The notes below the pieces were generated by a model. It saw only the letters and a program-made list of their open reading frames with translations. It was not told where the DNA came from and made no database searches. A stretch of DNA of 64,000 bases from Octopus sinensis (Eukaryota): NCBI RefSeq assembly GCF_006345805.1, contig NC_043015.1, positions 2,232,001 to 2,296,000 of the forward strand, read 5' to 3'. This document shows positions 1 to 64,000 of this stretch, in pieces (position 1 is the first letter of the stretch; every line of letters starts with the position of its first letter). The position numbers and the translations under genes were made by a program.

Positions 1-436
1 GTGTTGACATTTTCGAAAATGAGGCACATAGTAATTTTGTTGTGAAATATTGTATGTTTGAATTGCTTTCAGGGAACGGTGCTACAAGCTTTTTCTTCAT
101 TCTTTAGAAATGTGATGGAGAGTCACGCAACTCGTTTCACAAACACAGCGGGGATTTTTACAATGAGATCATCTCCGTATTCGCAAAATGTTCACCGGAT
201 TAAGGAACGTCCTAGATGGACGACCTTTCTGATTTAGTGGGTTCGTGTCACACATGAAAGGAATACTACCCAAAGGACCCTTTATGTCCTCTGGGTTATA
301 TAAAAGAAAAGTGATGAGCGTATGGGAAGGCCAACGGGAATATGAAATGCTGAAGTAATATGTTAATGTGTTAACGAATATTTTGTCACGTCTGTATTCA
401 AAGATTCAATCATTTAGAAAAATATTCATTACATCA

Positions 437-439
<3 letters not shown>

Positions 440-507
<68 letters not shown>
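440..507. repeat. (TA)n microsatellite
   Basis: Perfect TA run. Confidence 0.97.
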
Positions 508-510
<3 letters not shown>

Positions 511-1890
511 ACGCTGTACATAAAAATTATTATAAGTAATATTAAACCAATTTGTAATAGTCCTGGGTTATCATTAGAAATGCTTCTATAATTATCGATT
601 CTAAAGTTGCCACAGGGATCAAAATGAAACTTGTTGCTTGTCCCAATCTTCCATTGTTCAGTCAGCGACAAATTGTCGATTACACCAAAGGTTCGTTCAC
701 ATGCACACAAGTAGAATTATGACGTATATATGACGTGGGTGTAAGTAAAGTAAAAGCAAGTTTGAAACCGACATAATGATATCTTGAGCACGATGTGCTA
801 GCAGATGTGAACACAGCTTTAAAAGAACAGTTTCTATTTGCATACGTATCATACATAAGCGGCTTTGTCTTATATTTTGTAACTTACGTTGTTTCAAACG
901 ACGAAATATCAAAACTTAAGAATTACATCTGTTCATTTCGTCACATAGAAGAAAGAAACATTCTTGAAAAACTAGAGCTATACAAAATGCCAATAGCTAT
1001 TCGTCAGAAGAAGAAAAAAAAAGTGCCATAAACGAAATGGCAGTGAATATTGAATACTGGAGACAATGAAATTAATACATAAAGGAATCGAAGACAATAT
1101 CTCCAATTTTGCGTCTGTTTGATTGTCCGTTAAGAATTTAGAGTAAATCATTGCATAATAGAACAACACACGGTCTCAGTTTCCTTACAGGCAATATCCA
1201 ATAGCTCATTATCATTCACGCCAGTATCAAAGAAGCCAGAGAAATCAATAAAAAGAAATAGCTACTAAACATTTGCTTTCAAGTAATGATTATTAAGTCA
1301 AACCGATGTTATCTTCAGACCGTATTGTGTTGAAGTATGATAGTTTTCTAACCAATGTGATTATTCACAAGCATAGTATTAAAGAAATTCTCTGCACTCT
1401 GTAACATTTAAGACGAATCGTATGAAAAGTTAACTTTTACGAATGTAGTTAGGTTGGTGCTTACAACTGAAATACACGAAGCAAATAAAGTTTAATTAAA
1501 TGAATTTCCATTTGTCATAAGGATAAATATTCATTAGTGTTATTGAGAATAGCTGTGCAGGAGGTCAGGTGGACAGATTTGAGATCACAATTTAACAGAA
1601 ATAGACAAAATGGGTACCTCGATTTCCACTGGAGGTGATGAGCTGTTAAGAACGATCAACTGATCTGACTTTAAAATATAGACTTAGTTTGCTGCCCAAC
1701 ATCAAAAAGATGTTCAAAAATTCTTCCAGGAATGAAGTCGTGGAAGGTGAGTTACCTCCTTTCTGTAAAGAGTTTTCTCCTACCCCTTTTCTTATTGATG
1801 TTAGATGTAAAAAAAAATTATATTTAGCGTTTGGCTGGATGGTAATTACACATTTTCCTTCAATGCAAACTGTGTAATTGATCCCAAACA

Positions 1891-1892
<2 letters not shown>

Positions 1893-1981
<89 letters not shown>

Positions 1982-1997
1982 TGTGTGTCTGTGTGTA
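1893..1997. repeat. (GT)n microsatellite
   Basis: About 50 GT units, degenerate at the 3' end. Confidence 0.97.
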
Positions 1998-2102
1998 TGG
2001 GTATGTATTTATTACAAATTCCTCTTATGAATTTAACTAACTAATTGTTTCATCACTAATCTTTAATTAAGAAATACCGTAATAATATTTTTAGCATATG
2101 TA

Positions 2103-2168
<66 letters not shown>

Positions 2169-2330
2169 TAGTCGCTGAAATTTGTCCCTCCTTTTACTTA
2201 TATGATTTAAGTACATAAACATTCACCTACATCGTACGATGCGTGCAATTAAGTAGCAGGCGAAATGGTAAGACCACAAAAGAATGTGACTTCGATATCG
2301 GTAATATATCTGGAATATATCTGTAATATA

Positions 2331-2449
2331 CTTTCGGGGCCGATAAATTAAGCACCTGCTACGCACTGGGTCGCTGTAATCGACTTCATCCCTTTGCCTT
2401 TGTTTGTCTCCTCTGTGTTTAGCCCCTTTTGGGTAGTAAAGAAATAAAC
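2331..2449 (+). mobile_element. 5'-truncated SINE family A with 10-bp TSD
   Basis: Matches the 3' half of the family A copies (ctttcgggg..cgataaattaag...gggtagtaaagaaata); flanked by direct repeat ctgtaatata at 2321-2330 and 2450-2459. Confidence 0.85.
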
Positions 2450-2537
2450 CTGTAATATATGTGATAATGATTCGTTTAGCATAATTAAACCCAGACATCT
2501 GAAACTCAGAGATTTATTATGGCAACCGAATAATTTG

Positions 2538-2539
<2 letters not shown>

Positions 2540-2594
<55 letters not shown>

Positions 2595-2671
2595 CGACAT
2601 ACATACATACATATTACTACATACATACATACATACATACATACATACATAACACATACATACATACATAC
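2540..2671. repeat. compound (TA)n/(TACA)n microsatellite
   Basis: Direct reading. Confidence 0.95.
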
Positions 2672-2731
2672 AAAGGATGTAAGAAAATGGAAATATAGCG
2701 TATAATATAAAATTATTATCTACAAACTTAG

Positions 2732-2820
2732 TCTGTTACAGCTGTTCCAGTCAAGCCTGAAAGATTAAATAGCAATTATTAAAATCCTTATATTAGGCAA
2801 TATCTCTTCAGAGGGGCAGA
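2732..2820 (-). ncRNA. degenerate hammerhead ribozyme motif in a PLE-like terminal remnant
   Basis: Minus strand: CTGAAGA, long stem II with gcct/aggc pairing, GGAA (for GAAA), palindromic cagctg, TA. Core is mutated and stem I is poor. Confidence 0.4.
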
Positions 2821-3084
2821 GGAAAGAAATACCGTTAGGTTTTTATGTGCTGCATTGTAGAATGATCACAGTAGACTGAGTAATATTTTATGATTAATAT
2901 TGGTATATTCCCGGATTATGGGGACTATGGGTTGTTTTAGTGGGTAGTGGATAATATGTGAATGCAATTAGGGTACTGATGGGTAAATAAATAGAAGTGG
3001 AATAGTAAATTACAGTCAAAAAGACTAACATGAATAAGGAGATATAACACATACTTTGGTAAGTTGATTATAAATTGCAGAAAA

Positions 3085-3115
3085 GTTTATATACACATAC
3101 ACATAGATACACACA

Positions 3116-3176
<61 letters not shown>

Positions 3177-3648
3177 AATATATTATATATATATATATAT
3201 ATAATATATATTATATATAAAACATATTCACACATGCATATATATTTACATGCACAAATAATAGATACAAATAGGTATGTTCTTATGCACACATATATGG
3301 CGATACATGTATGTGCACCAAGCCACATGTAAAGAACGATACATATATATGTATATACATATACATATACACATATTTACACGAAGTTATATATATCACA
3401 CGTATGCATACACATGCACACATGTATATGTCAACACTTATACATAACTCACATTTTGTCCACATAGAGCGTGTACACCCGTGTATTGGTTATAAACCGT
3501 GCATATATATATATATATATAAACCTATTGTTTTATGAATATCACTATTCACAACAAATATTTGGTATTAAACCAGTAATTCATTGGATGATGCCATCCC
3601 TTAATCAGACTAATATAACTTCTAATTGAATATATGTACATATGTGTT

Positions 3649-3707
<59 letters not shown>

Positions 3708-3773
3708 ATAGTATATATATATGTATATATATATATATATATATGTATGCGTGTGTATATATATATATATATC

Positions 3774-3805
<32 letters not shown>

Positions 3806-4040
3806 ATATAATATATTATATATATATACATAAATGTACATATATATATATATGTACAGATATATATATATATTATATATATACACATATATGTAATATA
3901 TACATATATATATTTTTGTTTATATATATATATATATATATATATGTATGAACATGTACATATATATGTGTTTGCATATAGTTATTTCTTGTCTATGTAT
4001 TTATATACGCATGTGTGTGTGTATGTGTGTAAATATGTGT
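3085..4040. repeat. (CA)n and long interrupted (TA)n microsatellite region
   Basis: CA run at about 3115-3175; TA-rich array at about 3630-3970. Confidence 0.9.
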
Positions 4041-4560
4041 GATATAATGTATCTATGTTTATAATATGCATTTATATAATTGCCACATGCATTTTTTTCA
4101 TATTTTCTACGCTATGTCTCCATGTATCTAATTTATGTATAATTAGATACACACCTTATGCAATTACATATTCGCTTACAATTGTAATATAAATTATATA
4201 TAATTTGAAATTATTTTCGATTATGGAAACTACAAGAACAACATATATATTTTTATGGCGTGTTTATTTGTATACATGCATACGTTTCGAAATAAATATG
4301 TTACAGTATATGTAGAATAAAGTCTATGCGAGTGTATATATGAATGCGTAAGTGAACAATTGTTTTCTTATGCACACATATGTACGCAAATATATATTTT
4401 TGGCTTTTGAATATTGTTCACTGTTTTTGTTAAAATTGTTTATATAATGACACAACATTTGTATATGTATATCGTCTCCACCTTATGTCATGCTTATAGC
4501 GTCTGGCGATGTATGTATGGACATGTGTATGTATATGAATCATTGCATGTGGTCTATGAT

Positions 4561-4918
4561 AGGCGCAGGCATGGTTGTGTGCTAAGAAACTTGCTTCTCA
4601 ACCACGTGGATCAGGGATCAACGGAACAGCGTATCACCTTCAACCAATACTTCCTATTTTACCCGCGTGCCGAGCAAAATATTGTGAGTAGATTTAGTAG
4701 AGGGAAACTGAAAGAAGCCTGTTGTATATAGGTTTGTGTGTTTGTAGTTGTCGTCTGACATTTGATATTGGTTAATTTTCCCCTTATCTTACCTGTTCGG
4801 TATAAGGGGCCAATATAATAAGTACCAAGCGTACAAAGAATACGTCCCGAGGTGTATTTTGTCGACTAAAAGGAGATGCTCCAGCATGACTGCAGTCAAA
4901 TGGCAGAGAGAATTAAAG
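4561..4918 (+). mobile_element. decayed SINE family B
   Basis: aggcgcaggcatggttgtgtg head, ggaaactgaaagaagcc body and gctccagcatgactgcagtcaaat tail, collinear with the copy at 44781. Confidence 0.8.
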
Positions 4919-5093
4919 ATATATATATATATATATATATGTACACAAATAAGAAAATGGAGGAACAGATTCCTTTCAATCATCGACTTACAGATATTAC
5001 CAATTCATATTATTTATTAACCACTTAAATAGGAACATCCAAATCCAACAGAATAAAACAATATACATCAGAAAACCCCTATCTCACTTTGTA

Positions 5094-5133
<40 letters not shown>

Positions 5134-5148
5134 TCTATGGAATGCATG

Positions 5149-5317
5149 TATTTTGTATATCTTTACGGTCTGAGTTCAAATTCCGCTGAGGTCGACTTTG
5201 ACTTTCATCCTTTCGGGGTCGATAAATTAAATACCAGTTGCCTACTGGGATTAATCTAATCGATGGGTCCCTTTCTTCAAAATTTTGGGACCTTGTACCT
5301 AGAGTAGAAAATAATAT
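5149..5317 (+). mobile_element. 5'-truncated SINE family A, alternative 3' tail
   Basis: B-box gagttcaaattcc and central tttcatcctttcggggtcgataaattaaataccag; tail ccttgtacctagagtagaaa differs from the main subfamily. Confidence 0.8.
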
Positions 5318-6314
5318 AGTGCAATAGAACATTTTAATTAAATTGAATGGAATTAGATATTTGTTTAACGTGGAACCAATATGGTTTTCATCAACATTAT
5401 TTTGATATCCATATTTATCGTGCGTCCACAGATGGAACTTGTTTCACATTCAGAATATAACCGTGATTGCTTCTATTTATTTTTAAAATCATTTTTGCAT
5501 TATACTACTAGACATGTGGCCGTGATTTAAAATGGGATTTTGCTTCAGAAGTATTTGCAAATTATGGATCACAGAATCTTATACTGGAGAGAATCAGGGA
5601 TAAATAAAATCGACCAAATGAAGAAAATATATGCGGGAATAGATTAAAAAGTAAAACCCGTTGATTAATACATGAACACACATTCAGGAATTTCTGTGAT
5701 TATTTGGAAAGCTATTTATATCGAAGCAAGAACTATTGATTTGAGGAAGATTTGTATTACTGCCAATATAGCCGATACTACATTAGACAATACTATTAAT
5801 TTTCGATTGTATAGATTTTTCGTATAATAATTATTTATTTTGACGAGGCAAAATGCCAATAACTATAGCACAAATGCCAATTCCTCTAGTGGTGTCTAAT
5901 AAACTAAATTGCTCCCCGCAAATTCGTGATAAATTTACTGATACACCATTCAAAAATGAGTTTAAGAAAAATTAACTAAATTTCTTTTGCCAAACAAGAA
6001 ACGAAACGATTCGCGGGAGGCATCTAAGGGAAACTCTTCGCGGTCAATCGACTTTCAATATATAACAGGCAACCTGTTTTCAAATTATATTCTATCGAAT
6101 TTAAAATTACATAGCTGTTTCTTATTTGATGTACTAGTTTATGTGATAACACCAGCGGTATGTGTAATAGTAGAATTCCATGATATATTGGACCGGTGAC
6201 TAAATGTGGAATGCAAAGATAGCTATCTTAATGATAATGCTAATGATGATATGTTTACTTACATTCTTGCTTGATCTTCTAAAATTGGCAGTTAAATCTT
6301 CTGTGAATGACGAT

Positions 6315-6736
6315 AGGAGTGGCTCTGTGGCAAGTAGCGTGCTTGCGAACCACATGGTTCTGGGTTCATTCCCACTGCGTGATATCTTCGGCAAGTGTCT
6401 TCTACCATAGCGTAGGGCCGACCAAAGCCTTGTGAGTGGATTTGGTAGACGGAAACTGAAAGAAACCCGTCGTCTATATGTGTTTATATATATATATGTA
6501 TGTGTGTATATGTTTGTGTGTATATGTTTGTGTGTCTGTATTTGTCCCCCCCAACATCGCTTGACAACCGATGCTGGTGTGTTTACGTCCCCGTATCTTA
6601 GCGGTTCAGCAAAAGTGTTCGATAGAATAAGTACTAGGCATACAAAATATAAATCCTGGGGTCGATTTGCTCGACTAAAGGCGGTGCTCCAGCATGGCCA
6701 CAGTCAAATGACTGAGACAAGTAAAAGAGTAAAAGT
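6315..6736 (+). mobile_element. SINE family B, near full length, with internal TA/TG microsatellite
   Basis: tRNA-like A/B boxes (tggctctgtgg; ggttcattccc), CORE-like cttcggcaagtgtctt, gtaaaagag tail repeats; high identity to 44781 and 51666. Confidence 0.9.
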
Positions 6737-7184
6737 GTATAGATGGTTCAGGCTTAGTGGGGCTGATGGACTAGCGGCGACCCTTATTGAAAATGCTTGG
6801 CTTGCCATAATTTTGAAAGCTGTTTATCCAAGAAAATTTATGGATAATCTGCTATGAATACATATATCCAATATTAGTTAGGAACTTATACGCTTATTCA
6901 ATAATTGTCCGTTCTCTTGATTGATAATTTATAACACTGTTTCCGGAAACAGAAGAAATATGAAGCAACTGCCTTAACTTAGAATTTAGGATTTTTATCA
7001 TTGACGCAAGAAATTAAAAGATCTCCAAATAGATTTCCAGTCACTGTCATTGTTAGTACACTTTTCCCCGCCTTCTCCTCCTCCCCCTCCACCCTCCTTC
7101 TCCCCTCCTCTACCTCCTCGTCGTCCTCTTCCTTCCATCGTCATCGTACTAGTGGAGGTGGTGGTTGGGGTGCTGGTGTCAGCA

Positions 7185-7267
7185 GAATCATCATCATCAG
7201 CTGCAGTAGCAGCATCAGCATCAGTAGTAGTAGTGGTAGTAGTAGTAATAGTAGTAGTATTAGTATT

Positions 7268-7346
<79 letters not shown>

Positions 7347-7362
7347 TAGTAGTAGTAGTAGT
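7185..7362. repeat. compound trinucleotide microsatellite (ATC/AGC/AGT/ATT)
   Basis: Successive triplet runs; source of the poly-S/I/V/L ORFs. Confidence 0.95.
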
Positions 7363-8409
7363 GGCTCGGTGTAAATATTTGTTCTTCATCGAAAAGAGAG
7401 TAGGCAAATATTATAAATAAGAAAATAGTGGAGGCGACACCATTCTTCTGGCGACGTCTTTTGATTCCTGTATGGAAGACATCAACGTAGAATTGTACCG
7501 CTAATAAAGGAATATAATAATTGAAATTATAATACCTTCTACAAAATTCTATAAATATTTAATCAAATCTATTTTTCTTGAACGTAGAAACTTAGCATTT
7601 TTTGCCAAAACAATCAACGCCATTCTAATAGAGTATATGATCAACAGCACGTAATTGGATTTAAATACATGTGAGTATCAGAGTAAATATCTTGCTGCGG
7701 CAGACACATATTTAATACATATTACAAAGGAAACCAATTATATCCGGTGTAATTATGAGCCCATAGTTACCGGATCACAGAATCTCAAATCGGTATCATT
7801 TTCTTTCATTGATTACATATGTAATTCTCTCCACGAATGTATGGCTCTAAAGTTTACATCACACTGATACGATTAAGCTCACGATACTAGTCTGTTTCCG
7901 CACTTCCCTGCTGTAAACTTGAATAAATGAGAAATATGCAGCAAGAGTTCCGAGTAATTGTTGCTGCGTCTGGAAAATTTAATATGTGACAATATTAAAC
8001 AACACCATATGCTAACTGACTGTATTTTAGATTCTCGGCTATAGTGGAACAAATGGTATAACTGTTATGGTCTCAACTAGTCTCTGCGGATACACTAAAT
8101 GCACAAGTTCAAACATGCTCTCATATCATAAGGCAATAATTTAATCTCGGTTCGGTGTTTAAATATTCTTAATGAATGTTGAAACTGCTTTTCGTCATTT
8201 AGATGACGATTAGTGCCGTCTGCTTGAGAATAGCTCACACAATGGAGAAGCAACTCTACAGTATTTGTTCCAAATTTATATTCTTAGTTCAAATCCCACT
8301 GATTTATTTAACCATTCAATCCTATGCTGCATAGAAAATAACGTACCACTCATGGACTAGGGTCAGTGTAACGGCTGGAATGTTCACTTTAATGTTGATT
8401 ATCCTGAAC

Positions 8410-8560
8410 GGCGGCGAGCTAGGGAAAACGCTTAACGATTTTCGTCCGTCTTTAAGCTCCCAATTCAAATTCTGACGGTAGGATAAAAATCTGTTAAACA
8501 CAGGGGTCGATGTAATCGACTTACTCCCTTGGCGGCCTGGTGCAAAATTTTAAAACCAAT
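8410..8560 (+). mobile_element. old, internally deleted SINE family A
   Basis: ggcggcgagct head, ggggtcgatgtaatcgactt core, ggcctggtgcaaaattttaaaacc tail. Confidence 0.65.
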
Positions 8561-9622
8561 ATCGCTGGTCTGGTATCAAAATAAGAAACTATCATTTATA
8601 TTCCTGTAGAAATAAGTACCAATAATATTTTATGTTGCATAGCTGACATGTTTTAGCTTACATTGTAGTGCATCTAATTTTACTTTCTCAAGTTTTTTTA
8701 ACAGCGGAATAAAACGAGAGAATATAGTATATTCTATGTGATACATTGTATTCGAGGATATACTAGATAGATTTCTATTTAATTACATATTATCGTCTCC
8801 GAACGAAGTTACGAACAATCGTTAAAGATGTTCTGGATACTCCATTTCTATGAGCAAGATGTGGTGGAAAAACAAAGTTGAGACGATGATCACTATAACT
8901 CTGGTCGGCCATTCTAAGTCATTATTGAACAAAGAAACAATAGTAAGATATAAAACGTTATGTTTTTCTTTTTTTATGGAGGTTTCAGGCAAGAAAACGC
9001 TTACAGTTGATCGATTTCGTTATGATCGAACTTTAGACATTGTTCAGTATATTATATTTTGGTCGCAATTTCGGAAGATGTGATCTTCAGATTTTAGTCA
9101 CGTATGTGTATGAGTGTGCACACGAGCCCGTTTGTTACATTACGTTTGTAAAAAGCTCAATAAAAATATTTTCCCAAATTTTATCTAAATTACATCATAT
9201 TGTAATGAAGGCAGTAATTATTAACGAGTGGTAGGCTTGTTTGAATATATAACATTTCTAATTTGAAAGGTTCAATCCCCCTCTCAAGAGAAAAATTATC
9301 AAATTGCAATATTTTTGTAATGTTTCAATAATACGCTTGATGATGAATTTATGAATTACAACGTATTGTTGTACGTAATGTGTAAATAATAAAACATTCT
9401 TGGATATTGGAGGAGGTGTAATACATGTTTGAAATGTAAAAGAATAAATCAAGCCTGACTGTTATTTTAAAGAAAAAAAATTGTATTTGACTATAATACC
9501 TTATGACAAAATGTATTTATGCAAATATGGTATGTGACAGAAATTATTCATTTATGATACAAAGAAGCAATAAAATAAAGTTTAGTGATTTGATAGTATA
9601 GAAGATGACTGAGATAGTATAG

Positions 9623-9763
9623 ACGATGGTGAATATGACTCAACGAAATTGTAATCCGAATGAGTCAGAGTGGCTGATTCAGCGCATCTCACTCGCCGTC
9701 CTCCGGGGCAACTCCTGTTCTGTTTTGTCTGCTGGAGCCATGAGAAATGTTTCTGTATTGTGA
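9623..9763 (+). pseudogene. C-terminal fragment of a CRE-like non-LTR retrotransposon (restriction-like endonuclease end)
   Basis: Translates to PNESEWLIQRISLAVLRGNSCSVLSAG, matching the QRxSxAxxRGN motif that ends CRE-clade ORFs. Confidence 0.6.
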
Positions 9764-10299
9764 GAGGTAAGAGTGTTCATAATTAGTTTAAATAAAGGTA
9801 GTGTATTTCATTAATACGTTAAAAAGATCAATTTTTTCTAATAATTTGCTTATATCAAGCCCAAAATATTTATAGTGAAAAATCAACCAATTTCTGACTG
9901 ATACTCTTGTGATTCCGGCAATTCATTATCCACAAGGCATAATCATAACAGCTTCTATATTTGCATAATTCATAAATATATTTTATTATCCTTGTTGTTT
10001 ATCCCATTATATTGCCTGATTATAATGTTGTGTAATAACTAACACCTTGCCATTTTACTGAATCTACTGCTAAGATATCTAATGTGTCATTTCTTTATTT
10101 ATATAACACTTTAATGATTTGTTTTGTAAGATTCATTATCATACCCACAAATCCACAGTTTATATTTACATACAGGTAGAATAGTTAGTGGGCTGTTATG
10201 TAGATGTATGTATGTGCATGTGTTTATGTGTGTGCGTATATATACGTATAAGTATATGCACATATATGTAGGCAAATGAATATGAATGTAGACGTATAG

Positions 10300-10911
10300 A
10301 AATAGAGCGTCGTGTACGGTGCTTGGGTAGTGCCAAAATACAATACAAAAAAGAATATTCACCAAAACAAGCTAATGGTGTCTGTTTGGTGGTCAAGCGC
10401 TAGTGCCATCAACTACAGCTTCATGATATCAGGCAAGTCAATTACAGTGAATGTATACATTGACTATTTGGATGACATGATGAGTGAACTTGGAATTAAA
10501 CAACCGATATTTGTCAGTAGAGATAGGCCAATTCTCTTGCAAGACAATGCTCGACCACATGTTGCAAAAAGAACCCTACTCCAGTTACATGATCTGAACT
10601 TGGGAGTAATCTGTCATCCAGCATGTTCCCCTGACCTTGCACCAACTGAGTGTCACGTTTTCCAGGTATTAGACAACTTTTACCAGGGAAAAATCTTCAA
10701 ATGTTAAGATGCGTAAACGGCCTTTCGTGATTTCATCAACTGTTGCTCTCTAGCCTTTTTCGCTGTCGGCATAAATAAGCTACCGATAGAATGGCAAAAT
10801 TGTTTTGGCAATTTAGGTGCATACTTTGATTAACTGCATTGCTTTGTGATGAGGTAAACTAAAATTACCTTTCAGTTTAAAAACGGACATTTCATTTTTA
10901 ATGACGTAATA
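10300..10911 (+). mobile_element. mariner transposon relic (3' half), probably cecropia-like
   Basis: ORF 10312-10707 has KLMVSVWW, LLQDNARPH and HPACSPDLAPT(E) with 34 residues between catalytic positions; a broken continuation INKLPIEWQNCFGNLGAYFD* ends at 10833; TIR-like end ggacatttcatttttaatgacgtaata. Confidence 0.92.
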
Positions 10912-11198
10912 CACATACACGCGCGCTAACACACACGTGTGTTTGTTTGTGTGTGATATATATGTGAAAAGGTTGAATTATATTTCATCCTTTAATTTAT
11001 AGGGTTCCAAAAAAAAAGCGATTTCTAATAAGAATTCTTCATATTTTGCTGGCAGCTTACTAGCGTAAGATTGCAAATATGAGAATAATACTAGCATATA
11101 TTGCGTTATGAGAATTTATGGAAAGGTACCCCATGCAACTCAAAAAGTGTGATAAAAATGGAGAAGAGAAGATGTTAAAATATGAAAGCGTTTTAATA

Positions 11199-11308
11199 CA
11201 TGCATACGATAATTTCAAACAGCGATATTAAAACATGTAAAATCATTGTAGAATAATTAAATTAACTTGATTAAATTAATATCATATCACTGTTCTCATC
11301 AGTGAATG
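11199..11308 (-). ncRNA. hammerhead ribozyme motif (stem III damaged)
   Basis: Minus: cattca-CTGATGA-gaacagtgata...tatcgctgttt-GAAA-ttatcg-TA-tgcatg; 11-bp stem II with a long loop. Confidence 0.65.
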
Positions 11309-11339
11309 TCGGATATACATGATAAATATATATATCCGG

Positions 11340-11454
11340 CTTTCATTGATGAGAACTATGATATGTAATTAATTTAATTTAATCAAATTAATGTAATTCT
11401 TCTACTATGAATTTACATGTTTTAACATCACTGTTTGAAACGATCGAATGCATG
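11340..11454 (+). ncRNA. hammerhead ribozyme motif (core damaged)
   Basis: ctttca-TTGATGA-gaactatgat...catcactgttt-GAAA-cgatcg-AA-tgcatg; mirror of 11199-11308 with different mutations. Confidence 0.6.
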
Positions 11455-11563
11455 CATCAACTTTTAAAAGATTTTAACAGCTCTTCGCAATGTTTAACAA
11501 ACTTGTTGAGTTTTGTGGGATATCTTTCCATAAATTCTCATAAAGTACCATATATTTATACTA

Positions 11564-11639
<76 letters not shown>

Positions 11640-13575
11640 ATGGCCTTTCCTATGCCGTAAGCCTAGGATATAGTGCAGGTACCTTATGGTCTAAACACCC
11701 AATGAATTTTCACGTGGTTACTGTGATATAAAATATAAATTTTGCTTTCTCCCATATCTGGAATTAAACTCTGAGAGACCGGGTTTATGTAACATGTCAA
11801 GCCATAACGATGCAAGTTAATTATCTAATACATTCGCTTTTTTGTAACATATCATTTTGGGAGAGCCTACATAGAAACACCTTTAATGGATGTTATGCAT
11901 TTTTGGACCATACAAGTTACTGATATTTCTAATAGTTACCTTACAGACTCTTTAAATGTCATTTCTTGAATTGAATCCGCCTCCAGAATTAGCCTTATAT
12001 GTCTTGGGATGCACTCTCGTGTAATCTTTTAATTATGATAATAAATCTGTTTATCTTGTACAAGTATCCATCCCAAAACTTATTCATTACGATCCACATA
12101 ATACGTTCCTTTTATGAAAATTTTGCGTCAGGCTACATGTGCGTGTGAATGTGCATGCGATGAGATAGAAAGAACGGGGAAGTCATATTGAAAATATTAT
12201 TGTCTTAACATTTTGTGTTTGCCGTTTTGAATTTATTTTTCATCCGTTTTGTTCAACAACTTAAAGCCATTCTAGTTGGCTTGCTTCCTCAACTTTTTAT
12301 GACATCTGCTCGACTTTACCAGCAAGATTGTTTTCTTTTTCTACTCTGTTTCCAGATTCCCACAATTTAAGCAAGCTAATTTGGTTACCATTTCCCTCTT
12401 CCCTCTTCTCTTGTGTATTTACCTGAAAAGGCGATTAAGTGATATATGGCCTATGATACCATCGAACTCTGCTTTTGACTTCATTTTTATTCTCTTATTT
12501 AAGCAGTTTGTCATTGTTATTTTGTTCACGTTGCTCCAATGCCTATCACAAAATTCCTATTGCATCACAATTGCAGCCATCTCGACTCAATTTCAATATT
12601 ATTTTATCTCTCCTCACACGCATCACTTATTTTGATGCAATAGTTTAAAACTGCCTCTTCATTGACTTCATTTACATTTCAGTCTCTGTGTTGTTGTCTG
12701 CAGGGATTTGTACATTCCTTTTGTTTCCCTCCGATTCCAGGTTCACAACGATGACATTCAGCTTTATAGATAACGTCTAGAACCCTTTCGGTCACAATTC
12801 AACACTCATCCTTATTTAACTTCCTTTATGCACTCATTCAGAAACACGCAGGCAACAAGTGGGAGACGCGAAATATTAATATCCGTTATAAATACATGAA
12901 CACACAATTCATCGCGGCAGACATATTAATGGATACATCATACCATTTTACACTGAGATTTGTACATGCGATGCTCTTACATAAACAACGACACACATTC
13001 CATCATGCATACATTTATAACGCATTGACGACTGTGCATGGAAACCGAAATAATGCGATTTCCCCATTCTCACATACCCATACGCATATCTTTTTGCAAT
13101 ATGTCATCGTGTGAATGTTTCTGTTTATGCATATAATTTCCCCTACTCTGACACAGAAATGCACGCAAAATCATGTGTATACAAACTCACGAATATGCAA
13201 TTGAACGCAAATACAACACCTGATATAAACTATAACAGGCAGGCAGAAACTACTTATATGTGTTCTTCAAACACATTCTCACAGGGTCCAGCATGCAGAC
13301 AAGAACCAAAATACGCGCAGAATTATTCCTGTACATATGTGTAGTCTCCAGCATTGAAATATCATATTACACTATTCCTAAATCTTTGTGAAATTGCGGC
13401 CAAAATATAAAGAACCACAACGGGGAAAATTCAGTGGTTGTAGTTTTCTTTGCGAGACAAAACAAGGTGTGAAAACCTGCCTAGACACGTGTCTCCAACG
13501 CAAGAAGCAATTAGTAGCTCGAATATTTCTACTGTGTCTCACTGTCTCTCACTGGATGGGGTACAAACAACTCCA

Positions 13576-13628
<53 letters not shown>

Positions 13629-13860
13629 CATATGCATAATTATAACAATATTCTTTCTAATTAAGCAAATACTATATGCCGATTCTATGTCTTACTTTAC
13701 CAATAAGGATCGATCAATACATCACAGTCACAGTCACATACAACTATTCAAAAATCACCGCACATATATCTATGCATACATACATATATATATATATATA
13801 CATACGTACATACACACGCCAACACACAGAAACATTCATATACATAAATATATCCCACCG

Positions 13861-13898
<38 letters not shown>

Positions 13899-15112
13899 AA
13901 AAGTTACCTATCTATCTATATATATATTCATATATACACAGCTATATTCCAAAGAATGTAGTGATTTAGATACAGTATTACTTAGCTCGCTAAAAGCATG
14001 CCCTTAAGTGTAAGTATGCAGAAAAAAGATTTTATCGCTAGAAGTACTTCGGATGGTAAATTGCTTCTCCAGGCAAATATGAATGCGTTGAATGAATTAC
14101 AATTTTGAAATCTGAATCAGTTTGCTTGTCCCTCTGAGGCAGCTTTATAAATTTATCGACGGCCTTGTTGGTCATTACAAACAATGCTGTTGTTTGTGGA
14201 AGGAATTTTCGATGTTTTCACATTAGATAACTGTTGCAACAAGCTTACTGAGTTTTGATAATAACATGAAAACAAATATAGTGTATGAATTTGTTTAGAA
14301 ATGGATAACAATGCCTGCTAGGCTTAGAAATTCCTTTCATTATATGAAGCAGTACCTACATATTTCTATTCATTTCGAAACTGAAAACCACAGAAATTCC
14401 AATGTCTGTCACGCACATTGTAAATGTGAGCTTTCATAGTCTCGCGAATGTTACAAAATGGAGTGTCAGCCGTTCAAATTTTAATATTCAATTCTAGAAA
14501 TAAGAAAATAATTACGGAAGCAAATGTTCTCTTGTTGCTTAGTCGAAGTGGAGGGTTTTTGTGCACAAAGGTGAATTGTATATCTCAGAATCACATGAAC
14601 AAAAATTCGGTGTCATTTTGATGAAAATTACATGTTATTACCAAAGGAATGATTTAGCTCTCATAGAAATAACAATTCGCGCATTTTTGCCTCTATCACC
14701 CATGGAGACTTTTATTAAAAAAAAAAAAAGATTTATCCACTATCTCTGTCCGTCTGTGTCTCTATCTCTCTGCATATGTATGTATGTATGTATATTTTGT
14801 AAATTATTTATAAATTTAACCTTTAAAGGTATTTTCTGATATGCTGGCCATTGACAATTTTTTTTTTTCTCGGAAAAAAAAAATTATCCTACATTAGTCA
14901 TAAATTTAAAAAAGTTCACTTCCGGATTCTCTCACTCTGTCAATGTTTCTAGTTCGAATCACACGTGTCTCGAAATGTGCCGAAGATTTTCTATTTTTGA
15001 CATATTTGGGTTAGTTAGATCTGCTCAGGACTTAGTGCTTCCTTTTTCCATGGGTATGAGTAAGTATTTTTCTTATATCCCACGTATTTATCGCTGAAGA
15101 GGGGAAAATTCT

Positions 15113-15314
15113 TACAACAGAAACAAGAAGAATGAATGGGAGAAAGTGATGTTAAAAGAGTGCAGCAGGATTCGCTACCAACCCCTGCCGGAGCTCCATG
15201 TAGCTTTAGGTGTTTTCGCTTAATAAACACACACAAGATCCGGTCTGGGGGTCGAAATCACGATCCTACGACCACGAATCCGCTGCCGTAACCACTGGGC
15301 TATTGCGCTTCCAC
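15113..15314 (-). mobile_element. SINE family C, 3'-truncated
   Basis: Minus-strand head gtggaagcgcaatagcccagtggttacggcagcgg; body shared with 22783, 37194 and 45976. Confidence 0.85.
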
Positions 15315-15331
15315 ATGTATATCTATACATG

Positions 15332-15424
<93 letters not shown>

Positions 15425-15590
15425 ATATACACACACCTAAATTCTCATCGGTGGCATATAACGGCTACGATTAAACTCAACTTACGTGAATCGTTTGAGA
15501 AAAAACCGTTTAAATCCTATGTTGAATTTCTATACGGTGAGTTTAAAGAACTAATTAAATGGGTGGCTTATTAGCAGCAATTAAAAGAGA

Positions 15591-15631
15591 TCACAAAATT
15601 GACGAACGATGCTGGTCCGTCAATTTTGTGA
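15591..15631. repeat. 14-bp perfect hairpin
   Basis: tcacaaaattgacg / cgtcaattttgtga with a 13-nt loop. Confidence 0.9.
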
Positions 15632-15697
15632 AAATAAGACTTAGATACGAAAATAAGTGTCTAATTAACTCTAAATCCACAAAACCCAGAGTTAAAA

Positions 15698-15750
15698 GCC
15701 GCTGACGAGAATTAAGGTGTCAACACCAAGATTCGAAATCGCAATACGGT
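15698..15750 (+). ncRNA. minimal type-I hammerhead ribozyme, intact core
   Basis: Stem I gccg/cggt; CTGACGA; stem II gaatt/gattc plus ggtg/cacc (loop tcaa); GAAA; stem III tcgcaa (near-palindrome of tcgcga); AUA cleavage triplet at 15744-15746. Confidence 0.75.
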
Positions 15751-17185
15751 GCTGCATATGCTAGGGACGAACTTACCTCCCTTTGTCAGTCATAACATTA
15801 GAGTACTCTGTGGTATTAGAGTTAATTTACGCCTCATTGTAGCATAAACCGTGCTGACTCCGCCATTTTTGTGACATATATTAATATTGACTTTAGGTTC
15901 TAATCACTAATAAGTCACACTTTTAATTATTTATGTATATGTATATATAATTACACATATATAACTAGCATAGTAGCGAGTTCAAAACTTTCTACAAATG
16001 ATGCAAATAGTAACTATTCTGAAAATTAATGGCCGTTCCTGCTTTAATATGACTGTTCCATACGGAACGACGTTACTACTACTTTTTAACCCTAGGCAGA
16101 CATATTCTGCAGCTGGTTAATGTTCTCAATCTGTGTCCAATATATTGCAAGCAGGGGAGCAAATACCTACCTGCTAGCGATTTGACAGTATCCGTAGACC
16201 AAACAGGTTTCAGGGTATTTTGGTAGGGGTTCTCTCCCTTGGCTGCAATATATCGGACTCAGGTTGTGTCGTTAACCAGCTAGAGAAGATGTCCTCCTGA
16301 GGCTAAAAAACATAGCAGCAACGTCATTTCGTACGAAGCAGCCATATTGAAATATCAGCAAACATTAATTTTTAGAGAACTTACTCTTTGCCTCCCTGAT
16401 AGAGATTTTAGAACTAGCTTCACAAATGCATGCACACAAAAATGTCTGTGTTCGACATATATATTTGTATACACACACACTTGCATCGTCATTATATATA
16501 CTTATAGAGGGATAGGGCAACTTAAATGTGTAAGGGAGAAAAGTTTAGAGATTATTAGGGGAGAATAGTTTAGAGACAAAGAATGCCCACTGTATAATGT
16601 CAATGAAACTTAGCTGATCGTATTTTTGCCCAGAAATGTGGGGTAGTAGATTGACCACAAGTGTGGGCTAGGAGATGGTGTTAGCTATTGAAGTAAATAA
16701 CATTAAAATAGTAAATTTTGAAACATTAGTGAAAGTATATGTTTATTGGGATTAAAAAGTTGATAAAAAAAAATTACCACTATATTATAGTAGACTGAAT
16801 TATGAAGTTTAGGTATGAAATAGATAAAGTAATAATGAATAATAAATATAATTAGTGATAGAATAAAATCATCGATATGTGGTGTACAGAAAAACTGATA
16901 AGGTTATAAATATATATATATATATTATATATATATATATATAGTATATATATATATATAATATATACAGTATGTGTATGTGTGTGCACGCGTGTGTGTG
17001 TATGTGTGTGTTTGTTTTTATAACTAATGTCTAATATAAGTAGGTGTTAATTAAATTGTAAATCAGAAGTTATGGGGTTATGGGAAGGATAAGAAGATAT
17101 TAAGATATTGATTTTAAAATAAAATAAGGTGAAATATTATATATAGTATGTAAATATATATATATATTATATATATGTGTGTGTG

Positions 17186-17232
<47 letters not shown>

Positions 17233-17583
17233 AATAAATATATTATACAATATATATGCATACATATAAGCTTAAAACGCATATCCTTGTACACGTTTCT
17301 TCTAATACACGCATAGTTGTTCGCACAGAAATACGTTCACACTAACTCATACACACATATACACATGTACACCCTCTCCATACGCACTAATACACCGCAC
17401 ATGCTTTTTCACACATATTCATTTGTGAAATTACACATATATCGTGTGTCACCGATGTCTCAAATCAATTTCTTACTTTTAAACTTGATTTTTTTTTATC
17501 TGTGTTGTTTCATGTGGTCTTGATAATTTTCTCTTATGGTAAAAGTTGTTAAAACTCCATATCTGTTCAGTATCGCCCCCTAT

Positions 17584-17614
17584 CGGATTACGAAACGCAT
17601 TGTTTCGTAATCCG
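17584..17614. repeat. 13-bp perfect hairpin
   Basis: cggattacgaaac-gcatt-gtttcgtaatccg. Confidence 0.9.
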
Positions 17615-19419
17615 GTTCTTTAACTGCTATCAACGGGAAATACCAAAATGTGGCTAAATTTGGTAACCTTTAAAGCTTAACTTTTACTCAAACCGTTAAA
17701 ACATTGACTGAGTTGGGCAATTAGTCTGCCAGATCGGAAGAAATTCAGCAATATCAGTGCCAATTTGGTAAGAGAAGAGTTTGAAAACGTATATCAATAT
17801 ATATTCTCTCTATGGCAGAAGAAACAGATATTTGTTTCCCCGCTATCACTTCTATAACGAAACACTATGTGCTGAAATATACAAGTAAATATATATATAT
17901 ATTATACAGTTTGTGTAGACTAAACTGAAATGTAATGAAATTTATTAATATATACAATATCAGTTTTGGCCATCTGTATGATGCTTTAAATAATAAATGT
18001 AGGTATTTATAAACAAATTCAACAAATATATGTGCTCTGAAGAGGAAACGAGTTTAACCTTAGTGGTTGTCATTAAAATAATATTTACACACTTTCTCGT
18101 CAGATCAACTATGGTCTAATTCGAGGTGAGTATAACAAGTTTTATGACTCTCCGTAGACAGCTCAAAATGTATTACAGGTTCTGCAATGTGGTTTGATAA
18201 GTTTAATCTGCAATTTTTCCTTCGTCGAAACATCTTTTACATTTGATAAATTTCATTAGATGACAACTTACTGCAGTCGAGAAAACCTGTACTGTTTATT
18301 ATAAGAAATGCTTTATATTGTATTGTCAGGTTATCATACATATGCTTCCGTTGCGTAAATAATTAATTAGTTAATATATTTGCAGTTGTGTTTGAAAGTT
18401 TGTCTGTGAGAAGGTCGGTTTTTAAGAGTGTTTGTGTTAGATAATTAACAGACTTCTCGAGTAGTGAAGGTTGTTGATCGAAATAAAATTATTGTCATTT
18501 ACGTTATCTTTCAAACTGATCTTTTCTCGATTCTTTGACTTCAAGACTTCAATTGACTCTATCATTTTTGGTAATCTACATCGTGTCGTTATTTGGAGAC
18601 TTGATGGCGCTTAGATAAAGTTGGAATATCTCCCCTTAAGGAGTTGAACAGCGTCTGATGCACTTTACTTTCTGATTAGAAAAGAATAGGCCTGCTAACA
18701 AATCCAAAGTAGATATCATATCCTGAAAGCAATTAGCTAATTACAACAGTATAAGTGACAATTGCAATATTCCTGAGTGGACTCTATCTAATATAGATGG
18801 AATACTGACGGATATCAACTGCAAGCAATTATAACATTTCGAAGGTTTGGTAAGAATGGATATTGGTGTTAGTGGTCATGAGCAGAAAACAGTGAATTCT
18901 CAAGTGGTAGAAGCAAATCTATTTCCGATTAAGCAGAAGGCACTTAGACTTAAATTATTCGTTCGAAACGGAAGTCAATTCCTTTCATGATCAACAATTA
19001 ACATAAAATGATTTCTAATTAGAAATTTTAGCAAATTGTGCCTGCGTGAATATTTGTATTAAAATAGATTCTAAATGCATAACCATGCTTCTGATATAAA
19101 TATTCTTTGCCGTTAAACATATCAAATTATTAGTGGTCATGATATTAACACTCAAAGTACTGGTAAAGTCGGATTTGTACGTCTCCTTGTCTCCGATGAG
19201 TCTCGATTAATGCATATAGAAACTCGATGTGCTGTAGGTGAATTCTTTATGAATTTAACATATGCTGGAATAGCAGTGCGCAATATACTTCTTCCATCAA
19301 ACGGAAGAACAGTGTACTAAGCAACAAAAGAATATTCTAACGGTATACTAACATCAGAACATCGTACGACCTAATTTATCAATGTAATAATATATAAAGG
19401 AGAAAAGTATATATATAAA

Positions 19420-19710
19420 GGAATGTATAAACAAAATGATGGTAAATTTCTTTTTAAATCGTTGACTCATCGTAGACATTTTTAGAGAGTTACTTCCCTT
19501 ATATAATAGCGAAAAAGATACATTAAAATGGAAAAAATGACGGTAAATTATATATAAAATCGTAGACGCGCGCTAATACCCAGAAGGGATCGATATGAAT
19601 CACGACTATAAGATACCCGGTTTTGGTTAAACTGCACCGCAAAATGTGGGAGTATTTAGGAATCTAAATCGTAGGAGACTGACTCACAGCCTTACTTTTA
19701 TATATAGAGA
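19420..19710 (-). mobile_element. probable 5' part of a non-autonomous Helitron-like element
   Basis: Minus strand begins A|TCTCTATATATAAAAG followed by a degenerate GTCT-like tract and internal subrepeats (aaatga[tc]ggtaaatt..aaatcgt); no 3' CTAG seen. Confidence 0.5.
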
Positions 19711-19843
19711 TATATAAAGGAAATAATTTATCTTAAGATCAGACGATCAGCTAATTGTGTTTATAAAATCATGTTCCCATTCTCCAGAAAATATTTGTTG
19801 TAAAACTAATCTTAATTGACACAGCATTAATAACTCTGATATA

Positions 19844-20682
19844 TACAAGGAGTACCTAAAAATAATCAGAATTGTTGCAGTGTTATTTCAATTACTCAGT
19901 TTTACATGTTTACGCTTTTGTCGCCTTCAAAGTATTCACCATGTGAAGCAATGCATCGGTCCAGGCCCCTTTTTTTCCCTATTCCAAGAATTGTTGGAAC
20001 TCTTGCAAAAGGATGTCTTTTAACGTCTCTGTCGTTGTTTTCTTGAGGTATTCCACATCTGCAAATTCCGTCGCATCAGCTTTTGTCACCAGCTCCGACC
20101 ATCCTGAACGAGGTGGTCCTCAACCGGCATGTGACCATTCCTAAAGCGTGGAAACCACTCGTAGGCTTATGTTTTGCTCATGGAAGCGTCGTTGTAAGCT
20201 GTTTGAAGCATGACAACAGTATTGGCTGCTATTTTCACTCAGCAGAAAAAACGGAATTTCACGGCAACACGCTGTCCCTTCGTTTCAGCCATCGCAATAA
20301 TCGACGAACAGGGAAGAAGCAGTGCAAAACATAGACGCACCACGTGACAGTACGACTGCTGTTGACGACGCTGGTTCGCATATTGGCGGTCTAGGTTTTG
20401 CCGTTACGTTCTGAGTTCAAATTCCGCCAAGGTCGACTTTGCCTTTCATCCTTTCGGGGTTGATAAATTATGTACCAATTACGCACTAGGGTCGATATAA
20501 TCAACTCAATCCCTTTGTCTGTCCTTGTTTGTCCTATCTATGTGTAGCCCCTTTTGGGTAGTAAAGAAATAAGACTGGCGGTCTAGGGTCGCATCAAGTG
20601 GCTTTTAGTAGCGGAAGACGAAACTACAACGAGTTTCTCCCACAGAGAACATTTCCGGTTACATTTAGTTACCCCCCTGTTA
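19844..20682 (-). mobile_element. internally deleted mariner (irritans-like) with both TIRs, interrupted by a SINE
   Basis: TIRs tacaaggagtacctaaaaataatcagaa and ttccggttacatttagttacccccctgtta; minus strand encodes a broken MAETKGQRVAVKF...YEWFPRFRNG N-terminus joined to a DRCIASHGEYFEGD C-terminus. Confidence 0.88.
20396..20575 (+). mobile_element. 5'-truncated SINE family A with 12-bp TSD, nested in mariner
   Basis: TSD tggcggtctagg at 20384-20395 and 20576-20587. Confidence 0.92.
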
Positions 20683-21476
20683 ATACGTACTTAATGCACA
20701 GGCAGATAATGATATACTAATGTTTCAATCCACCTGTCGAAAGTCGAGCTCTACAGAAAGTGTTAACAGGAAACAAGATATATATCACATCTGATAGAAC
20801 CCGCGCTTAACCGGGAGCATATACGCTGTAGTGTCCTTAACAAAGTTCAAAGGTGTAAGTAACATGATGATGAAGACGATGTAGATACATGCAGCATAAA
20901 TATAGGGTTAGGGATTCAAGAATTCAATTAAATGCATTACTGAGTTCTTTCGAGGAGGTCACCAATTTTTGGTACTCAGCAAACAAAATACGAAATATTA
21001 CAGTGCATAGGACAGGTATTTGTTGTAATGATGTTGTTCCATTCATAGATGAAACACACAAAAACAGCTAGCACGACTGCTTTATATAATGATAGTTACC
21101 AACACGTCCTAACCTTTTTCCAATGGACGTGCTGTATATTTTTAACTAGCGCATCTCCGAATGTCTCACCGCGTGGGATCTCGTTGAGATAACACGACTT
21201 ATATAAGAAAAACCATAGCATAAACATCTCTCCTACACTTATGAGATTTAATGCATGCAACCAATCATAGTAATCCAAGCATCCTTGTACAGAAAGTCAG
21301 TGCTCTAGGAGTATGCTTCGTGGATATTTCACACGCAATGAAAGGGAAATCAAGCTGGAACACAACATGAAATGCTACAAGTCGAACGAGACTTTGGAAC
21401 ATCTGCAAAGGGCAAGGAAATTCACATTCATTTGTGTATACACTTTTCTAACACACACACACATATATATATATAT

Positions 21477-21686
21477 ACAGTTCTCTATTTAAGAGATGAG
21501 GAATTGTGTACATTATTTACATTGTTTACATTCGACGGATATCTGTCCTCATCTTGTTTGTTGTTAACACAACGTTTCGGCTGATATGCTCTCCAGTCTT
21601 CTTCATGTGTGTCGGGGAAATTTCGAACGTAGGTTCTTATTCCTTAGGTATTTTTCGATGCTGTTGTTGTTATCATCATCATCATC

Positions 21687-21761
<75 letters not shown>

Positions 21762-21836
21762 GTTGTTGTTCGGAATAAATCGAACTCGGGATCTTGTGGT
21801 TAGTATCCCGTGCTCTCAACCACCACGCCATATCCC
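21477..21836 (-). mobile_element. composite element: tRNA-like head + (AAT)n linker + hammerhead-bearing tail
   Basis: Minus: A box tggcgtggtgg (21820-21830), B box gagttcgatt (21778-21787), (AAC/AAT/GAT)n at 21660-21770, then HHR motif at 21567-21612 and an approximately 90-nt tail ending next to (TA)n. Confidence 0.65.
21567..21612 (-). ncRNA. minimal hammerhead motif with loopless palindromic stem III (core damaged)
   Basis: Minus: acac-ATGAAGA-agactg..cagcc-GAAA-cg-TT-gtgt; AACGTT palindrome; C3 is replaced by A. Confidence 0.6.
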
Positions 21837-22782
21837 AGTGGCATATCAACCGAAACATATATCCCCAGAGAGAGAGCGAAAGAGCGAGAGAGTTTATCTT
21901 TTATTTTTTTACGTTTCATTCATTAAACTGTAGCCTTGCTGGGGCACCGACTTAATAGATATAAAGATTTGCGTTTATATCAATTTCTATATAGAGGCAG
22001 ATGCGCATTGAAGTGAAAGATTATTGAATATTTTTTTATAGAGTACATTATTAAAATTTGAGACATGACTGTTGTACGCAAGACGAGAACGATCTTGATG
22101 TCCAACGCATTCTTTATACAGTATAGAGAACACATACATACGCAAGTGGACGGACAGAAACCACGCCCACGCAAACACATAGACATACAGATAACAAAGT
22201 ATACATAATTTGTGATGCAGGCATCACATACACACGGTAGTTACAATTGACATAAAATATTTTCTTTACTAAGAATACTACACATGTTTCTCAAGAGCCT
22301 AGAGAACTGCGGAAAAGTACTTAGGATATAAATAAAGGAAAAACTCAGAAGCAAAAAACTGCTTATACTGGGAAAATAAGGAATATTCGTAAATATTTTG
22401 TGAAATAACCATTAACGTCACATGATGACAGCTAGTAAATTGAAAAACTCAACGGTGCAAAAGAATATCAACCAGTTACGTACGACATTTGGACAAAAAT
22501 TTCTCCTACGTCAATGTATACATATATGCAAAGATGCAAAGATAAATACATGGACACATAAACATGTTTTCTTAAATGCAAACACGCGAGGCAAATAATT
22601 ATATACAGAGAAATAAATAGATATACAAGAGTAAACAAATAATTCAGATGCTTACAAAAGTGTAGGCCTGCCTCACATAATTGTATACATATATACATTC
22701 AAACATGGGTGCGAAGTTCCTTATACACACACATACACACACACACATATATATAGACATATACATATAGCAATGTATGAAT

Positions 22783-23164
22783 GGCGCTCCGTCGATTACG
22801 ACGACGAGGTTTCTAGTTCATCCGATCAACGGAACAGACCGCTGGTGAAATTAACGTGCAAGTGGATTAAAATTTTCACAGACACACGTACATTTTACGT
22901 AGTTTTGGGGAAGATTCTTCGAAACACACAGTGTGACAAGGTCGGTCCTTTGAAATAAATGTGCAACAGAAACAGGATGAAAGAATGAGAGAAAGTTGTA
23001 GTGAAATAGTACAGCAAGGTTCGCCACCATCCCCTGCCGGAGCGTCGTGGGGCTTTAGGCGTTTTCGCTCGATAAACACTCAAAACGTCCGGTTTGGGAA
23101 TCGAAATCGCGATACTACGACTGCGAGTTCGCTGCCATAGACACTGGGCCATTGCGCTTCCACA
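22783..23164 (-). mobile_element. full-length SINE family C (tail type 1) with 11-bp TSD
   Basis: tRNA-like head at 23090-23163; TSD aatgtatgaat at 22772-22782 and 23165-23175. Confidence 0.9.
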
Positions 23165-23194
23165 AATGTATGAATATTGATAGATATATTATAT

Positions 23195-23405
23195 ACTCTT
23201 TTATTCTTTTATTCTTTTATTTCTTTCAGTCATTTGAGTAGGCCATGATGGAGCACCACCATTAGTCGAGAAAACTGACCCCGGGACTTATTCTTTGTTA
23301 GACAAGTGTTTATTATATCAATTAATTTTTTACCGCACCGCTAAGTTACGGGGGTGTAAGCACACCCGCATCGTTTGTCAAGCGATGGTTGGGTTTGAAG
23401 AACCA
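23195..23405 (-). mobile_element. 3' half of SINE family B
   Basis: cttttatt tail repeats, ggagcaccaccattagtcgag, ccgctaagttacgggg. Confidence 0.8.
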
Positions 23406-23419
23406 CACACACATGCACA

Positions 23420-24077
23420 TCTATTATATAAAATCCGTTCCGTGTGTGTCTTCTAGGGTTGCGCTGAAATTTGATATGTAGATAACGACAGTATCAGGGC
23501 ATGTATAAGTCTTCAAAAAAGTGCAAAAATCCATTCCAGGTGAGAATAGGATCGATAATGCCGTGTGAACGTGTATTTGTACTCGCAAGTACATCAGCTG
23601 TTGCGATCTATACGACTCGTACGCGAGAAAAATGCACGTGCAGTTAAGGCAAAAAGATCATCATGCTTTCCCATCTTGAAATCTCAAACTAAACCATTTG
23701 CATGCATCGTTTTTGTCCTGCTTTTCTTCCGCCAACTGCACCTTCCATTTTTGTTGTTTTTGCACTGCTTAAAGGCACGTTTCTTTCATGACAAGCTTAC
23801 TATTTAAACTATGTTTGTGTTCTCCCAGTCAGCAGCCTTATAATTACTGGTACTTAAAACTCTTCAGTTACATATTTCTTTGAATAAAATAGTTTTTCTT
23901 TGGAATAGAAAAAAAAGTGTATCTTTATTTCTTCTTTTGCTGGTGTCCCAAATTTAGGTTAAGTCAGTTGTTGTAAAAGAGGAGGCCTATGGGAGCGTCG
24001 GACAAATGGTTTGGGGAAAATTCGGTTTAAATGTCTGACAACTCAGCACCGTCCATTGGATGGGGGCGTTTTGCTCG
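23420..24077 (+). mobile_element. non-autonomous Helitron-like element, copy 1
   Basis: A|TCTATTATATAAA 5' end, 3' hairpin ccgtcca-t-tggatgg, terminal CTCG (CTAG variant) followed by T, no TSD; homologous to 46393-46830. Confidence 0.8.
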
Positions 24078-24086
24078 TATACATAC

Positions 24087-24121
<35 letters not shown>

Positions 24122-24844
24122 CGTGTGTGTGTGTGCGTGTGTGTGTGTGTGTGTGTATATATATCTATAGCCTCTGATAATGTAACCTTATATAATTTAC
24201 TCCTTCGTTCGTTTTTCGTAAGCACCAATATTTATTTGACTTATATTGTCACTCATAGAACCTATAGTATACACTTTGTAGTTATTAACTTCTATTTGTT
24301 TTATCATTCATTTCTTTACAGAACGTTTTTGGTATCGACATTTTAATTCTTACTTTAAAATATCTTGTACTCATCTTACATGGTTTAATTTCATCATTTC
24401 CATGAATTTCATAATTATTTCTTTCAATATATTAGCATGTGGCATTATCTTCTCACTGCCTATGTTCATAACATTTTCCATAGAATTCTATAGAAGTTTA
24501 ATCATTTTTATGTGTCCTCCAAAAATTCTCATTTCTTTTCCTAAAATATGTTTTTTTTTTCCTTAAAACATTTATTCTTATTTCATTTTTATTTTATTTT
24601 ATGTACGACTAACACTTTGTCACATTTACAACTATGGACCATCCTTCTTAGACGATAACACTGTTGCTATGACTTCTTTTACTTTCATCTTAATTGCCAT
24701 GTTTATCATTATGTTTTTGTATTTTATTGATAGGCGTGGCTCTGTGGTACAAAGCTTGGTTCCCAACCGCACGGTCCAGGTTTAGTCTTCTACAATATAT
24801 CCGGACAGGAACAGAAATAACCTCGACAAGATAAATATTTAAAC

Positions 24845-24908
24845 CACCTGATGAATGACTGTAACTCGAAAATTTAAAGAAATTAACAGCCATGAGACGA
24901 TCGTAGTG
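24845..24908 (+). ncRNA. hammerhead motif (GAAA mutated to GAGA) in a PLE-like terminal fragment
   Basis: cac-CTGATGA-atgactgtaa...ttaacagccat-GAGA-cgatcg-TA-gtg; downstream 24971-25029 is similar to 61747-61805. Confidence 0.65.
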
Positions 24909-25122
24909 TGATATTAATTTATTTTTTAATAATTTTGTTATATATTTAAATAATATAAATTAAATAATCTTATGTATTGGCTTAAGTTTTTCATTGTATG
25001 ATTTGCCTAATAGTGGTTTTGTCTCTAATTTAATATAATATAATATTTTAGTATAAAATTGGATTCAATCCTAAATCTGATTTTTCCCTGTAAGTTTGGA
25101 TTTATTCCCTAATATATATTAT

Positions 25123-25178
<56 letters not shown>

Positions 25179-25240
25179 ATGTGTGTGTTTGTGTGTGTGT
25201 GTATGTGTGTGTGTCTGTGTGTGTATGTATGTATGTATGA

Positions 25241-25283
<43 letters not shown>

Positions 25284-25292
25284 CACACACAC

Positions 25293-25450
25293 ATGACTGG
25301 CTGCTTTCCGTTTCCGTCTACCAAACCCACTCACAAGGCATTTGTCGGCTCTAGGCTTTAGCAGAAGACACCTACCCAAGCTGGCGCGCTGTGAGACTGA
25401 ATCCGGAACCATGTAGTTGGGAAGCAAGCATCTTAACACAGCCACATGCA
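25293..25450 (-). mobile_element. 5' half of SINE family B
   Basis: gtttccgtctaccaaacccactcacaaggc...cggaaccatgtagttgggaagcaagc. Confidence 0.8.
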
Positions 25451-26303
25451 TACATATATGTGTATGTGAGCGTCTAAGTGTGGGGGATGTCAGGGTGTCT
25501 TTGTGTGTGTGTTTAGCAACACCAATGCTTGTCGACCAGTGTCAGTTTTTTTATGTCCTCTTAACCTAGCATTTTCGCAATTGAGACTGACGGATGGAGT
25601 ACTAGATTTTAAGATAAAATGTATGGTGTCGATTTGTTCTACTAAATCCTTGAACCGCAGCCTAACGAGTAAAAATGTTAAGAGTAAACATGGAAAGAGT
25701 AAACAAATTACTTTTATCAATATTCTGCTATTTACGCAGGTTGGCGGAAAAGTTCATATACTGACTATTTGAAAATGATCCTACAACTGTGAAATATTAC
25801 GTACATTAATTTCAGCCCTTTTATTAATACCTTTTTGAAAAATTCTTTCCAGCAAAACTGACATGCAACAACTGTAACAAATAGTAACTTGTTTTGAAAA
25901 TATGGCAGTGTGATTTTATCAATTACCTGCAGTAAAAAGAACACTCAATGCAAATATGGCTGCTATATTAGAAGATGACGCTCCAGCCTTGACATCAGTG
26001 CAAAGGTGGGCAGAATAATTTAAGAGAGGAAGATAAGAGTCTTAAAGGTCTGGAGGTCCTACAAAAATGCTACTCCCGAGGAAAGAATTGATCGCTTCTC
26101 TACATAGTGATGGATGTCAGGTGATTGACTAAAAATCAAATAACCAATACTGTTGGCTGATCGCGTGTGAGAGTTGGGAATATCACGAACAACGAAGTTA
26201 GCATGGCGATGGTTTGTGCTGTCTGGGTTGAACGTCTTGTGACATATATTCACAAGAGCGACACGCAGATCACATCACTGGAATATCTGAGTAAACGGTA
26301 TTG

Positions 26304-26535
26304 AAGGCGGCGAGCTGGCAGAAACGTTAGCACGCCGGGCGAAATGCTTAGCGGTATTTCGTCTGCGTTACGTTGTGAGTTCAAATTCCACCGAGGTCGA
26401 CTTTGCCTTTCATCCTTTCGGGGTCGATAAATTAAGTACCAGTTACGCACTGGGGTCGATGTAATCGACTTAATACCTATGTCTGTCCTTGTTTGTCCCC
26501 TCTATGTTTAACCCCTTGTGGGTAATAAAGAAATG
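26304..26535 (+). mobile_element. full-length SINE family A, tandem unit 1
   Basis: aaggcggcgagctggcagaaacgttag tRNA-like head, B box gagttcaaattcc, central gcctttcatcctttcggggtcgataaattaagtaccag (resembles the Meta/MESC SINE domain, from recall). Confidence 0.93.
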
Positions 26536-26542
26536 GGTATTG

Positions 26543-26775
26543 AAGGCGGCGAGCTGGCAGAAACGCTAGCGTGCCGGGCGAAATGCTTAGCGGTATTTCG
26601 TCTGGCGCAACGTTGTGAGTTCAAATTGCGCTGAGGTCGACTTTGCCTTTCATCCTTTCGGGGTCGATGAATTAAGTACCAGTTACGCACTGGGGTCGAT
26701 GTAATCGACTTAATACCTATGTCTGTCCGTGGTTGTCCCCTCTGTGTTTAGCCCCTTACGGGTAATAAAGGAATA
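26543..26775 (+). mobile_element. full-length SINE family A, tandem unit 2
   Basis: Head-to-tail copy of unit 1, separated and flanked by ggtattg. Confidence 0.93.
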
Positions 26776-27304
26776 GGTATTGTGCATATTGACTATCTTC
26801 AAAAGGGCGACGCCATTGATGGAGAGTACTAAGCCGACTTGGTGATTCAGTTACAGAAGACTACCAACACCATAGGTGCCCCCACCAAAAAAAAAAAAAA
26901 GAAAAAGGGGGGTGGATTAATCTGATCAGGACAATGCTTCAGTACAGAAATCATTGGTTTCAACAGCGGCTGTACATAACTGACTTTGAAAATGTCGAAC
27001 ACACTACCTGCTTCCTGAATTCGTCATAGCTGAATTTGTTTACATTGCCTGAATTTTTCTTTCATTCATCAGGCTATGAATGTTCAGCTGATCCTCAATT
27101 AACGCCGTTGATTCTCCATTGATTCTTAAATTACATTTGTAGACTTCTATGTATTGTGTATTTACTCCTACGACAATTACAGCCTACTCATTGACCGTTC
27201 TAGCACTCCCGGTTTTATACATTTCAACTCTCATTTCATCATTTTATATTTCTTTAGTCATATTGAATACTTCTGTACATTCCTTCTTATGTTGCTGGTT
27301 CTAT

Positions 27305-27516
27305 GGCGAGCTGGCAGAAACGTTAGCACGCCGGGCGAAATGCGTTGCCGTATTTCGTCTGCCGTTACGTTCCGAGTTCAAATTCCGCCGAGGTCGACTT
27401 TGCCTTTCATCCTTCCGGGGTCGATAAATTAAGTACCAGTTACGCACTGGGGTCGATGTAATCGCCTTAATCTGTTTGTCTGTCCTTGTTTGTCTCCTTG
27501 TGGGTAGTAAAGAAAT
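27305..27516 (+). mobile_element. SINE family A
   Basis: High identity to 26304 with a small 3' deletion. Confidence 0.9.
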
Positions 27517-27749
27517 ATACATTCAATTCATCTCTTGTATTTCACTTCAGCAGAATTCCATTCACTGACTTTCTAAGACCTGCCAATCCTATTTCATTCT
27601 GTCCTTTAAATACATTCTCTTCACAACTTGTTCTTATTCCTATTTTCATCGTCTGTTGGTTCATTTTGATTGTTTGTTTGTTTCGTCCTTCCTTCTTTCC
27701 TTACTTCCTTTTTTTTATGTCTGTCTCCCTCTATTCCTTTTCAGCTTTC

Positions 27750-28345
27750 ATTATCATTGTTGTTGTTATTGTTGAAATAATATTTTTTAAATATATAGTT
27801 TCTTGATAGTTATTAGTTAAGATATCTATTTATTTAGTATGGTTTATTATTATGTTTTAAGGGATTTAACATATTACACATAATTTAATTTGACAATTAG
27901 TTTTGTTAGACAATACTTTATTTAATAATTAGATGGTATATTTATTACGTAGTATTATCATTGTTGTTGTTATTGTTGTTATTACGTAGTATTATCATTG
28001 TTGTTGTTATTGTTGTTATTACGTAGTATTATCATTGTTGCTGCTATTGTTGTTATTACGTAGTATTATCATTGTTGTTGTTATTGTTGTTATTACGTAG
28101 TATTATCATTGTTGTTGCTACTGTTGTTATTACGTAGTATTATCATAGTTGTTATTGTTAAAATAATATTTTTTAAATATATAGTTTATTGATAGTTATT
28201 AGTTAAGATATCTATTTATTTAGAATGTTTTTTTATTATTTTTTATTAATTTAACATATTTAACACATAATTGAATTTGAGAATTAGTTTTGTTAGACAA
28301 TACATTATTTAATAATTAGATGGTATATTTATTACATAGTATTAC
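27750..28345 (+). repeat. about 205-bp direct duplication with a 37-bp minisatellite (about 6 units) at the junction
   Basis: 27750-27955 is repeated at about 28138-28345; unit tattacgtagtattatcattgttgttgttattgttgt with acgt at 27947, 27984, 28021, 28058, 28095 and 28132. Confidence 0.92.
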
Positions 28346-30931
28346 ATTTAAGTAAATTAGTTTTATATTAATTGATATTTTGGTCAACTTTATTATTGCG
28401 GGAAATATTAAATTTATAGATACTACATATCTATTAATACTATATAATGAAAGAGGCCGCTACGAAATTGATTTAAAATTAATCGTGGCTTCTGAAACAT
28501 TTAGACTCGAAACGGAATAGAGACTAGACGTTGGAACAAACATCAGGAAATTGAAGCGACAGGAAAAACAGTTATTTTGCCTCATTTAGCCTTCCTATAT
28601 CACATGAGGCACGAACAACTGAACAATTGAATATATATATATATACATGTGTGTGTGTGGGGGGGTATATGTGTGTATGTGTGTGTGTATTTGTATGTAT
28701 TTCTATACGCTTTATGTAAATATATTTCTATGTTTATATAGCAAGAGAAAAGGATATAAACAGAGACAGAGGCATTTGGACTTGTGAGAAAACAGGCTTG
28801 TCAATTGAATTCATTAAAATAACTTCCGAGAAATATTCATTATTATGTAACAATATACAGCAGTTTGAATTGGCGAATACACCATTTCATTGGGGTGCAG
28901 GAAATGAAGATCCAGAGAATTGAAAATGATTATTGGTGCCGTTGTGTCTGCCCAACATATATTATGAGATAAAGTGGTATTGGTTGAATGGCAAAGGTTT
29001 AGAAAAGCCTGGATTTACAAAGTAAAAATCTATTTCTTGAAATTGTTTTTCATATTATACACTGAGATTGAAAGAGCAGGTTATGATAATTATTTATGAA
29101 TGAGAGCCAAGGTGTTCATGGTACTCTTTTCCTTGCAATATATTTCTATTCTTACCAACATGTTATTCTTGCAAACGAAATCCGTTTCACCATTGTGCTC
29201 CCAAACACAGTCTCGCTTCAAAATGCATGTATTTCTATCTCTCATTTTCTATATATACATACAATGTCAGTACACAAATTCAGTCGCCATCACATGTAGA
29301 CAAAATCAAAATACATATATGCATCCTCAGGGCATATACACGCCAAGACGTACATGCTTGCTTTGTTTGGTGATCTATATTGCTATTTTATATACCTGTG
29401 TGTTCCTTATAAGATAATTCTACTTCCATAACTTTGTAGCAACGATTTCGCTTCACACATAGGAGACCCATGGTTTGGAGGTTTTGTAGCTGCCTATATT
29501 CAACTATATCATAAGCAAACAAATAAATAAATGAGTCGGTGAATGAAGGAATGTATAAACAAATAAATAAAACTAAATTAAGTACGGATCAAATCAAACT
29601 TTGAATTCCATAATATGGAAACGGAAAATAGTCGGAAGCATCACTGATTTCCCTGCACCCATAATAGCAAATGATAGTTTTCTGAAATATTGTGTCCTCA
29701 TAATTCATCTTTCACTGGTTATGTTTTGTTTAATGGTATCGTCAAAGAATGGAAAATTAAAAGCAAACGTTTTGGTTAAACACTTTGAGTTTTTCTTCTC
29801 TATATTTTTTGGTTCGCTATTCCTCGTGTTACACTTATTCAACCGTAGATTGTGCCTTTCATCGTTATCTCTGTAATGCTAATTGTGATATCATTCTACT
29901 CACGATGGAGCCTTGTTGGATCTTGTAACATGTATCACACTATACCTTAATTAACAAGGACATAATAGTCAAATATATATATATATTCCTTGGATTACAA
30001 TTTACATTCGCCATCACTACCACATATACGACTCTCAGTGCTACCATCGCTACCACAACCATCAGCAATATCATCGATGATTACGAACGCAATGACTTGT
30101 AACATTTAGGCTCCAGTTGTGTTGCTAGCGCTCTTCACTAAATTAATAAGGTTGTCGTAAGGTTGCAGGAGAGGGGAGATATTTAACATTACGACAGAAA
30201 AAAAAACTAAATCAATCTTAATCATATTTCTGGCAATAGCTCTCACGATTGCACGGAAAATAAAATGACGAAAGAGGATCTTCACCCTGGTGGAATTTCG
30301 TTTCTGAATTGAGAAGAAAAAGATGTAACTAAAACATTTTTTTTTCATTCATCAATACTCAATTATCGATAATGATTATCGTTTAGTCTTTTATCTGCCG
30401 GTAGCAAATTAGAAGAAATCGTCTAATATCCATATTTCAATTATTGACATTCAATAGTTAATATTTTGAAAGTATGACAGTGTCGCCATATGATATTTCA
30501 AAATGGATTGCTTTGAGGAAAGATAGGCACGCACGCACACATACATGCAAGCGCGCACACACAGAGATCAAAATGAAGGAGTGCGTTACGGGAATAATAT
30601 TTTCAGATGTCAAACATGGACGGCAATGACCAAACGAACGGAAAAAGACACAGGTCAAGCTGAAAAACAGACACCAAATGTACAGACGAAAGGAAAACAA
30701 ACACAGAAGGTCATCAACTCCCCATCAGTTATTGGCCAAGTGTTAGAGAATTGCTGAGAATACGACCAAAACACAACAAAACAAAAACGAGACGGACAAA
30801 CAAGGATGAATAAAGAATACGGAAATGGATAAAATAATTTCGTGGCGATAATGTTAATGGACGGGCAAGGGACAAAAATACTCTGAATAAAAAAAGAGAA
30901 TATAGCCTTAGGGCCGGGTGAAGATAATATG

Positions 30932-30982
<51 letters not shown>

Positions 30983-31490
30983 GCATGTGTGTGTGTGTGT
31001 GTGCGTTCATGTATATATATATACTATATATATATAAAGGCACGAATGTATATTTGTGTGTGTAGCTGTCTGCGTGCGTGTATGACCGGACGCTTACAGG
31101 GAGCACGCATGATGTTTTGTTATTTCGACATTGGTAGAAATAGATATAACATCGACATCCTTGTGAATTCAGTTGTGAATATTTAAAATGAAAGTAGCAT
31201 GCTTATTATTTATTACAAGACATCGAGCAAGACTCTGGAACTTTTTTGCAATCATTGTTTCGAACAAAAATGACAATAATCATATTCAACACAAACACAG
31301 ATATGTAATTAACATTCTATAGAGAGAGAAATAGACAATAGAATACAGATGGTTATTTTACTAATTTCCAAAATGGTAAAACAGAAACCAAGTTACCGAT
31401 ATCGGAATTTGACAAATTGCTACTATGTCGGTGCTCCTATTTTTTATGGAAGTATTGTCGCTAGCCCAAATTTTCCTTGATGATATTCTA

Positions 31491-31707
31491 AGACGGCGAG
31501 CTGGCAGAAACGTTAGCACGCCGGGCGAAATGCGTAGCCGTATTTAATCTGTAGTTACGTTCCGAGTTCAAATTCTGCCGAGGTCGACTTTGCCTTTCAG
31601 CCTTTCGTGATCGATAAATTAAGTACTAGTTACGCACGGGGGTCGATGTAATTGACTTAATCCCTTTGTCTGTCCTTGTTTAGCCCCTTTTGGGTAGTAA
31701 AGAAATG
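31491..31707 (+). mobile_element. SINE family A with 9-bp TSD
   Basis: TSD gatattcta at 31482-31490 and 31708-31716. Confidence 0.92.
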
Positions 31708-31830
31708 GATATTCTATCACCAAGAAAGCCAATTCTCGTAATTTGCTATGATGTCATTATCCAGAAAAAATTGGTTTGTGTATAACAAACCTTTCAGCAC
31801 TTACACGGTCACTGTTCTGACGTACGTCAT

Positions 31831-31929
31831 GGATCTTTAATAAATGGGTATGCCAAACGCATTGAATCTTTAGCAAACGATTATGCGAAAGTAATGGAAT
31901 CTTTAGTAAATGGTTTTGTTGAAGTCGTG
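31831..31929 (+). repeat. three diverged 33-bp tandem repeats
   Basis: Units start g[ga]atcttta at 31831, 31864 and 31897. Confidence 0.75.
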
Positions 31930-32533
31930 GCTTGACCCATGTTTTCTGATTCAGTGATAGTCTAACATTTTTATATTCGTACCGTAATAAAAGATTGATA
32001 GAATTATCACCGTAAAGAAAGTACTGTATTCAACATATGTGCACGAGGTATCCGACAACTTAACTGACTGTCTTCCTTCCATTAATCAAGGCTAACTTAA
32101 CACTTATCACGAAGTCTGCATCTGTCCATTGAACTTAATTCAAGCATTGAAAATTGTCCTTCCCCTTTTCTGAAAATGACATCGTATGATTGGAGAGATA
32201 TTGCACAGTATCTTGTAGTGAATGAAATGAATATGAAGGTAACACGGTTGGTACATCAAGTGTTTGAAATACTGTTAACTTGAAGACCAGGGCATCATCA
32301 AGTCTGCTCGAAACTTCACAAAAGTACTAATAGTAGTACCTAACAGTTAATAGGTCCAACAGCTGTCGTAAAACCGAGGATCTTACGACTTAAACCGTTT
32401 ATATTGCAATAAGCTCCACTTCTTGACTTGCATCACTTCACTTTATTCGTCTCCCGCATCATGGAATTTTCGTTATTTATTCTTCAATATTTGGTGTTTA
32501 TCCTATTTCTTAGCCCCATTTTTTCCTTCGCCC

Positions 32534-32735
32534 CTTCTTCTTCTTCTTCTTCTTCTTCTTCTTCTTCTTCTTCTTCTTCTTCTTCTTCTTCTTCTTCTTC
32601 TTCTTCTTCTTCTTCTTCTTCTTCTTCTTCTTCTCCTCCTTCTCCTCCTTCTTCTCCACCTTCTCCTCCTCCTCCTCTCCTCCTTCTTCTTTTTCTCCTT
32701 CTTCTTTTTCTCCTCCTCCTCCTCCTCCTCCTCAA
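32534..32735. repeat. (TTC)n/(CCT)n polypyrimidine microsatellite
   Basis: More than 30 TTC units followed by CCT variants. Confidence 0.97.
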
Positions 32736-33497
32736 CCGCCTCCCTTTTCTCCGCGCACACTCCATTTGTTTTAACGTTTCTAATTTTCCATATTCATTTT
32801 GTTATTGTTAACCTTATTCATATACTTCTTTATCTCCCATTTACGGGGTCCTTTACACCTCCCTCGTCCATTCTTCTTTATTTTTTCTTCACCATCCTCT
32901 TTCCCTCATCACACTTACACTCGCAGGAACTTTCCTTATTTTTCCTTTATTTTACTCCCAGTTTTTAATCTTTGTAAAACTAGCCTACCTCTTTCCCCTG
33001 ATATTTTTATTCGAGAGAACTCACCTTTAACCTTGATACCATGCTTGAAACAAAAAACCAAACTCTTAACAAACCACAGCAATATAACCAGCAGCGACCA
33101 TAACAAAAACATTTGCTGACTTCCTCTAAATACAAACGATTTACATATTGACCCCTCTCAGCTATAATTATAATTCCAAACAGTGTTTACTTGGATAATA
33201 TGGATGGACGCCAGCGCAAAATATTTGCCAATTTTTATCTGGTCGATGCAAATAAGTTTAAGTAGATAATGATTAAAACCATCTAAAATACTGTATTTTT
33301 TAAGAAAATAAAAATACATTTACGAAACATGAATAACTAAATAATGAACAAATAAATATATATTAAAAACTAAATAAATATGGTGAAGTGTGTTTCCATA
33401 TAATATTACATTACTAATACTTGATCTTCACGGCTGTTGCTTCAGGAGTTATAAATATATATATTGGAAGCGTATGAAAAAAATTACTATATTTAAT

Positions 33498-33708
33498 GGT
33501 TTCAAATTTTGGAACGGGACCAGGATGTTTGGGAGAAGGGATTAGTCGAAAACATCGACCAGTGTTCAACTAGTACTTATTTTATCGAACTCGAAATGAT
33601 GTGAATCAAAGTCGAACTCGGTGGAATTTGAACACATAACGTCTAGACGGAAGAAATACTACTAAGAATTTCGTCATGTGTGCTAACGATTCTGTTAGCT
33701 CGCCACCT
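33498..33708 (-). mobile_element. old SINE family A with a caaaatttgaaacc-type tail
   Basis: Collinear but diverged head and core; tail similar to the 8410 copy. Confidence 0.8.
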
Positions 33709-33864
33709 TATGACAGTATATTATACCAGAATTCGCATTTCATATTTACAATTCAGAAGAATCTTTCAAGCATGTGTGAATTTATTTCATTAAGGGAAGA
33801 CAGTGTGAAAGAGCGTAAGTGAGTAACAATGAAATATGTATACATACACACACATGCACACGGA

Positions 33865-34540
33865 CAGAGGTGACTGGAATGCTTGCTTTTCAATAACGTG
33901 GATCAGGGTTTGTCTCACTGCTTGGTACCATTCTCTGAATGCCTTTCGACTATAATCTCGCTCCGATCAAAGCTTTGCAAGTGGACAGAAATTGAAAGGA
34001 ACCCGTCATATTTGTGCCCATGTGTGTTTATAAGTGCTCGCGCGCGTGTGTGTTTGTGTGCGTGTGTGTGCGAGAGTGTGTCTTTGTGTTTGCCCCATAC
34101 TGCCACTTGACAACCGATGCTGGTGTTTTTACTTCTTTGCAGCTAGCGGTTCGACAAAAAGGATAGGAAAGAATAAATACCTTTTTCTTTACTACCCACA
34201 AGGGGCTAAACACAGAGGGGACAAACAAGGACAGACAAACGGATTATGGCGATTACATCGACTTTAATGCGTAACTTGTACTTAATTTATCGACCTCGAA
34301 AAGATGAAAAGCAAATGTCGACCTCACCTGAATTTGAACTCAGAACGTAACGGCAGACGAAATACGGCTACGAATTTAGCCCAGCGTGCTAACGATTCTG
34401 CCAGCTCGCCGACCAGGCGTAAAGAAATATATGGTGGGCTCGATTCATCCGTGCAACAAAAGAAAAAAAGAAAAAAACAAAGCGTCTCCAATGCTCAGCC
34501 CCAGTATGGGCACAGTCAAATAACTCGAGAATATAAAGCA
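33865..34540 (+). mobile_element. old SINE family B interrupted by an antisense SINE A
   Basis: cttgacaaccgatgctggtg...gaataaatac before the insertion; caggcgtaaag...ccagtatgggcacagtcaaataact after it. Confidence 0.7.
34182..34411 (-). mobile_element. SINE family A nested in SINE B
   Basis: Full-length reverse-complement match to family A. Confidence 0.9.
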
Positions 34541-34989
34541 TTAGAGATAAGGAAGGCACATATATACCTCACGCTTCCTTCTCTCTTTCTCGCTCTCCCT
34601 CCCTCTCTCTGTCAGTCACTCTCTATCTGTCTGTATGTCAGGTTGTCTGTCTCAGTGTCTCTGTCTCTCATTCTTTCTATATTCAGAAGCGCTCAGATAT
34701 GATAGACAAATGTGGACAAAGAATGGTAGGATGATTCAAAACCTACCTCTGCTTTATTTCTATTTGTGTTAGTAATTTTGAATAGATGTATGTGAGAGAA
34801 AAGTTCTAAAGAGTTCATTTGAAAATGTAATCCCTTACAAATCTCATTGTTTCTGCTAATGCTTTTACCCTTCCTCAGTGTACTCAGACACACGATCATC
34901 TAATACGTATGTCTGCGTCTCCTTGTACGTGAGTGTATGTATGCAAGTATGTATGTATTATGTATATAAACAGACACATATGCACTATA

Positions 34990-35024
34990 TGTGTTTACTT
35001 TCATATATATATAATATATATATA

Positions 35025-35070
<46 letters not shown>

Positions 35071-35120
35071 TATATATATATATATTATATATATAATATA
35101 TATACATACATTTTTAATTA

Positions 35121-35166
<46 letters not shown>

Positions 35167-35780
35167 TATATACATATATACATATGTACTATACATATAT
35201 ACATATATACGTACGTACATATGTGCAAGCTTACGTACTTACTCACTAGTACTGCGAAGATGTTACTTTAAACACTCTGCACAGACATTAGCTTCTTTTT
35301 AAGAAGCAAGAAATCAAATGTATACTCATTTTAACTGTATGAACTAAATTCCTTTAATTATTCAGAATTATTTCGTTGGATTTGGATTGCAATATTCTCT
35401 ATGTTAGTTCGTGAGTTGAAGCATATTCTGTATACACATACACATGTGTATGTGTATATATGTGTATATAGGGACTAGTGTGCTGTGTGTGCATGTGTGT
35501 GTGTGGATATGTGTGTGTATGCGTGTATGTGAGTATGTGTGTGTATGTGTATATATATTTTTATGTGTGTATATGTATGTGTGGTCGTGTGTGTATATAT
35601 ACATGTGTGTATACGTGTATGTATGTGAGTGTGTGTATGTATACATATATGTCTTTGTGTAGATATGTATATGTATGTGTAAGTGTATATATATGTATAT
35701 ATGTGTGTGTGTATGTATGTGTGTATGTATATGTATATATGTTTGTATGTGTGTGTATATTTGTATACATATGTGCATAG
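34990..35780. repeat. (TA)n and degenerate (TG/TA)n arrays
   Basis: Two long low-complexity tracts separated by about 200 bp of unique sequence. Confidence 0.9.
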
Positions 35781-36015
35781 GTATAAGTGAGAATCTCCTT
35801 ATTTACCTAAAACTCTATTCCCCTTTTTTTTATATATATATTTTTTTTTATTTTTTTATATTTTTTTATTTATTCTTCTATCTAATTTAACACTGACTCC
35901 TTGACCACTCCCCCAAGTATGATATTTTGCGCTATGCCTACCCCCAAAAAGTCCCCCACCAACACCCCGTTAAATCTGCCTAAATGTATAAATGCCAATA
36001 CAATTCTTGTTAACT

Positions 36016-36066
36016 AGCTTCCTGAAGATTTCTCTTGAATGAAACAGTTCTAGTCCTGTAGAAGCT
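36016..36066 (+). ncRNA. type-I hammerhead ribozyme, intact core
   Basis: Stem I agcttc/gaagct (6 bp); CTGAAGA; stem II t-ttc-tctt-gaa-t; GAAA; stem III cag/ctg with near-palindromic loop; GUA triplet at 36058-36060. Confidence 0.78.
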
Positions 36067-36077
36067 CCTTCTATATA

Positions 36078-36124
<47 letters not shown>

Positions 36125-36137
36125 ATATATATATATC

Positions 36138-36175
<38 letters not shown>

Positions 36176-36632
36176 ATATATATATTATATATATTATATA
36201 TATATATATATATATGCATATATATATGTATATGTGTATATATATATATATATATGCATATGTGTGTATTTGTATATGTGTGTGTGTGTGTGTGCGTGTG
36301 TGTGTACATGTGTATATGTGCGTTTGCAAGCGCACACGTATGCGTGTGGTGAGTGTTATATACTGTATTTACTCAGGCATTTATGCATACGAATACAGAT
36401 AATAGACATATGCCTACTTGTACAGATAAAAACATTTGGGAAGTTAGGATTTTCAAACTAAACTGTGAAATTTTCACCTCGAGATATTCGTTGAATGGAA
36501 AATGTGTAGCAACTGGAAGGTGTTATTACTATTACGACTGAACTTGGAAACGCTTTTGTTATTAAAATATATGATGAAATGTACGGTGTAATACAGCGTA
36601 TAAACTTTCTGTTCATCATTACTGCTTTATAT

Positions 36633-36872
36633 GGTAGCGAGTTGGCAGAATCTTTAGCACGCCGGGGAAAATGCTTTACGGTATTTCGATTGACTTTATG
36701 TTTTCAGTTCAGACCAAAATTTGAACCCAATATTACTGTTTGGCATCAGACAGTGAATCTTGAGGTGTGAAAGTATATAGGTGGTATATTAATACCAGTC
36801 CTTTACTGGGAATTATGTATCGACCTTAATAACATCGGTTATTAAATTATGGTTTTCTGTGTAAAGAAATAA
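36633..36872 (+). mobile_element. old SINE family A
   Basis: ggtagcgagttggcagaatctttagcacgccggggaaaatgc head; decayed 3' part. Confidence 0.65.
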
Positions 36873-37193
36873 GTCTACTTTTACAGAATTTTTCGAAACC
36901 TAGACAGTTATAAAGATACTTGAAAACTACCAATATTAACCATGAGATGTAATGTCAGATTCAAGTGGATTGGGATTTAAATATATTTAAGGGCTTAATA
37001 AATATCAGAGATTTTTTGTTTATCATATTCTTCGGTACATTTATAAATTTCCATTTATAGTCATTGTTATTTATAGTTAATATTGATTGCTTTAAAAAAT
37101 AGACTGACATAACTCTTCTGGTTTGGAGATCTGATCAATAACTTCTCCCTATTCTACGTAAATTGTAACGAATATAATATATATATATATATA

Positions 37194-37509
37194 TCGCCGT
37201 GATCACCGTGACCGACCAAGCTATCAGATGTTGCTACACATCGCAGGTCAAAATGGTCTTCGCATAGTTTTAGCCTTCAAATGACGCCACCCCGCTGGCT
37301 AAGCGAGCAGGCCAACAGAAGAAAGAGTGAGAGAAAGTCGTGGTGAAAGAGTACAGCAGGGATCGCCAACCCCACCCCCCTGCCGGAGCCTGGTGGAGCT
37401 TTAGGTGTTTTCGCTTAATAAACACTCTCAACGCCAGGTCTGGGAATCGCAACCGCGATCCTACGGCCGCGAGACCGCTGCCCTAACCATTGGGCCATTG
37501 CGCCTTCAC
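37194..37509 (-). mobile_element. SINE family C (tail type 2)
   Basis: Same head and body as 22783, but unrelated sequence beyond ...ttcttctgttg. Confidence 0.88.
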
Positions 37510-37511
37510 TT

Positions 37512-37571
<60 letters not shown>

Positions 37572-37577
<6 letters not shown>

Positions 37578-37688
37578 AAGGAGCTTCTATAAAATAGCTC
37601 CTTCTATAAAATAAATTAATAATGTATTTACTCTGCCATGTATTGAGTACCTTATTTACTGTGGTTAGCCCCGACTCAACCCGGGACC

Positions 37689-37690
<2 letters not shown>
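37572..37690 (+). mobile_element. PLE-like terminal micro-element with 5' fold-back, inside (TA)n
   Basis: 14-bp inverted repeat ttatagaaggagct/agctccttctataa; the arm equals the sequence just 3' of the 36016 HHR cleavage site; tail motif shared with 52946-52974. Confidence 0.7.
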
Positions 37691-37735
<45 letters not shown>

Positions 37736-38054
37736 ATGTGTGTGTGTGTTTATGATATACATCCATAGATATGTGTGTATGCATATGTTTGTGCAGAGAA
37801 TACACGTAGATGTAACTGCAGCTTAAAGAATGTGTAAATTTTAAAATGGAGATTCAGGAGGAAATAGTAATAATTTGAATATAAATTAATGAAAATCACT
37901 TCGGTTACTATTGTGTATGAAATTCGCTTCTTCTGAAGTAGAGATGCACATTAAAGACAAAGGATTGTATTATATGTGCAAGTGTCTTCCATGAGAGAGA
38001 CTTTCGATTCATTTCTTCCATTACTTCATATATTCTCATACGTATTATTTGCAA

Positions 38055-38460
38055 TTTTAACTTCTTTAACTTTATTATTTATCCCGTACTTGCTTTAGTC
38101 ATTATACTGCATCATCCTGGGTCATGAAAAGATTTAGATGAACGAATCGACGGCAGAACTGATTTTTGTAAGGTCATTTTCTTATTACATCGGTTATTTG
38201 GAGCGAACTGCTAAGTTAAGTCGAAATAGCAACACCAACACCGGTTGTCAAGTGGTGGTCGGAAACAATGCCACACACACATACAAAAGCATATATATGA
38301 TGGACTTCATTCAGTTTCTGTTTATCAATTCCACTCACCAGGCTGTGGTAGGTACAAGGCCACAGGAGATCACACCACAGCAATGTGGCGCGAATTAGGA
38401 CTGAATCCGGAACCATATAGTTGAGAATCAAGATTTTTATCAAGCAGCAATGCGTGCATC
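38055..38460 (-). mobile_element. old SINE family B
   Basis: ttccactcaccaggc, actgaatccggaaccat, caacaccggttgtcaag. Confidence 0.7.
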
Positions 38461-39985
38461 CTTTTAAAATTAAATTTGAAACTAATAATAAATATATTTT
38501 GGTCTGGGACAAAGTGTGACTAGTGTCTTTCATTGCTCAGTAAATGTCACTGCGTATGCATGTCTCGGTAACGGGGGTAGAACGAATATAGCATGGACAT
38601 TCTGAGACCTAAGCAAACACACCGCGATTGCGAAGTGAGTGAATTTAACCACAAAGCCAAGTTTCGTACTATTTCCAGAATTTAAAATATAATCTGATAG
38701 GAAAGTATTGCATAACTCTGCTGTTACCACTGGATGTCTGGCTGTTGTTTATAAATGTCTGGCGAAATTGGAATCTTTTATTTATTGCAAACAAAATGGC
38801 ACCAGCGAACTTATGGCTTGTCTTATTTGACATGTCTATTCCAATCACTAAAAATAATAATATAAGAAAAAAATCAAATATCGCTTCCATTGCTTTGACT
38901 ACGTTTAGGATATAATATTTCAAACTGTGTAACCAGATTGTTCTGTATGTACATCGTCTTATCATTTTATGAATGCACGGAATACAAGTAATGTAAATAA
39001 CAAATTTCTATGGATTTAGTAAATGTTGAAACTGGAAAATCGGCAGGGGTGTGGAAAGTTTTGAAAGCAATAAACTGTTAGCAATTCATATAAAAGTATG
39101 ACTGCAAATTTGATATTTTTCGTGAACTTCAAGGGGTTGGAGATACAAGTAAGAGGTTGTGACCAGACTGGAAACTAGACAGTAAATACTGAGTCAATTA
39201 TGTTTTCACAAAAGCCGCCTAAAAGCCGAGAAGTTATATAAGACTCTGCGTTGGATTATGTCTACCATGGAATTAAAGGATGTTTCTAGTAGCATATATT
39301 CCCACCAATGTGAGTGTTGTAATTCTAATTTACCACGCATATGACCTGTGCTATTTTAAAACAAACCATCTGAAATGCACAACGATGTCTGCACAACTAA
39401 TGAATGAATATAAATGATGAGTAGTTTGGTGCGGTTTGGTTGAAAGATCGATCTAAGTGTTCAATGTAAGTAAAAACAAATTTATTAACTAAAGCAATTC
39501 TTGTTAACCATTGAAAGATATCATGACAATATGATACTTCTGTTATTGGATTTGTTTAGTAATCTGCTCGAAAGTTTCCACACGTTGGGTGCTACATCTT
39601 CTGAAATCTCATCAAAAGTGCACCAAGCAGATCACATCACGAAAAAAACCTGCCTTTTTTCTTCTTTTTTTTATTGAAAGAAATCAACTGTCGACAGGAT
39701 ACTGGTCTATGCATAACCGCTGCCTAACACCACTTTTACCCGGAGGTAAAACAAACATACATACACACACACACATATAACCATACTTACACATATACAT
39801 ACAAATCTATATATACAAATCTGAGGGATGGTCACTATGTGGACGACCATTATGCTAGAAATAGATCTGCTAACCCTAACCCTACCACTAAGAAATCTTC
39901 TCAAGAAAATTTAGCAAACACCAGAACGTAAGTGAGAAAGACAAATGAAAATAAAAATATAAATATATATATATTTATATATATA

Positions 39986-40030
<45 letters not shown>

Positions 40031-40069
40031 GAGGGTGTGTGTGTGTGTAACTGTGTGTGTAACTGTGAG

Positions 40070-40280
40070 GTGTGTGTGAGTGAGTTTGTGTTTGTATTTG
40101 TCTCCCACTATCGCTGCACAACCAGTGCTGGTATTTTACGTCCCTATATTCTAGCGGTTCACCAATGACATCGATAGAATAAGAAATATGTCCTCGGTCC
40201 GATTTGCAAGACTACAGTCCTTCAAGGCAAAACCCCAGCATGGCCACTGTCAAATGACTTAAAGAAGTAAAAGATAAAAT
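40070..40280 (+). mobile_element. 3' half of SINE family B
   Basis: ctagcggttc, gatagaataag, ccagcatggccactgtcaaatgact, gtaaaagataaaa. Confidence 0.75.
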
Positions 40281-42249
40281 GATAAAGGGTAAGTATTCGT
40301 AACTTTTCTGTCGGATACCTGTTGAAGGAAAGGTACCTTTCCTTCTACCTAAGGCCTTATATTTCGGCTTTACTGCGGTATATGCAACATTCGATTTCAA
40401 TTTGAAGGAAGCTCAGTGTGTATGACTTAGAAGCTCGCATCGCTAATGTCATTTACACCTGTTAAATGAGGAATGATCATACAGCTGACGTCTTCTCTTT
40501 TTCAGAATCCTCATGCACGTTAATTTCCGTCCTCTATTGTAAACAGTATGTCAATATCAGGGACAGTGTTCTGTTTCGGCTACGAGTTTTGTCACACATT
40601 TGACAAGTTTAAAGCCAGAATTATCAGGTTCCAGGAAATAGTTGATCTTGATTTAGACATGAAGTATAAAAGTTTCCACGATCTTACGCAGACGTAGGTT
40701 ATCAAAAGATACAGTTTTATTACATCTGTCCAGTCTATTTTTTTGCTAGGTAACATATGTTCGATACATATTTGTGATTCTGTTCCTCTGTTCTAACCTA
40801 CTTTCTTGCCAAGATATTGTTTCTTTAATTGATCAATCGTTATTTTCTTACACACACCCATCCAAAACACACACCACACTCACAATATATATATATTCAA
40901 CATTTGTAAGATATTTCATGTAGGTTCCGCCAAAGATTAAGTCCTGAAATTATCAACGTTTAATACAATCATATTAAATTACATTTCAGAAATTGATGCA
41001 ACTCACAGTTAAAACATATTCAAGGTTGAATAACTGTAAAGGTAATTCACTGCAATGATTAACACTTGAGATATTTTTACTCAATGGTGTGTATAATGTC
41101 AATATGTTATACGAGACCGGGGCAATACAAATAATAAACTCGAATCGAATTATTGAACAAAGTAGAACACACTGGCTGGAATCAGCCGTCACATATAACA
41201 TCATATTCGTCTCTTATCATCAGTATGTTTTATATTCTCTGCTCCCCAACCCGCCACGATCGCCAAATTAAAAAGGAAAGCAAAAACAATTAATAAATAA
41301 AAAAATATAATTAAAAGAAGCGGAAAATACATAAAAATGTAAGGAATTGATTTATCTTCATTCACGCTTAGTTTCTTTTGGGTATTTTTCCTATAGCTTC
41401 ATATTCTTATTTTGATATTTTATATTTTATAACATAGACAACCTCTTGTCGGCAAACCAGTTGAGACGAATCGAATCTTGCGTTCGTTCAAATTAACTCT
41501 TGAATAGTATTTACACTTCGCTTAACAATTAAACTCAGTCAATAGCGCAACCAGGAAGCGAATCAGTCAAAAGTAATTGGTTGAGAAATCGCCATTGTGG
41601 AGAAAATGATAAGTGGTTAAAGCAAAGGCAAACAGCAGGAAGACATAAAAAAAAATGTAATAGAAAAAAAAATAACAACGGTTGTTTGCAGGTGGGAAAA
41701 AAGAAAAATACATATATACACACAGTTTGCTTATTACTTGCATTTCTAGACAAGACAACAACCCACCCTATGAAAATGAACAAAATAAAAACAGTTTTTA
41801 AATAAATATCTTAAATGAAAGAAACTAGACTGAAACAAACAAGAAACAAAAATGGCTGCTAAAATAAATAGAAACACGAACGAAAAATAGAGTCTTACAC
41901 ACTTAAACACAAACAAACATATACATGCAGTCTTTAAACAGCAGACACGTACATTGGCTGAAAGACAAACACGAGAGTACAAATCCAAGCTACAGTTATC
42001 AAAAGCGGCCTTTGAACCGCAGTAGGGTAACTATTACTGAAGAAGAAAGGAAATGAACAAAGTACAAACGAAGCGGAAATTCAACCATTCTCTGAAGCAA
42101 ACATTAAATAATGAACTGGAGATCGATCTGGTGAATGAATCTACTGATTCAGGGTTGTTCGCTCTGCTTTATATCAACTCAGAGCGTAATATTAAACAAA
42201 ACGCTGCTACGTTTCAATTCTTTACTTGTTAGTTTATATCTATGTAGAT

Positions 42250-42286
<37 letters not shown>

Positions 42287-42471
42287 GTGCGTGGGTGCAA
42301 GTGTGTGTTTGTGTGTGTGTGTGTGTGTGTATGTGTGTGTGTACGTTGGGAGAGAGATATATAGTGACATAGCTTGAAAGAGAAATAAATATATATATAC
42401 CTAAATATAAGCATGTATAAACATTCACATATATATGGATATATGTGTACATATATATATATATATGTGTG

Positions 42472-42512
<41 letters not shown>

Positions 42513-42591
42513 GTGCATATATACTATATTGGTATACATGTATATAGATGCATATATATATATGCATATATATATGCATATATATATAAAC

Positions 42592-42626
<35 letters not shown>

Positions 42627-42703
42627 CATATATATATGTATACATATATATATATATATATGCATATATATATAAGCATATATATATATGCATCTATATG
42701 TAT

Positions 42704-42756
<53 letters not shown>

Positions 42757-42920
42757 GATGCATATGCTTATATATAAATATGTATGTGTGTGTACGATTA
42801 TATATATGTAAAATGTATTTGATTCACCATGTCATGTATGTTCTGCAGTTATATGTGTGCACATATGTATGCGCATGCTGTATACATATATATATGTGTG
42901 TGTGTGTGTATGTATATATA
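42250..42920. repeat. long compound (TA)/(TG) array
   Basis: Direct reading. Confidence 0.93.
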
Positions 42921-43364
42921 TTTTGGTACGGTGCTGTTGCTATTCATACACATTGCATCTAATGCATGTACACCATTAATACAAAACACACAAATACGTT
43001 GTTCGCACATTACTTATAGTAAGTAAACACGTTCACACCAAGAGCATACTCAGAGAGAAGTAAACGCATACATGAGACCCTACTAGGAATTCATCGCCGC
43101 TTTGGGCACAAGCATAAAGAGTGTTATTATAACATGAATGAAATATCCCTAGGTTGTCTTTGCATCGTTAGATAAACAATATCCCTCTATTCTTACTGAC
43201 AGAGATGGTTTTTATTTTCTTCTCATCTCTTTGTATTCATCGCACATTCTACTTTTGATTTTAAGTGAATATAAATGCATATATTTATAAATATATATCT
43301 ACATAGTCAAAAATTTGCCTTGAATATGAATGCAATATTATGCATATCTAAATCCAACCGTCGT

Positions 43365-43469
43365 TATGTATGTATGTATCTATCTATCTATCACTCTGTT
43401 AGTCTATCTACCTCTCTGTCTATATACTTATCTATCTATCTATCTATCTAACAAACCTACATACCAAAG

Positions 43470-43534
<65 letters not shown>

Positions 43535-43580
43535 GTATATATATATATATACATATAAATATATATACATGTATATATAT

Positions 43581-43611
<31 letters not shown>

Positions 43612-43915
43612 ATATCTATATATATATATATATATATACGTATATATATATACGTATATATATACATATATATATATACGTATATATATTATATATACGT
43701 ATATACATATGTATATACATATATTATATTATAAAAAGAGAGAGAGAAAGAGAGAGTGAGACCGAGAGAGAGACGGATAGAAATATTTGTGCTGATAGAT
43801 AAATTGAAAGATAAATACGTATGCATATATGTATATATATATGTATATATGTATATATATATATATATACATACATACGCACATACAACATTATCAGTGT
43901 GTGTGTGTGTGCGTG
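43365..43915. repeat. (TATC)n, (TA)n and (GA)n compound array
   Basis: Direct reading. Confidence 0.93.
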
Positions 43916-44780
43916 TCTGAGTTTGAGAAACAACTTTTTTTTCCTAATTTGTTTGTAAATACTTATTAAATTAACTCCTCCATTTAATTAACCTTCTTTA
44001 TAATCGGTTTAACAGTTATTCATTAAGAGCATCACCCATTAAACCCTCAATAGCTGTAACATCTATTACTCACGTGTTTATTGACTCTCTATGCCGAAGT
44101 CAGAGCAATATTTCATGCGAAACAAGGAAACAGAAAGAGAACACGACAGAGAGAGAGAGAGACAGAAGGAAGGAGGCAGGAAGGAAGGGAGGGAGAGAGA
44201 AAGAGTGATAGAAAGAAATAGGGAGATAGAAAGAGACAATGCGTGTGTGTGTGCGTGTATTTGAGAGAGAGAGAGATAGAGAGAGAGAAAGAGAGAGAAA
44301 GTGAGGGTAACTTTGCAGCGGGAGCGTTTGGCAAAGACTATGAGTTTGAAGAAGAGAACAATATACGTTCGTCATACATACACAAACACACATACACACG
44401 CGAACACACACACACATATTCACACATACACTTAGACACACATACACACTCACACACGCATTCACACACACACGCACACACACATATCAACGTACGTGTG
44501 TTATGTGATTGGCAGTGAATATGTGTGTGTAAGAGAGTGAGTGATGTGTGAATAGATAATTAATTTTTTAATCTATAACTAATTACAAAGTTAGTGTAAA
44601 AATTTGGAAACTATTTTCTGAATTCGTTTTATATTTTATCAGATAATATTATCTCGTAGACTCTCGGTCTTTCGCTTTTACTTCTTATCTTTTCCTTTCC
44701 CGGTCTCTCATTTACTGTAGTTTTTTGTTTTTTCTCTCCGATTTCTGAATACATACATCCATATATATATATATATATAT

Positions 44781-45180
44781 AGGCGCAGGAGTGGCTGTGT
44801 GGTAAGTAGCTTGCTAAACAACCACATGGTTCCGGGTTCAGTCCCACTGCGTGGCATCTTGGGCAAGTGTCTTCTGCTATAGCCCCGGGCCGACCAATGC
44901 CTTGTGAGTGGATTTGGTAGACGGAAACTGAAAGAAGCCTGTCGTATATATGTATATATATGTATGTGTGTATGTGTGTGTGTTTGTCCCCCTAGCATTG
45001 CTTGACAACCGATGCTGGTGTGTTTACGTCCCCTTCACTTAGCGGTTCGGCAAAATAGACCGATAGAATAAGTACTGGGTTTACAAAGAATAAGTCCCGG
45101 GGTCGATTTGCTCGACTAAAGGCGGTGCTCCAGCATGGCCGCAGTCAAATGACTGAAACAAGTAAAAGATAAAAGAAAAG
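44781..45180 (+). mobile_element. best-preserved SINE family B copy
   Basis: A box tggctgtgtgg, B box ggttcagtccc, CORE-like cttgggcaagtgtctt, internal TA/TG tract, (t)aaaaga tail repeats. Confidence 0.93.
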
Positions 45181-45400
45181 AAGAAGATATAGCATCTAAA
45201 TATAGGTGTTCCTTTATGTATGTGAATACATGTGTGTTTTTGTACGTCTGTACCTATATGTGCATGTATGTGCATGTCATTATAATTCTCCCTCGTATAT
45301 ATATTTTGTGGGTGTATATATATATATATATATATATATCAATATCTATGTTTTGAAGCTTCTCTCACTGTACGTGAGTGTTGGCGCATATGTATGTGTA

Positions 45401-45438
<38 letters not shown>

Positions 45439-45975
45439 TGTATGTGCGTTTGTGTCTGTGCGTCTTCATATCAATTTTAATAATTCATGACAAACGACCT
45501 CATGTTTCCTTCCGAACGCAGTGAACGAATATTTATTTACATTCCCACATCACCACTTTCCCCACATTCCTTTCTTAAAACTTTCATTGTTTTTATTACT
45601 CCCCTCTCTCTTTCTTTCATCTTACAACATTAATTTGCTTTATACTTCAGTAAACACTTTCAATTCGATCCCTTTTTTTTTCCACTTATTTCCAACTTCC
45701 TCCACTCTGCTCCCACAAATGCTAGATATGTATTTTAAAATCTAGAGACAGTTTAAGTTCTATGCGATTGTGGATAGGAAGGAGGTGCGGTTAGGTTGTA
45801 GCTATTCGGATAACTTAATCAAGATGTTGTAGTCGTTGTTCTTTGCCATCTTACTGCATATAATTGAAGTTTCAAACATTCAGAGAACAATAAATATAAA
45901 ACAATACAGTGCATCGTTCTCTGAAATATAATAACTTCAGCTTCGGTTATTTCTTTGTTTGTATCTTTCGCTGTA

Positions 45976-46273
45976 GTGGAGGCACATCGCCTAGTCGTTA
46001 AAGCAGCGGACTCGCGGTCAAAATGTTGCGGGTTCGAATCTCAGACCGGGCAATGTGTGTTTATGAGCGAAACACCTAATGTGCACCCGGCTCCGGCAGA
46101 AGGTAATGGTGAACTTCTGCTAATTTTTTCGCCACGATTTTCTCCCACTTTCCTCCTGCATCTTGCAGCTCACCTGCGACGGACCGGTGTCCCGTCCAGG
46201 TGGGGAACCTATACGCGAAGGAAACCGGGAAACCGGCCCTTAGGAGCCAGACATGTCTCGAGAAGGAACAACC
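45976..46273 (+). mobile_element. SINE family C (tail type 3, V-domain-like)
   Basis: tRNA head with ggttcgaatc; 46173-46200 cctgcgacggaccggtgtcccgtccagg resembles the V-SINE domain CCTGCGATGGACTGGC..CCCGTCCAGG (from recall). Confidence 0.8.
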
Positions 46274-46392
46274 ATTTCACTCTACCAAATATTGTCCATT
46301 CTAATGATTTCTTTCTTGTATTCTCGTTTTGGTCTTTCACACTCCTTTATCTGTCTGTATAGAACTATTGTATATCACAACTGCGTGATGTA

Positions 46393-46830
46393 TTCATTAT
46401 ATAAAATCCGGTCTCTCTGTCTGTGTGTGTGTGTGTGTGTGTGTGTCTTCTAGGATCTCGGGCATTCTCGCGCTCAAATTTGATATGTAGATACCGACAG
46501 TATCAGTGCGTGTATAAGTCTTGAAAAAATTGCAAAAATCAATTCCACATGAGAATGCGATCGATAAAGCTGTGGGAACGTGCATTTGTACGCGCAAGGT
46601 CATCAGCTGTTGCGATGTACTTACTGATACTTTAAACACTTCGGTTGCATATTTGGGTGAATAAATAGAAAAAAAATGTCTATCTTTATTTCTTCTTTTG
46701 TTGGTGTCTCAAATTTAGATTAAATCAGTATTTCTGAAAGTGGAGCCCTATGGACAAATTGTTTTGAGAAAATTTGGTTTAAAAGTTTGACAACTCAGCA
46801 CCGTTCATTGGACGGGGGGTGATTTGCTAG
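46393..46830 (+). mobile_element. non-autonomous Helitron-like element, copy 2
   Basis: 5' tcattatataaaatcc, internal GTCT/GT microsatellite, 3' hairpin ccgttca-t-tggacgg, terminal CTAG followed by T. Confidence 0.85.
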
Positions 46831-47454
46831 TATACATATATAAGAAAAAAACCCCAAAAAACAAAGGCATAAGCCGTCGCCAAAGGTGATTATTCTTTTC
46901 ATGTTGTTAAAGCTGGAGCATAGAAAATATGCATGCGAGAATTATTGCAGCTGTTTACGTTCTGCGTTCCTATCCGGCAGAGGCTGTTTTCCCCCTCCTC
47001 CATCCGTCAGTGAAGTAAGTCCTTGGAAAATCTCGATTAAACAACCTTCACTATGAATCTCTTCCTCCCCCCACCTCTTTCTTTTCCCCCTCCTCTTCTT
47101 CTTTTCCTTCTTCTTCCGGTGGTTTACTGCCACCTGATTAGATTCAGATTTTGTACAAGTTTCGTTATAATAATATACTTTTTGTCCATTTTCTTGATTG
47201 TCGTAATACATGGGTATGTCAAGACAAATTTAATTCTCATAAGTATCGGTTATAATATCCAATGTATGTTGTGGAGTTGGAGATGGTGAATCCCCCATCC
47301 TTGCTGAGAGTCGGTGAATCTGCACTCATGGTCTATATCTGTCGAGAGGCGTGCATTCAGTTGTACGTTTCGGTGATCTTTAAACCCCAGCAAAGTTTGA
47401 TTTATCCCCCATATATTCATTTGTTACTGATTATTTCAGCTTGAACAATGATTT

Positions 47455-47797
47455 TCAGCAGGGGCCCATATAACTCCTGGGCGGGAACATTAGACATTTG
47501 GTTGCCCATGGAAGCTAAATAATGAATTGGGGACCAACAGTAGTATTTTAAGTGTCATGAAAACATGTTACTCTGGGTGTATTTAGTGCGTAAAATCTGC
47601 TGGGTTTCTCTGATGCTTTAAAAAGTAAAGTGGTAATTTTGAAAGAAGTAACAACAAAAGTAGTTTTCAAACATTGAATAGCTATGGGGGTCCACCAGAA
47701 CAGAATAATAATTACAAGGGTCCATAGCAAAAACGGGTGTAGCACTACTCCTCTAGGATGTAAGGCAGAAGGCTTCAGGGCCCGGAAGACCGGCTGA
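47455..47797. mobile_element. possible decayed non-autonomous DNA transposon (ggggccc-type subrepeats)
   Basis: Recurrent ggggccc/ggggacc/gggtcc motifs ending in accggctg; TIR pair not established. Confidence 0.3.
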
Positions 47798-49289
47798 AAG
47801 TGCTATGATTTTCCCTTTCTAATAGTTTCCGAAAATTGTCTTTCAATGCTTATTTCTTCATCTACTGCATCTTTTGTTCGATGTTGAGAACAGCTGACAC
47901 CAACTTATTTCAGACTTGTTAAGAGGGGCAGTGTCGTTTATTATTAAAGCCCATACGTAGGGTTTCATTTAGATATAATTTTGCTGGTCTATCCTCCTCT
48001 TCATTCTATTTTCGCTCTGGACCTGTTCCCGTGATCCTACGATGCTTTCTTTAGTAATATTTTCTTTTTAACAAAAGCTTGTCCTCCTCATCATTTTTTT
48101 TCCATTGTGCTATGCAAAAATACCGTGATATTTGTTTAATTTTAATTTATTGACATACAAATAAATGTAATACTAACTTTTATAACGAACTATTTTCAGT
48201 AAAGAAAGATGTCTGTTTAGCGTAGCTAGGAACAAAAGAATAGTCTATGACACCATTTTCCCCTCCGTTGTAGAATGCTTTCTGAGCGAGCTGGAGTGAT
48301 ACCCAAGGAAGAAAATGATCATGGAACATATTCCTCCTCCTAGTTACCATGCAAATCAATACTGACAGAACATAATTAGGCCTTTAGTGAAGCAAGCATC
48401 CAAATGTGGTCGATAAAGAGGGTCAGTGATGTTTTATTGATTAATTAATTTATTTATTTTGATATATAAGTACTCTGCAGAGCGAAAAAAAACACAATCT
48501 AGTGTTAATTAACATCAAGAGAATCAATAGGTACTGCACAAAAATATATACGACGGAAAGTATCATGTTGTCCAAAGACTGGAAATACGGAATCAACATA
48601 GAGAGTGTAGGGTGAGTGAATATTATCTCTGTGGAATAAAATACTGAGTTGGACCGTAGATAATTATGAGTTACCTTTAGTAAGACTAGCCAGGAGTATT
48701 TAATTTTGTTGCCAATTTTCTTTTTTGACATTGGGTCTCAATGAAAAGATTGACCTTTGCTTCGTATTTTAAAAGAATGCGTGGAAATACCTTTAGAGTC
48801 ATGCATTTCAGTATATTTTTTAGTGTCAAATTTTAGAGAAAATTAAGAATGAAGTGAACACTGCGTGTCTATAACGTCCATATTTACTTATATATTAGAT
48901 ATGAGATTGAAAATAATATCTAAATGCTTGGGCTTGAAAAAAGCATATTTTCGTACTTTACATATACTTATTTTCGAAACAATTCCAAGATACATTTGCT
49001 CTATACTCTATTGTTTTTATGAAGCATTTGACATTTCGTGGACAGGTTATTTTATCGGGAAAAAGCAATTTAATAGTTGATTTAGTTTATTTCTGGTATT
49101 ATTACTTGTCTTTATCGTGTTATTAGATTTTTGACATTTTCTATGCATGTATTAGTAAATATTACATTCCTTTATTAAAGAATATTTGATAAATTATGGC
49201 TGAGATGAAAGTGGATTTCCATCAAAAGACGATGTAGATATATTTATCATTGCTTGTTTATATACATAAATACACACACGCACACACAC

Positions 49290-49322
<33 letters not shown>

Positions 49323-49325
49323 CAT

Positions 49326-49391
<66 letters not shown>

Positions 49392-49953
49392 TTATTGTGC
49401 TTATGTTTTATGATAGATTAATATATCAGGAATTAGCTCATACTAAAAGGGTTAAATTGGATTGAACGGATGACCTGTATTACCTGATTTTAATATATTT
49501 CATATTTCAATAACATTTTATATTTTCTTTCAAGAATATATTTTCAATATGTCGCTTCTTAATGTGGAGAAAGCTTAGTCTGTTTTGACTTATAAGTTAG
49601 ATATTCTACTGTTAATATTTCTGTCAAAATGTTTTTTTGTTCTGTTTGGATGATGGTGCGTGCTTTAAAACATGTAAATAATACCATCTCTCTCGACCTC
49701 ACAGAATAATATTTGCATCTACGTAATTACAATAGCTTCCACTTATAAAATAATAAACATAATATCACTCAAATTTCAAAAGTAAACTTTATGAGAGCAT
49801 ATCAACCTCTTCCTTCTGCTACGACAACTAGTCTAAGTATGGAGATATAAAATATTTATGTGTGCCTACTGCTATACTGCTCTCAACGTCATAAGCAAAT
49901 CCATTTTACAACTTTGTGCACATATAAAAAAATAGAAGGATGTGTCACTTAAT

Positions 49954-51324
49954 TATGAGGCTCGGTTCAAACGTTCGGAGGCTGAATAAGAAGCTCTTAT
50001 GAAATGTGACTATATGAGGTTATTTTTCTACAGAGGCTCCTTGCGGTCCACACGTATTACACTAATGCTGCATAATTGGATCTCATTGCTGAAAGCTATC
50101 GTCGTGTTGGTCAAACAAGTCATCAACAGTACATATGACGTCACCATCATTGTGATATTAATTCCCAGACGAATGTTTTTCCATGTCAGGGAACAATTAA
50201 TAACCAGATATGGCGAAATTAGGACAACAGAGGCGAATCAACAAGTTCAAAGCTAGTCACGCAGAGCAACCATTGAAATGTCGGGTTTTTGTGCTGAAAC
50301 ATTTTCCTCTTGAAACAAGTTCTCTTTCGTCAGTTTTCTTATGCGTCTGATCTTCATAGACCTTTCGTAACTATCTCAGGAAGTTGGCCTTTTATTTCAT
50401 ATTGCCGATGTGGTCTCTTTGATGATAGTTGATACACACAATGGTTTTAGCTTCCTAAACAACAGCGAATAGTTGAGAAGGGATGTTTGCACTGCATGGA
50501 TAGTCTCGTTGTCTCTGGCTCAAAGTGACCCTCGTCCTGGATTAAGAAACGAACAAGGAAACGAAATGGATCGGTCTGAAATAGTCTTGATTTTTGTCGT
50601 GATATTTCATCATGTGTAAGAAGCCGTGACATTCACCAAGCATAAGCTTTCGTCATGCTAAATTCCGTGTTCAGAATATTCTCAACTCTGTCAATATTTA
50701 AATAAGATTGGATATCTGATTTATAGTCAATCGTTGGCCATCCATCACCATGTTGTGAAGACGAATATTTCGGATCTCGGGTCGTTTTCATGACTCAACC
50801 TTCTCTTCTTAACTTCACCTGCCAACCTTTATACCGCAAGTAAACCTGAAGTGCCATGACAAACTTATCAGTATAAATATCCTTAGAGGCTAAATCTTTT
50901 TTCTGCATGTAATTGATAATACCACGATGCCAAATGTTCACGATATTCAAGAGAATTTGCTACTAGTTGATTTTGAAGACTTCTTTAAGCTGTTATTTAC
51001 CTTCGTGTGGGATGCAGTTATTAATTTGAAATGGATACATGCTAATTTCTCCATTCAATAATAATTCACTCAGTGAGTCGATGAACTTGCAGCACCTCTC
51101 GTAGAACAGTAGCAACACTACAGTAAATGCCGTCTGATTCATTGGAACTAGTTTAATGCAGGGCCAAAGTTCGTTCATTTTGAAGAGCAGTCGCTACTGA
51201 TTAACTTTGGGGCCTTCTTTGATCAGTCAGTTACAAAGGGTTGAAATTAACGCTTGAAATATTTTTCAACTCGAGGATTATTCCTTCATGGCAAGCCTAT
51301 GAAGAATTCTGACTCACCCTCGTA
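49954..51324 (-). mobile_element. near full-length decayed mariner (irritans-like), related to 25733
   Basis: About 1.37 kb, TA-flanked TIR remnants (tatgaggctcggttcaaacgttc / ctgactcaccctcgta); RLLT..RFLIQDEGHFEPET (ORF 50447-50632), FELVD and VDRK..VEK* remnants. Confidence 0.88.
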
Positions 51325-51351
51325 TATAGTCACACCATTGTAATTTGAATA

Positions 51352-51595
51352 ACTATTTCTTTACTACCCACAAGGGGCTAAACGCAGAGGGGTCAAACAA
51401 GGACAGACAAACGGATTAAGTCGATTACATCGACCCCAATGCGTAACTGGTACTCAATTTATCGACCCCTAAAGGATGAAAGGCAAAGTCAACCTCGGCG
51501 GAATTTGAACGTAACGGAATTCTGAACGTAACGACAGACGAAATACGGCTACGCATTTCGCCATGTGTGCTAACGATTCTGCCAGCTCACCGCCT
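51352..51595 (-). mobile_element. SINE family A with 12-bp TSD
   Basis: TSD ttgtaatttgaa at 51338-51349 and 51596-51607; short internal duplication of tgaacgtaac. Confidence 0.92.
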
Positions 51596-51665
51596 TTGTA
51601 ATTTGAACAGCGTCAACACGAATTCATACCAGTGAGAACATATGTGTATCAAACGAAACAAGTGA

Positions 51666-51928
51666 TTTACTCTTTACTCTCTTACTTGTTTCAGTCATTT
51701 GACTGCGGCCATGCGGGAGCACCGCCTTTAGTCGAGCAAATCGACCCCAGGACTTATTCTTTGTAAGCCCAGTACTTATTCTATCGCTCTCTTTTGCTGA
51801 ACTGCTAAGTGACGGCGATGTAAACACACCAGCATCGGTTGTCAAGTAATGCTAGGGGGACAAACACAGACACACAAACATACACACACACACACCCACA
51901 CACACACACACACACACATACACACACA

Positions 51929-51993
<65 letters not shown>

Positions 51994-52157
51994 CGACTGG
52001 CTTCTTTCAGTTTCCGTCTACCAAATCCACACACAAGTCTTTGGTCGGTCCGAGGCTATAGTAGAAGACACTTGCCCAAGATGCCACGCAGTGGGACTGA
52101 ACCCGGAACCATGTCGTTGGTAAGCAAGCTACTTACCACACAGCCACTCATGTGCCT
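51666..52157 (-). mobile_element. full-length SINE family B with expanded internal (CA)n(TA)n
   Basis: Reverse complement of the 44781 copy; internal tract about 130 bp. Confidence 0.93.
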
Positions 52158-52793
52158 TTGTTTCAGAAGAAAAAAATGTTAGTACAATCCATTTATATTC
52201 TAAAGTATTTATGTATGGAAATCGTTTCACTTGCGAGATTCAGCTGGTTGCAGGAAGAGAATTATCTCTGTAGTGGACGTTAAATGGCAGTGGAAAATGT
52301 AAATGATGTTCGTTTGAAACATAATATAGGTGAAAAATCCTCGCTTTACAAGTAGAATAATCAGTTGTACTAATTTGGCTCATAAATTGGTTTATTCTTA
52401 TCAATTTGAGGTAGTGTTTTTATATTTTATGTCAAGGAACTAAACTGCTGAATACTTGTAAATTCCAGCCGTTTGTAAAATGCCGAACACATACACGTAT
52501 ACACTTAAGCCCCCGTATACACATACATACACACACGTAGAAAAACACATGTATACACAAGCATACACACTTGTGTATATAGGTAATAAGCATGTTTAAA
52601 AATTCACTCGATTCATGTGTTTAGATTATATTTGTTTTAACTTAACCACTTACACTATTTCACAGTTTCAAAATTTGTGTAAGAGCGTAGGCTCCGAATA
52701 ACAGAACCCGAGACAAAATATATATAACATTTATCTACTTATCTAATAAGATCGGTATTTAAATATCGATCTTATCCTTGTATATATATATAC

Positions 52794-53084
<291 letters not shown>

Positions 53085-53399
53085 TATATATATATATATA
53101 TATATATTTATACACACAGATACATAGACTCACCTATTTTCAGATGCATCGGGAACTGATCGAGGGCGATAGCACCAACTCACCCAGAAGGATTTCCTTT
53201 CGAGATATTTTGTCGAGAATCCTAACCGAGCAAATTTGACTCCTACCTCCAGTTTTGTGGAAATGTTTATGTGCCTCCGGCCAGTGAGCCTGATGTAACA
53301 TCTTCATTGCTAAAGTCTTCATAGTTTACGAAATCAATGGTCACTCTCTGGCTGGCCATGACCAACAACATTTACGTATGCATACGAATATACAAACAT

Positions 53400-53503
53400 A
53401 TGTATATGTGTGTGCGTGCGAGTGTGCGTGGACGTGTGTGTGTATGTGTGTGTATGTGTGAGTGCGTATACATATACATGCGTGCATACACACACATATA
53501 TAT

Positions 53504-53542
<39 letters not shown>

Positions 53543-53785
53543 TATATACATATATATATATACATACACATGCATATATACATTGCATGCACACACATAC
53601 ACACACATACACACACATGTACACACATACACACATACACACATACACACATACACACACATACACACATACACACATACACACATACATGCACACATAC
53701 ATACACACATACATACACACATACACACGTACATACACACATACATACACATACATACATACGTACATACATACAAACATACGTA
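53400..53785. repeat. compound (TG)/(TA)/(CA)/(CATA) array
   Basis: Direct reading. Confidence 0.93.
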
Positions 53786-55599
53786 ATTATGTCGGATACT
53801 TAGTATCGAAATATGTATGGTAATGAACCCAGCAAGAAGGCCTTTATGTTGTCGTTTTATATGCTAGACATGACAAAGGAATATTCTAAACGGAACGTAT
53901 AATATTATAGAAATGTCAATGTAAATGTTTTAACCTGTAGCAATGTCTGCCTGCTGAAATCACGGGATGTTGACTACTGGAATTCGCTGAGGAAAGGTCT
54001 GTTCATTCAGGGTTGAAATGAGATGATACAGGAAAACGCACAGAGAACTATTGAGTTGTAACAGCTTTTCTAGAACACAAACAAATACGCATAGACACCA
54101 CATAGAGAAAAATATCTCCCAGACCAAAAGTCATTTGTTTTGTTATTTTTGTATGTTACTTATGTTAACTGGCCTAAATAATGTTTAGGCAAGTTGCCCT
54201 ATATGTCAAGTGATGTATTGTCAGTTTATATATCAAGAATCTTTATATAAGATAACAAAGCAGTAAACAAGTTGATTAGAATTTCTCAGGTAATTTTACA
54301 TTGAACGTCATAAATACTAGAGACGATAGAATAAAATGTTCTTTCCTTTTTTTTTCTTTATTAGTACTTTTTGTCACAGATGTTTGTGAGTCTGAATTTG
54401 ATAATTTGCTTGATTAATTCCATTGTGATTGTTTATTTATTTGTTTGTTTGTTTATTGCTATTTTTTTTTGTGTATTAACCATTCTCAATGTCTCATTAT
54501 CACAGACTTCAGACTCACTTGTGTATTGTTAATGGATTAATGGCAACGGCGTCCGTTAATTCCTTCCCTCACTTTCTATTAACTCAATTTAGGCCAAACA
54601 AGTTATAAAAATAAGTGAAACTGACATAATTTGTTTCCGAAATATAAAGAAATCGTTAACACGTTTAAATCACCGAATATTATTTCGTTTTTTTTTTATT
54701 TCGTTTCTGTCACATTCCGGAAGTTAGTATGAAGTAATTAAGTCCATTTCTACCATTACCTACTTCCTAGTGAGAGTAAGAACGAAAGACGATTCCACAG
54801 TAAGACTGATTTGTTAAGTCTGTCTACGCCACACGAAACTTGGTGAAAGATATTGCAAATAAGACTTATTGAACTTTGCAAACAAGCATAATTAAATAAT
54901 TTTGTATAGAATACTAATGTGCATATTTCGAACACACACACATTATTTAAGTAAGAGAGGTCATTCTGGTGGGATATTAAATCAATTCATTCTATTCTTA
55001 AACTGAAATTATTTTACGTAACCTGGAATGTTCGGTTGTACCACTTCGGGTTTGGAAATCGTTGCGCAAAGTGCCTGAACAAAACACTACAGAGACCAAC
55101 CTGTTATAACTATCAACTGCTTCTTACCATTGTTTTGTATGACAATACACTTTGTATCCTTTCGAATGTGCTGGAGTATATTATATTCCGAACAGCAATT
55201 TAATAAGACATTCATAATTCCCTTCTATATGACTATAACCGAGTTGTTGTAATATATATATTTCGATTCAATTGATTAGAGTCCTAATCAATTTTGTTTT
55301 AGTGTATTATTCATAATGCATAGAAAGTAAAAACGAAAATTATTTGCTATGATTCATATATGATACATGTATGTCTAAAAGCGGATTATGTATATAGTAT
55401 TAAATTAATTAAGAAAGTAAATTACTGAACACAGATTGTGTATGCCAATAACAAATGATATGTTGTTATTAAATCAGTAAATCTTTGTTTATACATTCCG
55501 TTTACTACTAAGTAATACACAAAGTACAAGGGTAACATCATGTATGACCAAAAACTATTTATTCTTCCAATCCGTTGCGTAGATGATCCCTCTCACACT

Positions 55600-55818
55600 G
55601 GCAGAAACGTTAGAGCGCCGGGCGAAATACTTAGCGGTATTTCGTCTACGTTACGTTGTGAGTTCAAATTCCGCCGAGGTCGACTTTGCCTTTCATCCTT
55701 TCGAGGTCGATAAATAAAGTACCAGTTACGCGCTGGGGTTGATGTAATCGACTCGATCCTTTTGTCTGTCCTTGTTTGTCCTCTGTATGTTTAGCCCCTT
55801 GTGGCTAATAAAGAATTA
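55600..55818 (+). mobile_element. SINE family A with 15-bp TSD
   Basis: TSD gatccctctcacact at 55585-55599 and 55819-55833. Confidence 0.93.
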
Positions 55819-56133
55819 GATCCCTCTCACACTCTCCTAATAACATCATGTCTTACTAGCAATTTCATATTAAGATGCTAATATCTTTTTTACAGCGCCT
55901 TTTAGCTTTCAACTCTTTTATATCTTACCTATAAAAGTCGAACTTTTACAAGGATAAAATAAAACGTTTCTCCTACTCGCTTTTGCTTGTGTTAATCAAC
56001 ACACAATGTGCAGTACAACAAAAGGAAGATTATTACAGAAGGTAGTGTTTGCTTGCAGAAGATGCACAGGGGCCGTAAAAGCTAAAGATAATCGGGAAAT
56101 CAATTATCTGAAATACTCATTGGGTCTCAAGAG

Positions 56134-56327
56134 GTAGGGAACCTAATTAGCAGTAGGAGAGGTTTTAAAGGACGTGCAATCACCAGAATAAGAATTAGAT
56201 AAGAAACATTAGTGATCCTTTACCTTTGTTGGCAACTAAAATGCTCCCTTTGTAAGTCAAATGAAGATTGTATGGGGCATGTATACGAAAAGCAACGCTA
56301 CGTGTGGGCCCTGAAGGAAGAAGACAT
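56134..56327 (+). pseudogene. RTE-clade LINE reverse-transcriptase C-terminal relic
   Basis: VGNLISSRRG...TRIRIR and LPLLATKMLPL*VK*RLYGACIR resemble the RTE YLGxxIS...RI...LPLL...VKGRLYxACVR segment. Confidence 0.7.
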
Positions 56328-57009
56328 CATTAATCATATTTATTAATCAGAGCCTCAATTAGACTTGTAAAACCACCTCTAATTTCTTTTGCCTTAGTCA
56401 TTCTGATAGACAAATCATTCTCAATTCCCCAGCCTATATAGTAGTTATTGGTATACCATAATTTCCATCAACTTGTACAATAGTGAATTCAAATTTAAAT
56501 CTCGTCCTTGCAGGTGAAAAGCAATCCTGATTTGTGGGATACCGTAACGCGATCTAATTCAAACAAAGCCATATTCGCTGTAAATATATATGGATCTGTT
56601 AGCACTGATCCAGCGATAAGATTTTCCCTTTCAATGACTGTAGCTTATGAAAATATGCGTAAATAACTTGTGTATTCGTTATTTGAAATCGCAAAGCCTT
56701 TCTCGGTACCAGCTCACCCAATGCAGTGACCTTGACAAACGGTACATACCTAACTCTATGCATCTGCAAAGCATTCAACTGTGATTAAGAATGTAGTAAG
56801 GTCACTCAATGATCCTTTATTTCTCATTCACATATCAGTGAGCATCAGCAAATCGCCATTGAAGATGTTATTGCCACAAAAACATAAATAAAGGAAACTT
56901 TTGCTTCAGGGTATTGTAATATATTTTCCTCTCATTCATTCTGAATCTTGATTGGAAACTTTTGGTCATTTCTAACGAAAAATGCACTTCATAAGGTAAA
57001 AAGGACACC

Positions 57010-57313
57010 ATTCCATCATGAATTAGCATGGGATCGCACCTACAAAGTTACCCGCCAAGTCACAAGTCCAGGCAAGGATCTTTCCGGAAGATCAATAGTC
57101 GGCAATGCATACCAGTTCCCCCATGCTAGGCTACCGATGATATCCAAGGGAAAAGCAAAGGTCGACACAGCTTGGTACCAGTGACTCATTTATACAGCTT
57201 AGTAAACTAGTGCAACGTGAAATATAGTGGCATTCTTAAGCGCAGAAAACGCAGTCCGGTACAGAGATTGAATTGCTTCTGTGCCACACGTTAGAGCCAC
57301 TGAACACCTTCAC
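57010..57313 (-). mobile_element. decayed SINE family D
   Basis: actcatttatacagcttagtaaactagtgcaacgtgaaatatagtg body and a decayed tRNA-like head at about 57250-57313; single copy in the window, so the family call relies on recall. Confidence 0.5.
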
Positions 57314-58229
57314 ATAAAAAAAATTGCATCTATGCAACTAATTATCCCTTTCCAGATGTCCTTGCCTTTTATATACTTATTTTTTCTTTGTTGAGATATT
57401 CTTACCTCACACATGTATAATATTGCGTCTCCGGCCAATGAAATTGAACCAAATTGCAAAGGATTTAGTAAAGAGTGTCTGGTTTAATGCAATACACTTT
57501 ATGCTACACCCTGTACAAACTAGAATTGAACAAACATAATTCCATGTATGTGACGATAATTTCTTAGGTGCATTATAAGTGAAGATTTCGTATAAAAACT
57601 ATCCCTATTAAGAAAATAAAAATCAAATACAAGACTTTTGGTAAATAGCATTCAAAACAACAGAGCAGTAATCAATATGTCACTTGGGGCCAAGAAAGCT
57701 AGATAAGACTCTTTCAGTTCTATGTCTTATCATAATTCTCTCTCTTCGGCACAAATAGCATTTTAATGATATAGCTCCGCTCTGCAATTCTCAATTCCCA
57801 GCGATGTTTCCTAGCAATAACGATGTTTAAGAATTCAAGATAGGCAACAAATCCATCCAGTAAACAGATGTGGTTAAACTGTAAAAAAATACGACCATAA
57901 TACTTTCTCGACAAAATAATGGAGATAAATATATGGAGAATGAACTGGCCTCAGCCCAACGGAAGTACTACCCCATCAATTATACAACGTACCTTAACGG
58001 ACATAATAATATGATCCTTAGAAACTATGATAATGCCTGAAGTGTTGCTACAATAATATACCTTATTCATTACACTTATACATACATTATGATTATCACT
58101 TCTTTAGAGAAGGAGGCCATCTCTTAAGATCTTGGTAAGAAATTCCTATTAGAGTCTTATCCACAAAAATAAACACTTTCCTTTTTAAAGCATGCAGGAA
58201 ACTGTCGCTTCCATTCATTTCCTGCACCC

Positions 58230-58234
<5 letters not shown>

Positions 58235-58311
<77 letters not shown>
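58235..58311. repeat. (GA)n microsatellite
   Basis: Perfect run. Confidence 0.97.
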
Positions 58312-58313
<2 letters not shown>

Positions 58314-59028
58314 CGTCACTATGCTCTTTGTTAAAAATTCCTTTACGTCTCGGTCTTGTTCGAATTAAGAAAAATCATTGTATAATATAATACTGGGTTC
58401 TAAAGATTTTTGGTCCTCAAAAATTATTTCCGCTCTCATCATTTTTCTTATTACAAAAACTGTTTTATTTTTCTTGTTCGTATTTTCGTCTGACACGTCA
58501 TTGTAGTTAAAGTGCCGACATAGCAAAATACAAATTTTAAGAGATATGGGAAGGCAATTCTCTGAAGGAGTTAAATGTTCAAAATATCGAAGAAAAAATA
58601 ATTGAACTGACCGAATTTTCAAAACTTCTATCATTAATGAAGGTATTGAAATGATGCCTGACATCTGGGGAAAAGCTCATTGCTTGATTGGCAGCCTCTT
58701 TTAAGTGAATGCCACATAAACTGTAGAATTTTCAAAACTTGAGAAAATGAATTTATTGACGTGTGTATTGGCAGTGAGAAATATCCTGTGTTTGCGGATT
58801 GCAACTATGGATAGTTCCGATTCCAAAGCACAAAGTGATTATAAACAGGACTACAAAGAAGAATGCATTATAAAAGAAGAAATATGACTAAATGACTATA
58901 ATAGTGGAAAAGAGCGATGTATGAATTCTGGATTGCTTAGTTAACTGAACAACAATTAAAGGATATTGATCGCAAACTAGACATGATTATACTTCGTCGT
59001 TCTGATCTAACAATATTGAAATAATACA

Positions 59029-59927
59029 AACGAGGTGTTAGAAAAAAACGTTCAAAGACTAGTTTTTGTAGCATATCAACAGATGGCTGCACATGATTGT
59101 GTGCACAAGGAGAGCGAACTGTGTCCCTCATGAGACAGTGTGTCGATTGACATCGTCGTGTTTAATTCGCAAGTTGTGAAATTTGTGCTTTTGTGACATC
59201 ACGTATGCGATTTTAGCCATGGACAAAAATTTGGAACAAGGAGCCAACGTGACATGCGTTAAATATAAACAGTCTATTGCAGAGACATTGAGCATGCATC
59301 GGCAAGCTTGCGGTGACGAGTCAACGTGTCTTGTGCAATGATTCAGGTGAACGGTGAACGGAAGAACGTCCCTGGCAGTCAAGGAGCGATTTGAGAGACC
59401 TGTGATCAGCGTAAACCCAGAAATGTGATTTTGTGAATCGTAAATACGTAGCTCAGGACCAGACCACCAATCAAGTGTTCTACCGCGATGGTTTGAAGCT
59501 TTTGAGGGAAGACATCAGGTGAAACCAACCCGATCTGTGGACCGCGAATGATCAGATTCTCCACAACGGCAATGCCCTCTGCCACCGGGCTCTCTTACCT
59601 CGTGGTTTCTCGCCAAAAACAGCCTCGTATCCGACCTATTTGCTAGACTTAGCACCTGCGTATTGCTATACCTTTTTCGAGAAGAAAATGCGACTCAAAA
59701 GTCATTTTTATTCACAGTTGTCAAGATCAAGAGCACACTGCAGATGATCCTCGACTCGCTCTCGGACAACGACTTCCAAACCGGATTCCAATAGTAGCAG
59801 AAACGCTTCGAAGCGGTATAATGCTCTACAAGATGAATATTTTGAAGGAGATGATGTTAAACTTAGGCAAATAAGTTATCTTTTATTAAACATAAATATG
59901 ATCGGAACACGTTGATACTACCTCGTA
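59029..59927 (+). mobile_element. internally deleted, decayed mariner (irritans-like)
   Basis: Ends acgaggtg... and ...tacctcgta; remnants MDKNLEQGANV, QDQTTNQVFY, ILHNGNALCHRAL, YLLDLAPA, QDEYFEGD. Confidence 0.88.
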
Positions 59928-60138
59928 TTTACTAAGAAAAACAGACTTATTTCTTTGTATTCCTTACTGAAACATTCTCTTGAAATGAAAATAATTGATT
60001 TCTAAACATTGCTGAAGAACTTAACTTATGCCCACTGTTCATTAATCTTTATTCTGACTAATATATGAGGAGTATTACATCATTAAACAGACCTGAGAAT
60101 GCACCTTCCGTCAGTCTATCAGCATACACACGCACACA

Positions 60139-60174
<36 letters not shown>

Positions 60175-60177
60175 CAC

Positions 60178-60217
<40 letters not shown>

Positions 60218-60310
60218 ATATATATATATTATATATATATATATCTTATATATATATATATGCATACATACACACACACTCACTCACATAGAAAACGCAC
60301 GTATTATTAA

Positions 60311-61810
60311 ACAACAGAAACCAAATCTCTCGATTTTTGTGTCTTCCCAATTTATCATTGTGTAAACAATACCCCAGACCAATCGAGAATCCATAAGGAA
60401 AGCTCATTTATTAAGAAATGCAAGCCACAGCTCAATTGACATTGACAAAACATCAATAATACACGTTTTAGTTTCCCTATGAATTAATAATTGTAGAATT
60501 TCTGCTTGCTTGCGATCGTTCTTAACTAAGCTAATGTCCATGTAGCAGCTAAAATCTATTTATTTATTCTAAATCATGTTATATTTCCCATCCCCTATCT
60601 TGTTAGTGAAAGGAAGGAAATATTTGAGCATAATAAGGGGGATTGAAGTAACGCTAACTACAACTATCATTTAGAAGTATAAACAAGCGTTATCAATGAC
60701 GGTTTTTACTTAAACAATAATTATAATCTTGATTCAAATCTCTATTTTCTAACTGTCAAAAGACATATTCAGTAAAGGACACTTTTAAGTGACCTTCTAA
60801 CGTGACTGCAACATGTTCTTAATACATGAATATTCACCCATCAATACGATCTTTAACAAGTAGTGTATTGATCCATAATCTTACTTTAAAAACGCACTAT
60901 TAATAATCCCCTAACCTAAACATTCACAACACAAATACACACACGTAAACCACAGACCCACGACTTATACACATACCTATACTACTTATAAACCTCAATA
61001 TACACCAAAACCCACCTCACTCCCCACACAGACAATTAACACATACATCCCAAAACCTAAATAACAAACCCATATACACATTCACACACAAACACACACA
61101 CACGCAAAACACACACACAACGGATACATATACTCCCTCACATATACGCATATACATACTCACTAAACTCGAGATATAAACAATCATATTTACACACCCA
61201 CACTCATACAGATAAATAAATTATACAACTAAAAATCACACACAAACTCATATACATAAACACTCCTATGAAAACAACATTAAATACATCGTAATTACCA
61301 GAATATCAAAAATAACAATATGACATAAGGATAAATAAAAGACATACTTACAAGTCAGTTTCAAATTATGAAGTGAAATTAAATTCTTAGCCGTTATATA
61401 TAATTAGGTATATGTGTATGGGTGTATATATAGTTTATATTATATTATTATTATTTTTTTGTTGTTTTATATTTTATATTTTATATTTTATATTTTATAG
61501 TTTATATTTAATGTTGATCGGTTTTTTTTAGTTTATATATGTTTTATATATTGATTATATATGGATATATATAGGTTATATATGGATTATATACTTATAT
61601 TTTTTCATTCATACTTTAATTATTTTAAAATTATTATTTTTATATTTTAAAATATTGGTTTTTTTAGATGGAAGTCCACCTGAAGATTGTCGATCAAGAC
61701 AAGAAACGATTGTAGTGGCGGTTTTGTTTGACTATTTATTAAAATTTTATGTGTTGATTAAGTTTTTCCTTGTTTGTTTTGCAAAATAGTGGTTTTGTCT
61801 CTAATAATAT
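60311..61810 (+). mobile_element. 5'-truncated Penelope-like element: endonuclease C-terminus, long 3' region and HHR
   Basis: 60311-60439 translates FCVFPIYH...RIHKESSFIKKCKPQLN*, like the R..KE..FI...KP.LN end of PLE GIY-YIG domains; followed by CA-rich and T-rich non-coding DNA, an HHR and (TA)n. Confidence 0.72.
61676..61718 (+). ncRNA. minimal type-I hammerhead ribozyme, intact core
   Basis: Stem I ccac/gtgg; CTGAAGA; stem II ttgtc/gacaa (loop gatcaa); GAAA; stem III c-gatt-g (near-palindrome of cgatcg); GUA triplet at 61712-61714. Confidence 0.82.
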
Positions 61811-62389
61811 TTTATATATATATATATATATATAAATATATCGATAAAGATATAGGTAAATACATACATACGTTCATAGCGCCCACAAAGCGACAAATAC
61901 AACACACACCTATATACGTGTATGTTCGTGCCAAAGCCATATGGTAAGATTTTAAGTGAAGATGTCATATACTTTAGATCTCTAAAGTTTGTTAATATAT
62001 TTCATTGTGTCATTGGCATTTTATTAAAAAGATGACCTTTTAAGCAGAGTTCATAACGTAATGTCTTATAAAACAAACACGGTGAAACATAATCAATCAG
62101 AAAACGGGTGACCCAGTAAACTATCTTAGAAATTCTTATCTGAAACGTGGAAGAAAATTTACTGAAAATATATTCTGATAATTGGTTATCTGCTGACATT
62201 TCAGATATTTTGGCTCAGACATATTCATAAATATCAGTGGAGAAGTACGTATTTATCATCATAAGTAATCTCTCACACATACACTAAGACGCAACCATAC
62301 ACCTTTAAACACGCCTACGCATTTGCATAAACATGTGACACTCAAGCACAGAAACTAATCTAGTGAATGTGTACACATGTGTATATAGA

Positions 62390-62397
62390 TTTTTATA

Positions 62398-62472
<75 letters not shown>

Positions 62473-62890
62473 ATATATATGTATGTGTGTGTGTGTTGTT
62501 GTGGTGTGTACGTACGTACTGACTCGCATGTATATATATATACATATATAATATATATGTACATATATATATATGAATGTATTTATGTAATTATTTATAC
62601 ACATACGTACCAACTCACAGGTATATACATATAGACATATGTATATATATATAACCCATATACACAAATAAACATACATTTATACATACTTATATACATT
62701 TTTTTTATATCAACATACAAATACATATATACATATATACGTATATGTATATTTGCGGGCATACATATATCCATATACGGATATACATATGCACACACAC
62801 ACATATATATACGTATAGATATGCACATACACAAACATATACTCATATATACATACGCACGCACATGTATAAGCACACATATGTGGGTGT
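62390..62890. repeat. (TA)n and degenerate (CATA) array
   Basis: Direct reading. Confidence 0.9.
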
Positions 62891-62949
62891 ATGCGTTTTC
62901 GGGTACGTGCTTGTGTGAATCTGTTAAGGATAATCGTTCGTCTTAAAAT

Positions 62950-63210
62950 GATATAACAAGATGAGCATTGAAGTCGAGAGAACCTGAATATAAATTGGCA
63001 GGGAGCCAGGAATCCAGGTATTTGAGCAAAAGTGCGTCAGGAGAACCTCTGCATAAACAGTACATAGTGCTTAAATGAAGGTTTCTCAGGCAGCAATGCA
63101 TCAAAATAAGCTTGATAGTCATGAAAAACTCATTGGCCAATTTAAATGGCGCAACCTTGCCTGTTAGTGCCATATATCCCGACCTAACACCCTGTCCAGA
63201 TAGACCGCAA
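62950..63210 (-). pseudogene. possible LINE APE-endonuclease relic
   Basis: ORF 62943-63173 has YCLCRGSP...LDFNAH, resembling the YRxP...GDFNAH motifs. Confidence 0.45.
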
Positions 63211-63355
63211 GGTACACTTGAGAACTGATAAAGAAAAATTTCGGTATGACAATATCAAAACTACTGGTTACAATTGAGGGCAAAGTCGCCAAGAGTGTCA
63301 CACCAACGACTGGCTGCATCAATCAAGGGATGCTGGTGCTGCTATTGTTGCTGTT

Positions 63356-63488
63356 GATAATGATGATGATGATGATGATGATGATTATGACGACAACGAC
63401 GATGATGACGATGATGATGATTATGATTATGATTATGACGACGACGACGACGACGATGATGATGATGATGATGATGATGATTATGATA
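63356..63488. repeat. (ATG)n/(ACG)n trinucleotide microsatellite
   Basis: Direct reading. Confidence 0.96.
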
Positions 63489-64000
63489 TAAAATTATATA
63501 AAAGAAAAGATTGATAGTAAATACACGAAAACCATGATATTGGCATATATCATTTCACTGAATAATGAATCAAAACTTTAGGAATATATGTGTTGATAAA
63601 TGTATGCATTAAAGGTTCGCTTTTATCAGAAAATGATACAGAGAATTGTAAAAATGAGCATTAATATTATCGTGGTTAAACACTAAAGACTCTCTCGATG
63701 ATTTTTCCATGCCTACTGTACGAAGATAAGGAAAGATATAAAGAAGGTTCCAAACAGCAACTGATATTCATAAAATGTGGAGATGAAAAATGGCTTACAA
63801 TTTGATGGTGGCATTGTTTTTATTGAGAATTAAAGCTATCTTTGCGTGTAATCCTGAGCGCGCATGTACACACACACACACACACACACACAACACACAC
63901 ACACACACACACACAACACACAAACACACACACATATATATATATATATATGTATATATATAGACATACATACACACACACACATATATATATGTATATA

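Follow-up and report, generated by a model that had tools for sequence, protein, structure and literature searches.

The composite repeat on the minus strand of the 64,000-nucleotide stretch of Octopus sinensis DNA analysed here (the window) is almost certainly the pLTR of an autonomous retroelement of the Penelope/Poseidon type. We also favour, with less assurance, a fuller reading in which the window holds a solo, decayed pLTR together with about 55 codons of such an element, and in which the element has captured a tRNA-derived head that would likely serve as a Pol III promoter. An earlier note on this DNA had proposed a Pol III-transcribed, self-cleaving, non-autonomous SINE mobilised by PLE machinery. 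Our searches of the 2.72-Gb assembly containing the window bear out a linked unit with Penelope-type mobilisation, but they identify it as an autonomous element's own pLTR and first ~55 codons rather than as a separate SINE. The novelty would lie in the tRNA-derived head of a PLE pLTR, which is missing from the related elements examined.

Every part that had been named before is present on the minus strand where it had been placed (Table 1), including the tRNA-like head with its A box, anticodon-like loop and B box, for the first of which the textbook A-box consensus served as our yardstick. Head position +1 falls at 21837, and the head is missing about 13 nt at its 3' end. The linker of ~110 bp comprises 74 nt of pure (AAT)n (21761-21688) with mixed AAC/GAT triplets on either side; across family copies its length spans 4 nt to over 150 nt. 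ATA stands in place of the start codon (21640-21638), and the frame is interrupted by a stop. As had been reported, the hammerhead has a damaged core, with C3 changed to A at 21606, and we also found a stem-II mismatch at 21597; the predicted cut lies between 21571 and 21570. Poly-A is absent, and the unit's 3' end at 21477 is a 3' end of the family that abuts (TA)n. The echo of the head start described at 21840-21846 is indeed inverted and outside the head, but it is longer than had been seen and matches the stem-II/GAAAC segment of the ribozyme. We therefore read it as what remains of an inverted second arm that meets the first head-to-head at the head start, where it overlaps the natural hairpin arm immediately 5' of the head; similar junctions occur at four other loci (L009, L039, L047 and L075). 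The copy in the window is solo and decayed. Neither ARAGORN nor Rfam, the latter at gathering thresholds, returned anything in the window. Elsewhere in the window, a common interspersed repeat forms a tandem 240-bp pair (26297-26782), and a related copy at ~31477 (about 31470-31525) gives a loose match to the hammerhead pattern that looks incidental.

Table 1. Parts of the family copy in the window (positions are those of the window).
Feature	Position	Strand	Basis or remark
Inverted second-arm stub	21840..21856	+	Reverse copy of ribozyme stem-II/GAAAC segment, 15/16 match
tRNA-derived pLTR head plus 4 nt of upstream UTR	21778..21841	-	Alignment to L135
Putative Pol III A box	21820..21830	-	Family majority letters match textbook A-box consensus
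Anticodon-like loop	21805-21800	-	
Putative Pol III B box	21778..21787	-	Last base damaged in window copy
(AAT)n/(AAC)n/(GAT)n linker	21660..21772	-	
'Spacer': 5' leader and first codons of PLE ORF	21611..21659	-	
Minimal type-I hammerhead, loopless stem III, inside the ORF's first codons	21567..21610	-	
'Tail': further 5' coding region of the ORF, up to the distal family 3' end (long arm)	21477..21566	-	

At several head loci, RT-like ORF fragments lead into the head. A search with one such fragment gave 5,262 candidates, and 20 loci were extended (18 of the 30 given, and two other listed matches with long open frames). Nine of these reach the stop codon, and all nine continue through a ~35-nt UTR into the head, eight of them also into the tail. 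Loci selected by the UTR carried the head in 30/30 and the tail in 28/30 cases, and the tail runs on into the ORF start at 26 of 30 ORF-start loci, some of them duplicated. The order is thus an ORF (RT and a GIY-YIG-type C-terminus), the UTR, the tRNA-like head, (AAT)n and the ORF start with its embedded hammerhead, in a tandem or partial-tandem layout. Three loci (L236, L251, L252) show the series ORF end, UTR, head, AAT, tail and ORF start in tandem, and L123 has the unit ahead of the ORF and its head behind it.

What had been taken for spacer, ribozyme and tail codes for the first ~55 residues of the protein. In L250, the frame that starts at the spacer ATG stays open for 390 aa and crosses ribozyme, tail and the DKG and YGLPKIHK motifs. 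The element's N-terminus is 49% identical to that of a full-length relative, P0003 (E 8e-26), which the window translation also matches (43% over 45 aa, E 1.6e-5 among 120 proteins). RVT_1 was matched by L138 (E 3e-10), and among 1,665 homologues of the ORF the best-listed are mostly annotated as RT, with GIY-YIG on three. L139 has no Pfam match of its own, and its C-terminus aligns with the GIY-YIG region of P0064 (42% over 548 aa). The RT-EN linker, whose lack of a Zn finger would set the Penelope/Poseidon clade apart from Neptune/Nematis, has no CxxC in L139, whereas a second PLE family (L461) has a Zn-finger-like linker. No intact full-length ORF was seen among 150 displayed matches, the longest stop-free frame being 551 aa, and no relative was found in PDB by sequence. 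The presence of head and tail after the ORF end, the continuation of the tail into the ORF start, and the homology together identify the feature as the pLTR and ORF start of an autonomous element. The comparison of the tail with autonomous PLE pLTRs that the earlier note had called for thus found the same unit both following and preceding an RT/GIY-YIG ORF, and the tail is a 5' coding region rather than a borrowed PLE end. A 47-nt intron in the tail, which would frame the ribozyme ATG, was considered and dropped because the unspliced frame is conserved in P0003; no splice joint for it was present among the 15/20 joints displayed, at an ORF depth of only ~10-20.

Genome-wide, exact matches numbered 2,247 for the head 5' motif, 1,651 for head 3', 1,951 for a 35-mer of the ribozyme and 969 for the UTR, and the same motifs read backwards (22-35-mers of head and ribozyme, and the UTR) gave none. 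Dividing the counts by the exact-match rates in loci chosen by other motifs (17/121, 13/132, 8/136 and 14/34) gives rough totals, with wide error, of ~16,000 heads, ~33,000 ribozyme arms and ~2,400 UTRs. When the first 30 loci selected by the head were examined, 27 had the tail within 700 nt of it (25 of 28 when independent insertions alone are counted), which establishes the predicted linkage across (AAT)n. The CTGATGA question raised earlier was also answered, since the 35-mer matches hold an intact CTGAWGA core, and 49 of 125 unselected arms retain all 13 hammerhead core positions. Eight heads without a tail proved to be copies with interruptions or deletions; they share no alternative tail, and none among them was a donor SINE bearing the same head. 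That a tRNA-derived SINE and a PLE fragment were brought together by chance through the microsatellite has a negligible probability: the (AAT)n linker does receive insertions of other elements (L038, L050, L360, L362), but the tail stands in register at the head-selected loci just given and the head follows at every UTR-selected locus.

The head is tRNA-derived, as had been claimed. It is colinear from end to end with 27 host tRNA sequences (~50-62% identity, z mostly 4-7), and the window head scores 9.1 bits against a tRNA profile compared with a maximum of 4.3 for shuffled sequences; three of four of the family's own ORF-attached heads, like the window copy, fall within 8-15 bits. No parent stands out among the 27, Cys, Arg and Thr scoring alike, and a degenerate tRNA-Thr-like motif had 0 matches. 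With its stems broken, even an intact head reaches no more than 13.3 bits against RF00005; the family preserves the A and B boxes, while the tRNA stems are unpaired. Other tRNA-like stretches in the window, at 15245-15306 (-), 45993-46045 (+) and 37440-37500 (-), score 17.1, 16.6 and 9.5 bits against the host tRNA profile and are probably heads of ordinary SINEs. Elsewhere in the genome, tRNA-Cys-like genes cluster at L217, where 3 kb hold at least seven of them, one having an ACA anticodon.

To examine the distribution of the head we used 80 metagenome loci with 28-48% identity to P0003, a set that leaves out the closest relatives (54-68% identical) and in which several loci share one assembly. 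The ORF end is reached in 39 of these, 30 of which have at least 200 nt behind it. None of the 30 carries a tRNA-like stretch there (best 4.0 bits, against 4.3 for shuffled sequence), although 16 carry a minimal hammerhead. As far as such distant relatives show, the head would therefore be a lineage-specific gain. Since (AAT)n is also the terminus of the genome's RTE LINE, which inserts into the linker, we propose that head and (AAT)n probably arrived together as an RTE-mobilised tRNA retrocopy. This LINE (L464-L466), which from its motifs we take to be of the RTE family, is young, with 51,098 candidates, copies 96-99% identical and frames of up to 1,226 aa; it inserts into (AAT)n generally and into the linker of the present element in L038, L360 and L362. 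Our literature search, which covered sources other than repeat databases, subscription papers and supplements, found no tRNA-headed or Pol III-driven PLE, and the family may already be catalogued under another name.

The mode of insertion was examined in a ribozyme-selected set (90 of the first 92 listed matches of 1,951, all on contig C1). The 3' ends of 137 arms fall at tail positions 181-184 (66) or 137-159 (62), with nine elsewhere, and 42 of 47 head-to-head inverted pairs consist of one long and one short arm. Although the earlier note rightly saw no clear TSD at the window copy, the family does have them, around the whole inverted pair: 9-15 bp in 26 of 46 pairs, against 0.4 (maximum 2) in 300 shuffled pairings, compared with only 2 of 24 when single units were searched. 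Long and short paired arms, two 3' ends and pair-wide TSDs constitute a Penelope signature. The accessible text on PLE insertions (Craig 2021, PMC8557442) likewise describes an inverted, 5'-truncated second copy and a tail at one end only. The element thus combines several EN+ PLE characters: the RT and C-terminal GIY-YIG ORF, tandem-derived pLTRs, a minimal hammerhead and the inverted 5'-truncated second copy. The hammerhead itself resembles those of minimal-hammerhead PLEs (Cervera and De la Pena 2014, PMC4209133) in its loopless stem III and long stem II, and in those elements, too, the motifs are mostly solo or on opposite strands, from truncated copies; as far as the available parts of these two papers go, no tRNA-derived promoter is described. 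Copies of the octopus family differ from column majorities by ~9%, which, on a published scale as partially available to us (JC 0.09 = 25 My, PMC13282606), would date the burst to roughly 20-25 My ago. At one locus (L009:1730-1880), a piece of a third PLE-like ORF with a WFNVPF motif lies beside a family copy.

The closest described system is PAc, the Poseidon element of Anolis carolinensis and an EN+ PLE of the Penelope/Poseidon clade (PMC11167929, as seen in part). The two share a single RT and C-terminal GIY-YIG ORF, a pLTR from tandem arrangement, a hammerhead overlapping the ORF's first codons, and two RT start sites in the ORF start, which in PAc produce a 30-40 bp 'tail', both target strands being extended. 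They differ in that the accessible account of PAc mentions no tRNA-like or Pol III promoter and no pLTR microsatellite, and in that the PAc start codon is an ATG in the ribozyme core, whereas the conserved frame of the octopus element starts ~35 nt earlier. In other organisms P0003, P0120, P0031 and P0071 have a translated hammerhead in their N-termini (TPDDG...PKRCV-like), suggesting that a ribozyme within the ORF is widespread in the clade.

Short copies are far more numerous than ORF-bearing ones, ~7-fold at the head and more than 100-fold in RNA depth at the ORF 5' end; they have SINE anatomy, and Sm-alpha of Schistosoma offers a precedent (PMC6765202, available portion). These points could favour an independent, non-coding Pol III ribozyme SINE that has master copies of its own and depends on a PLE for mobilisation in trans. 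We regard this model as very improbable and largely refuted. The unit does not differ from the autonomous pLTR, it codes for the ORF's N-terminus, and a comparison across 295 arms found non-CpG variants (T/A at ribozyme position 7, two tail substitutions, a 9-nt deletion and head position 64) at like frequency in 48 ORF-attached and 51 head-start arms. Head-start copies also retain UTR bases 5' of the head. From the shared variants and retained UTR bases we conclude that the short copies form no lineage of their own. Since their ends coincide with the RT start sites, they would be missing the downstream RNA (+172) required by the PAc protein according to the part of that report consulted (PMC11167929); by this analogy they are likely dead on arrival. 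Measured against the SINE2 class, the unit does have a tRNA-related head with A and B boxes, but its end is the coding 5' region of a PLE ORF in place of a LINE 3' end or poly-A tail, and its variants are common to ORF-attached pLTRs where SINE2 elements have their own masters. Five loci (L242, L246, L255, L256 and L368) are internally deleted PLE copies that jump from ORF to head or tail, a structure that suggests template switching; such copies possibly seed true non-autonomous derivatives.

Whether the head is used by Pol III is less clear. We consider that it probably acts as the element's promoter, on three lines of sequence evidence: intact boxes, a pile-up of 5' ends and the absence of shared TTTT. 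The Pol III claim of the earlier note would thus stand for the head but not for an independent SINE. Of the 5' ends of 82 head-bearing arms, 36 are spread over 50 nt within the head and 37 lie at -17..+1, and nine arms pass beyond, so that 37 of the 46 arms reaching the head start end there; in an independent, head-selected set 23 of 30 arms stop at -21..+3 and seven pass. Copies that pass the head start extend a median of ~440 nt further. The 5'-end peak at -7..+1 lies 7-15 nt before the A box, the distance at which Pol III initiates on tRNA genes. Transcription by Pol III predicts a sense strand without TTTT, and in an alignment of 355 pieces with at least 23-fold ORF cover we found no TTTT site in more than 8% of copies over 2.78 kb, compared with 29-31 AAAA sites. 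By comparison, TTTT occurs in all 36 related ORFs of at least 1.5 kb (2-28 each), 14-17 times per 3 kb in the second PLE of the same genome (8 expected) and 3 times per 3.2-3.7 kb in the RTE (3 expected). Codon shuffling gave P(0)=0.009 when the codons were the element's own and 0.004-0.057 when they came from other pools.

The principal competitor, which we hold to be unlikely, is that the head is a passenger, an old SINE head in the 3' UTR of an element transcribed by Pol II from an internal promoter or by host read-through, the pile-up being due to cDNA snap-back or annealing at a hairpin. Such a natural hairpin exists at -17..+17 (-12.2 kcal/mol) and coincides with the pile-up, so that snap-back or twin-cDNA annealing could produce the peak with no RNA start. 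Inverted head echoes are frequent, with opposite-strand joints at -8..+1, and by eye about half of the head-start copies carry one. Unused boxes, too, would still be intact in a SINE head captured recently. The evidence from TTTT is modest (P 0.004-0.06): shared GGGG sites are likewise absent, and single fragments of RTE or other ORFs of 0.8-1.2 kb can be TTTT-free. A capped RNA would also solve translation, which for an uncapped Pol III RNA is unexplained. From the accessible literature, the promoter of Penelope is LINE-like and TATA-less (PMC2377424), and Kojima (PMC10886601) argues that autonomous partners must use Pol II. Several points speak against a passenger head: it gives no reason to expect a sense strand that is free of TTTT throughout; about half of the 23 head-start copies, again by eye, have no inverted echo and abut unique or unrelated sequence; stalling at the hairpin should truncate at its 3' base (+10..+17) and not in the loop or 5' arm; and no donor SINE turned up among the tail-less heads. 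RNA-seq from three raw runs of one study (unstranded, fragmented, ~6% read) and one contig set had a depth that mirrors copy number, 94% of tail-stretch reads running into unrelated sequence; in those reads, molecules showed no accumulation of starts or ends at the head or the cut site.

If the head is a promoter, insertion might proceed as follows. By analogy to PAc, the protein would nick both target strands and reverse transcription would start internally at two sites ~125-165 nt into the ORF. An RNA begun at the pLTR promoter would then give only a ~300-nt SINE-like unit, and copies with the ORF would depend on RNA that reads through from a tandem copy upstream. Pol III would start ~6-14 nt upstream of the A box, which we propose as the reason why copy number falls ~7-fold immediately 5' of the head, and it could read the whole 2.8-kb element since the sense strand has no TTTT terminator. 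The ribozyme would cut downstream of the start codon and likely regulate translation or process multimers. It is probably not needed for insertion: the available part of the PAc report has ribozyme mutants still inserting in vitro (PMC11167929), which leaves self-cleavage as the mobilising step unsupported. Transcription of the full coding element by Pol III is a more doubtful proposal than promoter activity of the head. Equally tentative is the wider idea of an autonomous element that has switched to Pol III, with read-through of a terminator-free 2.5-kb RT-endonuclease ORF, translation of uncapped RNA and most transcripts ending as SINE-like by-products.

Three other groups of repeats invite comparison, each known to us from partial text. 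The SINE-like repeats Sm-alpha and Sj-alpha of Schistosoma also have a Pol III-type promoter followed by a hammerhead (PMC6765202), but they are non-coding tandem repeats without an identified autonomous ORF, whereas the octopus unit is part of an autonomous element and direct short tandems are rare, at 1-2 of 90 ribozyme-selected loci. That rarity also separates it from non-LTR retrozymes (bioRxiv 10.64898/2026.07.22.740005), short hammerhead repeats related to PLE pLTRs that are defined by direct tandem monomers each with a ribozyme, and for which the accessible text describes no tRNA head. TRIMp3 elements (Cassandra, Helenus and Ajax; Kojima 2024, PMC10886601) have a Pol III promoter derived from a small RNA in their terminal repeat, retain the boxes while the RNA structure decays, and are proposed to originate from SINE insertion into the repeat. 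They are, however, non-autonomous LTR elements, with true LTRs, PBS and PPT, whose autonomous partners are expected to need Pol II, whereas the octopus promoter candidate sits in the repeat of a protein-coding PLE with a PLE insertion signature. The same genome holds a second, much larger PLE family (L461, G000:C19:26802300-26807300, and L462) with 25,030 candidates, intact frames of 1,008 aa, the Zn-finger-like linker noted above (Neptune-like) and T- and CA-rich 3' ends. Upstream it has a hammerhead-like motif with the core CCGACGA in place of CTGATGA, near which no tRNA-like stretch was found.

The retroelements known to have Pol III promoters are non-coding passengers (SINEs and TRIMp3), and autonomous elements are expected to rely on Pol II. 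If confirmed, a Penelope-type element whose promoter derives from a tRNA and whose ORF is terminator-free would break that expectation, and one element would be both its own LINE and its own SINE, with tens of thousands of by-products. Even if the head is a passenger, the repeat is to be annotated as a PLE and not as a SINE. Sm-alpha-like 'ribozyme SINEs' may likewise be PLE pLTRs, and so may some of the unclassified SINE families of octopus, where 893 of 900 recently active families are unclassified according to the accessible text of PMC13282606. If the promoter reading is true, the head would mark the elusive start site of a PLE, and would make PLE transcription, translation and ribozyme function directly testable.
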